Shown here in pieces: positions 1 to 64,000 of a stretch of DNA of 64,000 nucleotides. Every line of letters starts with the position of its first letter. The stretch's first letter is position 1. The translations under genes were made by a program, and so were the position numbers. Origin of the DNA: an uncultured Planctomycetia bacterium (GTDB lineage: Bacteria > Omnitrophota > Gorgyraeia > 2-02-FULL-51-18); the NCBI GenBank assembly GCA_964606485.1, contig CAZSGP010000003.1, positions 66,481 through 130,480 on the forward strand. Direction: 5' to 3'. The notes beneath the pieces were generated by a model. The model had not been told where the DNA came from, made no database searches, and saw nothing but the letters and a program-made list of their open reading frames with translations.

Positions 1-468
1 GCAGCCCTTGTTTTATTTGTAGCCGCTTCGGTTACGGACTATTTGGATGGCTGGGCTGCGCGACGATTTAATCAGGCGAGTGCTTTTGGCGCGCTGATCG
101 ACCCAATTGCCGATAAAGTTTTAACGCTCTCCGCGTTCCTCATTTTTGTTCAAATTGATTTAATTCCGGCATGGATGGCGGTGCTCGTTGCCGCACGTGA
201 TTTTTTAATCACCGGGTTTCGATTTATGATGCCCAAAGAATCGCCTCGCCAAAAAGCCGAACAGGGGGGTAAGAACAAAACCGTTTTGCAATTTGTTGTA
301 ATTATTGGCGTTTTGATTTATTTAATTGCGAGAGAATGTTCTTTTTGGAATTTGTCCTGGGATGAGACCGCTCATACGGTTATTTACTGGACGATGTTCT
401 GTGTGGTTTTTGCGACGCTTTTCACCGGGGTTCGTTATGTGGTCAAAAATAAAGACATTCTCGGTTAA
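1..468 (+). CDS. CDP-alcohol phosphatidyltransferase family protein (PgsA-like), C-terminal part; 5' end lies outside the window
   Basis: Frame 1 is open from nt 1. The translation AALVLFVAASVTDYLDGWAARRFNQASAFGALIDPIADK carries the D-x2-DG-x2-AR...G-x3-D-x3-D signature of CDP-alcohol phosphatidyltransferases. pgpA follows directly, which is a pgsA-pgpA arrangement. Confidence 0.75.
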   Translation, partial: AALVLFVAASVTDYLDGWAARRFNQASAFGALIDPIADKVLTLSAFLIFVQIDLIPAWMAVLVAARDFLITGFRFMMPKESPRQKAEQGGKNKTVLQFVVIIGVLIYLIARECSFWNLSWDETAHTVIYWTMFCVVFATLFTGVRYVVKNKDILG

Positions 469-892
469 GCTGACTGCATCATTTTTCTTTGTTGGTTATT
501 TTCCATTTTGGTCGGGAGCCTTTGGAAGTTTAGCGGGAATTCTCCTTGCCTGGTACTTTCCAGCGGCGCTCATCCCGCAATTTATCGTCTACACCCTTCT
601 TGGATTTCTAGTTTGCGCCCCCTCAGAAAAAGCATTTGGCAAAAAAGACCCCTCTAAATTTGTGATGGATGAGGTGAGCGGTATGATGCTCACGGTTTTA
701 TTTGTGCCGCATGACCCTGTCCTTTACGTGGCGGGGTATGTGTTATTCCGAATTTTTGATGTCTGGAAGCCGTGGTTGATCAGGCGCATTCAAAATAGCG
801 GGACCCCGAGCTCCATTATGTGGGATGATTTAGCGGCTGGCCTCGTGTCCAATCTGCTGCTCCAAGCCTATCTGTTATTGCCTCTGAAATAA
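437..892 (+). CDS. pgpA: phosphatidylglycerophosphatase A
   Basis: KLTASFFFVGYFPFWSGAFGSLAGILLAWYF...MDEVSGMMLTVLFVP...FDVWKPW matches the PgpA family. The track ORF opens at 326, but the first in-frame ATG after the upstream stop context is 437, and it overlaps the previous gene by 32 nt. Confidence 0.75.
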   Translation: MWSKIKTFSVKLTASFFFVGYFPFWSGAFGSLAGILLAWYFPAALIPQFIVYTLLGFLVCAPSEKAFGKKDPSKFVMDEVSGMMLTVLFVPHDPVLYVAGYVLFRIFDVWKPWLIRRIQNSGTPSSIMWDDLAAGLVSNLLLQAYLLLPLK

Positions 893-960
893 TTGGTTAA
901 TTCTGTCAATAGATATTAACTAGCGCTAGGCAATTTTTTTTCATTTCCCCCTAGAATTTT

Positions 961-991
961 TTGGAACTGTCGGGCATACTCTCCCTACAAT
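961..991 (+). promoter_or_regulatory. putative sigma70-type promoter of the giant ORF (TTGGAA -35, TACAAT -10 at 986-991)
   Basis: TTGGAA at 961-966 and TACAAT at 986-991 are separated by a 19-nt spacer, and the start codon follows 17 nt downstream at 1008. A perfect 10-bp palindrome CTAGCGCTAG sits upstream at 920-929. Confidence 0.3.
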
Positions 992-1007
992 AACCAAAGC
1001 CCAAACT

Positions 1008-1115
1008 ATGCCCAATAAGAAAAATGTTTTTAAATTCTGTACAACTAGACTTATTCAAACCATTTCTTACGGACTGGTTTTATGTTTGCTTGTCCAGGAT
1101 TTGGCCTGGGCCGCG
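1008..1115 (+). other. N-terminal Sec-type signal peptide or signal anchor of the giant protein
   Basis: MPNKKNVFKFCTTRLIQTISYGLVLCLLVQDLAWA|AP has a basic n-region, a ~15-aa hydrophobic core and an AxA-like AWA motif. Confidence 0.5.
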
Positions 1116-4100
1116 CCTGATTTAAAGTTAGGAGTTAAAGGTAAAGAGCAAAGTCTTAAGTGGGCTAAGACGCTTCTTCCCGAATTGCCAGAGTCGATTG
1201 TTAAGCTCGACGACGCTTGGAGGGGGACAGGGGGGTCCGGCCCCTCTGGCACCGTCATCTTAATCCAAGACGCCCATGCGAACCCTTCGGGGCAAATGAA
1301 TCTTGCGAAGACGTTGGACCTCATCTTTAGTCATGGTGGGGAGGGTGCTCAGGTTTTTCTTGAAGCCGGTTTCGGAGACGATTCTCTTTCCTTTTTAAGA
1401 AATCATGGCTCATTGTCCGAGCGCAAGCGAATCGCCTATAAATATTTATCTAAAGGTCTTCTAAACGGAGAAGAGTACTTGGATCTTACAAGCTCTCACA
1501 ACTTCGCTTTGTGGGGCGTGGAAGATAAGGGTCTTTATCTCAAGGCCCTTAAAAATTATAAGGTCGTAGCTCAAGACCGGTCTAAGTTCAAAGACTATCT
1601 CTCAAAGATTCAAACGACACTAGACATTCTAAAGCCGAGACTGTTAAATCCCGTTCTCTATAAGCTCGACCAAGATCGACAAAGCTATCTTAAAGATAAT
1701 CTTTCGCTTACGGATTATGCGGATACTTTACTTCGCGGAAATGACAGGAAGCGATACCCTAACCTTCAAAAAATAAGCTCTCTCAAGAGCTTAGAGCAAA
1801 GACTCTCCCAACAAAATATTTCACCCCAACACCAAAAGAGAATTGTCGAGCGACTACTTAAGCGCTCTAAGTCTCTGGATTATAAATCGATCCTTGAAGA
1901 AGTGAGGCGTTTGGAGAGCGATGCGTTTCAAGCGCTCACCCTGAATGCCGACGAACAAGCGCTTCTGGATGGTCAACGCTCGCTTGAATTCCTAAAGAAA
2001 CTTTTAAATCTAACCCTAACCCCGGAAGAATATGAAGAATACAAAAGCATTCGTCATCCTGAGCGCAGCGAAGGATCTTCTCTAAGCGAATCATCTAGAA
2101 AAGATTCTTCGGCCAGCGGGCCTCAGAATGACCCTGTAGCGCGTCTAACCGGTTTTCTCAATCAGAATATTATGATGCTCGGAAGCTACTACGAGCGAGC
2201 GCTTTTCCTGGAACCCGGATTTGACTCTATCGTGGCGAACGCCGAAAGTTTTTATGGCCTCACTCTTCAGAGAGACGAGGCCTTCGTCCAGAATATGTTA
2301 AAGAAATCGCCTCGAGCCCTTAGTATTTTAATAGCGGGTGGCTACCACACTCCTAATCTCAAGCGACTCTTGAGAGAAAAAAATATCGCTTATATCGTGC
2401 TGACTCCGCAAGTGACGCGGGAAACAAGCATCGCTAAGTATGAAAAGATTCTCTTAAATCAAAATCTCTTAACCCTAAACCCCGCGACTCTTAATATCAC
2501 TCAAAGCCACATGAGAATAGCTCCTCAAAGAAATATTGCGGGGAGCCGGCTGGTGGCAGAGGTGAAAGACTTGAACGAAACATTCAAGGAGGTTCTGCGT
2601 GATCGCAAAGAAGAGATTCGGGAAGCTAAAACTAGGATAGACGATAATTTGGCGGCCGAAATGATCGGTCAAATGCGAAGTGTTGTTGAAATTTTAGTGA
2701 AATCTCACCAGCTCGAAGCTGGAGGATTGATTGAAGAGAAGCTTGGCCGATTAAAAGAGTTAAAAAATTTAAACTCGAACGCAAAGGAGCAGATTGCACA
2801 ACTTTATGTTTTTTTGAAACGGCATTTTAGCTTGTCCCGTTTTCAGAGTTTTGTCACCGAACACGCTTTGCTTCCCGAGCAAAAAATTTCACCCTCAGTT
2901 GAACGCTACGGGTTAAATCTTGGCGATTATGCGGCGCGGTATACGAAAGCGATGAAAGTAAGTGGGATAAAAAAATTCAGCGGCGTGTACCGTGGAGAGT
3001 TGGCCGTGGTTTCTGGTTATCATTCGCTGATCAGCATCGAAGATCTGGACCGGCTTTCCGAGACGCTGGCCCGCAAAGGCTATGGTTTTGTTTTTGAGGA
3101 TGGCCTAACCTTTTCCCGGGCGGTGAATCCAAAAACTGAAAGTCCTGTAGAACTGCTTCAAATTCCCGTAACGGACTCCGAAACCGGGAAGACGATTACC
3201 CGGGTCGAGCTTGTTCTTTATGACAAGCCCGACGTTGAAGAGGAGCTTGGAAAGTACACCACGGCGATTCGCCAAAGACTTTATCCCCACCAATACTACA
3301 GAGAGACGATTCATCATCCCGATCTAAAAAGACATCAGGTGGATTTCGAGAAAAGTATTTCTGAAATCGCCAAAAGACACGGAATTAACGGACGGTTGAG
3401 TGACGATAAAATCAAAAAAATGGAGCTTTCCATCGCTCTGTCGCTGGTGGCCGAAACATTGTTTTTGAAATTGCCAAAGTCTCTGCAAAAGGAAGCCGAA
3501 GAGCTGGGTATACGCTCCGGTGGAGCGTATCCGGGCTTAGTCCATTTGCATAGCTCTATGAGAACCGCCGTGGAAACTCTTGCGAATCATGAAAAATCAG
3601 AAAAACTCATGAGCATAGACGTTGATAAGCGGACCGCAGAACAAATTGCTGATCTTAATGCGCTAGAGCAGAAACTGTCGCTCGAGAGCCAGAAAAATTT
3701 AGCGGGAAAAAACGCTTTTGTGGATAATTTCCCGCTTTTTATTTTAGACGACCATCTTTTTAAGGATATGGGGGAGCGACAACAAGAAGAATGGAAAGCC
3801 TTTTTTAGAAAAGTAGCCAAGTATTATGCTCAGATGCAATCGGATTATGAGAACATTTGGTCGGAAGATTCAACCAATCCGGCAGCGGCCATTATTGAGC
3901 CGAATGCAGTGTCGATTAATCTTTTACCTGGAAGAACAGAGGCGCAAATTTTGCGCGCACTCAAACAGAGTCATTCGCAAGAAGTATTTAGCCAAAGCGT
4001 TGATCTGGATGCAGACTGTCAATTATTTTTAAATGACATCCCCAAAATCATCACCCACAAAGGACTAGCGGAGATCAAGTTGCTACTCGTTGGCATGAAG

Positions 4101-7100
4101 CCTATTCTCCTTAGAGCAGAAAAGCGAGAGCTCTTTAAACGACTGGAAAAAGAAGTTGAGGGTGTTGAGGCACGTATACGCGCGATAGAGCGCTCGATTG
4201 GAGCAAGACTTTCAGAAGAACCCAAAGGCGCTTCTGTTGTTTGGACGCATGCCAAAGAGATGATGGACGCTATTCAAAAAAGTCCAATCGCACACAGCGG
4301 AAGAGATCAGATTAAACAATTAGCCAAAGATCTTAAAACGATCCCCAGTAAAGCGGAGGAAATTCGAAGGGAAACTAGAGAGTTGTCCGGAAAAATTCAG
4401 TTTAATAACGGAGCCGCCGAGAGATTTGATGAAATTTTGAATTCATCGCTCAAGAATGGAGAAGAAAGAGAGCAATTGGCGCGGCTTTATTGGTATCTCG
4501 ACCAAATGTTCACCGTTCGGGAAGCGCCAACAGTTCGCGTTCAGATTCAGTCCACTCAAAAGCAGTTTGGAAAGTATGCGCTGGATTATTATTTGGAATA
4601 TTTAAAAGAGGGAAATCCACAGGATGCCGCCGCGCTTAAAAGCAGGATAGCTGGAGCGGGATCTTATGCTCGGGAGGGGGTGGGCGTGACTGGTGACTCC
4701 GAAGATTTGCTTAACGATGATGAAGTTCAAAAAGCATCGCGAGTGCTGGATTTTGGAGGACTTGGATTTTTATTCGAAGACGGTCTGACCTTCGCCCGCA
4801 TTCTACCAACGACAACGAGCGCGACGGTAAAATCCTTGTTCATCTATACAAAGAAAAAGGGCGACGCCGCTATCCAAGTCAGGCCCGAGCTTTGGCTGTA
4901 CGCGATGCCGGCAGATCCAGCAACGAAGCTTTTGTTTTTTCAAGACGTCATGGGTGATTTGTATCCGCAGATCGCGCACAGTCCCTTGGTGAAGCGGGTT
5001 TTAGAACAAAAAGAGGCGCGTATTGATGATTATCCGCATCTACCCGGTTTTCTTCCTTCGAAGCTCATCCGCTCTTATTTTGACCTGACAAAGTCAGAAT
5101 CATCCCCTAAGGATTTATTTAAAAGACTGGAAAAGGCAAAAGCGCTTGAACCTCAAGCGCGACAATTAGCTCTTCATGAATTTTACGCTCACATTGGAAA
5201 GGCGCTTTATTTGACCGCAGGAAGCGAGTTTAAGGCTCGTTTCAAAGCAAAGCTTTTTTCGGGGGTTTTGCCGAATGGAGCGATTTATCTTAAAAACTAC
5301 GGGGCACAGCTTAAGAAGTACTACGCGCTCGTGGAGTCTGGCCGGGCCGATTATTGGTCGGAGCAATTGGCGGAGGATGAGCTTGCGGAGAATTTCTTCG
5401 GGGACGTCTTTGCATTTTATTGTTTAAACCAGCTTTTAAAAATACGCTCAATTTACCAGATGAGTGACGAAGACAGTTCTGTGGAATTGACGGTGTTTGT
5501 TAAAGAGTTTGTGGAAAGTCTTAAAGAAAAACATGCTCGAGGTTTGAATGCTTGGCAAATAGAGGATGAGGATGCCGCTAAGAAGATCGAATCGGTTCAG
5601 GCGATCATTCAAGAGCCCAATTGGGTCGGCAGCCCGAAGCATCTTTCAGACGAAACGACAGAGCCTTCTACGCTGAGAGCAGTTGCCAGTCATTTTATTC
5701 GCGAAACGGTTACAGAAGCTAAGAAGCTCTTTGAGAACCCCAATAGAACGGAAAATCAATTGGCGTGGATGATCGAAGGGTTGAGTATTGCCATAAGGGA
5801 TTTTACCCCCTTACTTGAAGATCGTAAGACGACTCGGCTAGCATCTTTAATTTTGGTCCTACCGGTTTACGCGAGGGCACTTTTTTACAGAGGAGATTAT
5901 TCCCAAATGCTCCGGTTTATACAATTAAACCTGCATTATTTGGCCCATTATCTGGAATCGATTGAAGAGAAAAATCTTGCTCAGGCAAATTTTGCGGTAA
6001 GCGTTCACGGGGATTTGCGTAGAACCGTTACCGACGCTATGGCTTTTTTGATCGTAAACGGAAAATACGAATTTGTAAAACCCCTGCAAGAGGCGCTCGA
6101 TAAACTGCGGTCACTCAAGCTCCCAGAGGGCGCTCGTTTAGCGGATTTAAAAGCCTCTTATATTGAATACATAAAAAGGAACAGCGAAGAAATAGACGCC
6201 GCCGTGCTTTACGTGAAGGATCCTTCAAAAGCGCTCAAAATCCAAGCGGAGTTAAGCTCGGCAATTGGTATCCTGAAAGGCGGATTTAAAGTAAAAGCGG
6301 GGGACTTTGTTGACGAGAAATTCTTAAAACTCGCCGGTCTTAAGGAATTTAACCGCTCTCAAAAGGAGCAGTTGGTCTGCCTCTATCTATTTATCAGGGA
6401 TGAATTCAAATACCCTAATTTAATTTCCTTTATCAGTAAGCCCGTGATTACTCCGGAGTCTAAAATTTCAGAATCCATGGAGCGGTACGGCATTCGAGCA
6501 AAGGATTATTATTTGCGTTATGCCAAAAATAAAATGGATACCGAAAATTTTGCCGATCATGAAGGGTTTCTAGATCAATTCATTGGTGTTTTTCGAGCAG
6601 AAGATGAGCGGGTGAGCGGGTACGAGCCTGTGATTACCAGAGAGGATCTGGATGCTCTTTCCGAGATCCTTGCGAAAAGAGGTTTTGGTTTTGTTTTTGA
6701 GGATGGACTCACCTATTCACGGACCATTAATCCTAATGCGTTGGGGCCTGTTCAAATGGTGAATCTGCCTATCAAAGACACCGTGTCCGGAAAGATCGTG
6801 GTCCGGCCTGAAATTGTTCTTTTTGATCGACCGCTCAGCGGCTCCGAGAAGATCAAGCTGTTTGATCGCCAGATGATAGAGTGGCTTTATCCGGACCTGG
6901 CTTTCTCAAGCGTATTTGGAGATCGTTTTCTTGGGCCGCACCAACAGAGCATTGAAGCGTGTATCGCGGCCATTCGCAAGTCCGGTCGAAACACCACCAT
7001 GGATGACGAGAAAATCAAAGGCGCCGCACAACTTGTGTTGTTGTCGATTATTTTTGACTCCCTGTACGAGCGCTTACCCGAAAATTTTATTGCCCGTATT

Positions 7101-10100
7101 GCCAGGATTGCGGCCACCAACAATGTAACGACTCCCGGACCCGCCTACTTAAGAATAATCGGCCGGCACGGAGTGGATGTTATTAATGATAGAAATGAGC
7201 GTGATTCACTTGGTGCTAAAGCGCCCGATCAAAGAACTCCGGATGAGAATCAGAAGATCGATGATCTGAGTTACAGCATCTCCAAGGAATCTATTAAAAG
7301 ACGGATTGGAAAAGTTTTCTTCTCTACCTTTGGCCCCTTGTATGTTTTGAATAAAAATATTCTTAGTCGTGATGGAGAGAGAGTGCCCGATGAAGTTAAA
7401 AAATTATTCGAAGATGTGTCTAAGTATTTTATTGGATTACACGATGATTACCACAATATCTGGGAAGTTCCGGAGGTGGACGCTAATAAACTTCTGCTAG
7501 AAGAACCAAATCCCATTTCAGCGACTTTGAAGCCGTACGCCTTGGAGATACAAGCGATCCGCGTGAACGAAGCTGTCGTGAATGACCCGAATTTTAAAGC
7601 ATCCAACCCCGAGAGTCATCGCGACACCGCGAATGCGTTTATCATGGACATGAAACACATTCGAACCGAAGAGGGATTGTCCCGGATGAGAAGCGTCCTG
7701 TTTGATTTGGTGGCGGCTCTTAAAACGGACAAGTTGAAAGATTTGGCCGCTCAAGCTGAAAGCGCCTTTGAAGAGGCTAAGAATAGAGTAGGTTTGGTGA
7801 CCGCCGCACGGCTTAGTATAGAAACTGGCAATCGCAATCAGGAGATTATTGATCTGTCCCGACAGGCTCTGAGAGTTTATGGTCTAAAAAATTTTGCAAC
7901 CATAATGATCGCTTCCGTTTCGGAGTCAACCCCAGCTTTAGACGAAAGCGGCGCACATCAATTAGACTTGCGTGATGCAACTGCTTTTGCAGAGCTTAGT
8001 CGATTCATTCACGAGGATTACAAAAAGGATTATTCTTATCAAGCGTTGTTCCAAAATTGGAAAGATCTGGAAAGTGTGCATCGCGGGGACGATTACAATG
8101 GGGTTTTTAAGACCCCCGCCGCCAAACAGGATGTATTTTCTTACTACATTTTTGGACGCGTAATCGCTGATGATAAAGATTTTGAAATCGCTTTGAATAA
8201 ACACGATGATGAGGACAGAATTCAGCATAGCGCTCATCGCGCCGCTAAAATTTTTACTGCCATCGACAAATTAGCCCGAGAGTCCGGAGGAGTATTTACA
8301 CTGGGCGAACTTCGAAAAGCCGTCTTTACCGATGTGGATTCAAAATATTTTGATCTGGATCTGGAGCTCATCGACCGCGCGGTACAAATTGCGACGGGTA
8401 GTTTTGAAGAAGGCGCTCGCCTCTCCTGCGAATACATGGAGATGCAAAGAATGGAATTCCTAGGGCGCATTGAAGAAAATGAGACTCGCCGGAAAAAATT
8501 GGCCGACGAACTGACTAAAAAAGCCAAGGCGTATGCGGATGAAATGGAGCGAATCCTCCAAGAGGCCAATTCGAAATTAAAATCTATTCCCAATTCGGAA
8601 GAAATTGTCCACGAAATCGTGCCAGTTATCAAAAAAACATTGAATGACGTGCTCACAAACCCCGCACTGGCGGACCCGGCCAAGTTTGAGCAGGCACTCG
8701 CAACTAACCTAGTCGACGGCATGAAAAACGGCCATCACGCGGGCATTGCAGGGGCGTTGGGGGCGGATTCTCTCAAAGATATCCAAGAGCTGCTTAGCAC
8801 AACCAAGCTAGCCGATGGGAAAAATTTTGTGCAAGCCGTCATGGACTGGCAGGAACAAAATCAAATCTTAACCAAGCTCAAAAAATACGCTGAATCAACA
8901 CTGGTTGAAGGGGTGAGTGTTCCGGAGCTTAAGAAAAAGCAAGGCTTTAAACCCGGTCAAACGGGGCAAGCGTCTGGCGCGCGATTGGCCGCTAAACAGG
9001 AAGTTGATTTTATTGATACGCTCAAAGAATTAAGTGACGACGAAAAGAAGCTTCTTAAGGAGCACTTTGTGGATATGGCGAGCCAAGAATCCAAGCCTTT
9101 GATTGGCCGGGCCGACGATGTGCGTAAAGTTGTATCCGCGCTCTCAAAGCCGAGCGGTTTTAAAAATAGCGTTCTTTTGGTCGGAAAAAAGGGCGTTGGT
9201 AAGTCGGCGCTGGTGCGCATGATTGCTAGATCCATTAAAGAAAAGAAAATTCCCGGCCCGCTTGAGCAGAGAAGAATTTATACCTTAAAAAAATCACTGG
9301 GGTCGACTCCAAGCGACATGAATGACGCGCTGGCTAAGCTTCTGCCGATTTTAGAAAAAACAAAAAATAAAATTATTATTTTCATCGACGAATTTCATGT
9401 GCTGACGCGCGGGATCAACAACACTACGGATTTTGCGGTGGCGGATACCTTGAAACCGTATCTTGAAGAGGGCCGCGTTACCATGATTGGTGCGACGACG
9501 ATTGCCGAGTGCAAGCGATTTATCGAGTCGGAGCCGGGCGGGGCATTTAAAGACCGTTTTGTCGAAGTGAGGCTGGAGGAAACAGACGCTGAAACCACCA
9601 AGGATATCTTGGACGGTTTAAAAGATTTTTATGAGGAAGAGTTTGGGATTCCCATTTCCGAAGGTGCCATTGAAATTGCCGTTGAGCTTTCGGAGCGCTT
9701 CTTGCCGGAGAAATCATTTCCCCGAAAAGCCGTTGACCTCTTGGAGAACACGCTGTCGCACGCTTCAAGTCTTGTGGCCCAGCGCAATTTGCAGATCGAC
9801 GATCTGACAAAGCAGTTGGAATTAAAAACTAAACGCTACATCGGCAACAAGAAAAAAGGTAAAAACGGAGACGACCGGGCGACGACCCAGCTTCACAATC
9901 AAATCATCACCTTGACTCAAGGCATTCTGAAGCTAAAAGCGGAGAGAGATGCTTTAAAAATCACCGAACTCAGTGATCAGGATGTCCGGCGCTACCTGGC
10001 CGATACCACCGGAATTGATTTGGCGCATTTGTCGCAAGGGGAGGCCCAGCGGATGCTGGTGGCCGAAGATGTAATTGGTCAAAAAATCATCGGCCAAGAG

Positions 10101-13100
10101 GCTGCGGTGGGTGCTATTTCCAAGGCGATTCGCCGCTCCCGCTCCGGTATGCGCGACCCCAAGCGTCCCATCGGCAGTTTTGTGCTAGCGGGTCCCACCG
10201 GCGTCGGAAAAACGGAGCTAGCCAAGGCTTTGGCCTTGTTTATGTTTGGCGATGAGTCCAAGATGAAACGCCTGGACATGAGCGAATACATGGAAAAGCA
10301 CAATGCTTCTCGAATGATTGGTTCGCCGCCGGGTTATATCGGGTTTGAAGCGGGCGGAGAGCTTACCGAATACGTCAAAAAAAATCCGTACGCGGTGATT
10401 TTATTCGACGAAATTGAAAAAGCTCATCCGGATGTATTTAATACTCTTTTGCAAATTTTGTCGGATGGCCGCCTGACGGACGGTAAAGGCGAAACCGTCG
10501 ATTTTAAAAATACAGTGATTATTCTCACATCTAATGTCGGCATGACTTCCATTGCGGATTATTTCAAAGGCTTCGAGGAATCCATTAAGCACGCTGAAAG
10601 CTCTGAGGGAATTGATCTAGCGATAAAAGGGATGAACGAAAGAATTGCCGAAGCAGTAAAGAAAGGAATTAACGGTGACCCCGCGCGTTTTAAACCGGAA
10701 TTTTTAAACCGCTTGGATGCAGTGATTCCGATGAGCATCTTGTCGCCTGAAAACGTAAAAGGTATTGCTCGTATCAAAGTGGATAAGGAAATCAGGGCCC
10801 GGCTCGAGAGCGAAAAATGGAGTGTCACTATTTTGCCGGAAGTTCACGAGCTCGTTGCAAAAGAGGGTTACGACCCCGTTTTCGGTGCCCGTCCGCTTAA
10901 CCGCGCCATTGACCGCATGATTTTAGATCCTTTAAGCACTCAAGTCTTGATGACGAAAGCTAAAGAGGGAGAAGAAGCGTCCGGAAACATCGTGATTTCA
11001 GCGATTGGCAAAGAAATTCATTTTAAAATTGATTTAAAGAAACAAGGTGTGATTCAAACCCTGCCTTATCCTGAGGAGCAAAAAGCCATTTATGAAGCAC
11101 TGTTTCAAGAAATCAATAACACTCTCGACAGTGCTGATAGCGCGCTTACGGAAGAAACGCTTAAAAAAATCCTTAAAGTTGATGATAGGGCCGGTGTTTT
11201 AAGCTCCCAAAGCGCCGACTACGGCGTTTACAAGCATAATCAGCCGCTCGCATTTGAAGCAGAAAAAGATAAATCAAAGCGCTCCAATCACAATGCTCCC
11301 AGTAAGGATTCGGGGGTTTTGAAAGCTCAGGAACTCATTTTAGCCGCACTGCAGAGCGAGCCTAAGGTAAACGCAGTAATGAAATTTATTCAATTATTTT
11401 CAAAATGGGCCAAAGAAAATAATGTCGACGCCGAGTTTATCAATCTGGAATGGACTGTTAAAGATAAGAAGCTCCTGATTCGCATTAAAAAAGCCGATAA
11501 AAATGTGATTAAAGATGACGAAGCGAAGACTCTAGTCGAATTCCTTCAGCATAATCCCAAAACCCAAGAAGAGGCTGACGAGATAGCCCGTAAAATTGCC
11601 GAAGAAAAAGGGATTACGGGCGGACAAGCCCTTTTGCGTCTCAAGGCGGCGTTTATTGCGCTCGGAGGAGAATCGACGTTTGGAACATTTGAAAACACTT
11701 ATTGGGCAAGCATTGTGTTAGATGAAGATCTTCAAAAGATGGCGGACGAGTCAAAGCTTAAAGCCGAGACAGCCTATAAGCTGAAGTTGTTGGAGGCATT
11801 ATTTGATTCTCTCCCTGAGCGGTCTATGAGTGATGATCCCAAAAAAACCAATCTCCCGATGGATCGATTTAAATTTTCTATTACCGATGAATTGTGTGGG
11901 TATAAAGGTTATAAAGCGCGCAAACCGTCCGAATCAGATCAAAATAATAAAACAGTTCTTATTTTAGTGAATCCAAAAACAGCGAACTGGAAAATATTTT
12001 TTCAGGATTTCCGATTATATTTAGATGAGTACTACCCCTATTACATGGCCCGCTATTCGGCTTTGGTCGAAAAACTTCAATTTGGAAAACTTGAAGAGCG
12101 GGAGTCGGTTGTTGTCGCGGCAGGTGCGACGGACCAAACTGTCAAAAATCAAGGGGTAGCACCGAAGTCTATTCCTCAGGAATACACGGACATGCTAAAA
12201 AACATTAATGATTTGTACCAATATTTTCCAACTAACATAGCGATTCGGCTTAAGGACAAGCCTCTAGTTGCGGCCATTGTGCTTTATCACGCCTTATTTA
12301 AAAATGATGAGCTTGAGTCTTTTATGAATCTCTGCGTAAATCAGCAAATCGATGAATTTAAAAGGCAGTTAAATGGTTTGCCGGTTATACTAAGTTTGAT
12401 TAATAGATACGATGCTACCAGTATTGAGAGCGGATCCTTGATAGCCCCTGGAGTTCTCCCGCAAATCTGCTTTGTCTCGGGCCTGGAGGAGGATGAGCGT
12501 GGTTCGTATAGAAGATTTTTCTTAGGAAGAACCGCTACAAAATTCTATTCAGGTGATAGTTCGGATTTGGCAACTCAATCAAAATTAGTTATCAACGTTT
12601 CTGAATTAAATGAGCTTCGCGAGAATCTAAAAAAAGCAAAGATCACCAGCCTCCAACGGTCGGCAGCGAAGAGCTCCTCATCTAAAGAATTAAGTAGTGT
12701 GTCCCCGGAATCTGCGGAATCTACCAAGGCCCAAGGAAAACTTTCAAGAAAAACTGTTGCAGAGCTGTTTAGACAGTTTGCCGATCAGGTTAATATCCGT
12801 GGGCCTATCGACAATGAATGTTTTGTCGAATTTAATAGGTCCAACTCGAATGAATTCGTCTTAGAAAAATATACCCAGCGCCGTCAGCAAAGGGCGCGCA
12901 TAAAAATCCAGTCGGAGAAGGGACGAATCCGGAAATTAGAAATTACGCTGTGGCCCGCAGATAAAGGACCTGTAAGAGCGCTTTATATCAACAGAGCCGT
13001 CAATCTAATCCTAGATGTTGTTTTTTTAGGTAAAACACAAGAAGTAATCGTGGTGGTTGATGATAGGGAGCTTGTTGGATTTTTAAGTGCCTATGAATCC

Positions 13101-16100
13101 AATGCAGATAAATCCGATGAATCCATGGAGACTTTAAACACTCGCGTGATCGCCAAATCCGACGCTTTGAAGCGCGCTCAGGAAGATCCTGATTTCGCTA
13201 AGGCATTGAAGTGGAGGAATAAAAAATCTGCTGCACCATCTAACCCACTCGAAGGAGATGTTAAAGCTATTCTTGAGCAAGCGCGTCAGGCCAATGAAAA
13301 TGAGTCGGGCGATCTTAGTGCTGTGAGGGGCGCCGACAATGAACTTGCCATTCGAGCCGAGGATTTTTCTTTGCTGACGACAAAGGATTTCGAAGAAATT
13401 TTAGATAGAGCTTTTTTAGTAGAAGAATCGACGCTTTCAGCTCGTGCTATCCGTTTGACGATAGGCGATTGGGCTAGAAGAAAAAACCAACTAGTTTATT
13501 TGCGCGAGCAGGAAGAGGGGGATGATTCAGTATCGGTATTCGAGCTAAAAATTGGGCAAGCGATCCAGGCGAGCGAATTGATGAAGTGGCTACTGGAGCA
13601 GGACCTTCCGACGGATAACCCCGAAGTCCAGGCCGCTTGGGGAAAAGCTAAAATTAAAATCCGCCGTTTGGCGATAGAGAAGATTACAGGAAGGCAGTCT
13701 GCCGCTTCGGCTCAAGATGTCAAAAATCAAGGACTGACACCGAATGCACCGAATGAATTTAAAGCGCAAGTCCTTCAAAGAGCGTTGGCGAATGTGCGCA
13801 ATAAAAATATTCGCCGCTTCAAGGGTGGAGCCGTAACCAAGGCGTCGGAATCTGAATCTACATTGGTTCTTTTAGACTTCCCCCAAGACGACGCTGATTA
13901 CGATCCCGATCTATTCAGTCCTAGAGTCGCTTCGAAACTGCACCCGGCGGCCATGGAGCTTGCTCGGGAGATTGTCGAGTATCTGAATGGACAGTCGGGC
14001 AACAAGCGCAAAGCCTATGTGAATCAAGACGTTGAGACCGTTTTTGAAGGGGATGTTGAGATTGAGAATGTCTCTGCCGTGGGCATTTCCTTTGAGCGAA
14101 TGACGCAAACTCTAGAAGAAGCCCAGGCTGGCACTGTCGAGCTTTTGCGCGTTGTCGAAGAGTTCCTATTAAAAAAACAAGCTTCGCTTTCAAGTGTCGG
14201 CGATAAATTAAGTAAGGTGTCCCCGGAATCTGCTACTTCAGGTTGGCAATTATTGAATCGTGAGGGGACTGAATATATCAAAATTTCTGTCCCAAAAAAT
14301 TTGGAAGATAGGTTGCTAGGGAAGCCGCTTTTACAAAAGCTAGTTTATCTTTTAGCAGTTGAAGATCTTGTGCAAGCGAAAGATTTTATAAAATCGAATC
14401 TTTCCAAAATTTTAGCAGAAATAAAGAAATTAAATGTCGGGGAAGGACGACTCTGGGCTACAGCCCCGTCCGGAACTGTATTGATTAACGATGGAGCGCC
14501 TACGGAAGGTGCGCTGATTATTCGATTGGAAGAATTTGAAACTACTTTCACAGAATCGAAACAGGAGAGTGCGCAGGTTATATTTAATTACCCTTTATTT
14601 GAAACTGACGTATATTTTAACGCCGATGAAAAAAACGGAAAAAATCTTCGGGAGGTTGGCGCGATAAAAACTCCTTTTGACCAGAGTCCTGTTTTGTGTT
14701 ATCCCGAAGAAATGATTGAGCTTCGCCGTAATCTGGAAGCGCAGAAAGCGAATTCGGGGGACACGAAACCTAATTCTGCAAAAGGCACGGGCGAATTAAG
14801 TAAGGTGTCCCCGGGTTCTAAAGAAAAAGAAAAAAATGTTTCTCAGTGGCAAAAATTTGTGGAAGAGTTGAAGACTAGCGAATCTGCCGCCCCCATCCCC
14901 CCAGCCTCGGCGGACAAGTCAGCTCAAACTGTCAAAAATCAAGCACTGACACCGAATATAACTAAAATTATCTCCCAGTTAGAATCTAAATTAAGTGATG
15001 ACAATTGGGCTGTCTGTCTAGCCGCCGCCACAGCACTCGGACCTATCTACCAAGCTCTCTTCACTCAAGGTAAGATGTCCTTAGAAACCCTAGAATCTAA
15101 ATTAAGAGATAACAATTGGGCTGTCCGTCAAGCCGCCGCCATAGCACTCGGACCTATCTACCAAACTCTCATCACTCAAGGCAAAAAAGTCTCCTTAGAA
15201 ACCTTAGAATCTAAATTAAGCGATTACGAGCGGGATGCCGCCGCCACAGTACTTGGATTTATCTACCAAACTCTCATCACTCAAGGCAAAAAAGTCTTTT
15301 TAAAAACCCTAGAATCTAAATTAATGGATCGCGATGGGACTGTCCGTCGAGCCTCCGTCACAGCACTCGGATCCATCTACCAAACTCTCTTCACTGAAGG
15401 CAAGATATCCTTAGAAACCCTAGATTCTAAATTAATGGATCGCAATGGGACTGTCCGTCAAGCCGCCGCCACAGCACTCGGACCTATCTACCAAGCTCTC
15501 TTCACTCAAGGTAAGATGTCCTTAGAAACCCTAGAATCTAAATTAAGAGATAACAATTGGGCTGTCCGTCAAGCCGCCGCCATAGCACTCGGACCTATCT
15601 ACCAAACTCTCATCACTCAAGGCAAAAAAGTCTCCCTAAAAACCCTAGAATCTAAATTAAGTGATGGCACTTGGACTGTCCAACAAGCCGCCGTCATAGC
15701 ACTCGGACCTATCTACCAAACTCTCTTCACTCAAGGCAAGATGTCCTTAAAAACCCTAGATTCTAAATTAATGGATCGCAATGGGACTGTCCGTCAAGCC
15801 TCCGTCATAGCACTCGGACCTATCTACCAAACTCTCTTCACTGAAGGCAAGATATCCTTAGAAGCCCTAGAATCTAAATTAAGTGATGACGATGAGGCTG
15901 TCCGCCAAGCCGCCGTCACGGCCTTGGGATCTGTCGCGCTATCAATGATTGTAGCGCAGGAGGCAAAACCCGCCGCGCCCGTCCCCACAGCCTCTGCGGA
16001 CAAGAAGGCTCAAAATATCAAAAGAGAATTAAAAAGCGCGTCCCCGAAATCAAAACTTCAAGAGGAGATGGAAGTGGTTGGCGAATATATTCAAAAGCTA

Positions 16101-18974
16101 CGGACAAATTCAGTAGAAGTGAAACCTGATCGCGCATCACAAGTTTCCATCACCCCAAAAACACAACAAGAGTTTGTGGATCAGCTAAAAGCCAGTGTGA
16201 TGAGCGACCCTAGGCTGGGCGAGGTGGAGGATGAACCCACGATTAGCGTTTCTAATGGGGTTGTGACCGTTCAAAAAGAAGTGGCGGGTAACTTCGATGA
16301 GATTCTCGATAGGCAAATGAAAGTGGCTTATGACGAGGGGGGAATTGTCACAGAAGTTGAGGTTGAGGACGTAAATTTATTTAATCCAAGGGATTGGACT
16401 GAGGGCAATGTTATTGATGTTGGTTTCCTTGCCGAGGGTCAGTGTTTGGTTGTAGTGGTTAAAGATGAGTCGCTCAGGTATTTCATGGATGAATTTCAGG
16501 ACGATATTACAGCGATAGCGAATTTAGGATTCAACTACGAAATAATCTCTCTTTCAGAAGCCATTCGAAGATGCGAAGAGCTTGGCTCAATTTTCAAGTT
16601 TACCGATATTACGAATTCAGACGACACAAAACCTAAGTCTGGGGTCGGCAAAGAATTAAGTAATGTGTCCCTGGAATCTGCAGTAAATTCCGTGCCTACG
16701 GTTTTCCGGCGACCAAATAATGTAGAGCTTGAGAGCGCGCAAGAAGCAGTTAGATTACTCAAAGCGCTAATCCAGTCAGGCACTTTTATTCGCATTGCGT
16801 ATCGATTTATGGATGGAGATGAAGATGTTTCCCGTAGCGTGATCAAGGTGAAAAATGACCAGGACAAATGGCTGCTGGTTCAATACAAGCCGGACCAGGA
16901 TCGCGACGGCTGGCAGCTATTTGATTTGGAAAAAATTTATCAAGACGGCGGATTTATGTACTGGAGCGCAACTTCGCAAGGATTGATCATTTCCAATACA
17001 AGAGACTATTTAGACGACTACCAAAACATAGTCCCTAGAGTATCGTCAGAAATTGCATTGGCTGATTATAAAGGTCTGCGTGCTAACTCAGGGGACACGA
17101 AACCTAATTCTGCAAAAGGCACGGGCGAATTAAGTAAGGTGTTCCCGGGTTCTACTGAGAAGGCGCGGGAATGGCTTGATAAAATTGATACTTGGTTGGT
17201 GCAGACTGAGAACTCAGATCAGATCGATCAATCGATTCGATATGTGGTGGAAGAAGATTCGATTATTAGTATGGGGTTCGGACTGGGTTTTAATGCAGGA
17301 ATGACAATGCCTCGAGTGTTCTCCATAGCCGTCAATTTTGAAAAGGTGAATTGGGAGCAATTATTTAGCGCGATCGAAGACCATGTTTTAGATGAGTATG
17401 GAGACAAAGCAGCTTTTAATTGGCGGAAATTTGTAGAAGAGCTGAAGTCATCCACCGGCGCACGGCTTTCCGAGGAAGAAGAAAAGGTTCGAAAAATTAA
17501 TTTAGCCGGCCAAGCCCCGCGGACAATGGGCCTCAAAAACTTTGCTAGCCTCATGATTTTACCGCTCTATCATGCGGAGCTTGCTCCAGAAGGCGAGATT
17601 ACGGGAGACAAAATTCATAAGGCATATGCGCGGGATTTTGCCTACGAAACTATTTATGACCGGTGGAAGGGCTCGGAGCTGATGCACGGCAATGACGATT
17701 ACAATCGAGCGCTTCCCAGCAAAGAAGAAAAAAGAAAAATGCTGTCTTATTATCTTTTTGGGAAATTTATCATCGGAGAAAAAGGTCTGGAGGCCGCTCT
17801 AAACTACAGAGACCGCGAGAGTGAAATCGAATACAGTGCCATGGTTGCTCCTAAAATTTTCAAGGCGATTGCCGATCTTACGCAGGATCGAGCGGGGAGC
17901 TTTACGATAAATGATGTTCGCAAACGACTTGTCGCTCAAAAAGAAGACGGGGAGCATTTCGAGTTGTACTTAACCCTGATTGACCGGGCAGTGGATATTG
18001 CGGAAAACCGGTTTGAGGAAAACGGTGCGCGGTTGGCTCAGGTCTATGTTCGATTCGCGGCGAGCGTGTATCAAGCACAGAAAAAAGACGGTGAGATCGC
18101 GGTGGGACAACACCGCTTTGAAATTCAGTTTAACGCTAAAAGTGGAGAGCTTCTTCTTATTGATAAGCGTTCCGGAAATTTTGAAAAAATTCCAATGAGA
18201 AATCCGGCGCTGTGGAATCCAAAATCAGGCGAGTTTCAAGTAGAGGCGTCGTTAGCGGATCTTCAGATAGCGCTGCATGCGGCTCAACGCGGAAATCGAT
18301 TTGTGATGGAGAGTTTACCGGCCGAAATATTAAATTCTTCTACAAAGACCTTGATTGAGCTCGGGGTGGATCATTTGCTGGCGGACCCTTCTCAGAGACC
18401 GCTTCTTGCGGCGGCGCTTAAAAGAATTTCCGATTCGCCACTCGCTAAAAATTCTAAAATTGTTTTAAAGTCTATCGGTAATGATATTCGGGTGAGTGAG
18501 CTTCTGGAAAATATCCCCAATAAAGACAAATGGATTGTTGGCTCGTACGAGGAGCTCGATCCGGAATATCGTTTGAACGCGCAGAGAGTCCAGGTGGGAG
18601 AGCTGGGTTGTAACGATGGGTTGCTTATTAAAAACGTCCGCTTTTTGCCGACCCAAAAAGCAACAAGCGGCGATATTTTTAATTACGAAGGTGTCCTTCA
18701 GGCAGCCCTTTTAGAAGGAAAAATTTCATCAGATGTTTTAAAAAATGCGACCCATTCGGAGTCCCAAGCCCTTATTCACGCATTTGAAGAGCTGCTTGGA
18801 CGAACGATTCCTCTCGAGCAATACGGCGCGTTTATCCAGGTGATTACGGGCGTTGAAAAAGTCGATCCCAAAGCGGCACTGGCTTTCACTGTGGCTGCGG
18901 CGTTTCATTTGAAGATCCAACAGAGAGTGGCCGGCGCGCGTCTAGCGCGTTTGATGGCCGAGCGGGCCGCTTAA
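1008..18974 (+). CDS. giant multidomain protein (5,988 aa): signal peptide, three paralogous modules, embedded ClpB/ClpC-like double AAA+ ATPase, HEAT-like repeat array; overall function unknown
   Basis: A single uninterrupted ORF of 17,967 nt. An open frame this long cannot arise by chance, and internal conserved domains confirm the frame throughout. Confidence 0.9.
   Translation: [5988 protein letters not shown]
1240..2400 (+). other. possible TraB/GumN/Tiki-superfamily-like region of the giant protein
   Basis: [13 protein letters not shown] near the start and [26 protein letters not shown] near the end resemble the GTxH...GxxHL...G(Y/F)xV motif pair of the TraB/GumN family, separated by ~360 aa. 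This is a motif-level match only. Confidence 0.25.
2770..8000 (+). repeat. three tandem paralogous protein modules (A1 ~2770-4450, A2 ~4450-6340, A3 ~6340-7870) inside the giant ORF
   Basis: Each module holds ...QLY(V/W/L)(F/Y)L...ERYG(L/I)...DYY(L/A)(R/E)Y...[14 protein letters not shown] at 3079-3110, [13 protein letters not shown] at 4760-4790 and [14 protein letters not shown] at 6681-6712, and further on KYYA...DYxNIWSE...EPN. DNA identity is only local: 20 nt are identical at 3085 and 6687. Confidence 0.6.
7870..8430 (+). repeat. module B, copy 1 (GLKNFA...DDYN...SYYIFG...LIDRAVQIA...FEEGARL)
   Basis: Paralogous to 17525-18040, where the same ordered motif string reads [10 protein letters not shown]...DDYN...SYYLFG...LIDRAVDIA...FEENGARL. 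Confidence 0.55.
9000..10950 (+). other. embedded Hsp100 (ClpB/ClpC-type) tandem AAA+ ATPase unit within the giant protein (aa ~2665-3315)
   Basis: D1 reads [11 protein letters not shown]...[10 protein letters not shown] (Walker A, 9183-9212)...IIFIDEFHV (Walker B)...IGATT...DRF. The short coiled-coil linker is followed by D2, [48 protein letters not shown] (10192-10221)...[17 protein letters not shown]...[46 protein letters not shown]...GARPLNRAI, which is about 70% identical to ClpB D2 by eye. Confidence 0.85.
14979..15935 (+). repeat. 9 tandem HEAT/PBS-lyase-like repeats (37-40 aa each; LESKL-D--W-VRQAAA-ALGPIYQ-L-TQGK-SLET)
   Basis: Tandem 111-120-nt coding repeats. The block 15020-15192 recurs almost exactly at 15461-15633, an offset of 441 nt spanning four units. 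Confidence 0.7.
17525..18040 (+). repeat. module B, copy 2
   Basis: See the first module B copy at 7870-8430. Confidence 0.55.
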
Positions 18975-20287
18975 TTTAGAAGATTTAGTCGTAGGAGATT
19001 CAGCGCTTCCTGTGCGGAGCGGAATTTCACAAGTCCGCGCTCACCCAAGAAACGAAATTCTTTGACGAGAGTTTTCTTTGGAGCGGAAAGCGCTACAAAA
19101 ACAAGACCCACCGGTTTTTTAGCGGTTCCACCGCTAGGTCCAGCCACACCGGTAATGCCAATTCCATAAGTAGAGTTAAATTTTTTACGAACGCCTTCGG
19201 CCATTTGCGCGGCAACGGGTGAGCTCACCGCACCCAATTTTTCTAGCACCTTTGGATCCACATTTAGCTCGCTTGTCTTTACACGGTTGGCGTAGGCAAT
19301 CAAACCGCCTAGAAAATAATCCGAGCTGCCCGACGCTTCAGTGAGGAGATGCCCGAGCAAGCCGCCCGTACATGACTCTGCCACGGCGAGAGTCGATTTA
19401 TTTTTCCGTAGTAAATTTCCAACGGCCTCCGAAAGAGTTTCTTCGTCGGTCCCGTAAATAAAATTTCCTAAGCGCTTACGAATAATTTTTTCTATTTTCC
19501 CGCACTCGGCTTGCGCCTGAGACTTGGAAGGCGACTTAGACATAATCTTGAGCTCTGTTTCGCCGGGCTTTGCATAAATGCCGACCGTCACCGGCGGTTT
19601 TAATTTTAAAAGATCCCCAACTTTTTCAGCAACTTGGTGTTCGAGGAATCCGACGATTTTAATGGAACGAATCATAAAGTGATCGCGTTGGTAGCCGGAT
19701 TTCTTTTGAAGAAGGGATAGCGCTTGCTTTGAAAACATAGGCTTGAGTTCGCGCGGAGGACCGGGGAGCACCATTACCCAGACGTCATTGCGAGCCAGTT
19801 TTTCGGGCGAAGCAATCTCGCTTAAAGAGCTAGATTGCTTCGTCGCTGCAGCTCCTCGCAATGACAGACGAGCCAGATAGCCTGAAGCCGTTCCGAAATC
19901 GTTTATAAAGACCTGCGCGCCTCGCGGAATGTAGCACTGCTTTGCGACAATCGGCGTCATTCGCAATTTTCTTTTCTTCAAGCGCTGAAGAATATATTTA
20001 TAAGTCGGCTTGTGAAGAACGAGCGGCTCGTTTAAAAATTTTGCAACTGCCTCGCTCGTGACATCGTCTTCAGTGGGGCCGAGGCCGCCGGTGGTGATGA
20101 TGAGATCTGAGCGCGTTGCAGCAAGTGTTAAATCTTCGACAATTCGACCGACATTGTCACCCACAGTGGACTGATGGTAGACGTCGATGCCGTTCTGAGC
20201 GAGTTCTTGACAGAGAAATTGGGCGTTGCTGTTTAAAATGGACCCAACCAGCAATTCGGTGCCAATGGAAAGTATTTCAGCCTTCAT
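18971..20287 (-). CDS. cinA: competence/damage-inducible protein CinA (nicotinamide-nucleotide amidohydrolase family)
   Basis: MKAEILSIGTELLVGSILNSNAQFLCQEL...TTGGLGPTEDDVT at the N-terminus, with a CinA C-terminal domain. Its 3' end overlaps the stop region of the giant ORF in convergent orientation. Confidence 0.85.
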   Translation of the reverse strand: MKAEILSIGTELLVGSILNSNAQFLCQELAQNGIDVYHQSTVGDNVGRIVEDLTLAATRSDLIITTGGLGPTEDDVTSEAVAKFLNEPLVLHKPTYKYILQRLKKRKLRMTPIVAKQCYIPRGAQVFINDFGTASGYLARLSLRGAAATKQSSSLSEIASPEKLARNDVWVMVLPGPPRELKPMFSKQALSLLQKKSGYQRDHFMIRSIKIVGFLEHQVAEKVGDLLKLKPPVTVGIYAKPGETELKIMSKSPSKSQAQAECGKIEKIIRKRLGNFIYGTDEETLSEAVGNLLRKNKSTLAVAESCTGGLLGHLLTEASGSSDYFLGGLIAYANRVKTSELNVDPKVLEKLGAVSSPVAAQMAEGVRKKFNSTYGIGITGVAGPSGGTAKKPVGLVFVALSAPKKTLVKEFRFLGERGLVKFRSAQEALNLLRLNLLN

Positions 20288-20361
20288 CTTAAGCCTTTTT
20301 GTTTCAGTGTGTTAGGAAGCAACAAAAAATATATTTGGAAAATTTGAGCCCCTTCGTCGTC

Positions 20362-20390
20362 TTGTGTAGTAGGAGACCAGGTGTTATAAT
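20362..20390 (+). promoter_or_regulatory. putative recA promoter with extended -10 (TTGTGT -35, 17 nt, TGtTATAAT)
   Basis: TTGTGT at 20362-20367, TGT at 20382-20384 and TATAAT at 20385-20390, about 45 nt upstream of the recA ATG. Confidence 0.4.
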
Positions 20391-20434
20391 GCGGGTTCCT
20401 TTAGATAATTTCAACACAAAACCGGGAGAGTCAA

Positions 20435-21514
20435 ATGGCGTTTCAGACCAAACAGCAAAAAGCACAGAATAAACCCGAAGCAAAGAGCACCGAAAAGGCT
20501 CCGCTACCCTCGGGAGATAAGAATAAAGATACCGCCGAAAAAAATAAGGCTATTTCCGCGGCTGTTTCTCAAATTGAGAAACAATTCGGAAAAGGTTCGA
20601 TCATGACGCTCGGACAAAACGTCAAAGTCGACGTGGCTGTGATTCCTACCGGAACCATCGGTTTGGACATGGCGCTCGGAGTTGGCGGCGTTCCCAAAGG
20701 CCGTGTGATTGAAATTTTTGGACCGGAGTCGAGCGGAAAAACGACATTAACCCTAAGCATTATCGCACAGTGCCAAAAACTCAAGGGCACCGCAGCGTTT
20801 ATTGACGCAGAACATGCGTTTGATTCCGCCTACGCCAAGAAATTAGGCGTGAATCTCGATGATCTTCTCATTTCTCAGCCGGACACCGGCGAGCAAGCGT
20901 TGGAGATCGCCGAAATGTTGGTCCGTTCGAATGCCATCGACCTCATCGTCGTTGACTCCGTGGCGGCACTTGTTCCCAAAGCGGAAATCGAAGGGGAGAT
21001 GGGTCAGTCGCATGTCGGATTGCAGGCTCGCTTGATGAGCCAAGCGCTTCGTAAACTAACCGCGGCTATTTCCCGTTCAAGAGCCTGTATGATTTTTATC
21101 AATCAGCTCCGCGAAAAAGTCGGAATCATGTTCGGAAACCCCGAAACGACTCCCGGTGGACGCGCGCTTAAGTTTTATTCGTCAGTTCGCTTAGACATTC
21201 GTCGCATTGCGCAAATCAAGCGCGGTGAAGAAATTGTCGGTGGTCGTGTTCGCGTCAAAGTCGTCAAAAACAAAGTGGCCGCACCGTTTAAACAGGCGGA
21301 ATTTGACTTGATGTATGATGAGGGTGTTTCGGCGATCGGAAGCGTGCTCGATGTGGCTGAGACGCTTGAGATCACGAAACAGAGCGGCTCGTGGATTCTT
21401 TACAACGACGAAAAGCTTGGCCAAGGCCGCGAGAACGCAAAGAACTTTTTGCGTGAGAATCCAAAGATTCTGCACGAACTCGAAAAGCGCATCAAAGAGA
21501 AATCTCTGGTCTAA
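20435..21514 (+). CDS. recA: recombinase RecA
   Basis: [15 protein letters not shown]...[32 protein letters not shown]. It carries a ~30-aa K/E-rich N-terminal extension. Confidence 0.95.
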
Positions 21515-21523
21515 ATTTTAAGA

Positions 21524-22045
21524 GTGTCTTTGATGGAAGATTCTAAAGGGACAGCCCCTGAAAACGAGGCTGTCCCTTTAAAAATTAAAAGTGACGCTCT
21601 AAGGCTCCTAAGTTTCAGAGCCCGGAGCGTTGACGAATTGCGCAAGCGCCTGAGGCTTAAAAAGCATCCGGCGGATTTGATCGAGAAAGAAATCGAGACT
21701 TTAAAAAGCCAAGGTTTTTTAGACGACGAGAAATTCGCTAAGATTTACACCGCTGCCAAAACGTTTACGAATCCGGCGGGGCGGCGACGGCTTGAGATCG
21801 AGCTGAAGGCCAAAGGCGTGGCTGGTTCGACAATTCAAAAGACGCTCAGCGAATTTTCGGACGAAGATGAGCAAAAAATTGCGTTTGATCTTGCGCGCGG
21901 ACGCTTTGACCGCATGAAAGACTTACCGGACCAGAAAAAGAAGGCGCGGATTTACGGGTTTCTCAAGCGCAAGGGGTTTGGGGACGGAATTGTTTATAAA
22001 GTTTTGAGCGATTTGTTAAAAGGAAACGTAGAAATTGACGACTGA
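21524..22045 (+). CDS. recX: RecA regulator RecX
   Basis: A helical-repeat protein, ALRLLSFRARSVDELRKRLRLKKHPADLIEKEIETLKSQGFLDDEKFA, located immediately 3' of recA. Confidence 0.8.
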   Translation: MSLMEDSKGTAPENEAVPLKIKSDALRLLSFRARSVDELRKRLRLKKHPADLIEKEIETLKSQGFLDDEKFAKIYTAAKTFTNPAGRRRLEIELKAKGVAGSTIQKTLSEFSDEDEQKIAFDLARGRFDRMKDLPDQKKKARIYGFLKRKGFGDGIVYKVLSDLLKGNVEIDD

Positions 22046-24596
22046 CGAACTTCGCAAACGGTATCTTGATTATTTTAAGTCGAAACAGCACAAGGCGTTC
22101 TCGAGCGACTCCTTGGTGCCGGCTGACGACCCGTCTCTATTATTTACGGGTGCAGGCATGAATCAGTTTAAACAATATTTTCTAGGCACCAAAAAAGATG
22201 TGAAGCGCGCCACGAGTTGCCAGAAATGTTTGCGCACCGCCGATCTTGACCGTGTCGGGAAAACCGCCTACCACCACAGTTTTTTTGAAATGCTCGGTAA
22301 TTTTTCATTCGGAGATTATTTTAAAGAAGAAGCGATTCAGTACGGCTGGGAATTTGTCACCAAAGAGCTGGGACTTCCGGTCGACAAGCTCTGGGTGTCC
22401 GTGTATGAGGAAGACGATGAAGCGTTTGAACTCTGGAAGAAAAAAATTGGGATCGCCGAATCTCGAATCGTTCGCATGGACGCGGTGGATAATTTCTGGC
22501 CCTCCAACGCCAAAATCGACGGACCCAACGGCCCTTGTGGCCCATGTTCTGAAATTTATGTCGGAGCCGTTCCTGGAAAAGGCGTTGAGATTTGGAATCT
22601 CGTTTTCACGCAATTTAACCGCCAAAGCGACGGAAGTTTAATTCCTCTGCCGCAAAAAAATATTGATACGGGCATGGGCTTGGAGCGCGCGGCATCGGTG
22701 ATTCAGGGTGTCGAAAGCAATTACGATGCGGATAATTTTAAAAGAATTCGTAAAGGCCTGCAGGGCCTAATGAAGTCGGGTACCGACAAGGCGCATGAAA
22801 ATGCGGCGATGGATCACATTCGCGCGGCGGTGTTTTCAATTGCCGATGGCGCGCTTCCGTCCAACGAAGGCCGCGGCTACGTGGTGCGCAAGCTGATTCG
22901 TCTGGGAAGTGACCATTTTGAAAAGGCGGGGACACCGCTTTCACCGAGAACATTTTACAAGTTGGTTCCGTCCATCATGGACGTGTACGGCGCCGTGTAC
23001 CCCGAGCTTGTGGAGCGCCAAAAAACAATTTACTCCATCATTGAAAATGAGGAAAGAGCCTACGACGAATCCTGCCGCCGCGCCGAGAGCACGCGAAAAG
23101 GCTCTATGACCGACGGCGAGTATGCCTTTATGTTGTACGATACGTTTGGACTGCCCGTCGATAAAGTGAAAGAAAAATTTTTGAAGGAAAATTTGGCGTT
23201 TGATGAATCCAAATTTGAACTCATGCTCAACGAACAGCGCGAGCGTTCGAGAAAATCGAGCAAAATTGCCGGTGAGATTTTCGCCAAGAACGACATGCTG
23301 GTTTTAACTGAAGGTCTAGCACCGACCGTCTTTTTGGGTTATGAAAAAACCGCAAGCTCGGCCAAGCTTCTTAAAATTATTAAGGATAAAACAGCGATCA
23401 GCTCTTTAAATGCCGGAGAGGAAGCTGTTTTGATTTTCGACCAGACCCCTTTTTACGCCGAGTCTGGTGGACAAATGGGCGATTCGGGAACCGCCGAGTC
23501 CGGTGGGCTGAAAGTAGAAATTTTGGACACGCAGTGGAGTGAAAAGATCGCGCTTCATAAAGTGAAGCTTGTTTCAGGAAATTTAAAACCGGGCGAGACG
23601 CTGAATTTAAAAGTCGACGAAGTTCGGCGTGCGGATATTATGAAAAATCATACCGCGACGCATTTGCTGCACGCAGCGCTCCGGAAAGTATTGGGAGATC
23701 ACGTAAAGCAGAGCGGGTCTCTCGTTGCGCCGGATCGTTTGCGTTTTGATTTTACGCATTTTAGTGCGCTGACTCCTGAGATTCAGTCTTCGGTGGAAGC
23801 GCTCGTGAATGAGCAGATCGGGAAGAAGACCACGCTCCAAAAGCGGGTGCTTGGAAAAGAACAGGCCTTAAAAGAAGGGGCCATGGCTTTTTTTGGTGAG
23901 AAATACGGCGATGAAGTGCGAGTCGTGTCGATCGGAGATTTTTCAAAAGAGCTCTGCGGCGGAACGCATTTGAATTCCACCGGAGAGATCGAGCGCTTTA
24001 AAATTATTTCGGAAAGTTCGATTCAAGCGGGTGTGCGCCGCATTGAAGCCGTGACAGGACGCTTTGCGCGTGAAGCCGAAGAACAAAGTAAAAATGAATT
24101 AGCGTCCATTGCCAAAGAATTTTCGACGAGCCCCGATCAGTTATCTGGCTCGCTAAAAAACTTGCGCGAGAAAGTCGGTTCGCTTCAAGCGAGTCTTTTG
24201 TCGCGGGCCGTTTCGAATATGAGAACGGCCTATCAACACCGCTTGGACAAGTCGCCCGAAATTGGCGGCGTAAAACTATTTGTTCAGAAAGAGCCGCTCG
24301 CCTCGGCCGATCTTTTTCAAAAAACTTTTGAGGGCTTAAAACAAAACCCCAATAATATTTTTGCGGGAGTCTGGCAGTGTCAGAGCGAAGACAAGGTTAC
24401 GTTTTTTATCGGCGGTAGCTCGCAGGTCGTCGCCAAAGGTTTTAATGCAGGAAAAATCGTCAAGTCCGTTTCTGCCGTGGTCGAGGGAAATGGCGGCGGA
24501 AGACCGGAGTTTGCGGTGGGCGGAGGAAAAAATTTGTCTAAAATAAACGACGCTATGGAGCTTGGGCGCAAAGAGATTGAGAGCGTACTGCGATGA
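22035..24596 (+). CDS. alaS: alanine--tRNA ligase
   Basis: FTGAGMNQFKQYFLG and HTATHLLHAALRKVLGDHV motifs. It has a TTG start that overlaps the recX end. Confidence 0.95.
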   Translation: MTTDELRKRYLDYFKSKQHKAFSSDSLVPADDPSLLFTGAGMNQFKQYFLGTKKDVKRATSCQKCLRTADLDRVGKTAYHHSFFEMLGNFSFGDYFKEEAIQYGWEFVTKELGLPVDKLWVSVYEEDDEAFELWKKKIGIAESRIVRMDAVDNFWPSNAKIDGPNGPCGPCSEIYVGAVPGKGVEIWNLVFTQFNRQSDGSLIPLPQKNIDTGMGLERAASVIQGVESNYDADNFKRIRKGLQGLMKSGTDKAHENAAMDHIRAAVFSIADGALPSNEGRGYVVRKLIRLGSDHFEKAGTPLSPRTFYKLVPSIMDVYGAVYPELVERQKTIYSIIENEERAYDESCRRAESTRKGSMTDGEYAFMLYDTFGLPVDKVKEKFLKENLAFDESKFELMLNEQRERSRKSSKIAGEIFAKNDMLVLTEGLAPTVFLGYEKTASSAKLLKIIKDKTAISSLNAGEEAVLIFDQTPFYAESGGQMGDSGTAESGGLKVEILDTQWSEKIALHKVKLVSGNLKPGETLNLKVDEVRRADIMKNHTATHLLHAALRKVLGDHVKQSGSLVAPDRLRFDFTHFSALTPEIQSSVEALVNEQIGKKTTLQKRVLGKEQALKEGAMAFFGEKYGDEVRVVSIGDFSKELCGGTHLNSTGEIERFKIISESSIQAGVRRIEAVTGRFAREAEEQSKNELASIAKEFSTSPDQLSGSLKNLREKVGSLQASLLSRAVSNMRTAYQHRLDKSPEIGGVKLFVQKEPLASADLFQKTFEGLKQNPNNIFAGVWQCQSEDKVTFFIGGSSQVVAKGFNAGKIVKSVSAVVEGNGGGRPEFAVGGGKNLSKINDAMELGRKEIESVLR

Positions 24597-25822
24597 AAGT
24601 CATTAAGTCCTCCAGCCAGCAGTTCCTCAAACTTTTTAACCGCTTCTCTCGCCGTGACCGTCGTGTAGAAGAAAAAGTTCGGCGTATTTTAGACGATATT
24701 AAAGTGCACGGGGACGACGCGGTGCTTCGTTACACCCGTAAATTTGACCACGTGAAGTTGACGCCGAAGGAGCTACGGGTTTCCGAGGGAGAGATTAGCG
24801 GCGCTTATCAGAACATTGGGCCTGATTTTGTTTCGTCGCTCAAAGTGGCCATTGAAAACGTAAATCATTTTTATAAACGACCGACTAAGAAACCCTGGAA
24901 GACAGTCAAGGAAGACGGCGTGATTCTGGGCGAGAAAATACGTCCGCTCGAATCGGTGGGAATTTATATTCCCGCAGGAACAGCACCGCTCCCATCGACG
25001 GTTTATATGACAGTGCTTCCGGCAAAACTGGCGGGAGTCGAAAAGATTTATCTCATGACGCCGCCAAATAAATATAAGTCGGTCGATCCGCATATTTTGG
25101 TGGTGGCCAATCTTTTGAAAGTGGACGCGGTTTTTAAAGTGGGCGGCGCGCAAGCGATCGGCGCTTTGGCTTTTGGAACCAAAACAATTCCGAAAGTGGA
25201 TAAAATCATCGGCCCCGGCAATGCCTACGTGGCCGAAGCCAAACGTCAGGTATTTGGTTTTTGCGATATTGATATGGTTGCCGGTCCTTCGGAAGTAGTG
25301 GTGGTCGCCAATGATCATTCAGACCCCGATTTTGTAGCTGCCGATTTAATGGCTCAAAGCGAACATCATCAAGGGACGGCCATTCTCGTGACCACGTCGA
25401 AGCGCTTGGCAAAAATTATTAAAAAAGTTCCAGCGCGTGGATACATCATCGTGGTGAAAAATTTAAAGCAGGCAGTCGACGTGGTGAATCAGATCGCTCC
25501 CGAACATTTGCAGATCATGGTCAAAAGCCCCCAGCGTATTATTAAAGACGTGAAGCATGCGGGCGCTATTTTTGTGGGTCAATACACGCCGACCGCGGTG
25601 GGGGATTATATTGCGGGTCCGAGTCACGTGCTTCCGACCAATGGAACGGCGCGCTTTTTTTCGGGGATTGGAACTGGCGATTTCATGAAATCCTCGCATG
25701 TGATTTCTTACACGCGCAAAGCGCTCGAAAAAGTCAGAGCACCGCTGGAACATATTGGAACTTTGGAAGGTTTAACCAAACACGTTGAGTCCGTTAAAAT
25801 AAGGTTTGAGAAAAATAAATGA
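24593..25822 (+). CDS. hisD: histidinol dehydrogenase
   Basis: AQSEHHQGTAILVT and GPSHVLPT motifs. An ATGA stop/start overlap joins it to alaS. Confidence 0.95.
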   Translation: MKVIKSSSQQFLKLFNRFSRRDRRVEEKVRRILDDIKVHGDDAVLRYTRKFDHVKLTPKELRVSEGEISGAYQNIGPDFVSSLKVAIENVNHFYKRPTKKPWKTVKEDGVILGEKIRPLESVGIYIPAGTAPLPSTVYMTVLPAKLAGVEKIYLMTPPNKYKSVDPHILVVANLLKVDAVFKVGGAQAIGALAFGTKTIPKVDKIIGPGNAYVAEAKRQVFGFCDIDMVAGPSEVVVVANDHSDPDFVAADLMAQSEHHQGTAILVTTSKRLAKIIKKVPARGYIIVVKNLKQAVDVVNQIAPEHLQIMVKSPQRIIKDVKHAGAIFVGQYTPTAVGDYIAGPSHVLPTNGTARFFSGIGTGDFMKSSHVISYTRKALEKVRAPLEHIGTLEGLTKHVESVKIRFEKNK

Positions 25823-26448
25823 GCAAACGCATCGGAAAATTTGAAAGAAAGACCAAAGAAACGCAGATTTCAGCCGTTGTGAACATTGACGGCTCAGGCC
25901 GAGCGACGGCTAAAACGGGCATCCCATTTTTAGATCACATGCTTGAAGCGCTGGCCAAGCACGGCTTGTTTGACATTATTTTGAAAGCTAAGGGCGATCT
26001 GCATATCGACAATCACCACACCAATGAAGATGTGGGAATCGTGCTGGGGGAAACTTTTAAAGCGGCACTCGGAGATAAAAAGGGGATTCGTCGGTTTGGG
26101 GATTTTCGTGCGCCTCTCGACGAGGCGCTCTGCGGTGTGCGTGTCAGTCTCGACTTGAGCGGTCGTGGGTCGTGTCATTTTCACACAAACAAAAAAACCC
26201 AGTGGATTGATCATCCCGCTTTGCGCGCCAAAAAAAATGACAAAGGTTACACGCTGGCCGATGCCAAGCATTTTTTCGAATCCTTTTCAGCCAACTTAGG
26301 ATGCACGCTTCACTTGGATTTTATTTCAGGGGAACAGCCCCATCACGTGATTGAGGCGGCGTTTAAGTCTTTTGCAAAAGCGCTCGACGCCGCGACGACA
26401 TTTGACCCTCGCGTGAAAAGCGTCCCCTCCACAAAAGGGAAGCTGTGA
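25819..26448 (+). CDS. hisB: imidazoleglycerol-phosphate dehydratase
   Basis: DLHIDNHHTNEDVGIVLG. A 4-nt overlap joins it to hisD. Confidence 0.9.
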   Translation: MSKRIGKFERKTKETQISAVVNIDGSGRATAKTGIPFLDHMLEALAKHGLFDIILKAKGDLHIDNHHTNEDVGIVLGETFKAALGDKKGIRRFGDFRAPLDEALCGVRVSLDLSGRGSCHFHTNKKTQWIDHPALRAKKNDKGYTLADAKHFFESFSANLGCTLHLDFISGEQPHHVIEAAFKSFAKALDAATTFDPRVKSVPSTKGKL

Positions 26449-27059
26449 AAATAGTCATTGTCGATTACGGCATGGGCAATTTAAGAAGCGTCGAGAAGGC
26501 CTTCGAGAAAAACGGAGCAAAGCCCGTTGTTAGTTCCAAACCCTCCGATATTCTTTCCGCCGATAAAATTGTGCTGCCCGGCGTTGGAGCTTTTACGAGC
26601 GCCGTGCTGGAGCTTAAGAAGCGCAAGCTAATCAACCCCATCTTAAAACAAATAGATCGCGGCACGCCGTATCTCGGTCTTTGCCTCGGGCTCCAACTCT
26701 TATTTGAAACGAGCGAAGAAAATGTCGGCAAAAAAATGGTGAAGGGTTTTGGGGTTCTAAAAGGAACTGTGAAGCGCTTCGGCACTTCTTTAAAAGTTCC
26801 GCAAATGGGTTGGAACCAAATTAAAATTCTTCAAAAAAATTGCCAGCTTCTTAAAGGAATTTCCACAGGGGAATATTTTTATTTTGTGCATTCGTACTAC
26901 GCGGCCCCCAAAGATAAGTCCGTGGTTCTTGCAACCACGCAGTACGGCACCGACTATTGCTCGGCCGTGTGGAAAAATAATATCTACGCGACTCAGTTTC
27001 ATCCTGAAAAAAGTCAGGGCAAGGGACTTCAGGTTATCGGGAATTTCATCAAATTATGA
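26445..27059 (+). CDS. hisH: imidazole glycerol phosphate synthase, glutamine amidotransferase subunit
   Basis: MKIVIVDYGMGNLRSV...GLCLGLQLLF...FHPEKS. Confidence 0.9.
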   Translation: MKIVIVDYGMGNLRSVEKAFEKNGAKPVVSSKPSDILSADKIVLPGVGAFTSAVLELKKRKLINPILKQIDRGTPYLGLCLGLQLLFETSEENVGKKMVKGFGVLKGTVKRFGTSLKVPQMGWNQIKILQKNCQLLKGISTGEYFYFVHSYYAAPKDKSVVLATTQYGTDYCSAVWKNNIYATQFHPEKSQGKGLQVIGNFIKL

Positions 27060-27787
27060 TCCCCATTCCGGCAATTGATTTAAAAGGCGGTAGAGTCGTC
27101 CGACTTTCTCAGGGCGACTTTAATAAAGAAAAAATTTATACCGATAACGCCGGTGCAGTGGCGAAAGCTTTTGAGCAAGACGGAGCCAAGCGCATTCACA
27201 TCGTGGATCTGGATGGGGCGTTAAAAGGCGAGCCGCAGAATCGTGGACCGCTCGAGCAGATTTTGTCTTCGGTGAAGGTGCCGGTCGAACTCGGTGGTGG
27301 CATTCGCAGTTTAAAAATTGCTGAGAGCTACATTTCCATGGGCGTTTCGTGGGTGGTGCTCGGAACCAAGGCGTGTCTGGATCACGGCTTTCTTAAAGAG
27401 GCGATCGCAGAATTTGGTCCCAAGGTAATCGTGGGAATTGATGCGCTAAACGGTCTTGTGGCGACTGATGGATGGACCAAAGTGACCCAGAATAACGCTT
27501 TGGCTCTGGCTAAACTCGCCGAAGATTTTGGCGCAAAAACCATTATCTATACGGACATTTCTAAAGACGGTGTGCTTGGCGGGCCCAATTTAAACGAGAT
27601 TGAAAAAATGGCGGATGGCCTCAAGCTGGATGTCATTGCTTCGGGCGGCGTGTCCGAACTGGGCGACCTTAAACGGATTTCAGGTCTTAAAAGAAAGAAT
27701 ATTATCGGTGCGATCATCGGCAAGGCACTTTATGAAAATAAATTCAATTTAAAACAGGCGGTGGACACGTGCTTGCAAAGCGCATAA
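27056..27787 (+). CDS. hisA: ProFAR isomerase (1-(5-phosphoribosyl)-5-[(5-phosphoribosylamino)methylideneamino]imidazole-4-carboxamide isomerase)
   Basis: [17 protein letters not shown]...IASGGVSEL. Confidence 0.9.
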
Positions 27788-28530
27788 TCCCGTGCCTGGA
27801 CGTGAAAGACGGCCGCGTGGTCAAAGGAACGAAGTTTTTGGAATTACGCGACGCCGGTGACCCAGTCGAATGCGCGGCTCATTACGACAAAGACGGGGCA
27901 GACGAGCTTGTTTTTTTAGACATTACCGCCTCGCATGAAAAACGCGGTACACTTTTAGACGTGGTGCGTCGCACCGCAGAGACGGTTTTTATGCCGCTGA
28001 CCGTGGGCGGCGGGGTGAATTCCATCGAGGATATTCGCACGCTTTTAAATGCCGGAGCGGACAAGGTTTCAATTAATACGGCGGCGGTTCGGAATCCGAA
28101 TTTTATCAAGGAAGCGTCGAAGCGATTTGGATCGCAGTGCATCGTGGTGGCAATTGATGCGAGACGACGGGGAGCCAAAAAAAGTTGGGGAGTTTTTACC
28201 CACGGTGGTCGAACCGATGCAGGCTTAGACGCCGTCGCATGGGCCAAAAAAGTTGAAAAGTTGGGCGCAGGCGAAATTTTACTCACGAGCATGGACTGCG
28301 ACGGCACTAAGGGCGGTTATGACTTGGAGCTTACCCGAAAAATATCGGAGTCCGTGCGGATTCCGGTGATCGCCTCGGGCGGTGTTGGAAATTTAGATCA
28401 TTTGCTTGAAGGATTGACGAAGGGAAAGGCCGATGCGGTGCTTGCCGCTAGTATTTTTCATTTTAAGGAATATAGTATTCAGGAAGCTAAACGGTACCTC
28501 TCTAAAAAAGGAGTAGTAGTCAGAAAATGA
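27769..28530 (+). CDS. hisF: imidazole glycerol phosphate synthase cyclase subunit
   Basis: [15 protein letters not shown]...PVIASGGVG. Confidence 0.95.
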
Positions 28531-28925
28531 ACGAAACTAATTTTAAGGCAATGTTGGCAACGCTCAAATTTGATTCGCAAGGCTTGATCCCGGCGATTAT
28601 TCAGGATCAAAAGTCCGGAAAAGTTTTGACGCTGTGCTACATGAATGAGATTGCGCTTCAAGCGACGCTCGAAAAAGGTTTTATTTATTTATTCCGCAGA
28701 TCTCAAAATAAACTCATGATGAAAGGCGAAACCTCCGGGCACACGCAAGCCGTCAAAGAATTTCGCGTCGACTGCGAAGGAAAGTCGCTTCTTTTTATTA
28801 TTGAGCAGAAGGTGGCCGGATGCCACAAGGGGTACTTGAGCTGTTATTTTGAGCGCATCGCGTCTCAAGACGGCACGCGAAAAATTACGGACGAATTGGT
28901 GTTTGACCCTAAAAAAGTGTATTGA
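28527..28925 (+). CDS. hisI: phosphoribosyl-AMP cyclohydrolase (monofunctional, no HisE domain)
   Basis: [27 protein letters not shown]...GETSGHTQ. At 132 aa it has no PRA-PH domain. Confidence 0.85.
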
Positions 28926-30430
28926 TGGAAAATTACACCCCGAATAAGGCCCAGTTCCTGAAACTGGCCAAAAAAGGCAATCTCATTCCGGTCTACCGCG
29001 AAATTTTAGCGGACCTGGAAACGCCGGTGTCTTGTTTTTTAAAGATCGGCGACAGCCCTTATTCGTATCTTTTGGAATCGGTGGAGCAGGGAAGTGCGAT
29101 TTCGCGGTATTCGTTCATCGCTTCCAACCCTTCACTTGTTTTGAAAAGCCGCGGAAAAACCATTTCGATGGTGCGTCCCGGAAAAAGCGAGGAGTCCTTC
29201 GAAACGAAGTCCGATCCGTTTGCGGAACTCGAAAAAATTCTTAAAAAATACAAATACGTTAACATTGAGGGTCTTCCGCCGTTCTCAGGCGGAGCGGTCG
29301 GCTACATTGGCTACGACATGATCCGGTTTATTGAGAATATCCCCAACAAAAATAAAGATGGTTTGAATATTCCAGATTCTTTTTTTATGTTCACCGATAC
29401 GATTTATATTTTTGATCACTTTAATAAAAAGATCAAAGTGTTGTCCAATGTTTGCTTGGATGATTTCAAATCTCCGGAATTAGCCTACGATCAAGCCATT
29501 CAAAAAATTGAAGCGGGGATTAAAAAATTACGCTCTACCGCCATTCCAGAGCCTCACCGGCCGTCCAAAAATCCAAAGCCCCTTAAAATGGAGTCTAATT
29601 TCACCAAGCCCGCGTTTGAAAAGGCGGTCAAGGTTGCTAAGGAACACATCACGGCAGGCGATATCTTCCAGGTGGTGTTGTCTCAGCGTTTCAAGCTTCC
29701 CATTCGCTGTGGCGCTTTTGATATTTACCGCGCGCTTCGCTCGATCAATCCTTCGCCTTACATGTTTTACTTAAACTGCCATGATTTTGGCGACACCTTT
29801 CAACTCGTGGGCTCGTCACCCGAGGTTCACGTGCGCTGTGAAAGTCGCAAGGCTTCATTAAGACCTATCGCGGGAACGCGGCCGCGGGGTAAAAATTTAG
29901 CCGCAGACAAGCGCTTGGAAAAAGATTTATTGGCCGATCCCAAAGAAAAAGCAGAGCATCTCATGCTCGTGGATCTGGGTCGAAACGATTTGGGCCGCGT
30001 TTGTGATTATTCGACAGTAAAAGTCCCTGAGTTTATGACGATTGAGCGCTATTCTCACGTGATGCACATTGTGAGCCTCGTCGAGGGCGAACTTCAAAAA
30101 GACAAAACCGTTTTTGATTTACTGCGTGCGACGTTTCCGGCGGGAACAATTTCGGGCGCGCCCAAAGTGCGGGCCATGGAAATTATTGATGCGCTTGAAA
30201 GTCAAAAGCGCTCTTTTTACTCGGGTGTCGTAGGGTATTTTAGTTACTCGGGAAATTTGGATTCTTGCATCACCATTCGGACAGCACTCGTCAAAGACGG
30301 CGCAGTTTACGCGCAAGCGGGTGCCGGAATTGTGACAGATTCGAAGCCCGCTAAAGAATACGAAGAAACGTTGAATAAAGCTAAGGGCATTTTTAAGGCT
30401 GTGGAAATGGCCGAAAGCGGGGCGCTCTAA
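28922..30430 (+). CDS. trpE: anthranilate synthase component I
   Basis: A chorismate-binding C-terminal half: [14 protein letters not shown]...[11 protein letters not shown]...FYSGVVGYF. Confidence 0.9.
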
Positions 30431-30999
30431 TGATTTTGATGATCGATAATTATGACTCTTTTACTTACAACCTCGTCCAATACTTGGGCGAGCTTGGCGA
30501 GGAGCTGAAGGTTTATCGCAACGACGCCATCAGCTTAGCGCAAATTCAAAAATTGAAACCGAGTCGAATTGTTATTTCTCCGGGTCCTGGCAGTCCAAAA
30601 GATGCGGGGGTTTCAAAAGACATTATCAAAGAGTTGGGCCCCAAAACTCCGGTGCTGGGCGTTTGCTTGGGACATCAGTGCATTGGAGAGGTGTTCGGGG
30701 GCAAGGTTTCCGGTGCTGGAAGATTAATGCACGGTAAAACCTCTCTGATTTATCACAACGGAAAGGGAATTTTTAAGGGCATTAAAAATCCCTTCACCGC
30801 AACGCGGTATCACTCTCTTTTAGTTCAGCAAACGCATTTTCCCAGAGATCTCGAAATCACTGCCGAAACCAAAGAAAAAGAAATTATGGGACTCCAGCAT
30901 AAGAAATTTCCCATTTACGGAGTCCAGTTTCATCCGGAGTCCATTCTCACCGAGTCGGGCAAAGAAATTCTCAAGAATTTTTTAAATTTAACCCGATGA
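30430..30999 (+). CDS. trpG: anthranilate synthase component II (glutamine amidotransferase)
   Basis: [19 protein letters not shown]...GVCLGHQ...GVQFHPES. A 1-nt overlap (TAATG) joins it to trpE. Confidence 0.9.
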
Positions 31000-31964
31000 G
31001 CGCCTCCGAAGTCACGCGAATGATGCAATCCATCATGGCCGGCCGGCTGGATGATGGGGATATTCGGGATTTTTTAATCGACCTGCACAAAGAGGGCGAA
31101 ACCGTCGAAGAGATTACAGCGGCGGCTCTCGTGATGCGCGAGCACGCTCTCCGATTTCCCGTTGCGTTTGAAGGGATCGTGGACACTTGCGGAACTGGCG
31201 GGGACGCTAAAAACACGCTAAATGTTTCGACGATCAGCGCCATTGTCGCCGCAAGCGCCGGAGCGGTCGTTGCTAAGCACGGCAACCGCTCTATTTCCAG
31301 TAGCTGTGGCAGTGCCGATCTCCTGGAAATGCTGGGAATTAAAATTGATTTGAGCATTGAAGCGTTGGTGAAGCTGATTCGAACAACGGGGTTTGGATTC
31401 TTTTTTGCACCTAATTTTCATCCGGCCACGAGGCACGCCATGGCTGCCCGCAAAAGCATTCAAGGCAAAACTATTTTCAATCTGCTGGGACCGCTCACGA
31501 ATCCGGCCGGGGCTAAATTCCAAGTGATAGGCGTTTATGACGTGGAATGGGTGGAGCCAATGGCTCAGGTCTTGAAAGCGTTAGGTTCTGAGCGGGCTTT
31601 GGTGGTCTGCGGAACGGACGGGATGGATGAGATTAGTATCTGCGCGCCAACCCAAGTTGCCGAACTGCAATACGGACGAATCAAAAAATACGAAGTAAAG
31701 CCCGAGGACTTTGGTATAAAGCCTGCGCCGCTTTCATCTTTGCAAGTCGCCACGAAAGAGCAGGCGAAAGAAGCGGCTCTAAAAATTTTCAACGGAAACT
31801 CCGGACCGATGTCGGACATTGTGCTCTTAAACGCAGGAGCTGCGTTGTATGTCAGCGATTTGGCCCCTACGATCAAAGACGGCTTTTCGTTAGCCAGAAT
31901 GAGTGTCCGGCATGGAGCGGCACTTAAAAAATATGACGATATTAGAAAAAATAGTCATTTATAA
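30996..31964 (+). CDS. trpD: anthranilate phosphoribosyltransferase
   Basis: [17 protein letters not shown]...KHGNRS...NLLGPLTNP. Confidence 0.9.
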
Positions 31965-32718
31965 AAAGCAAGAGATTACGGAAAAAAAACGTCACATTTC
32001 TTTAGCAGCTCTCGAGAAATGTTCCACGGTTACGCAAAAGAAGTCCGCCCGTTTTTTAAAAGCCTTACAGAATAAAAAACCAGTTGCGGTCATAGCGGAG
32101 ATTAAGCGCAAATCTCCCTCTAAGGGAATTTTGCGCAAAAATTTTAACCCTGTTGCCATTGCCAAGGAATACGAGCAGGCGGGGGCTTCGGCGTTATCAG
32201 TTCTCACGGATCAAGAGTTTTTCGGTGGGTCCGACACGATTCTCAAAAATGTACGACGAGTGACAAAGCTCCCGATTCTTCGAAAAGACTTCGTGATTGA
32301 TGAGTATCAAATTTATGAAGCTAAGGCCATTGGCGCTGACGCCATTCTCCTGATCGCCGGAATATTAAGTTTAAAAAAACTAAAAAGTTTCTCAAAGCTC
32401 GCCGAGCGGTTAGGGCTCGATTGCTTGTTTGAAATTCATACGGCGGGGGAGCTTCGAAAGACGCTCAAAGTGGGACCTAAGATGCTCGGGATCAATAATC
32501 GTAATCTCAAAACCTTTGAAACCGACATTCGGACCACGGAAACCCTCGCCAAAATGGCTCCCAAGGGGGTTTTTCTCGTCTCAGAAAGTGGCATTCAAAG
32601 GCCTCAAGATTTGTTATACTTAAGAGCTTGCGGTGCTCGGGCGGTGCTGGTGGGAGAGAGTCTCATGCGCCACAAAAGCCCAGGGGCCGCATTAAAGGCT
32701 CTGCTAAACTCAAAATGA
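31933..32718 (+). CDS. trpC: indole-3-glycerol phosphate synthase
   Basis: [15 protein letters not shown]...PVAVIAEIKRKSPSKG...SVLTDQEFF. The track ORF begins at 31903, and I prefer the internal ATG at 31933. Confidence 0.8.
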   Translation: MTILEKIVIYKKQEITEKKRHISLAALEKCSTVTQKKSARFLKALQNKKPVAVIAEIKRKSPSKGILRKNFNPVAIAKEYEQAGASALSVLTDQEFFGGSDTILKNVRRVTKLPILRKDFVIDEYQIYEAKAIGADAILLIAGILSLKKLKSFSKLAERLGLDCLFEIHTAGELRKTLKVGPKMLGINNRNLKTFETDIRTTETLAKMAPKGVFLVSESGIQRPQDLLYLRACGARAVLVGESLMRHKSPGAALKALLNSK

Positions 32719-33332
32719 CAAAAGTTAAAGTAAAAGTTTGCGGCATTACGAATTTAAAAGACGCTCAAGAAGCGATTGACGCGGGTGCTGACGCGCTCGG
32801 GTTTGTATTTGCTAGAAGCCCTCGGAAAATTTCTCCGGCGGACGCGCGTCTTATCACGCGGTCGATTGGTCCGTGGGTTCCGACGGTGGGTGTTTTTGTA
32901 AATGAAAAGCCGGACCGCATTCTCAAACTTTCTCAAAGCTGCGGCTTAAGTGCCGTTCAGTTGCACGGAGATGAACCGGCGAAGAGCCTGAAGAAGCTGG
33001 GCGGCCTAAGAGTGATTAAGGCGTTCCGCGTGGACGAACACTTCAACCAGGATGAGATTGATGATTTTGATGCCGCTGACGCCTATTTGTTTGACACCAA
33101 AGTTGAGACGGGTTTTGGGGGAACGGGGAAGAGTTTCGATTGGAGAATTCTCGATACCGCCAAAATTAAAAAACCGTTTATTATTTCCGGCGGGCTGAAT
33201 CACTCCAATGTCGCGTGGGCCGCGAAATTTTTCTCTCCCTATGGAGTCGATGTTTCCAGCGGTGTTGAAAAAAAACCAGGTCTGAAGGACTTGGAGCTCG
33301 TCAAAAAATTTATCGAAAATGCCAAGCGCTAA
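32715..33332 (+). CDS. trpF: phosphoribosylanthranilate isomerase
   Basis: [32 protein letters not shown]. An ATGA overlap joins it to the trpC stop at 32718, and the 5' part of the track ORF lies inside trpC. Confidence 0.85.
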
Positions 33333-34527
33333 GAAAAATTACGGATCACAACCCAATGCTAAAGGGCATTTCGGGCCTTACGGAGGCAAATACGTTCCAG
33401 AAACGTTGATGGCAGCCCTCGCCGAGCTCGAAAAAGAGTTCAAAGCGTCCAAAAAAGATCCTAAGTTTAAAAAAGAACTTGAACACTACTCGCATCATTT
33501 TGCTGGGCGGCCAACACCGCTAACTCCCGCCAAGCGGCTCGCCAAATACCTAGGCGTGAAAGAAGTTTATTTAAAACGCGAGGACTTGCTTCACACGGGC
33601 TCTCATAAAATCAACAACACCATCGGCCAGGCCCTTTTGACGCTGCGCATGGGCAAAAAAAGAGTGATTGCTGAAACGGGCGCCGGCCAACACGGAGTGG
33701 CGACCGCTACGGTTTGCGCATTGTTTGGTCTTGAGTGCGACGTGTACATGGGCGAAGAAGATGTTCATCGCCAGTCCTTAAACGTATTTCGTATGAAACT
33801 ATTGGGCGCGCGGGTGATACCCGTGAGCTCTGGCTCCAAAACTTTAAAAGACGCGGTGAATGAGGCGATTCGCGATTGGGTGACGAATGTTCGCGACACG
33901 CATTACATTATTGGTTCAGTAATTGGCCCGCATCCGTACCCTCAGATGGTGAGGGATTTTCAGTCTGTCATTGGCCGCGAAACTATTTCCCAGCTCAAAA
34001 AAGAAGGTATTTCCAAACCTGATTATTTGGTGGCTTGTGTGGGTGGGGGTTCTAATAGCATCGGCCTTTTTTATCCTTTTGTAAATTCGGGCGCACGCAT
34101 GATTGGGGTCGAAGCGGCCGGCCTTGGAATTTCAACCGGAAAACACGCCGCAACCTTGAGCGCTGGAAAAATTGGCATTTTACACGGAACTAAAAGCGAA
34201 ATCTTGCAGGATCCATTTGGCCAAATTCAAATCGCACACTCCATTTCAGCGGGTCTGGATTATCCGGGCGTGGGTCCTGAGCATGCGTATCTTAAGAAAA
34301 TTGGTCGCGCCGAATACGGTTCGGTCACCGACGACGAAGCGCTCGAAGGGCTTAAGCTTTTAAGCCGGCTTGAAGGAATTATCCCAGCGCTTGAGCCGGC
34401 GCATGCGTTTGGATACCTCATGAAGCACAAATCGCGTTTTAAAAAGTCAGATCGCATCGTTGTTTGTCTGTCTGGCCGCGGGGACAAAGACGTTCAGCAG
34501 GTTTCGGAATACCTTAAACTCAAATGA
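33319..34527 (+). CDS. trpB: tryptophan synthase beta chain
   Basis: [16 protein letters not shown]...GGGSNSIG. Confidence 0.95.
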
Positions 34528-35321
34528 ATCGCATTCAGAAAAAATTTAAAACGTTAAAAGAAAAAAAACAAAAAGCGCTGATTGTTTTTATCACGGCCGG
34601 CGACCCCTCGCTTAAAAAAACTGAAGAGTTGGTGTTGGCATTTGAAAAAGATGGCGTAGACTTTGTGGAGCTTGGTGTTCCGTTTTCAGATCCGCTCGCG
34701 GACGGCCCTGTGATTCAGGAGTCCTCGACTCGCTCGCTCGCTAACAAAACGACGCTCTCAAAAATTCTTCACACGGCGGAAGCCATTCGTAAAAAATCCG
34801 ACATTCCACTGCTGCTCATGGGGTATTTGAATCCATTTTTAAGTTTCGGGTATGAGCGCTTTGCTAGGGAAGCCAAAAAAGCGGGGATTGACGGGGTGAT
34901 TGTTCCCGATCTTCCTCCGGATGACGAGCATGATTTCGTAAGAGCGGTGGGTTCGCAGGGCATCGATATCGTTTACCTTTTAGCGCCTACAAGCACACCG
35001 GCGCGCACTCAAAAAATTACGCATTTATCAAAAGGATTTGTTTATTACGTGTCGATGACGGGCGTGACGGGTTCAGGCGCAAAACTTTCAGAGAATGTAT
35101 TTTCAAAAGTAGCGATTGCCCAAAAAACATCCAAGAACCCTATTTGTGTCGGTTTTGGTATATCCACTCCGGAGCAGGCGAAGACCGTTTCCGAGAACTC
35201 TGACGGCGTGATTGTCGGAAGCGCACTTGTAAAAGCCTTATTTCAGAATCAGAAGTTAAGCGCCGAAGCTTTTAGCCGTCAATTTGTGCGGCCCTTTGCG
35301 CGCGCTCTAGGAAAAGCATAA
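34524..35321 (+). CDS. trpA: tryptophan synthase alpha chain
   Basis: [12 protein letters not shown]...[17 protein letters not shown]. Confidence 0.9.
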
Positions 35322-36337
35322 TGCCAAAAGCCGTGATCATGGCGGGCGGGCAGGGCGAACGTTTTTGGCCGCTGACGCGAAAAGAATTTCCCAAGTACCG
35401 CATTAAGCTCGACGGCAAGGCTTCACTGCTCCAGAAGACCTTTAAGAGGCTACTCACCATCTATCAAAAAGAGGATGTGTTTGTAGTTACCACCAAAGAA
35501 CATGAGAAAATCATTCGTAAGGAACTTCCCGGACTTTCAAAAAATAACATTTTGATTGAACCCTTTCGCAAGAACACCGCTCCCGCTATTTTATTTTCTT
35601 GCCTCACCATTCAAAAAAAGTTTGGTTCGGATGAAATCGTAACTTTTTTTCCGGCCGATCACTTAATTCAAAAAGAAGAGCTGTTTCGTCAGACGCTTCG
35701 CACGGCAATTCGCTTGGCAACGGACAAAGACGCGCTTGTGACGATTGGAATTGTGCCCACATTTCCGGCCACGGGTTACGGATACATCGAAGCCTCTAAT
35801 AATGTCCCAGGACACACGGGCGCATACACGGTGAAGCGGTTTAGAGAAAAGCCGGACCGAGTGACGGCAACGCGCTATTTGCGGCAGGAGAATTTTTTCT
35901 GGAATGGCGGAATTTTTACCTGGAAAGCGGGTGTTTTTGTAGAAGCTATTCGACGTTATTCACCAAATCTTCTCCGCACGCTCAACCTGTTAAACCTGAA
36001 ACGTTCTTACGAGAAGCTGGAAGCTATTTCAGTGGATTATGCGGTGCTTGAGAAGGCCCAAAATATTTTGCTCGTGAAAACGGGCATGGATTGGTGCGAC
36101 ATGGGCAGCTGGGATATGTTTTTAGAAAAGGCAAAGAGGGATGCGTCAGGCAACTGGATATTTGGTTCTTGCGCAGCCAAGGAGTGTAGAAACTCTCTCA
36201 TTTTAAATTACACAAGCGAGCCTTTCGCGGCGCTGGGTTTAAGCGAAATGATCGCCGTGAAATCGGATCAGGGTGTTTTAATTTGCCGCCGCACCCGCTC
36301 GGAAGAGGCCGCTCTTCTCTCCAAAAGCCTCAAATGA
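35321..36337 (+). CDS. mannose-1-phosphate guanylyltransferase-like nucleotidyltransferase
   Basis: [25 protein letters not shown], the N-terminus of the GMP/ManC family. Confidence 0.7.
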   Translation: MPKAVIMAGGQGERFWPLTRKEFPKYRIKLDGKASLLQKTFKRLLTIYQKEDVFVVTTKEHEKIIRKELPGLSKNNILIEPFRKNTAPAILFSCLTIQKKFGSDEIVTFFPADHLIQKEELFRQTLRTAIRLATDKDALVTIGIVPTFPATGYGYIEASNNVPGHTGAYTVKRFREKPDRVTATRYLRQENFFWNGGIFTWKAGVFVEAIRRYSPNLLRTLNLLNLKRSYEKLEAISVDYAVLEKAQNILLVKTGMDWCDMGSWDMFLEKAKRDASGNWIFGSCAAKECRNSLILNYTSEPFAALGLSEMIAVKSDQGVLICRRTRSEEAALLSKSLK

Positions 36338-36753
36338 TTAAACCGAGAATCTTAGCTGTTGATTTTGGTGAAAAAAGAATTGGTTTGGCTATTTCGGACC
36401 CTTTATGGTTTTCGGCGCAAGGCCTTGAGACGCTGATGAATCTTGGGCCCAAAAAGGTGCTGGAAGGGCTTCGGAAGGTTTGCGTCGAGTACGACGTCAA
36501 AGAAATTCTAATCGGGCTCCCAATGAATATGAACGGAACGCTCGGCCCCAAAGCGAAAGAAGTACAGGAGCTAATCCCCAAAATCGAAGAAGCGTTAAAA
36601 ATCCCTGTTAAAACTTGGGATGAGCGTTTGACGAGTCGACAGGCCACGCGGACGATGATTGAGGGCGGCTACTCTCGCAAGCGTCAAAAAGAGGAAAGCG
36701 ACCGGCTTGCCGCAACTCTCATTTTACAAAACTATTTGGAGTCTAAACGATAA
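36334..36753 (+). CDS. ruvX: YqgF/RuvX-family putative pre-16S rRNA nuclease / Holliday-junction resolvase-like protein
   Basis: MIKPRILAVDFGEKRIGLAISD. The ATGA overlap with the upstream stop at 36337 sets the start, while the track ORF opens earlier at 36283. Confidence 0.8.
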   Translation: MIKPRILAVDFGEKRIGLAISDPLWFSAQGLETLMNLGPKKVLEGLRKVCVEYDVKEILIGLPMNMNGTLGPKAKEVQELIPKIEEALKIPVKTWDERLTSRQATRTMIEGGYSRKRQKEESDRLAATLILQNYLESKR

Positions 36754-38022
36754 ATGGAACACCATCTCTCAAAATTAAAAAATGGAATACGAGTGGTAAC
36801 AACCCCTATGAAAGAACGCGAATCTGTTTCAATGGGGATCTGGGTGAATGCCGGATCGCGCGATGAAAGCCCGCGCTTAAACGGAATTTCTCATTTTTTG
36901 GAGCATTTAGTTTTCAAGGGAACGGGAAAGCGCACCGCGAACCAAATTAAGGAAGCGGTCGAGGGCGTCGGCGGTAGCCTGAACGCTTTTACGGGAGAAG
37001 AATACACCTGCTTTTTGGCCAAAGTCGCGCGCAAGCACTTTGAAAATGTGTTTGAGGTGTTGGCGGACATGGTCATCAGTGCGAAGCTTGATAAAACGGA
37101 CATCGAAAAAGAGCGCACGGTAATTTTAGAAGAAATCAAAATGACGCAGGATCAACCCTCGCAACTTGTTGAAGAATTTTTGTGTGAAATTTTGTGGCCG
37201 GGACACGCGCTAGGACGCGCCATTGCGGGGACTGCCGAGTCGGTTTCGGGGCTAACGCCGGAGGATATTCGCGAATACCGGGACCGTTTTTATGGAGCCG
37301 CCCACATCACCGTGGCCGCTGCCGGCGCTGTGACACCAAAACTTGTCGAAAAAAAAGCCGCACAATTTTTAACGACAGACCGTTTAAAAAATAATAAAAA
37401 AATAGATCTCTTTCGAGATCCCCGCAAAACAGAGCGCCTCAAACTTCATGTAAAGGCTACCGAGCAAACGCATTTGTCGCTTGCGGTGCATGCGCTTGAG
37501 CGCAATCATCCGAATGAGCGCGCGCTGGATCTTTTGAGTGTGATTTTGGGCGGCAACATGTCGTCCCGTCTCTTTAATGAAGTGCGCGAGGAGCGGGGAC
37601 TTGCTTATGAGATTGGTTCCTCTGAGCGGAAGTTCAAGGAAACAGGAGCGTTCGTGGTCTCAGCGGGGGTTGATCATAAAAAATCCTCTGAAGCGCTGCA
37701 GGTTATTTTGGAAGAGCTTGAGAAAACAACTCAAGCGCTTGTAACCGACGACGAGCTGAAACGCGCAAAAGAGTTTTACTTGGGCCAACTCGGACTTGGA
37801 CTTGAGAATACGATGAATTGTATGATTTGGGCCGGTGAAAGCATCGTCTCGCTCGGAAAGGTCAAAGAGTACACCGACATCGTGAAAGCGGTCCAAAAAA
37901 CGACACGCGAGGACTTGAAAACCGTTGCCAAGAAGTTTCTTCAGCCATCGCGGTTTCATCTTGCCGTGGTGGGCCCGCAGGCCGAAAATCTCAGCAGTTC
38001 GCTGAGGAAAATCTTCTCCTGA
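36754..38022 (+). CDS. M16-family zinc peptidase (insulinase-like)
   Basis: An inverted zinc motif, HFLEHLVFKGT (HxxEH), with an M16 C-terminal domain. Confidence 0.8.
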   Translation: MEHHLSKLKNGIRVVTTPMKERESVSMGIWVNAGSRDESPRLNGISHFLEHLVFKGTGKRTANQIKEAVEGVGGSLNAFTGEEYTCFLAKVARKHFENVFEVLADMVISAKLDKTDIEKERTVILEEIKMTQDQPSQLVEEFLCEILWPGHALGRAIAGTAESVSGLTPEDIREYRDRFYGAAHITVAAAGAVTPKLVEKKAAQFLTTDRLKNNKKIDLFRDPRKTERLKLHVKATEQTHLSLAVHALERNHPNERALDLLSVILGGNMSSRLFNEVREERGLAYEIGSSERKFKETGAFVVSAGVDHKKSSEALQVILEELEKTTQALVTDDELKRAKEFYLGQLGLGLENTMNCMIWAGESIVSLGKVKEYTDIVKAVQKTTREDLKTVAKKFLQPSRFHLAVVGPQAENLSSSLRKIFS

Positions 38023-38058
38023 TTTGATATACTAACAGCTCATTTTTGGGGGCCTTGC

Positions 38059-38703
38059 TTGAATTCGAATCCTATAAAAATAGCACCATCGTTACTGGCG
38101 GCAGACTTTGCTCATTTGGCCACGGAAATTCGTAAAGTGGAGGAGGGCGGTTGCGACCTTCTTCATTTGGACGTGATGGATGGCCACTTTGTGCCCAATA
38201 TTACGATTGGTCCTTTTATTGTCAAAGCGATCCGTAAGATCACAAAACTTCCGCTAGATGCGCATCTTATGATCGAAAATCCCATGAAATACATCGATGC
38301 CTTTGCGGACGCGGGGGCTGATCACATCACGGTTCACGCCGAGGCCTGTGAAAATAATCTGGAAGAAGTTTTAAAAAAAATTAAGTCGCGCAATATCGGC
38401 TGCGGCGTTTCCTTGAGGCCGCCGACACCGATTCATGAAATCGAGTGGCATCTAAAGCAGATTGATATGGTACTTCTTATGACCGTTGAACCGGGGTTTG
38501 GAGGGCAGGCCTTCATGCCGCATGTTCTCGACAAGGTCCGTGATTTGCGCAAGCGTTATTCCAAAGATATTGAAGTGGATGGGGGAATTAACAAAGAAAC
38601 CTCCAAGGAAGTGCTAAAAGCCGGAGCCAATGTGCTTGTGGCGGGTACGGCGATTTTTGGGCAGTCGGATATTCCAAAAGCAATCAGAGAGTTAAGGGGT
38701 TAA
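38059..38703 (+). CDS. rpe: ribulose-phosphate 3-epimerase
   Basis: IAPSLLAADFAHL...LHLDVMDGHFVPNITIGP...GFGGQ. It has a TTG start. Confidence 0.9.
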   Translation: MNSNPIKIAPSLLAADFAHLATEIRKVEEGGCDLLHLDVMDGHFVPNITIGPFIVKAIRKITKLPLDAHLMIENPMKYIDAFADAGADHITVHAEACENNLEEVLKKIKSRNIGCGVSLRPPTPIHEIEWHLKQIDMVLLMTVEPGFGGQAFMPHVLDKVRDLRKRYSKDIEVDGGINKETSKEVLKAGANVLVAGTAIFGQSDIPKAIRELRG

Positions 38704-38705
38704 AA

Positions 38706-40085
38706 ATGTCAGCAATCAAGTTCGGAACCGATGGCTGGAGAGCCATCATGGATCAAGAATTTACATTTGAAAACGTTGAAAAAGTAGCTCAGGCCTTTGC
38801 AGATTTCATGGGAAGCGGAAAGCGCGTAGTCATCGGATACGATTACCGGAAAAACTCCGAAAATTTCGCTAAGGTGTTCGCTGAAATTTTAACCTCCAAC
38901 GGTATTGAGACGGTATTGGCAAGCGAAGCGGGTCCAACGCCTTCGGTAAGTTTTACCATTGTGAAAGAAAAATTCAACGCTGGAATTATTATTACCGCGA
39001 GCCACAATCCCGCGGGCTATAACGGTATTAAAATTAAAAATGATTTTGGTGGATCCGCCGAAAAAACGATCACAGACGCCGTTGAAAAATTAATCGGAAA
39101 AAATCCTGTAAAAAAGGGAAAAACAAATTTTGTCACGCGCAACTTGAATGATAAGTTTTTTGATTTCTTAAAAGCCTATCTTCGGTTGGACGCAATTAAA
39201 AACGCACCGTTTCATATTTTGGTCGACTCAATGCATGGGGTTGGCGCGAAGCGCATTGAGGAGCTTGTGGCCGGCGGAAAAATCAAAGTAACCACGATTC
39301 GCAGTGAGCGCGATTTGACCTTTGGCGGGAATGCTCCTGAGCCGATCGCCAAGAATTTAAGCAAAGCGACAGAGCTCATGAAATCCGGAAAATACGACCT
39401 ATGTGTGGTGACCGACGGCGACGCAGACCGTGTGGGCGCGATTCGTCCGGGTGGTGAGTTTGTTTCCCCGGGCATTATCTTGTCTTTAATTATGAAGCAC
39501 TTTGTTGAAGATCTTGGCCGCAAAGGAAGTGTGGTCACCACCATTTCAAACACAGCGCTTATTTATAAGATTGCTAGAAAATTGGGCTTAACCGTTCACG
39601 AAACGCCGGTCGGGTTTAAATACGTCTGCGAAATCATGCGCCGTGAAAACGTGCTCATTGGCGGCGAAGAATCCGGCGGAATTGGTTTCCAGGATTATCT
39701 CTACGAGCGCGACGGTATTTTATCGGGACTGCTGCTCATGGAGATGATGGCCATGCGCAATCAGAGTTTTGATCAAATCCTGACGGGAGTGGAGAAAGAG
39801 TTTGGGAAGCTTTCTTACGTTCGTCAAGATGTCGATTATCCCAATGAATTAAAGGCAAAGCTGTTTGATCACCTAGCCAAAAACAAGCCGACGGAGTTTC
39901 AGGGGCTTCGCGTCAAAAATATTGGCACTTCCGATGGAACCAAGTTTACACTAGAGGATGATAGCTGGCTCTTGTTTCGCTTGTCGGGAACCGAGCCTAT
40001 TTTAAGAATTTACGCCGAAGCGACCTCCAAAGATCTTGCCGAGAAACTGGTGGCGCAGGGAAAGAGTCTGGCGTTTAGTCTGTGA
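38706..40085 (+). CDS. alpha-D-phosphohexomutase (phosphoglucomutase/phosphomannomutase family)
   Basis: FGTDGWRA...TASHNPAGYNGIK...GGEESGG. Confidence 0.8.
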   Translation: MSAIKFGTDGWRAIMDQEFTFENVEKVAQAFADFMGSGKRVVIGYDYRKNSENFAKVFAEILTSNGIETVLASEAGPTPSVSFTIVKEKFNAGIIITASHNPAGYNGIKIKNDFGGSAEKTITDAVEKLIGKNPVKKGKTNFVTRNLNDKFFDFLKAYLRLDAIKNAPFHILVDSMHGVGAKRIEELVAGGKIKVTTIRSERDLTFGGNAPEPIAKNLSKATELMKSGKYDLCVVTDGDADRVGAIRPGGEFVSPGIILSLIMKHFVEDLGRKGSVVTTISNTALIYKIARKLGLTVHETPVGFKYVCEIMRRENVLIGGEESGGIGFQDYLYERDGILSGLLLMEMMAMRNQSFDQILTGVEKEFGKLSYVRQDVDYPNELKAKLFDHLAKNKPTEFQGLRVKNIGTSDGTKFTLEDDSWLLFRLSGTEPILRIYAEATSKDLAEKLVAQGKSLAFSL

Positions 40086-41878
40086 AGCAAGAGCATCTCC
40101 GAAACTTCTGCATCATCGCCCATATTGATCATGGGAAATCCACGCTCGCGGACCGTATTTTAGAGCACACGGGTGCGATTGATAGTCGCACCTTTCATAA
40201 TCAGATGTTGGATGATATGGAGCTTGAACAGGAGCGCGGCATTACGATCAAAGCGAGCGCTGTTCGCATTACCTACCAACGAAAAGACGGTAAACGGTTT
40301 CTCTTGAATCTTATCGATACACCGGGGCATGTGGATTTTACGTACGAAGTCTCAAAAAGCCTCCGCGCTTGTGAAGGGGCCTTGTTGTTAGTTGATGCCT
40401 CACAGGGCGTTGAAGCACAAACCGTGGCCAATCTGTATTTGGCGGTCGAAAATAGCCTTCAAATTATTCCCGTGATCAATAAAATTGATCTCCCCACCGC
40501 AGACACTGATAAAGTTAAAAAACAAATTCATAAAATTTTAGGGATCGATGAAAATGAAATTGTGCTCGCCAGTGCCAAGATGGGAATCGGGATTGATGAT
40601 ATTTTAGAAAAAGTGGTTGCGACAATTGATGCGCCGGAAGGTGACCCGGAGAAGCCGCTCCGCGCCCTGATTTTTGATTCTAATTTTGATATTTATAAGG
40701 GCGTTATTGTTTATGTGCGTATTTATGACGGGGTGCTAAAAAAGGGGACGAAGGTCCGGATGATGGGCACCGGAAACACCTATGATGTTTTAGAGGTTGG
40801 GTTTTTAGCTCCGAAACCGGTCCAATGCGACGAGCTTGGCGCCGGAGAAGTGGGTTATATCACTTGCAATATTCGCGCAGCCAAAGAAGTGGTTAACGGC
40901 GACACGGTTACCGATCACTTGAACCCGTGCGCCGAAGCGATGCCTGGGTATAAGAAGGTGCAGCCGTTGGTGTTTGCGGGAATTTATCCGGTTAACTCCA
41001 AGGACTTTCAAGATTTAAAAGACGCGATGGAAAAACTACAGCTATCAGACTCTTCCTTTGTTTTTGAAGTTGAAAGCTCCGCCTCTGTCGGATTTGGTTT
41101 TCGTTGCGGGTTTTTAGGTCTGCTTCACATGGAAATTATTCAGGAGCGTCTGGAGCGCGAATACGACATGAATCTCGTCGTGACCACTCCAAGCGTGGTG
41201 TACAAAGTCAAAAAAACAAACGGCGAAATGCTGGAAGTCGAAAATCCATCAAAGATGCCGGACCCCTCTGTGATTGCTGAAATTTTAGAGCCGTTCGTCG
41301 TTTGTGCGCTGATCTCTCCGGTGTCGAGCATTGGCGCCATCATGGAGCTTTGTGAACAAAGACGCGGCATTTACAAATCAACCGAATACATCAGCGAAGA
41401 CCGCGTTAAAATTACTTATGATTTTCCGCTTCTCGAAATCATCGTTGATTTCAACGACCGGGTGAAATCCATCACCAAAGGCTACGGCTCCATGGACTAT
41501 GAGTTTAAAGACCATGAGGCTAGCGACGTGGTGAAGCTTGATATTTTGATCAACAATGAAATTTGTGATTCGTTTAGTTTTATGGCGCACCGGGACAAGG
41601 CTCAGGTTAAGGGTCGCGGTCTCTGCGAGAAGCTAAAGGAGCTGATCCCGCGGCAAATGTTTGAAGTGGTGATTCAGGCTGCCATTGGCAGTAAAGTTAT
41701 TGCGCGTGAAAGTGTGCGGCCTATGGGAAAGAATGTAACTTCGAAATGCTACGGGGGAGACATTACCCGCAAGAGAAAGCTTTGGGAAAAACAGAAAGAA
41801 GGTAAGAAGCGTATGAAGCAATTTGGAAAAGTAGAAATTCCTCAGGAAGCGTTCCTCGCAGCGCTAAAAGTGGAATGA
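40082..41878 (+). CDS. lepA: elongation factor 4 (translational GTPase LepA)
   Basis: NFCIIAHIDHGKSTLADRILE...DTPGHVDF...NKIDLP, with the LepA C-terminal domain. It has a GTG start. Confidence 0.95.
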   Translation: MKQEHLRNFCIIAHIDHGKSTLADRILEHTGAIDSRTFHNQMLDDMELEQERGITIKASAVRITYQRKDGKRFLLNLIDTPGHVDFTYEVSKSLRACEGALLLVDASQGVEAQTVANLYLAVENSLQIIPVINKIDLPTADTDKVKKQIHKILGIDENEIVLASAKMGIGIDDILEKVVATIDAPEGDPEKPLRALIFDSNFDIYKGVIVYVRIYDGVLKKGTKVRMMGTGNTYDVLEVGFLAPKPVQCDELGAGEVGYITCNIRAAKEVVNGDTVTDHLNPCAEAMPGYKKVQPLVFAGIYPVNSKDFQDLKDAMEKLQLSDSSFVFEVESSASVGFGFRCGFLGLLHMEIIQERLEREYDMNLVVTTPSVVYKVKKTNGEMLEVENPSKMPDPSVIAEILEPFVVCALISPVSSIGAIMELCEQRRGIYKSTEYISEDRVKITYDFPLLEIIVDFNDRVKSITKGYGSMDYEFKDHEASDVVKLDILINNEICDSFSFMAHRDKAQVKGRGLCEKLKELIPRQMFEVVIQAAIGSKVIARESVRPMGKNVTSKCYGGDITRKRKLWEKQKEGKKRMKQFGKVEIPQEAFLAALKVE

Positions 41879-42633
41879 AAATGTTTACAGCGCTCGATAA
41901 TCTCATTTACTTAATCTGCAAAGGCATTAATTCGGCACTTCGAATAACCGCAGACGAAGCGATGATTCGCAATGAAATCCGGGAGTGGCGCCAATCCATT
42001 CTCGTGGCTCTTGTGCTCATGATTGTGATCCGCTCTTTTTTTGTTCAAGCCTTTAAAATTCCTTCGGGCTCGATGCGGCCGACACTGATGGAGGGGGATA
42101 AGCTATTTGTTGAGAAGCTTTCGTACCGCTTTTCGGGGCCTAAGCGAGGGGATATCATGGTTTTCAAGTACCCTTACTCGGGCGCGATCTCGTTTATGGA
42201 TCAGAGCATCCTCGTTCGAGATGGCCACATCAATGTTGACGGGGAAGATCTTGAGAGCCCGCCTTTTTACAAAGCGCTTTATTACAAAGTGGTTTACCAC
42301 TATTTAGGAGAGAAAGACTTTATTAAACGGCTCGTGGCTTTTCCGGGTGAAACGGTGGAAATTAAGGACGGAAAAATTTGGGTGAATTCGCAGTGCCTCA
42401 CAGATCCGGAGCTCTTCGGAAAATTTTATTACTATAACCACGATCCGTTTGGCGGGCCCAACGAGAAGATACAAGTTCCCGAAAATTCTTACTACGTCCT
42501 GGGTGACAACAGCGCTAATTCAACCGACAGCCGCTTCTGGGGATTTGTTCCCAAAAAGAACCTTGTAGGTAGGGCGGTATTTCGTTGGTGGGTTTGGCCT
42601 TTTGACGTGAAACGCCTAGGAACACTCCGCTAA
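41875..42633 (+). CDS. lepB: signal peptidase I
   Basis: IPSGSMRPTL...GDNSANSTDSRFWGFVP, the S26 boxes, positioned after lepA. Confidence 0.9.
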   Translation: MKMFTALDNLIYLICKGINSALRITADEAMIRNEIREWRQSILVALVLMIVIRSFFVQAFKIPSGSMRPTLMEGDKLFVEKLSYRFSGPKRGDIMVFKYPYSGAISFMDQSILVRDGHINVDGEDLESPPFYKALYYKVVYHYLGEKDFIKRLVAFPGETVEIKDGKIWVNSQCLTDPELFGKFYYYNHDPFGGPNEKIQVPENSYYVLGDNSANSTDSRFWGFVPKKNLVGRAVFRWWVWPFDVKRLGTLR

Positions 42634-42639
42634 CCAGGA

Positions 42640-43188
42640 ATGAATCTCCCTAGCCAAATTACGCTTTTACGAATTTTGCTTGTTCCGGTGTTTATTGGTC
42701 TTTTAATTTATAGCTCCGGAAACCCTCATTTTTATCATGCGGCGGTCGCCGTTTTTTTGGTGAGTTGTCTGACCGATGCGCTTGATGGATACTTGGCTCG
42801 CCGCCTCGGACAAACTAGCACGTTTGGTCGCATCATAGATCCACTCGCAGATAAAATACTGCTACTGAGTGGCTTTCTCTGTTTGTCTCTTATGGAAAAC
42901 TTGCCGCCGGGCGTTCACATTCCGGGATGGGTGACGATCGCGGTGATTGCTCGTGATGCTGTGATCCTGATCGGTGCCATCGTAATTTATTTGGTTCGCG
43001 GAAAAATAGATCCAGAACCCATGCTGATTGGAAAAATCACTACTTTTGTGCAGATGGCGACTATTGTGCTGGTTCTCTTTAGAGTGCCCGAACCCATTAA
43101 AGTGTTATTATTTTACGGTACTTTTATTTTAACTTTTAGCTCAGGCGTTATTTACATTAATCATGGGAGCAGGGAGTTTCAAGCGTGA
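42640..43188 (+). CDS. pgsA: CDP-diacylglycerol--glycerol-3-phosphate 3-phosphatidyltransferase (second CDP-alcohol phosphatidyltransferase paralogue)
   Basis: ITLLRILLVPVF...CLTDALDGYLARRLGQTSTFGRIIDPLADK. Confidence 0.75.
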   Translation: MNLPSQITLLRILLVPVFIGLLIYSSGNPHFYHAAVAVFLVSCLTDALDGYLARRLGQTSTFGRIIDPLADKILLLSGFLCLSLMENLPPGVHIPGWVTIAVIARDAVILIGAIVIYLVRGKIDPEPMLIGKITTFVQMATIVLVLFRVPEPIKVLLFYGTFILTFSSGVIYINHGSREFQA

Positions 43189-43778
43189 CTCAATTCTTAA
43201 TTTCATTTTTATTGGCATTTTTGTGCGGGTCTCTGCCCACTGCTTATTTAGCGGGGCGCTTCTTTAAAGGCGTGGATATTCGCTCGCTCGGTAGTGGAAA
43301 TGTGGGTGCAACCAATGCCTTTCGCGTGTTTGGAAAAAAAATTGGGTCGCTTGTTTTTTTGATCGATTTTTTAAAAGGGGCGCTACCCACATTCTTTTTC
43401 TTAACATTAATCCGTGGGAGCTCCGCCTTGCCATCCGCTAATCTCTGGATTGGTTTTGGAGCCATTCTGGGGCATGTTTTTACTCCATTTTTAGGATTCA
43501 AAGGAGGAAAGGGAGTGGCAACGGGAGGGGGCGTTCTTTGCGCGGCTTATCCGATATTATTCCTGATTACCGTCGTAGTTTGGACGGTCACTTTTCTACT
43601 GTCTCGAATCGTCTCAGTTAGTTCTATTTTGGCTCTGCTAGCGCTCATCGTTTCAGCGCTGCTATTCGGAGTCGACCAAAAAGCGCTCATTTTCTTTGTT
43701 TTGGTCTCTATTTTCATCATCTGGACCCACCGAACCAATCTTATTCGCCTCGTAAAGGGCAAAGAAAACCGCTTCTAG
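43185..43778 (+). CDS. plsY: glycerol-3-phosphate acyltransferase PlsY
   Basis: GSGNVGATNAFRVFGKK...GGKGVATGGG. Confidence 0.9.
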   Translation: MTQFLISFLLAFLCGSLPTAYLAGRFFKGVDIRSLGSGNVGATNAFRVFGKKIGSLVFLIDFLKGALPTFFFLTLIRGSSALPSANLWIGFGAILGHVFTPFLGFKGGKGVATGGGVLCAAYPILFLITVVVWTVTFLLSRIVSVSSILALLALIVSALLFGVDQKALIFFVLVSIFIIWTHRTNLIRLVKGKENRF

Positions 43779-43802
43779 TTAGTAGTATTAAAACATAGTA
43801 AC

Positions 43803-43831
43803 TTGATTATTTATTAACTCCCATGTATACT
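43803..43831 (+). promoter_or_regulatory. putative sigma70 promoter (TTGATT -35, 17 nt, TATACT -10) in the AT-rich plsY-gpsA gap
   Basis: TTGATT at 43803-43808 and TATACT at 43826-43831, located 70 nt upstream of the small ORF that starts at 43901. Confidence 0.25.
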
Positions 43832-43900
43832 TCTCTTGTTGGGCGATTTTTTTTAGGCTAGATCATTAAAAGCTTAAATAACTTATATTGAAAGAGCGCG

Positions 43901-44293
43901 ATGAGAGATATACAGATTAAGACAACGACTTCCGAGAATCACAAACGCAAAAATCTCCTGATTGTGGAGATGATTGATCAGGATGGTTTTGTAGCGAGAG
44001 CCGAGAAGAAGTACTCCTATTATGTTTCGGAGCAAAAGCCCGATCTTCAGAAGCCGGAGGAGTTGAAGCAGTGGATGGACTCCCAGGCACACTCTTTCCA
44101 AAAAAAGGATAGACACGTTTCAATCACAAAGACCTTGAATCCCAGCACGGGAATTGGCCAAATGATTTACCGGGTTATCGGTAGTTTTTATGTCGTTCAA
44201 AATCTTCATGTGTTCGCTGTTGTGTTTATGCATAGCATCAAATTCGACATGATCTCCGGTAGCATTCCGGGTATCGATCAGCTGCCAGCCTAA
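43901..44293 (+). CDS. hypothetical small protein (130 aa) in AT-rich intergenic island
   Basis: An ORF with a plausible promoter upstream and no recognisable motif. An overlapping antisense ORF at 44120-44374 is equally unconvincing. Confidence 0.25.
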   Translation: MRDIQIKTTTSENHKRKNLLIVEMIDQDGFVARAEKKYSYYVSEQKPDLQKPEELKQWMDSQAHSFQKKDRHVSITKTLNPSTGIGQMIYRVIGSFYVVQNLHVFAVVFMHSIKFDMISGSIPGIDQLPA

Positions 44294-44357
44294 GTTCTTC
44301 AAATTCCTCACAAATAGAATGTAAATCAAGTCTTGTTTTGTTATACTTTTCACCGAA

Positions 44358-45365
44358 ATGACATCTAAAAACATAAAAATTTCAGTATTGGGGGATGGGG
44401 GCTGGGGAACCGCCCTCGCACTTCTTTTAGTTGAAAAGAAATTTTCCGTAACGCTCTGGGGCGCCTTCAGCGGCTATGTCGAGGAAATGCGCAAGAGTCG
44501 TGAAAATTCCAAGTTTCTCCCAGGATTTAAGCTGCCCGCCAATTTAAATTTAACTGCCGATCTAAAAAGCGCTTGTGAAAGTTCCGAGCTCATCGTGCTA
44601 GCGTCCCCGTCACAATACCTGCGGCCGGTGCTCAAGCAAATTAAAAATTTAAAACTTAAAAATAAAATTTTCGTTTCGGTCGCTAAAGGCGTTGAAACCG
44701 AGTCGCTCAAAACAATGTCGCGCGTCATTCGAGAAGAGCTAGGCCCGGTAAAAGTTTGCGTGATTTCGGGCCCGTGCATTGCTAAGGAAGTGGCTCAAAA
44801 ATTGCCAGCCGCCGTGTCATGTGCGTCGACTGATAAAAAAACCGCGCTAATGGTGCGTCAGATTTTTTCGACAGATTATTTTGGAGTGTTTACAAGCGAC
44901 GATGTGCTCGGAGTGGAACTTGGCGGCTCGATTAAAAATGTGATTGCGATTTGCGCGGGGATCTTGGAAGGGCTTGGATTTGGCTCGAATACGCGGGCGC
45001 TTTTGTTTGCGAGAGGTGTTGCAGAAATGGCGCGGCTCGGAGTCAAAATGGGAGCAAAGCGCGAGACATTTATGGGCTTAAGTGGCCTTGGAGATTTGGC
45101 GACAACGTGCCTCAGTCCGATTAGCCGCAATCGCAGCTTGGGCGAAGCCATTGGAAAAGGCGGGAAGCTCAACGATATTTTAAATAAAACCGAGATGGTG
45201 GTGGAGGGAGTGGACACCGCCAAGGGAGCATTTAAACTCGCCAAGAAATACAAAGTCAAAATGCCCATCGTTGAAGCGGTGTATGGAATTTTATTTAAAG
45301 AACACGATCCGCAAAATGCCGTTAAGGCACTGCTAAATCAAGAGTTGCATAGCGAGCTGGATTGA
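44358..45365 (+). CDS. gpsA: glycerol-3-phosphate dehydrogenase [NAD(P)+]
   Basis: KISVLGDGGWGTALALLL, the Rossmann N-terminus and GpsA C-terminus. Confidence 0.9.
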   Translation: MTSKNIKISVLGDGGWGTALALLLVEKKFSVTLWGAFSGYVEEMRKSRENSKFLPGFKLPANLNLTADLKSACESSELIVLASPSQYLRPVLKQIKNLKLKNKIFVSVAKGVETESLKTMSRVIREELGPVKVCVISGPCIAKEVAQKLPAAVSCASTDKKTALMVRQIFSTDYFGVFTSDDVLGVELGGSIKNVIAICAGILEGLGFGSNTRALLFARGVAEMARLGVKMGAKRETFMGLSGLGDLATTCLSPISRNRSLGEAIGKGGKLNDILNKTEMVVEGVDTAKGAFKLAKKYKVKMPIVEAVYGILFKEHDPQNAVKALLNQELHSELD

Positions 45366-45383
45366 AATAAACTAAGAGTTTTT

Positions 45384-45459
45384 CGGGGTGTGGCCCAGCT
45401 TGGTCTAAGGCGCTACCTTGGGGTGGTAGAGATCGGAGGTTCGAATCCTCTCACCCCGA
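45384..45459 (+). tRNA. tRNA-Pro (anticodon GGG)
   Basis: I folded it by hand. The acceptor stem pairs CGGGGTG with CACCCCG, the discriminator is A, and U8 is present. The anticodon stem pairs CTACC with GGTAG around the loop TTGGGGT, giving anticodon GGG with G37. The T-arm is GGAGG-TTCGAAT-CCTCT, the D-loop is long at 11 nt, and no CCA is encoded. Confidence 0.8.
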
Positions 45460-45481
45460 CAAAAATCTTAAAACGAAATCT

Positions 45482-46762
45482 ATGGAAAAAAATAGCAAAA
45501 CGATTCGCATTGGTCTTCTAGGGTTCGGAACTGTCGGTTCCGGAGTCGTCAAAATTCTTTCGTCTCAAAAAAAGAGCATCGAAGAAAAAGCGGGCGTGCG
45601 GATTGAAATTAAAAAAATCGGCGTACGAAATCTTTCAAAAAAGCGCGCTGTTTCTGTAGACAAGAAACTAATCACGACGGATTTGAACTCGGTTGTGAAT
45701 GACGCTTCCGTCGACGTTGTGGTGGAGTTGATGGGCGGGATTCACCCTGCCAAAGAGCTAATTTTGAAGGCGCTTTCCAATGGCAAACAGGTGGTGACCG
45801 CCAACAAGGCGCTCCTTGCCGAAGAATCCAAAGCGATTTTTGGAGCCGCACAAAAAGAAGGTCGCTCGCTCGGAATTGAGGCGAGTGTCTGCGGCGGCAT
45901 ACCCATTCTTAAAGCGCTGCGCGAGGGCCTCGTCTCTAATAATATTTCTCACTTTTTTGGAATTGTGAACGGAACCTGTAATTTCATTCTTTCTGAAATG
46001 TCCAAAGGGGGCCTCGATTTTAATCAGGCGCTAGCGCAGGCTAAAAAATTAGGATACGCAGAAAGCAATCCAAGGCTCGACATCGAAGGAATTGATTCGG
46101 CACACAAGCTTGCGGTGCTTGCACGAATTGCCTTTGGAGCTGAAATTAATTTTAAAACGATTTATGTGGAGGGAATTAATCAAATTTCCCCAGAGGATGT
46201 TGGGTACGCCAAAGAGCTTGGCTATACCATTAAACTATTGGCCATCGGAAAAAAATTAAACGAAGGACTTGAGCTTCGCGTTCACCCAACCATGCTCGCC
46301 GAGGATCACCCGCTATCGAATGTGCGCGGCGTGTACAATGCAGTTTTTGTGCACGGCGATCAAGTAGGCGATCTTTTGTTTTATGGCCGCGGAGCAGGAA
46401 GCCTTCCGACAGCAAGCGCTGTTTTAAGTGACATTGTGGATTTGGCTCAAAATATAAAAGGCGAGGATGCGGCGGTGCGGCAACTCAAAACGCTTCCGAT
46501 TGATAATATCCTTTCAAAATATTATTTACGCTTTCAGGTCAAGGACAGGCCGGGCGTGCTTGGACGCATCGCGCAGGAACTCGGAAAAAATCAGATTTCT
46601 ATTTTAAGCGTGCACCAAAAAGAGTCCGCTCACGGCGGGTCTGTTCCGGTTGTGATTCTGACTTACGAAGCGCGGGAAAAGAATTTAAAAAAAGCATTGC
46701 GTGCCATCGACGCGATGGGGGACATCCGCCAAAAAACCGTGGTGATGCGGGTCGAAAAATAA
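45482..46762 (+). CDS. hom: homoserine dehydrogenase
   Basis: IRIGLLGFGTVGSGVVKIL...VTANKALL..., with a C-terminal ACT domain. Confidence 0.9.
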   Translation: MEKNSKTIRIGLLGFGTVGSGVVKILSSQKKSIEEKAGVRIEIKKIGVRNLSKKRAVSVDKKLITTDLNSVVNDASVDVVVELMGGIHPAKELILKALSNGKQVVTANKALLAEESKAIFGAAQKEGRSLGIEASVCGGIPILKALREGLVSNNISHFFGIVNGTCNFILSEMSKGGLDFNQALAQAKKLGYAESNPRLDIEGIDSAHKLAVLARIAFGAEINFKTIYVEGINQISPEDVGYAKELGYTIKLLAIGKKLNEGLELRVHPTMLAEDHPLSNVRGVYNAVFVHGDQVGDLLFYGRGAGSLPTASAVLSDIVDLAQNIKGEDAAVRQLKTLPIDNILSKYYLRFQVKDRPGVLGRIAQELGKNQISILSVHQKESAHGGSVPVVILTYEAREKNLKKALRAIDAMGDIRQKTVVMRVEK

Positions 46763-47821
46763 ATGCGCTGGCAGGGAATCATTCAACAGTACGCAAAATA
46801 CCTGCCGATCACGGCTAAAACTCCGGTCGTTTCTTTAAGTGAGGGCAATACGCCGCTCATTTTATCGGAATACTTTTCTAAAACGCTGGGCATTCACGTT
46901 TATTTGAAATACGAAGGACTGAATCCTACCGGATCTTTTAAGGACCGCGGAATGACGATGGCGATTTCAAAAGCCAAAGAAGATGGCGCGAAGGCCGTGA
47001 TCTGCGCTTCAACCGGAAATACATCCGCCTCTGCGGCAGCGTATGCAGCGCGCGCGGGACTGAAATGTGTGGTCCTGATTCCTAAGGGCTCAATCGCGCT
47101 CGGAAAATTAAGTCAGGCCCTTTTTCACAACGCGCAGGTTTTAGCGGTGAACGGCAGCTTTGACCAAGCGCTTGAAATGGTTCGCGAAATTGCAAAGACA
47201 ACCCCTATCACACTTGTGAATTCTTTAAATCCCTACCGCATTGAAGGTCAAAAAACCGGAGCGTTTGAAATTTGCGATCAGCTCGGCGTTGCGCCCGATT
47301 TTCACTCCATCCCAGTTGGGAACGCTGGAAACATCACAGCTTACTGGAAAGGCTACAATGAATACTTTGCAGAGCGAAAAATTTCTTCAAAACCCGTGAT
47401 GCTGGGGTTTCAGGCGGAGGGCGCTGCCCCCATTGTGAATAAAAAAATTATAAAAAACCCAAAAACAATCGCAACCGCGATCAAAATTGGAAACCCTGCG
47501 AGCTGGCAATTTGCCGAGAAAGCACGTGACGAGTCGAATGGGCTGATTGATAAAGTTTCCGATAAAGAAATTTTAAAAGCCTATCGACTGCTTGCCGAAA
47601 AAGACGGAGTGTTTGTAGAACCCGCATCGGCGGCCAGTGTGGCCGGCATTTTAAAATTGAGCAAAAAAGGATATTTCCGTAAGTGCAAGCGCACCACAAA
47701 AATGGTTTGCGTGCTCACTGGGCACGGCTTAAAAGATCCGGATCGCGCTATTTCTCTTGTTAAAAGCCCTAAAACCGTTCCCGCCAAACTGCAGGCGATT
47801 CTCTCGGCCATTTTACAATGA
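46763..47821 (+). CDS. thrC: threonine synthase
   Basis: FKDRGMTMAISKAKEDGAKAVICASTGNTSAS, the PLP lysine motif. Confidence 0.9.
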   Translation: MRWQGIIQQYAKYLPITAKTPVVSLSEGNTPLILSEYFSKTLGIHVYLKYEGLNPTGSFKDRGMTMAISKAKEDGAKAVICASTGNTSASAAAYAARAGLKCVVLIPKGSIALGKLSQALFHNAQVLAVNGSFDQALEMVREIAKTTPITLVNSLNPYRIEGQKTGAFEICDQLGVAPDFHSIPVGNAGNITAYWKGYNEYFAERKISSKPVMLGFQAEGAAPIVNKKIIKNPKTIATAIKIGNPASWQFAEKARDESNGLIDKVSDKEILKAYRLLAEKDGVFVEPASAASVAGILKLSKKGYFRKCKRTTKMVCVLTGHGLKDPDRAISLVKSPKTVPAKLQAILSAILQ

Positions 47822-48972
47822 AAACCCTCGTGCTGGTTTGCGAGTCCATGGCCGACGAACCCATGGAGGCGCTTGGGGGCCGCACTTTTTTAGAGACGGC
47901 TAAACTCCCTAATCTTTCGCGGCTATCGCCAAATTCTAAAATGGGTTTGGTGCAGGTGACGCCCAATCAAATCGCCGCGCGGGGCCATGAAGCGCTTTTT
48001 TCTATTTTAGGATACGACCCTCTGCAGTATTTTACGGGACCGGCACCCATTGAGGCCACGGCCTTAAACATTCCGTTTGAAGCAAATGAAGTTGTGTTTT
48101 ACTGTGACTTTGTGACGGCGGAGAACCAGCAGCTTGTGGATTCAAAGGGCGGATTCCCGAAGCGCGAGGAGACCGCCATTTTAATCCGGGCACTCAACCA
48201 GAGTCTTGCCAAAGAAAAAATGCGTTTTGTGCAGGGGGAAGGGCACCGCAATTTTTTTATTTCGAGTGACCCGGTGTGGACTGAAAAGCTAGATGAGTTG
48301 GAAACGCTTTCTCCGGAGTCAGCCATCGGAAAACCGCTGGATAAATTTTTACCCAAAGGCCCGGGCGACAAACACATTTGTTTTCTCATGGAAAAGTCGA
48401 GAGAGGTTTTGGAGAATCATGAAATTAATCGCGTGCGCATTGACCTGGGTGAAAATCCGGCCAATCGTATTTGGCTCTGGGGTCAAGGCAAACGCCCGAA
48501 CTTGCCCTCGTTTTTTGAGCAGACCCATTTGAGCGGCGGGGTCGTAGCCGATCAACGCTTCGTGCTAGGGATTGCTAAGCTGCTTGGCATGAAGCACCAA
48601 GCTTCTATGGAGCAGGCTGTTGAGGAAAATGATTTTACGCTAGCTTACGAGGCTTCACCCATTCCCTCAAAGGACCGCTGGGATTTTCGCCAGCGTTTGC
48701 GCAGTCTCGAGCAATTTGACTCTAAAATTGTTTCGGCGGCCGTTCGCTTAAGGGAAAAGATCCAAGATTTGAAGATTTTGGTGGTTTCGACCGTTGCTTT
48801 ATCCACGCTTAAAAAAGAAGTCACGGGTCAGCCGGTTCCGTTCCTTTCGAGTTCCGGCTTGGCGCCTAGCCCAACACCAAACACTTTCACTGAAAAAGCG
48901 GCGTCTATGAGCCGCCTTAAGATTGACAGAGGGTATAAACTATTAGAATCTTTTTTAAAGGGGAATCTATGA
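47818..48972 (+). CDS. cofactor-independent phosphoglycerate mutase (ApgM)-family protein; candidate non-canonical homoserine kinase
   Basis: MKTLVLVCESMADEPMEALGGRTFLETAKLPNL matches the ApgM N-terminus. The gene sits between thrC and lysC with 4-nt overlaps on both sides. Confidence 0.7.
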   Translation: MKTLVLVCESMADEPMEALGGRTFLETAKLPNLSRLSPNSKMGLVQVTPNQIAARGHEALFSILGYDPLQYFTGPAPIEATALNIPFEANEVVFYCDFVTAENQQLVDSKGGFPKREETAILIRALNQSLAKEKMRFVQGEGHRNFFISSDPVWTEKLDELETLSPESAIGKPLDKFLPKGPGDKHICFLMEKSREVLENHEINRVRIDLGENPANRIWLWGQGKRPNLPSFFEQTHLSGGVVADQRFVLGIAKLLGMKHQASMEQAVEENDFTLAYEASPIPSKDRWDFRQRLRSLEQFDSKIVSAAVRLREKIQDLKILVVSTVALSTLKKEVTGQPVPFLSSSGLAPSPTPNTFTEKAASMSRLKIDRGYKLLESFLKGNL

Positions 48973-50186
48973 GTTTAGTCGTACAAAAATATGGTGGGTC
49001 GAGTGTCGCAAACCCAGATAGAATCAAAAATGTAGCTTCAAGGATTGCTCGGTACAAGAAGCGTAATCATTCCCTGGTCGTCGTGGTCAGTGCGCTGGGC
49101 GACACTACCGATGACTTGCTGGAATTGGCTGATAAAATCACCCAAAACCCATCGCGTCGGGAGCTCGACATGCTCTTGTCGACCGGTGAGCAGATCTCGG
49201 TGTCACTCTTAGCGATGGCGCTGCACGAATTGGATGTTGACGCGATTTCGTTTACCGGCGGCCAAGTCGGAATTATGACGGACTCTGCCTACACGCGGGC
49301 GCGCATTTTAGACATCAGCACCAAAAGAATTCAGGATGAGCTTGCCCACGGCAAAGTCGTAATTGTGGCGGGTTTTCAGGGTATTAACGAAAAACATGAA
49401 ATCACGACACTGGGCCGAGGGGGTAGTGATCTAACGGCTGTCGCACTTGCGAAAGCGCTAAAGGCCGATGCGTGCGAAATTTATACGGACGTGGACGGAA
49501 TTTACACCACCGATCCGAGGCTTGTGAAATCAGCGAAGAAAATTCAAAAAATAAGCTACGAGGAAATGTTAGAGATGGCCTCAAGTGGCGCGCAGGTGAT
49601 GCAATCGCGGTCGATTGAAGTAGCGGGGAAATACGATATTCCCTTGCACGTGCGTTCTAGTTTTGAAGACAAGGAGGGGACCTGGATTGTGAAGGAGGAG
49701 CGTTCGATGGAAGATGTATTGATTCGTGGAGTCTCGCTGAGTAAAGACGAGGCGAAAATCACCTTGAGTGGCGTTCCCAACCGTCCGGGTATCGCGGCTG
49801 AAATTTTTAAAACGTTAGCCAAACAAAATATCAACGTTGACATGATTATTCAGAATATCGGCAAATCGACTGATACAGACATCACCTTCACCGTTCCCAA
49901 AAAAGATGCGGCGAACGCAGCCAAGTGTCTCAAGAAAATTGGCGACAAGGGTGGGTTTAAGTCGATGGTTCAAGACACCGATATGGCCAAAGTGTCTGTC
50001 GTGGGAATCGGCATGAGAAGTCACGCGGGTGTGGCCGCTGAAATGTTTGAAGCGATGGGGAAATCGAAAATTAATATCGAGATGATTTCGACCAGTGAAA
50101 TCAAAATTTCCTGCGTGATCAAACGGCATGACGCTGAAAAAGCGGTTAAAATATTGCACGACCATTTTAAATTAGGAAAAAAGTGA
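48969..50186 (+). CDS. lysC: aspartate kinase
   Basis: LVVQKYGGSSVANPDRIKNVASRI...GRGGSDLTAVALA, with two C-terminal ACT domains. Confidence 0.9.
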   Translation: MSLVVQKYGGSSVANPDRIKNVASRIARYKKRNHSLVVVVSALGDTTDDLLELADKITQNPSRRELDMLLSTGEQISVSLLAMALHELDVDAISFTGGQVGIMTDSAYTRARILDISTKRIQDELAHGKVVIVAGFQGINEKHEITTLGRGGSDLTAVALAKALKADACEIYTDVDGIYTTDPRLVKSAKKIQKISYEEMLEMASSGAQVMQSRSIEVAGKYDIPLHVRSSFEDKEGTWIVKEERSMEDVLIRGVSLSKDEAKITLSGVPNRPGIAAEIFKTLAKQNINVDMIIQNIGKSTDTDITFTVPKKDAANAAKCLKKIGDKGGFKSMVQDTDMAKVSVVGIGMRSHAGVAAEMFEAMGKSKINIEMISTSEIKISCVIKRHDAEKAVKILHDHFKLGKK

Positions 50187-51736
50187 AAATAGAAGTTTAC
50201 GACACAACGTTACGTGACGGTTCTCAGGGCGAAGGACTTTCCTTTTCCGTGCAGGACAAGCTTCTCATTGCTAAGCGCATTGATGACTTGGGATTTCATT
50301 ACATTGAAGGCGGCTGGCCGGGCGCCAATCCTAAGGACGTGGCGTTTTTTGAAGAAGTCCGCAAGCTCAAATTAAAAAATGCGGTGGTGACGGCGTTTGG
50401 ATCCACTCGTAAAGCCCACACCAAAGCACAAGACGACGACAACTTGCGCGGATTGATTGCCGCTGAAACCGCCGCAATCACGATTTTTGGAAAAAGCTGG
50501 GACATGCACGTGCGCGAGGTGTTTAAAATCGAGCTTGATGAAAATTTAAAAATGATCTCAGATTCGGTGAAATATCTGAAATCCAAAAATAAAAAAGTAA
50601 TTTACGATGCCGAGCACTTTTTTGACGGGTACACTTCCAATCCTAAGTACGCCATTCAATCGCTCCTAGCAGCGCTAGAAGCAGGTGTGTCGGTGCTTGT
50701 GTTGTGTGACACGAACGGCGGGACAATGCCGTCCAAACTTTCTAAAATTGTGGCGGAGGTAAAACGCGAAGTGAAGTGCCCGCTTGGAATTCACACGCAT
50801 AACGATGCGGGAATGGGAATTGCCAACGCAGTGGCGGCCATAGAAGCGGGAGCGCTTCATGTTCAGGGGACGATCAATGGCTATGGCGAGCGCTGTGGAA
50901 ACCCGGATCTTTTAGCGATTGTCGCAAACTTGCAGCTCAAACTTGGTTTTGACTGCGTTCCGCCGGCAAAATTAAAAGAGTTTACCGAGGCGGCGCGCTT
51001 TGTCAGTGAAGTCAGCAATATGCTGCTTATGAAAAATCAGCCCTACGTGGGTCAGAGTGCTTTTGCACACAAAGGCGGCGTGCACATTAACGCCGTCATG
51101 AAAAATCCGGATACCTACGAACACATCGACCCAGCACTCGTGGGAAATCACCGCCGCTTTTTGGTTTCAGAAATGGGTGGGCGGACAAATATTACTTTGA
51201 AAGCCAAAGAACTCGACATTGATTTGAAAAAGGATTCGCCTGAGGCCAAAAAAATTCTTCAAGTGGTCCAAGAGCGGGAGAACGAAGGCTATCAATACGA
51301 AGCCGCTGAGGCAAGCTTTGAACTTTTGCTTCGTGAAATCATGGGCACACGCAAAGATTTCTTTAAAGTCAAAAAGGCATGGGTTGAGCACGAATTTGTG
51401 GGTGGAAACAACCCCGAGGCCAAGGCAGAAGTTACGCTGCTTGTCGGCGGAAAAGAAAAAAATGTCAAAGCAAGTGGCGATGGTCCGGTGAATGCGCTCG
51501 ACCAGGCTTTTCGTGAAGCGCTTCTTGATTTTTACCCAGTAATCCAAAATATTCGCTTGGATGATTACAAGGTGCGCATTGTGAATTCCAAAGCCGGCAC
51601 CGCCGCGAAGGTTCGCGTGTTTATCGAATTTCGTGATGATAAAGACATCTGGACCACGGTCGGTGTTTCCACGAATATCATAGAAGCTAGCTGGCAAGCC
51701 TTAAGAGACGCTTACGAATATAAGCTTTCCCGATAA
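50183..51736 (+). CDS. cimA: (R)-citramalate synthase / LeuA-family 2-isopropylmalate synthase homologue
   Basis: MKIEVYDTTLRDGSQGEGLSFSVQDK...IEGGWPGANPKD is typical of the CimA branch, and a LeuA-dimer-like C-terminus is present. Confidence 0.7.
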   Translation: MKIEVYDTTLRDGSQGEGLSFSVQDKLLIAKRIDDLGFHYIEGGWPGANPKDVAFFEEVRKLKLKNAVVTAFGSTRKAHTKAQDDDNLRGLIAAETAAITIFGKSWDMHVREVFKIELDENLKMISDSVKYLKSKNKKVIYDAEHFFDGYTSNPKYAIQSLLAALEAGVSVLVLCDTNGGTMPSKLSKIVAEVKREVKCPLGIHTHNDAGMGIANAVAAIEAGALHVQGTINGYGERCGNPDLLAIVANLQLKLGFDCVPPAKLKEFTEAARFVSEVSNMLLMKNQPYVGQSAFAHKGGVHINAVMKNPDTYEHIDPALVGNHRRFLVSEMGGRTNITLKAKELDIDLKKDSPEAKKILQVVQERENEGYQYEAAEASFELLLREIMGTRKDFFKVKKAWVEHEFVGGNNPEAKAEVTLLVGGKEKNVKASGDGPVNALDQAFREALLDFYPVIQNIRLDDYKVRIVNSKAGTAAKVRVFIEFRDDKDIWTTVGVSTNIIEASWQALRDAYEYKLSR

Positions 51737-54468
51737 TGACTGACACCCCACAGCCGAAACCGGCCGACGCGGACGCGATCGATAAAGTTTACAATCCAAA
51801 ACTTGTTGAAAAAAATTGGTATCAAACTTGGATGAAGAAGGGGTATTTTTCAGCCTCGGCAAAGTCCAAGAAAAAACCTTACACCATTGTGATTCCGCCG
51901 CCGAATGTGACGGGCATTCTCCACATGGGTCACGCGCTCAACAACACCATTCAAGATATTCTCATCCGCTATAAACGCATGAATGGTTTTGAATCGCTCT
52001 GGATGCCGGGAACGGACCACGCAGGTATTGCCACGCAAAATGTAGTGGAGAAATCTCTGCGCGAAGAAGGTTTGAATCGCCACGCGCTCGGACGTGAGAA
52101 ATTTTTAGAGCGGGTATGGAAATGGCGTGAAAAATATGGCAGTACGATTATTCGCCAGCTTCAGCGCTTAGGCTCCTCCTGCGACTGGGACCGGACACGT
52201 TTTACGATGGATGAAGGATTGTCAAAAGCCGTTCGCGAAGTGTTTGTGAGATTGTATGAAAAAGGCCTGGTCTACCGCGGCAATCGCATTATCAATTGGT
52301 GCCCGCGTTGCCAGACGGCGTTGTCGGACGAAGAAGTGCAGCACAAAGAAGTCACGGGTCATCTTTATCATTTAAAATATCAAATCGAAGGTTCTGACCA
52401 ACACATCACGATTGCGACCACGCGCCCTGAAACGCTTTTGGGCGACACCGCAGTGGGTTATAACCCAGACGATGAGCGTTATCGGCACTTGGCTGGAAAA
52501 ACAGCGATTTTGCCGCTTCTCAATCGCCGACTAAAAATTATTAGTGACGCAGAAATTGATCCGAAGTTTGGAACGGGTGCGCTTAAGATTACGCCTGCGC
52601 ACGATCCGGTTGATTTTCAGCTGGCTCAAAAGCATGGACTGGAATTCATTAACATTTTAAATCCCGACGGCAGTCTGAATGATGCGGCGGGTCCCTATAA
52701 AGGACTGGATCGTTTCGAAGCGCGTAAAAAAATTATTGCGGAACTGGAAGACCGGCGCATTCTACTCGAAACCAAAGAACACGTGCATTCGATTGGGCAT
52801 TGTTACCGTTGCCAAACCGTCGTCGAGCCTTATTTTTCACTGCAGTGGTTTGTGCACATGAAGCCGCTGGCCAAGCCCGCGATTGCCGCCATTAAGGAAG
52901 GGCGTACTAAATTTACGCCGAAGCGCTGGACCAAGGTGTATTTGGAATGGATGAACAATATTAAAGATTGGTGCGTGTCGCGTCAGATTTGGTGGGGACA
53001 CCGGATTCCGGTGTGGTATTGCACGGCTTGTACTGCGAATGCTGCAAAGTCAAAGCTTGATAAGTCAGGCGTTGCCTACGAACCGGGTTCTAAAAAATAC
53101 ACCGAGCCCGGAATGATTGTGGCGCGCGAAACGCCGAAAAAATGCCCCACTTGCAACGGAACCGACTTGATTCAAGACCCCGATGTGTTGGACACCTGGT
53201 TCTCGTCGTGGCTGTGGCCGATTTCAACACTCGGCTGGCCTGAAAAAACGCCGGACCTTAAAAAATTCTATCCAACCAGCTGTCTCGTCACCGGCTATGA
53301 AATTATTTTCTTCTGGGTGGCGCGCATGATGATGTCTGGTCTTGAATTTATGGGCAATGAACCCTTTAAGGATATTTATATTCACGGAATTGTGCGTGAT
53401 GAGACGGGCGCCAAAATGTCCAAGTCGCTAGGGAATGCGGTGGATCCAATCGGAATCATCGACCAATACGGCGCTGACGCACTGCGCTACGCGATTATTT
53501 CCATCACAGCTGAAGGTCAGGATGTGTACGCCAACAAAGAAAAATTTGAAGTGGGCCGCAATTTTGCCAATAAGATCTGGAACGCCGCGAGGCTTGTGAT
53601 GCTGAACTTAGATAAAAAAGCACTTAAGCCTGGACTTCGGATCAAGCCGGAGGATTTAAATCCGGTCGACCGCTGGATCTTAAGCCGCTTCCACCAGACG
53701 GCGGGCTATGTCACCGAAAGTTTGGACGAGCTTAAGTTTAATGAAGCCATTTCAATTTTGTACGATTTTTTCTGGCATCAATTCTGCGATTGGTATTTGG
53801 AATTTTCAAAGCCGAATATGAAATCCAAAGAGACGCAATGGACGCTTTACACGGTGCTCGAAGGCACGCTTAAGCTCATGCATCCGTTCATGCCGTTTAT
53901 CACAGAGGAAATTTGGCAGAAGCTTCCGCATGAGGGGGAGTCGATCATGCTCGCCGCGTGGCCTAGACCAGACAAAAAATTCATCGATAAAAAAATTGAT
54001 TCTGATATGGAGCTTGTGATTGGTGAGATTCAAGCGATTCGCAATGTTCGCTCCGCTTGGCAAATTAATCCCAAAGACCAGGTTGTAGTGGCCGTAAAGG
54101 CTTCGCGCGACAAGGAAATGAAAATTTTAAAAAACTACTCGACCCAAATTGCGCAAATGGCCCGCATTTCCTCGCTTCAAATGGGCAAGAATGTCCAGCG
54201 CCCGAAAGAGTCGGCCGTGGCGAATATTGGCCGCGTGGAGACTTATGTGGTGCTGACGGGGCTCATTGATGTCCAGCTTGAGCGCCAACGCATTGAAACT
54301 GCGTTGGTGGATGTAGAAAAGATGCTCAAAGGCTTAGAGGGCCGTCTAGCCAATCAAGATTTTCTCGCGAAAGCTCCCAAAGAAATCGTAGAAAAAGAAA
54401 AACTGAAAGCCGAAGAGCTGGAAAACAGAAGAAAGCGCCTTCAGGAAAATTTAAAGGTTTTACAATAA
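51736..54468 (+). CDS. valS: valine--tRNA ligase
   Basis: PPPNVTGILHMGHALNNTIQD...KMSKSLGN, with a C-terminal coiled coil. A TAATG overlap joins it to cimA. Confidence 0.95.
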   Translation: MTDTPQPKPADADAIDKVYNPKLVEKNWYQTWMKKGYFSASAKSKKKPYTIVIPPPNVTGILHMGHALNNTIQDILIRYKRMNGFESLWMPGTDHAGIATQNVVEKSLREEGLNRHALGREKFLERVWKWREKYGSTIIRQLQRLGSSCDWDRTRFTMDEGLSKAVREVFVRLYEKGLVYRGNRIINWCPRCQTALSDEEVQHKEVTGHLYHLKYQIEGSDQHITIATTRPETLLGDTAVGYNPDDERYRHLAGKTAILPLLNRRLKIISDAEIDPKFGTGALKITPAHDPVDFQLAQKHGLEFINILNPDGSLNDAAGPYKGLDRFEARKKIIAELEDRRILLETKEHVHSIGHCYRCQTVVEPYFSLQWFVHMKPLAKPAIAAIKEGRTKFTPKRWTKVYLEWMNNIKDWCVSRQIWWGHRIPVWYCTACTANAAKSKLDKSGVAYEPGSKKYTEPGMIVARETPKKCPTCNGTDLIQDPDVLDTWFSSWLWPISTLGWPEKTPDLKKFYPTSCLVTGYEIIFFWVARMMMSGLEFMGNEPFKDIYIHGIVRDETGAKMSKSLGNAVDPIGIIDQYGADALRYAIISITAEGQDVYANKEKFEVGRNFANKIWNAARLVMLNLDKKALKPGLRIKPEDLNPVDRWILSRFHQTAGYVTESLDELKFNEAISILYDFFWHQFCDWYLEFSKPNMKSKETQWTLYTVLEGTLKLMHPFMPFITEEIWQKLPHEGESIMLAAWPRPDKKFIDKKIDSDMELVIGEIQAIRNVRSAWQINPKDQVVVAVKASRDKEMKILKNYSTQIAQMARISSLQMGKNVQRPKESAVANIGRVETYVVLTGLIDVQLERQRIETALVDVEKMLKGLEGRLANQDFLAKAPKEIVEKEKLKAEELENRRKRLQENLKVLQ

Positions 54469-54503
54469 ACGTCATCCTGAGCGAAGCGAAGGATCTTTTC
54501 TAA

Positions 54504-55355
54504 ATGCTAAAACCTCAATTCATAGACCCCATCGTTAAAATCGCTCTCCAAGAAGACATTGGTTCGCGAGATCTCACCACGTCTTCGATTATTTCCCCAA
54601 ACACAATGATAAAGGCGGATATTCAGTTTGAGGAGCCGGGCATTCTTTGCGGCATGATCGTGGCGGAGCGCGTGTTTCGGCTTGTCGATGAAGACATTCG
54701 CTTTCTGCCGGTCGCTAAAGACGGGGAGTGGATTGAAAAAAAGCGCGAGATCGCTTACATCGAAGGAAAAGCGGCATCGATATTAACCGCGGAACGCACA
54801 GCGCTTAATTTTTTGGCGCGTCTCTCCGGTATTGCCACACAAACCAGCGGTTACGTTGAAAAAATCAAATCCACCAAGGCGCGGATTTTTGACACCCGTA
54901 AAACGACGCCGGGTTTAAGAATTTTAGAAAAGTACGCCGTTGCGGTGGGCGGGGGAAGCAATCACCGTTTTGGGCTTTATGACCAGGTGCTCATCAAAGA
55001 CAATCATTTGAGAATTTTGAGAAATTATTCGATCGCTCATATCGTAGCGGCCACCCGGAAGAATGTGCTCAAAAAAACGGTGATTGGCATTGAAGTGAAA
55101 AATTTAAAGGAGCTCGCCGAAGCTCTCAAAGAAAGACCCAATTACATCCTGCTCGACAACATGAGCGTGCAAATGGTGAAGGATGCTGTCGCCATGCGCA
55201 ATGACGCGGGCGTGGACGTGGAGCTCGAAGTTTCTGGAGGCATCAATTTCAACACGGTGCTTGAATATGCTCAAACTGGCGTTGAACGCATATCCGTCGG
55301 AGCGCTCACGCACTCGGCGTGGTCAGCCAATATTTCCCTGGATATTATTTCTTGA
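54504..55355 (+). CDS. nadC: nicotinate-nucleotide pyrophosphorylase (quinolinate phosphoribosyltransferase)
   Basis: QEDIGSRDLTT...ERTALNFLARLSGIAT...DNHL. Confidence 0.9.
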   Translation: MLKPQFIDPIVKIALQEDIGSRDLTTSSIISPNTMIKADIQFEEPGILCGMIVAERVFRLVDEDIRFLPVAKDGEWIEKKREIAYIEGKAASILTAERTALNFLARLSGIATQTSGYVEKIKSTKARIFDTRKTTPGLRILEKYAVAVGGGSNHRFGLYDQVLIKDNHLRILRNYSIAHIVAATRKNVLKKTVIGIEVKNLKELAEALKERPNYILLDNMSVQMVKDAVAMRNDAGVDVELEVSGGINFNTVLEYAQTGVERISVGALTHSAWSANISLDIIS

Positions 55356-57376
55356 ATTATAAAATCGTCTCTTCGATGAAGCCGAAGGGCGATCAGCCTC
55401 AAGCCATCGAAAAATTAACCCGTGGGTTTTTGCAAGAAGACTGCCAGTTTCAAACACTGCTAGGCGTAACCGGTAGCGGTAAAACCTTTACCGTGGCAAA
55501 CGTGATTGAAAAACTAAACTGCCCGGTGCTCGTCTTGTCCCACAATAAAACCTTAGCCGCTCAGCTCTATAGTGAGTTTAAAGAAATTTTCCCGGAAAAC
55601 GCCGTTGAGTATTTCGTAAGCTACTACGACTACTACCAGCCGGAAGCGTATATTCCTCAAACGGACACGTTTATCGAAAAAGATTCGTCGATCAATGAAG
55701 ACATTGATCGGCTAAGGCTCCGCGCAACCAGTTCACTTTTGTCGCGCCGTGATTGCATTGTAGTGTCATCAGTGTCGGCGATTTATTCACTGGGGTCACC
55801 GGGTGAATACTCCGAGATGCTCGTTTTTTTAAAATTGGGACAAGAATTGTCGCGCGATGAATTTCTAAAAAAAATTATTGATATTCAATACACGCGAAAT
55901 GACATTGATTTTCATCGCGGAACGTTTCGGGTTCGTGGGGACGTGGTGGAGGTGTTTTTAGCCTACGAGGAGACAGCGATTCGAGTGGAGCTAGAGTACG
56001 ATGCGGTGAAAAAAATATCCCGCGTCGATCCGCTGACCGGAACTACGCTTCATGCGCTGGAGGCCATAGCCATTTACCCAGCCAAGCATTTCGTGACCAC
56101 ACAGGACCGTCTTGACCGATCGTTCGTGGAGATTGAGCGGGAGATGATCGAGCGATTCAAAGAGTTAAACTCCCAGAATAAGCTCATCGAAGCCCAGCGC
56201 ATTGAGCAGAGAACGCGGTACGACATCGAGATGATGAAAAATTTGGGGTTTTGTTCGGGGATTGAAAATTATTCGCGCATTATCGGCAATCGTCCACCCG
56301 GGGCGAGGCCGTTTTGTCTCTTGGATTATTTCCCGGATGATTTTTTAATGGTGATCGACGAATCTCACATCACCGTTCCGCAGGTCCGGGGGATGTATTT
56401 TGGGGACCGAGCGCGCAAAGAGACGCTTGTGGAGTACGGCTTCCGTCTGCCGTCAGCGCTCGACAACCGGCCGCTTCGCTTTGAAGAGTTTGAGTCCATG
56501 ATCAAGCGGACTATTTTTGTGTCGGCGACACCCGCGGAGTATGAAGTGAAGAAAGCGTCTAAAATCGTTGAGCAGATTATTCGTCCGACTGGGCTGCTTG
56601 ACCCGCCGATAGAAGTGAGACCCTCGAAGAATCAGGTCGATGATTTAATACTCGAAATCAAAAAGCGCGCCGAGAAAAAAGAGCGCGTGATTGTGACGAC
56701 GCTGACCAAGCGCATGGCGGAGGAGCTCACTAAATTTTTACAACAGTCCGGAATCAGGGTGCAATACCTGCACTCTGAGATTGACGCGATTCAGCGTGTT
56801 GAAATTCTAAGGGATTTGCGCTTGATGAAATTTGACTGTGTTGTGGGAATCAATCTTTTGAGAGAGGGTATCGATTTGCCGGAAGTGTCGCTGGTCGCGG
56901 TGCTTGACGCAGATAAAGAAGGTTTTTTGAGAAGCCAAACCTCGCTTATTCAGGTGGCGGGTCGCGCGGCGCGTCATGTGAACGGCTACGTCATTATGTA
57001 CGCAGACACGATTACTGAGTCGATGCGCAAGACCATTTCCGAAACAACGCGCCGCCGCAAACTTCAAACCGAATATAATTTAAAGAACGGGATCACGCCG
57101 ACCTCGATCCAAAAGGAAATTAAAGAAGGGATTGAATCAATTCGAAAAGCGCGTGAAATTGTTGCTGAAAGTGCTGGGCTTGAGGCGAGTCTTGAAGACG
57201 CGGCTCAAGTTTTAAGCGATCTTGAGACGGAGATGTTGGATGCTGCTAGAAACATGCAGTTTGAGCGCGCAATTGAATTGAGAGACCAGATTAAAAAAAT
57301 TAAACAAAAAATGGAAAAAGAAAAGCCGGTCAGAGATGCAAAAAAACCAAATCCTCGATCTCTTAAGAGAAAGTAA
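55355..57376 (+). CDS. uvrB: excinuclease ABC subunit B
   Basis: YKIVSSMKPKGDQPQAIEKL...LLGVTGSGKTFT...coiled-coil C-terminus. The track ORF opens at 55319 inside nadC. The likely start is TTG at 55355, just after the nadC stop, or ATG at 55376. Confidence 0.85.
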   Translation, partial: NYKIVSSMKPKGDQPQAIEKLTRGFLQEDCQFQTLLGVTGSGKTFTVANVIEKLNCPVLVLSHNKTLAAQLYSEFKEIFPENAVEYFVSYYDYYQPEAYIPQTDTFIEKDSSINEDIDRLRLRATSSLLSRRDCIVVSSVSAIYSLGSPGEYSEMLVFLKLGQELSRDEFLKKIIDIQYTRNDIDFHRGTFRVRGDVVEVFLAYEETAIRVELEYDAVKKISRVDPLTGTTLHALEAIAIYPAKHFVTTQDRLDRSFVEIEREMIERFKELNSQNKLIEAQRIEQRTRYDIEMMKNLGFCSGIENYSRIIGNRPPGARPFCLLDYFPDDFLMVIDESHITVPQVRGMYFGDRARKETLVEYGFRLPSALDNRPLRFEEFESMIKRTIFVSATPAEYEVKKASKIVEQIIRPTGLLDPPIEVRPSKNQVDDLILEIKKRAEKKERVIVTTLTKRMAEELTKFLQQSGIRVQYLHSEIDAIQRVEILRDLRLMKFDCVVGINLLREGIDLPEVSLVAVLDADKEGFLRSQTSLIQVAGRAARHVNGYVIMYADTITESMRKTISETTRRRKLQTEYNLKNGITPTSIQKEIKEGIESIRKAREIVAESAGLEASLEDAAQVLSDLETEMLDAARNMQFERAIELRDQIKKIKQKMEKEKPVRDAKKPNPRSLKRK

Positions 57377-58298
57377 ATCACGCCCCGTATCGGGCGAGGA
57401 AATTTCGAAACTTTTAAAAGTTTCTCGCACGGCTATTTGGAAAGAAATCCAGATGCTGCGGAAAATCGGTTACGTGATCGAGGCTCAGCCGCATCTCGGT
57501 TACCGACTGCTACAAATCCCCGACAAGATGTTCGCGGACGAAATTCATCATGGGCTCAAAACAGAATTAATCGGAAAAGAAATCATTTCCTATGACGAAA
57601 TTGATTCTACGAACGACGCATCGTGGAAGCTCGGCGAGCAAGGCGTCAAAGAAGGGTTTTGTATTTTTGCTGAGCGGCAGAAAAAAGGACGCGGACGACT
57701 GGGGCGCCAGTGGGAGTCGGCGAAATCCGAAAATATTTTATTGTCTATCCTGCTGAGGCCTAACTTGGCTCCCCAGGAGAGCGCCAAAATCACGTTGATG
57801 GCGGGTGTTTCTGCGGTGCGCGCTTCCAAAGCTTTTACGACGGCCAAAATTGGAATCAAATGGCCCAATGACTTGCTTTGCGAGAATCAAAAGTGTGCCG
57901 GCATCTTAACCGAAATGAGCGCCGAGTCTGACCGGGTGAAGTTTGTGGTGGTGGGGATTGGTATTAATATCAACTCTGATGCGAAGAGTCTGCCGCCGGG
58001 CTCCACGTCTTTAAAAATGCTGAGCGGCTCGCCGGTTTCACGGCAGGATTTTGCACGCAAGTTTTTAGAGTGTTTCGAAGAGGATTATCTCGCCTTAAAA
58101 AGTGGGAAATTTGATAGACTGGCGAAAGATTGGGAAACATTTTCAGCAACAACGGGCAAGCGGGTTTCGGTGTCGTTGTCCGGAAAGCAAATCCAAGGCA
58201 CTGCGCAAGGCATTGATGCTGATGGAGCGCTTTGGGTGCGGACCGACAACGGACTGCAGGAAAAAATTTTAGCCGGGGATGTTCAGCATTTAAGATAG
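57336..58298 (+). CDS. birA: bifunctional biotin operon repressor / biotin--[acetyl-CoA-carboxylase] ligase
   Basis: An N-terminal winged HTH, ISKLLKVSRTAIWKEIQMLRKIGYVIE, plus the ligase core GRGRLGRQWES. It overlaps the uvrB 3' end by 41 nt. Confidence 0.85.
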   Translation: MQKNQILDLLRESKSRPVSGEEISKLLKVSRTAIWKEIQMLRKIGYVIEAQPHLGYRLLQIPDKMFADEIHHGLKTELIGKEIISYDEIDSTNDASWKLGEQGVKEGFCIFAERQKKGRGRLGRQWESAKSENILLSILLRPNLAPQESAKITLMAGVSAVRASKAFTTAKIGIKWPNDLLCENQKCAGILTEMSAESDRVKFVVVGIGININSDAKSLPPGSTSLKMLSGSPVSRQDFARKFLECFEEDYLALKSGKFDRLAKDWETFSATTGKRVSVSLSGKQIQGTAQGIDADGALWVRTDNGLQEKILAGDVQHLR

Positions 58299-58434
58299 CA
58301 ATTTCCCCTCCTAGCCAAGGAGGGGCGGACACGAAGTGCCGGGGAGGTGGTTTGCGCAACTGTCGAGCAAATCACCCCTCCGTCCACTGAGGTGGACACC
58401 TCCCCTTGGTAAGGGGAGGAAAGAGAATGGGGAT
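58299..58434 (+). other. structured birA-coaX intergenic region with three G/C-rich hairpins built from GGAGGGG/CCCCTCC units
   Basis: The first hairpin pairs CCCCTCC (58305-58311) with GGAGGGG (58319-58325) around a TAGCCAA loop. The second pairs GTCCAC with GTGGAC (58382-58397) around TGAG. The third pairs CTCCCCTT with AAGGGGAG (58400-58418) around GGT. GGGGA then precedes the coaX ATG. Confidence 0.3.
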
Positions 58435-59190
58435 ATGAAAAAAAACACGGTACTTTGCATCGATATCGGCAACACCAGTATCACGGTCGGGTGTTTTAAA
58501 AATGGGAAGCTCGAAAAAACATTTCGTATTCCCACCAAAGAATTCAAAAAAACAGCGATTCGTACGATTCAATCCGCTCTGAATCTGAAAAATGTGGAAG
58601 CGGCAGTGATTGCGAGCGTCGTGCCGCTAGCAGGAAAATTTTTAAGAGCGGAGCTTCCTAAAAAATTAAAACTTAAAACTTTTTTGATCGGCCAGGACTT
58701 AACTCCACCCATTCGCAATCGATATAAAAATCCAAAGCAAGTGGGGATGGACCGCTTGATGAGTGCGGTTGCCGTGTACGAAAAATACCGCAAAAATGCC
58801 ATCGTGATTGATTTTGGAACGGCTATCACCTTCGATGCAGTGACCCAAAAAGGCGAATATCTGGGTGGCGTGATTGCGCCGGGGATTGAGATTAGCCTTG
58901 ATGCGCTTTTTGAGCGCACGGCCTTGTTGCCGCGTATTCGCTTGGCACGCCCAAAATCGATCTTGGGACGCGACACGATTGAGAGTATTCAGTCGGGTTG
59001 CTCGTATGGCATTGGCGGTTTGTGTGACCGGATTGTCTTGGAACTACAAAAGAAACTAGGGAAGAACACCCTAGTGATCGCTACCGGAGGCTATGCCCGG
59101 TTTATGTCTCGTTATTGCCGGTCTATTTGGAAGATTGACGATGACCTGGTTCTAAGAGGCATCTTGCTCACCTACAGAGCGTCAGTATAA
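58435..59190 (+). CDS. coaX: type III pantothenate kinase
   Basis: MKKNTVLCIDIGNTSITVG, an ASKHA fold. The track ORF extends upstream to 58336, and the internal ATG at 58435 follows a GGGGA Shine-Dalgarno sequence. Confidence 0.85.
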   Translation: MKKNTVLCIDIGNTSITVGCFKNGKLEKTFRIPTKEFKKTAIRTIQSALNLKNVEAAVIASVVPLAGKFLRAELPKKLKLKTFLIGQDLTPPIRNRYKNPKQVGMDRLMSAVAVYEKYRKNAIVIDFGTAITFDAVTQKGEYLGGVIAPGIEISLDALFERTALLPRIRLARPKSILGRDTIESIQSGCSYGIGGLCDRIVLELQKKLGKNTLVIATGGYARFMSRYCRSIWKIDDDLVLRGILLTYRASV

Positions 59191-59197
59191 AAAATTC

Positions 59198-59225
59198 TTG
59201 ACAAAAAACCGCTAGTCCGTAAAAT
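59198..59225 (+). promoter_or_regulatory. sigma70 consensus promoter of groESL (TTGACA, 16 nt, TAAAAT)
   Basis: TTGACA at 59198-59203 and TAAAAT at 59220-59225, immediately upstream of CIRCE. Confidence 0.6.
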
Positions 59226-59234
59226 CTCACTCTA

Positions 59235-59261
59235 CTAGCACTCGATTGGAATGAGTGCCAA
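59235..59261 (+). promoter_or_regulatory. CIRCE operator (HrcA binding site)
   Basis: CTAGCACTC-N9-GAGTGCCAA compared with the consensus TTAGCACTC-N9-GAGTGCTAA. It lies between the -10 box and the groES RBS AAAGGAGA at 59271-59278. Confidence 0.8.
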
Positions 59262-59284
59262 ACCCATTTAAAAGGAGATGCAAC

Positions 59285-59581
59285 ATGGAAAAATCCAAGA
59301 TTCAACCCTTAGGAGACCGGGTGCTTGTGGAGCCCCTCGAAGCTGAGGAAAAGACTAGCGGTGGAATTATTATTCCAGATACCGCGAAAGAAAAGCAGCA
59401 AAAAGGCAAAGTCATTGCCGCCGGCAAAGGCCGCGTCAATGAAGAGGGAAAACTGACCCCGCTCGAAGTCAAGATTAACGACCAGGTTCTTTTCGGACGC
59501 TACACCGGAACTGAAGTCAAAATCGGCGGAACGGATTATCTCATCATTAAAGAAGACGACATTCTGGCGATCATTAAGTAA
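59285..59581 (+). CDS. groES: co-chaperonin GroES
   Basis: [37 protein letters not shown]. The ATG at 59285 follows the RBS, and the track ORF starts 30 nt further upstream. Confidence 0.95.
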
Positions 59582-59598
59582 AACCAAAAAGGAAATAG

Positions 59599-61248
<1,650 letters not shown>

Positions 61249-61276
61249 ACTGTAATTTGTTTTAAAATTCAAAACG

Positions 61277-61314
61277 CCCCGAGTCTCTTGAAAAGGAGAT
61301 TCGGGGTTTTTTGT
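61277..61314 (+). terminator. rho-independent terminator of groESL
   Basis: CCCCGAGTCTC..GAGATTCGGGG forms the stem, followed by TTTTTTGTT. Confidence 0.7.
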
Positions 61315-61338
61315 TCAATCAAAAAGAGCAGATTTCAT

Positions 61339-61812
61339 ATGAGCAACCCTATAACCTCCCATCTCTATGTGGACGCGGACGCATGTCCGGTGAAACCAGA
61401 AGTTGTGAAAGTGGCTAAGCGTTACGGACTTGCCGTGACTTTTGTGTCCAATATGTGGATGCGCCTGCCCGACGAATGGGGCGCCAAGCTTGTTGTGGTT
61501 GAGGGTGATTTTGACGCGGCGGATAACTGGATTGTGGAATATGTCGCCAAAGATGATATCGTGGTGTCGGGCGACATTCCGCTCGTGCATCGCGTGCTTC
61601 AAAAGGGTGCTCACGCGCTCAGTCACTCCGGCCGCGAGTATACCGTCGAAAATATTGGAGAAATAATTTCAAAGCGCGATCTTCTAGCTGTTTTGCGTGG
61701 CGGCGGAGAAATTACGGGAGGGCCAGCGCCATTTCAAAAAGAAGACCGGTCGCGATTTTTGCAGGCGCTTGACCAAATTATTCAAAATATTAAAAACCGA
61801 TTGGCAAGGTAG
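61339..61812 (+). CDS. UPF0178/YaiI-family (DUF188) protein
   Basis: MSNPITSHLYVDADACPVKPEVV...VVSGDIPLV. The 5' part of the track ORF overlaps the groEL terminator, so I chose the ATG at 61339. Confidence 0.7.
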   Translation: MSNPITSHLYVDADACPVKPEVVKVAKRYGLAVTFVSNMWMRLPDEWGAKLVVVEGDFDAADNWIVEYVAKDDIVVSGDIPLVHRVLQKGAHALSHSGREYTVENIGEIISKRDLLAVLRGGGEITGGPAPFQKEDRSRFLQALDQIIQNIKNRLAR

Positions 61813-61815
61813 AAA

Positions 61816-62298
61816 ATGAATCCAAAACAATCCCTCACCGTGGATGCTAGAAAAGGCATTGTGATCTCTGATCAATGGGTGCCTCAGGATTTGAAGCGTG
61901 TGTTTGATTTTTTCTCCGACGCCACCAATCTTGAGAAGCTAACGCCCGAGTTTCTAAATTTTAAAGTTCTCTCAATGAGCACTCCGCAAATCGGAGAGGG
62001 CACTGAAATTCACTACAAGCTAAAAGTTCATGGATTTCCTGTCCGCTGGACAAGCCGAATAACGGACTGGGAGAAGCCCAACGCTTTTAGCGACATCCAG
62101 ATCTCAGGGCCTTACCGGTACTGGTGTCACCGGCATATTTTTGACGCGGAGAATGGTGGCACCTGGGTGCGGGATCGCGTGCACTACATGCCGCCTTTTG
62201 GATTTTTGGGTCGCGCCATCGCAGGAAAAATGGTGGGCGATGACGTCGAAAAGATTTTCCGTTACCGACAGCAAGTGATTGGTGAGTTGTTTGGGTAA
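61816..62298 (+). CDS. SRPBCC (START/Bet v1-like, polyketide-cyclase-type) family protein
   Basis: Size and motif pattern: FDFFSDATNLEKLTPEF...HYKLKVHGFPVRWTSRITDWEKPNAF...GPYRYWCHRHIF. Confidence 0.45.
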   Translation: MNPKQSLTVDARKGIVISDQWVPQDLKRVFDFFSDATNLEKLTPEFLNFKVLSMSTPQIGEGTEIHYKLKVHGFPVRWTSRITDWEKPNAFSDIQISGPYRYWCHRHIFDAENGGTWVRDRVHYMPPFGFLGRAIAGKMVGDDVEKIFRYRQQVIGELFG

Positions 62299-62320
62299 GG
62301 TCATTCGAGTGAACGACAAA

Positions 62321-62797
62321 ATGCAACGCGGCTACCGCTACGAGCTAGTGGAGCCAGCGGGCAAAAACTTTGACGATCGCTTTAAGCCCGAATTAACCCC
62401 GAGCCAGATGTTGAAGCTTGGCGTTTTTGGCGGCAAATACATGACCGACTGCCAAAAAGAATTTCCGGTGGATTGGTTTAAGGGAGCAAAGCTTTCGCCC
62501 GAAAAATACGACAAACAGCTTAATTATTTTAAAATCAGAGCCAGCCAACCGCTTTCTGTGTGGCGTCGCAAGGGATGGATTACGCCCGAGGACCCGCGGG
62601 GTTGGTTTCAGTGGTACTGCCGCTACTTCATGGGACGGAGAATACCCGAAGTTGACGAGTTGCAGATTCGACGCTGGCTTGCGATACGGCGGCACATTCA
62701 GCAAATCAAAAAAAATTGTGCACCTCGAGACATGAGTTGTCGGCCGAGGCAACGCCAAGCGCTGCTCCACTGGGCTTATGACAGTCGTAAAATATAA
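62321..62797 (+). CDS. conserved hypothetical protein (W/R-rich, WFQWYCRYFMGRR motif)
   Basis: The ORF is 62279-62797, and the probable start is the ATG at 62321 (MQRGYRYELVEP...). I do not recognise the family. Confidence 0.4.
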   Translation: MQRGYRYELVEPAGKNFDDRFKPELTPSQMLKLGVFGGKYMTDCQKEFPVDWFKGAKLSPEKYDKQLNYFKIRASQPLSVWRRKGWITPEDPRGWFQWYCRYFMGRRIPEVDELQIRRWLAIRRHIQQIKKNCAPRDMSCRPRQRQALLHWAYDSRKI

Positions 62798-62817
62798 ATT
62801 TATGGAGAAGATAATTT

Positions 62818-63444
62818 ATGAGAATGAATCAGATCCTAGTCGGAATTTTATTGCTAAGCGCCTTCATAGGGAGCAAGACCGCCATGAGCGAAATTGAAAT
62901 GCCGTCGTACCGAGTCATCCAAAAGGAAAAAGCGATAGAGATTCGCGAATACTCCCCGACGATTTGCGCAGAAGTAACCGTGTCAGGAGAGCGCAGTAAA
63001 GCGATCAATGCCGGATTCCGGCTTTTAGCGGATTATATTTTTGGCAACAACGCTCCCAAAAAGGCCATTGCGATGACTGCGCCGGTTGCTCAGCAAAAAA
63101 GCGAAACGATTTCCATGACGGCTCCGGTGACTCAAACAAAAAATGGGGACGACTGGAAAGTTCAATTTACGATGCCCTCGGCTTATACGCTCGAAACTTT
63201 GCCCAAGCCGAATAACCCTGAGGTTAAAATTATCTCCAAGCCGTCGTACCGCGTGGCGGTGATCCAATTCTCTGGTTTTTGGAGTGAGGGTAGCCTCAAG
63301 AAGCAATCGGCTAAGCTCGAAGACTATGCGAAGACCAATAACCTCAAGCTTACCGGAAATCCCACTTACGCATTTTATAACCCACCCTGGACATTGCCAT
63401 TTTTTCGGCGCAATGAAATATTTTACGAGTTGAAAACTAGCTAA
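62818..63444 (+). CDS. SOUL/HBP-family haem-binding protein with signal peptide
   Basis: The signal peptide is MRMNQILVGILLLSAFIGSKTAMS. MPSYRVIQKEKAIEIREYSP and C-terminal AFYNPPWTLPFFRRNEI match the SOUL family. Confidence 0.65.
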   Translation: MRMNQILVGILLLSAFIGSKTAMSEIEMPSYRVIQKEKAIEIREYSPTICAEVTVSGERSKAINAGFRLLADYIFGNNAPKKAIAMTAPVAQQKSETISMTAPVTQTKNGDDWKVQFTMPSAYTLETLPKPNNPEVKIISKPSYRVAVIQFSGFWSEGSLKKQSAKLEDYAKTNNLKLTGNPTYAFYNPPWTLPFFRRNEIFYELKTS

Positions 63445-63502
63445 AATTTAGCGACACTTTTGGGCCTCATTATGCGTCAAAGGCATAAAGGATGGGGGTG
63501 TT

Positions 63503-64000
63503 ATGAATCAATTCCTAGCGATTTCTTCGATTTTCTTGCTTGTTGGACTCAGTGGTTGCGCAACAACGCATGTGAGCGTGTCGCCGTACCCGGACCGGAA
63601 GCAGTACGAAGCCGTTAAGCCTGAAAAGGTGATGATTTACCGCGATTTTCCAAGACAACGCGCCTTTAAGCGGCTCGGCGAGGTGAGTGTGGAGGCCACA
63701 CAGTACGATCAAAATCAGATTGCCATTTTCGGGAACGAGAACGCTGCGTCGGTCGAAAACAAATTGAGGGAAGCCGGTGCCAAATTGGGGGCGGATGGCG
63801 TGGTGCTCATGAAAGACGGGCCCGCTGTTTCTGGAGAGACCACTAACTACGGCATTAGCTATAATAATTCCAACAACCAGAGTGTAACGCCCAGCATGGT
63901 GACACTCAACGGTAGTCCGGTTCCAGGGTATACCTATACCGGCGCGTCAGGTTCCAGTGCTTTGAGCATTGACTTGCCGCATCATTACGAATCGGGGCGG
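63503..64000 (+). CDS. putative lipoprotein (3' end beyond window)
   Basis: MNQFLAISSIFLLVGLSGC carries the lipobox LSGC. The frame stays open to nt 64000, and the track missed it because there is no stop within the window. Confidence 0.5.
   Translation, partial: MNQFLAISSIFLLVGLSGCATTHVSVSPYPDRKQYEAVKPEKVMIYRDFPRQRAFKRLGEVSVEATQYDQNQIAIFGNENAASVENKLREAGAKLGADGVVLMKDGPAVSGETTNYGISYNNSNNQSVTPSMVTLNGSPVPGYTYTGASGSSALSIDLPHHYESGR

Follow-up and report, generated by a model that had tools for sequence, protein, structure and literature searches.

Coding tandem repeats that undergo concerted evolution are found in TALE proteins and in bacterial surface proteins. Giant modular proteins occur among the MARTX and large clostridial toxins, multi-effector proteins that process themselves after leucine residues by means of a cysteine protease domain. 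Very large proteins have also been described from Omnitrophota, where HEAT repeats are reported to be the most frequent domain and have been proposed to serve as assembly or binding modules (bioRxiv 10.1101/2023.11.21.568195). Authors working on these giant proteins suspected that they are cleaved to smaller products. In the long genes covered by a 2026 preprint, tandem repeats have mostly dissolved at the nucleotide level (bioRxiv 10.64898/2026.06.07.730766).

We analyzed a 64,000-nt stretch of DNA (the window) in which a single giant ORF of 5,988 aa (1008..18974, + strand) contains an array of nine HEAT-like repeat units of about 37 aa each (14979..15935, + strand, aa 4658–4976). Our overall explanation, to which we assign a probability of roughly 0.65, is that the array is a recombining nine-unit HEAT solenoid that serves as a protein-binding scaffold in a giant protein of an Omnitrophota family. 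On its own the array is ordinary, a textbook case of a binding-type solenoid whose units are homogenized by intragenic recombination. The more interesting part is the family of the protein that carries it.

A nine-unit HEAT-like solenoid

The nine tandem units expected at 14979–15935 are present and in frame, with starts at nt 14979, 15090, 15204, 15309, 15420, 15531, 15645, 15756 and 15867. Tandem Repeats Finder delimited the array at 14980–15919 and reported periods of 111, 225 and 336 nt, the last of which outscored the other two. The length of units 1 to 8 was, in order, 37, 38, 35, 37, 37, 38, 37 and 37 aa. The range of 37–40 aa given by the original prediction was therefore slightly off (35–38 aa measured), because unit 3 has lost three codons and, at 35 aa, is degenerate. 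Unit 9 follows the motif for only the initial ~22 residues, then diverges and resembles a C-terminal cap.

The assignment of these units to the HEAT fold, and not to TPR, was upheld by four lines of evidence: a Pfam profile search, sequence matches in the PDB, an AF2 model and Foldseek. The Pfam HEAT profile (PF02985) matched eight stretches with 136.7 bits (cut-off 23.5, E=1.7e-41) and HEAT_2 (PF13646) matched five stretches with 110 bits (cut-off 27.7, E=6.9e-32), while TPR was absent from the best 25 of the 35 Pfam families matching the array at E<=10. The top PDB sequence matches were alphaRep designed HEAT-like binders (6ft5_A, E=1.7e-23). The AF2 model, computed from the single sequence (pLDDT 78.9, pTM 0.71), shows helices of 7–8 residues alternating with helices of ~20 residues and is weak at unit 3 (pLDDT 56–71). 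Foldseek returned a designed repeat protein, alphaRep, PP2A-A and importins as top matches to this model; the top PDB matches were all HEAT/ARM solenoids, at TM-scores of just 0.3–0.4 because the curvature differs. The array is an alpha-solenoid of nine HEAT-like repeats of the alphaRep/PBS-HEAT subtype, with a 37-aa instead of a 31-aa period. It has in common with the alphaRep and PBS-type HEAT-like proteins the signature D-x-x-x-VR-x-AA-x-ALG-x-I and the two-helix unit. However, the alphaRep period is 31 aa, whereas units here have 37–38 aa because helix B is extended (…ALGPIYQTLITQGKK…); in addition, the array is natural, embedded in a giant protein and composed of units that are near-identical at the DNA level. 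The fold class points to a binding role, and the array would act as a protein-binding scaffold within the 5,988-aa modular protein.

The differences that persist between units sit in the inter-helix turn and on one face of the long helix. Among the variant codons of units 1 to 8, 6 were synonymous and 32 nonsynonymous, with a neutral expectation of 24% synonymous changes. This nonsynonymous excess (omega ~1.7) is not significant (P ~0.15 when the binomial tail is approximated by a normal distribution); it shows that there is no strong purifying selection, and falls short of proving diversifying selection. The variable residues largely coincide with positions that differ between alphaRep repeats: five of the six such positions also vary in the array, an overlap that is not significant (P ~0.12) because 20 of the 38 array positions vary. 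We make no claim of diversifying selection on the HEAT surface, since both the nonsynonymous excess and the alphaRep overlap are statistically weak.

Probable recombination between units and its alternatives

The longest exact tract in the array spans the body of unit 1 plus unit 2 (15020..15194, + strand) and recurs, at an offset of 441 nt, in the body of unit 5 plus unit 6 (15461..15635, + strand), with 0 mismatches in 175 nt. The near-identical tract of ~172 nt that had been noticed here (15020–15192 versus 15461–15633) is thus real and slightly longer than described, and it cannot have originated by chance. Further exact tracts were found at offsets of 336 nt (50 nt) and 447 nt (42 nt), and all three offsets are divisible by three. 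Nucleotide identity was 91% for units 1/5, 98% for 2/6, 74% for 3/7 and 94% for 4/8, and cross-pairs were equally strong (93% for 5/8, 90% for 4/5). The suggested correspondence of units 1–4 with units 5–8 is thus uneven. Outside the identical tract, the two 441-nt blocks share 81.5% identity over 276 aligned columns. Unit 5 is an exact chimera: it matches unit 8 with 0 differences in its head and unit 1, again with 0 differences, in its middle and tail, and the junction between the two parts is the left edge of the 15461–15635 tract. From the 81.5% identity outside the tract and the chimeric unit 5 we infer that the array is a patchwork of recombination tracts laid over older units. Repeated homologous recombination between units within the gene, by gene conversion and/or unequal crossing-over, would keep the array near-identical in nucleotides; it would leave behind exact tracts of 42–175 nt at the in-frame offsets of 336, 441 and 447 nt as well as a chimeric unit 5. 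Judging by the sequence, such repeated intragenic recombination has probably homogenized the units. Ongoing concerted evolution, which the original prediction had offered as its alternative, fits these data; a fresh duplication of the whole 441-nt block, its first choice, does not, given 100% identity over 175 nt, 81.5% elsewhere and a chimeric unit 5.

It is accordingly improbable that one very recent tandem duplication of the full block, with units 1–4 giving rise to units 5–8, was followed merely by point divergence. The four-unit periodicity, the 91–98% identity of units 1/5, 2/6 and 4/8 and the position of the longest exact tract at offset 441 would all suit such an event. Yet divergence is far from uniform: none of the 175 nt is mismatched, but 18.5% of the other 276 columns differ (P ~8e-14 for a 175-nt exact run under uniform divergence), units 3 and 7 are separated by indels besides their 74% identity, the head of unit 5 matches unit 8 and not unit 1, and the 336-nt period scores above the others. 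An assembly artefact, in which the true number or order of units differs and the 175-nt repeat and the chimeric unit 5 reflect short-read collapse or a mis-join, is also unlikely. The exact repeat is longer than the k-mers that assemblers commonly use and than many reads, and it would create a 441-nt loop, made up of units 3–4, the unit-5 head and the tract in common, with a copy number set only by coverage. However, the reading frame is intact across the nine units and the 18-kb ORF, the units bear individual in-frame variants, the array has distinct N- and C-terminal flanks, and with one passage through the loop the graph can be read in just one order. The public collections searched contained no independent copy of the locus, which leaves an artefact some room. 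Word-index protein searches found no relative, either for the C-terminal 998 aa of the giant ORF or for the array at E<=1e-10, a strict threshold that excludes weak generic HEAT matches. Scans for an 8-mer pattern in 185k species genomes and in the JGI metagenomes found no related array, an exact 21-mer of the repeat had no match in metagenomes, and exact-sequence look-ups of the neighboring CinA and GroEL gave no match either.

Exact tracts of 42–175 nt are long enough for homologous recombination to act on, and the array might therefore be a programmed size-variation or contingency module, in which RecA-dependent recombination adds or removes units and so varies the length or the binding surface of the protein. 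We give this idea a small chance only. With offsets that are all multiples of three, every product would stay in frame (a 441-nt deletion, for instance, takes out 147 codons), but this is automatic for any coding repeat, and no relative with another copy number turned up in the genome, metagenome and protein collections. Classical phase-variable contingency loci have units of 1–9 nt that switch the frame or the promoter spacing, whereas the units here measure 105–114 nt and none of the offsets changes it. A phycobilisome-lyase-type protein (CpcE/F, NblB-like) with an enzymatic or chromophore-handling function is hardly credible and is effectively refuted by context. The HEAT_PBS profile (PF03130) does match the array marginally (26 bits, cut-off 20.9, E=1e-5), although none of the individual stretches is significant, but the general models HEAT and HEAT_2 are far ahead of it in score, the array is internal to a 5,988-aa protein, and the gene neighborhood is a housekeeping one in a bacterium that does not look photosynthetic. 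Under the preferred reading of a recombining HEAT solenoid, the main importance of the array is that it calls for care in assembly and that the length of the protein may vary there in frame.

A large family of big modular proteins

The giant ORF encodes a member of a large family of big proteins, in which an N-terminal domain and a C-terminal tail, both conserved, enclose cargo modules that vary. The family-defining N-terminal domain (aa 1–515; 1008..2552, + strand) was recognized by homology search, invariant residues and AF2 modeling. It carries the motifs IQDAHxN, VFxEGG, GEEYLDLTS and AGG(F/Y)HTP and extends as far as the first G(S/A)RL motif. Relatives of this domain number 5,851 representatives at E<=1e-3 and 453 at E<=1e-30, the best match being 56% identical (E=1.6e-148). 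All of the 150 best matches align within query residues 1–529, mostly starting near residue 15, and blastp coverage of the giant ORF by the 150 retrieved relatives is confined to aa 1–510. Every named relative is from Omnitrophota/Omnitrophica, so that the host protein probably belongs to this phylum. The assignment is drawn solely from these named relatives: among the matches listed for ValS, the best were just 43–55% identical and came from Thermodesulfobacteriota and many other phyla, which gives no information on taxonomy. The AF2 model of the domain has a pLDDT of 82 and a pTM of 0.76. A PDB profile search gave no match for its fold and Foldseek against the PDB gave nothing below E=0.1. 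Matches to the Tiki/TraB/ChaN/erythromycin-esterase superfamily stayed below threshold and were not recovered when the helical insert was left out. Within this domain lies the only TM-like stretch of the giant ORF, a hydrophobic segment at aa 15–33 (1050..1106, + strand; hydropathy scan and sequence), with K/K/K/R before it and AWA|AP after it, which makes it a putative membrane anchor or Sec signal. At the other end, a tail conserved in the family (18852..18971, + strand) terminates in …AGARLARLMAERAA-COOH. The C-terminal family consensus is (Q)GAR[LM]A-x5-[QRS][AS]A, and the terminal motif of the giant protein lies 12 residues from the C-terminus, the commonest spacing among relatives.

Between these ends, internal paralogy revealed two kinds of modules. 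Module A, with a FEDGLT motif, has its first copy at 2556..4220 (+ strand, aa 517–1071) and paralogous copies at 4344–4997 and 6132–7823. Module B is found at 7800..8444 (+ strand, aa 2265–2479) and again, 39% identical, at 17454–18056 (aa 5483–5683); both of its copies are bounded by GARL motifs. Neither these modules nor the regions flanking the array had a match in Pfam or the PDB. An 80-nt linker (…NSGDTKPNSAKGTGELSKVSPGS…; 14748..14827, + strand) is repeated at 17082–17161 with 91% identity and is also repeated at the protein level. A 57-nt linker directly upstream of the array (AAPIPPASADKSAQTVKNQ; 14881..14937, + strand) recurs directly downstream (15967–16023, 81%), and the array is therefore bracketed by a direct repeat. 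Since none of the 150 retrieved N-domain relatives has a comparable HEAT array, the HEAT module is not a feature of the family; it is one private cargo module of this giant protein. An Rfam scan of the whole window detected a tRNA and nothing else. An odd AT skew at 42–44 kb is due to the membrane-protein genes located there.

Another cargo module is a ClpC/ClpB-like class-1 Hsp100 (9096..10976, + strand), identified by Pfam, by the ClpB and ClpA models and by alignment to ClpC. Pfam detected AAA, AAA_lid_9, AAA_2 and ClpB_D2-small, and the module aligns to ClpC residues 180–805 (6em8, 435 bits). The two AAA+ domains and D2-small are thus shared with ClpC/ClpB, but the module is embedded in a giant protein, lacks the Clp N-domain, has a short middle domain and has lost the D1 pore-loop motif (KYRGEFE is replaced by PSDMNDA), while the GYIGF loop of D2 is kept. 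It scores far below the ClpB and ClpA equivalog cut-offs (534 versus 1232 bits for ClpB).

The Hsp100 module is preceded at 8976..8990 (+ strand) by a short motif, G/A-A/S-R-L-[SAV], that a motif scan found repeatedly in the protein. There are seven strict and nine relaxed occurrences, the latter starting at nt 2541, 4200, 6129, 7803, 8412, 8976, 17457, 18024 and 18933, and all of them lie at the edges of internal paralogous modules or at the C-terminus. The form G-A-R-[LM]-[AS] is 36-fold enriched across the N-domain family and occurs 0 times in 12.9 kaa of neighboring ORFs. In the family, the motifs never fall inside recognized domains and bracket whole enzymes. The literature that we searched held no description of a recurring G-A-R-L-A motif. 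A role at the DNA level, for example as recombination signal, was rejected because the nine sites use different codons. These observations make G-A-R-[LM]-[AS] a candidate polyprotein junction or processing site. As the next motif after 8976 is at 17457, no motif interrupts the 2.8-kaa segment that holds both the Hsp100 module and the HEAT array, and one might speculate that the array supplies partner or substrate binding to the Hsp100 module.

It is possible, though we regard it as doubtful, that the motif is a site of proteolysis, that the family members are bacterial polyproteins, and that the Hsp100 module and the HEAT array form one product in which the array is a target-recognition adaptor. 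Should this be true, an unfoldase and a fast-evolving HEAT array would be joined in a single product of ~2,800 aa (aa 2658–5483), independent cargo such as adenylate kinase, PEPCK, CsrA, NUDIX or Hsp100 would be released after synthesis, and the N-domain could be a protease or an export or anchor module. In any case, a motif that is conserved at the peptide level and placed strictly between recognizable enzymes provides concrete candidate cut points, and it offers a rational way of splitting giant proteins for structure prediction and proteomics.

Comparison with known systems

The likeness to MARTX and the large clostridial toxins is one of analogy only. It consists in giant size, modular cargo and, in our case, candidate junctions of leucine or methionine followed by a small residue (GAR[LM]|[AS]) between modules. 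In contrast to MARTX, however, Pfam searches of six overlapping segments (E<=0.01) detected no Peptidase_C80/CPD, RTX repeats or other protease domain here. With TALE proteins and the repeats of bacterial surface proteins, the array shares near-identical units, mosaic exact tracts, chimeric units and differences focused on particular residues. Unlike TALE repeats, it gives no evidence that it binds nucleic acids or uses a two-residue code, and about 20 of its 38 positions vary.

The host protein differs from giants of the Archaeovorin and dockerin type, which have tens of thousands of residues and many TM helices (West-Roberts et al. 2023): it has only 5,988 aa and one hydrophobic segment in place of tens of TM helices, and Pfam found no dockerin, C39 or SecA domain in it. 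Nevertheless, it resembles the Omnitrophota giants (“Archaeovorins”, >10 kaa; 10.1101/2023.11.21.568195, 10.64898/2026.06.07.730766) in being large, modular and mostly unannotated and in carrying a HEAT scaffold, and the cargo of its family relatives is of the same kinds as in those giants (NUDIX, HATPase_c, response regulator). In contrast to the long genes of the 2026 preprint (10.64898/2026.06.07.730766), the array described here is still 82–100% identical in its DNA.

A HEAT-like array: scattered exact tracts and one chimeric unit

The repeat array at 14979-15935 (+; aa 4658-4976) is enclosed by a forward-strand entry of the ORF list (1008-18974) that encodes a giant protein of 5,988 aa. 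It comprises nine tandem units, all in frame, starting at 14979, 15090, 15204, 15309, 15420, 15531, 15645, 15756 and 15867. Units 1-8 are 37, 38, 35, 37, 37, 38, 37 and 37 aa long, and unit 9 retains the motif for its first ~22 residues only. Tandem Repeats Finder placed the array at 14980-15919, with periods of 111, 225 and 336. The 2-kb bin 14001-16000 is the only one in the gene with a negative GC skew (-0.065, positive elsewhere), probably owing to the C-rich codons (GCC, CTC, ATC, ACC) that recur in the nine repeats.

The array matches the Pfam models HEAT (PF02985, E=1.7e-41, eight stretches) and HEAT_2 (E=6.9e-32) and, marginally, HEAT_PBS, and no TPR model appears among its 25 best-scoring Pfam families. 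The closest solved structures are designed alphaRep proteins (6ft5_A, E=1.7e-23), which were derived from thermostable HEAT-like repeats. A single-sequence AlphaFold model (pLDDT 78.9, pTM 0.71) alternates helices of 7-8 residues with helices of ~20 residues, and a Foldseek comparison places it next to a designed repeat protein, alphaRep, PP2A-A and importins. The array is a HEAT-like solenoid module; the fold proposed in the original prediction is thus confirmed, as is the nine-unit array with its near-identical tract: 15020-15194 equals 15461-15635 over 175 nt without a mismatch, at an offset of 441.

It had also been proposed that this tract marks a freshly duplicated 441-nt block of four units, or else ongoing concerted evolution. 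The exact tract itself speaks for a fresh duplication, but the rest of the block does not. Between 14979-15419 and 15420-15866, 400 of 451 aligned columns are identical, and this identity is uneven: 100% in the 175-nt tract and 81.5% outside it. If divergence were uniform, an exact run of 175 nt would be expected with a probability of about 8e-14. Nucleotide identity is 91% for units 1/5, 98% for 2/6, 74% for 3/7 and 94% for 4/8, and cross-pairs are equally close (5/8 93%, 4/5 90%). Moreover, unit 5 is an exact chimera, with codons 1-14 matching unit 8 and the remainder matching unit 1, without differences. The uneven block identity and the chimeric unit contradict a single clean duplication. 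Further exact tracts measure 50 nt (offset 336) and 42 nt (offset 447), and a 300-nt stretch matches at offset 336 with 89% identity. From these patterns we infer that gene conversion or unequal crossing-over has occurred repeatedly between the units of an older array, so that the units would have been homogenised via intragenic recombination.

The variant codons of units 1-8 comprise 6 synonymous and 32 nonsynonymous ones, where neutrality predicts 24% synonymous; the nonsynonymous excess is statistically non-significant. With so few synonymous variants, the DNA is either young or homogenised, with amino-acid differences persisting. Of the six positions at which alphaRep repeats differ from one another, five likewise vary among the array units, an overlap that is non-significant because 20 of the 38 array positions vary. 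All repeat offsets are multiples of three, and recombination between exact tracts would therefore be predicted to yield in-frame length variants. Searches of protein collections (at E<=1e-10 for the array itself), genomes and metagenomes found no related loci. The 175-nt exact repeat is a real hazard for short-read assembly.

Modular architecture of the giant protein

The giant protein begins with a single hydrophobic segment (aa 15-33; nt 1050-1106, +; hydropathy scan) and an N-domain (aa ~15-510; the region as a whole spans aa 1-515, nt 1008-2552, +). At E<=1e-3, an exhaustive HMMER search with aa 1-1200 as query retrieved 5,851 cluster representatives, of which 453 also passed E<=1e-30; lengths of 2,000-7,000 aa are common among them. 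The 150 best relatives share aa 1-510 only. All relatives with a name are hypothetical proteins of Candidatus Omnitrophota/Omnitrophica, which makes Omnitrophota the probable source of the window; among the matches listed for ValS, the best are 43-55% identical and spread over Thermodesulfobacteriota and many other phyla, so that ValS does not discriminate between taxa. Thousands of large proteins carry the N-domain, which also occurs as stand-alone proteins of ~500 aa. Its invariant residues are P61, D88, H90, N92, Q96, E119, R139, G154, G170, Y177, E263 and E298, and in its model a helical insert of ~260 aa accompanies a split alpha/beta core. PDB searches gave no fold match; a resemblance to the Tiki/ChaN superfamily was sub-threshold and was lost in a further test.

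Downstream lie three copies of a ~550-aa module A (nt 2556-4220, 4344-4997 and 6132-7823; 27-39% identity, FEDGLT motif) and two of a ~210-aa module B (nt 7800-8444 and 17454-18056; 39% identity, GLKNFA motif), and neither module matched anything in Pfam or the PDB. The protein also carries a ClpC/ClpB-like double AAA+ module (aa ~2697-3323; nt 9096-10976, +). The ~1,000 C-terminal residues have no detectable relatives. The tail at their end (aa 5949-5988; nt 18852-18971, +) closes with …AGARLARLMAERAA-COOH. Full-length relatives and the giant protein share the ending (Q)GAR[LM]A-x5-[QRS][AS]A-COOH, possibly a sorting, secretion or processing signal. The topology is paradoxical, in that the N-terminus resembles a Sec signal or anchor, whereas the family's cargo (AAA+ unfoldase, kinases, PEPCK, CsrA) is of an ATP-dependent or cytoplasmic type. 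The gene's neighbours have housekeeping roles (cinA, recA, alaS, his and trp genes, lepA, valS, uvrB, groEL), and a tRNA gene at 45384-45459 is the sole Rfam match in the 64-kb window.

The array is flanked by a 57-nt linker direct repeat (14881-14937 and 15967-16023, 81% identical), and an 80-nt linker repeat (14748-14827 and 17082-17161) is 91% identical at the DNA level. The linker motifs ELSKVSPES (…GELSKVSPES…; five copies, aa 3895, 4401, 4597, 5217 and 5375) and VKNQGLTPN (three to four copies, aa 3712, 4238, 4642 and 5004) are confined to a 2.8-kaa segment free of the GARL motif described below. ELSKVSPES is absent from the tabulated relatives, and VKNQ occurs once in the 79 relatives listed. 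This suggests that the GARL-free half of the gene was built via recent internal duplication of linker-plus-module units.

A family-wide GARL motif and comparison with known systems

The giant protein contains G-A-R-L-[SA] seven times, or nine times with relaxed first positions (15 nt each, at 2541, 4200, 6129, 7803, 8412, 8976, 17457, 18024 and 18933, +), always at an internal module edge or the C-terminus. The 12,902 residues of the window's other ORFs contain none. Codon usage differs among the nine sites, which places the conservation at the peptide level. Outside the N-domain, no 4-mer is as over-represented in the 150 relatives as GARL (511 occurrences versus 14.3 expected), and GARM ranks second; A follows in 72% of cases and S in 16%, whereas the flanks show no conservation. 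The full motif G-A-R-[LM]-[AS] is 36-fold enriched in these family members. Among the cargo identified in Pfam scans of relatives are HATPase_c, NUDIX, a PLP enzyme, FHA, adenylate kinase, PEPCK, FBPase, CsrA, aldose epimerase and a response regulator. All 61 motifs examined lie outside recognised domains (about 7 expected inside), and most domains are closely flanked on both sides. Whole enzymes are bracketed, among them ADK, PEPCK, CsrA and NUDIX; for CsrA, one motif lies 48 aa upstream and another 4 aa downstream. This distribution is most simply read as that of a candidate motif for junctions or processing in polyprotein-like proteins.

The motif is absent between aa 2657 and 5484. If it were a cut site, the Hsp100-like module and the array would therefore end up in one product, and the array, whose role is probably protein binding, could speculatively serve as an adaptor or target-binding surface of the unfoldase.

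Missing cleavage-point information is reported to have impeded the analysis of Omnitrophota giant proteins (bioRxiv 10.1101/2023.11.21.568195), and we found no description of the GARL motif, the N-domain or the tail in the literature searched on these proteins. Compared with ClpC/ClpB, the AAA+ module lacks the Clp N-domain, has its D1 pore-loop motif replaced (the D2 loop is intact) and carries an 'FKGF' loop at the site of ClpC's ClpP-binding loop. An extended second helix makes the array unit 6-7 residues longer than that of alphaRep (31 aa). The HEAT array itself belongs to a well-known kind and is mildly notable because, according to a 2026 preprint, long Omnitrophota genes seldom show tandem identity at the nucleotide level (bioRxiv 10.64898/2026.06.07.730766); the family-wide GAR[LM][AS] junction motif is the more interesting result.
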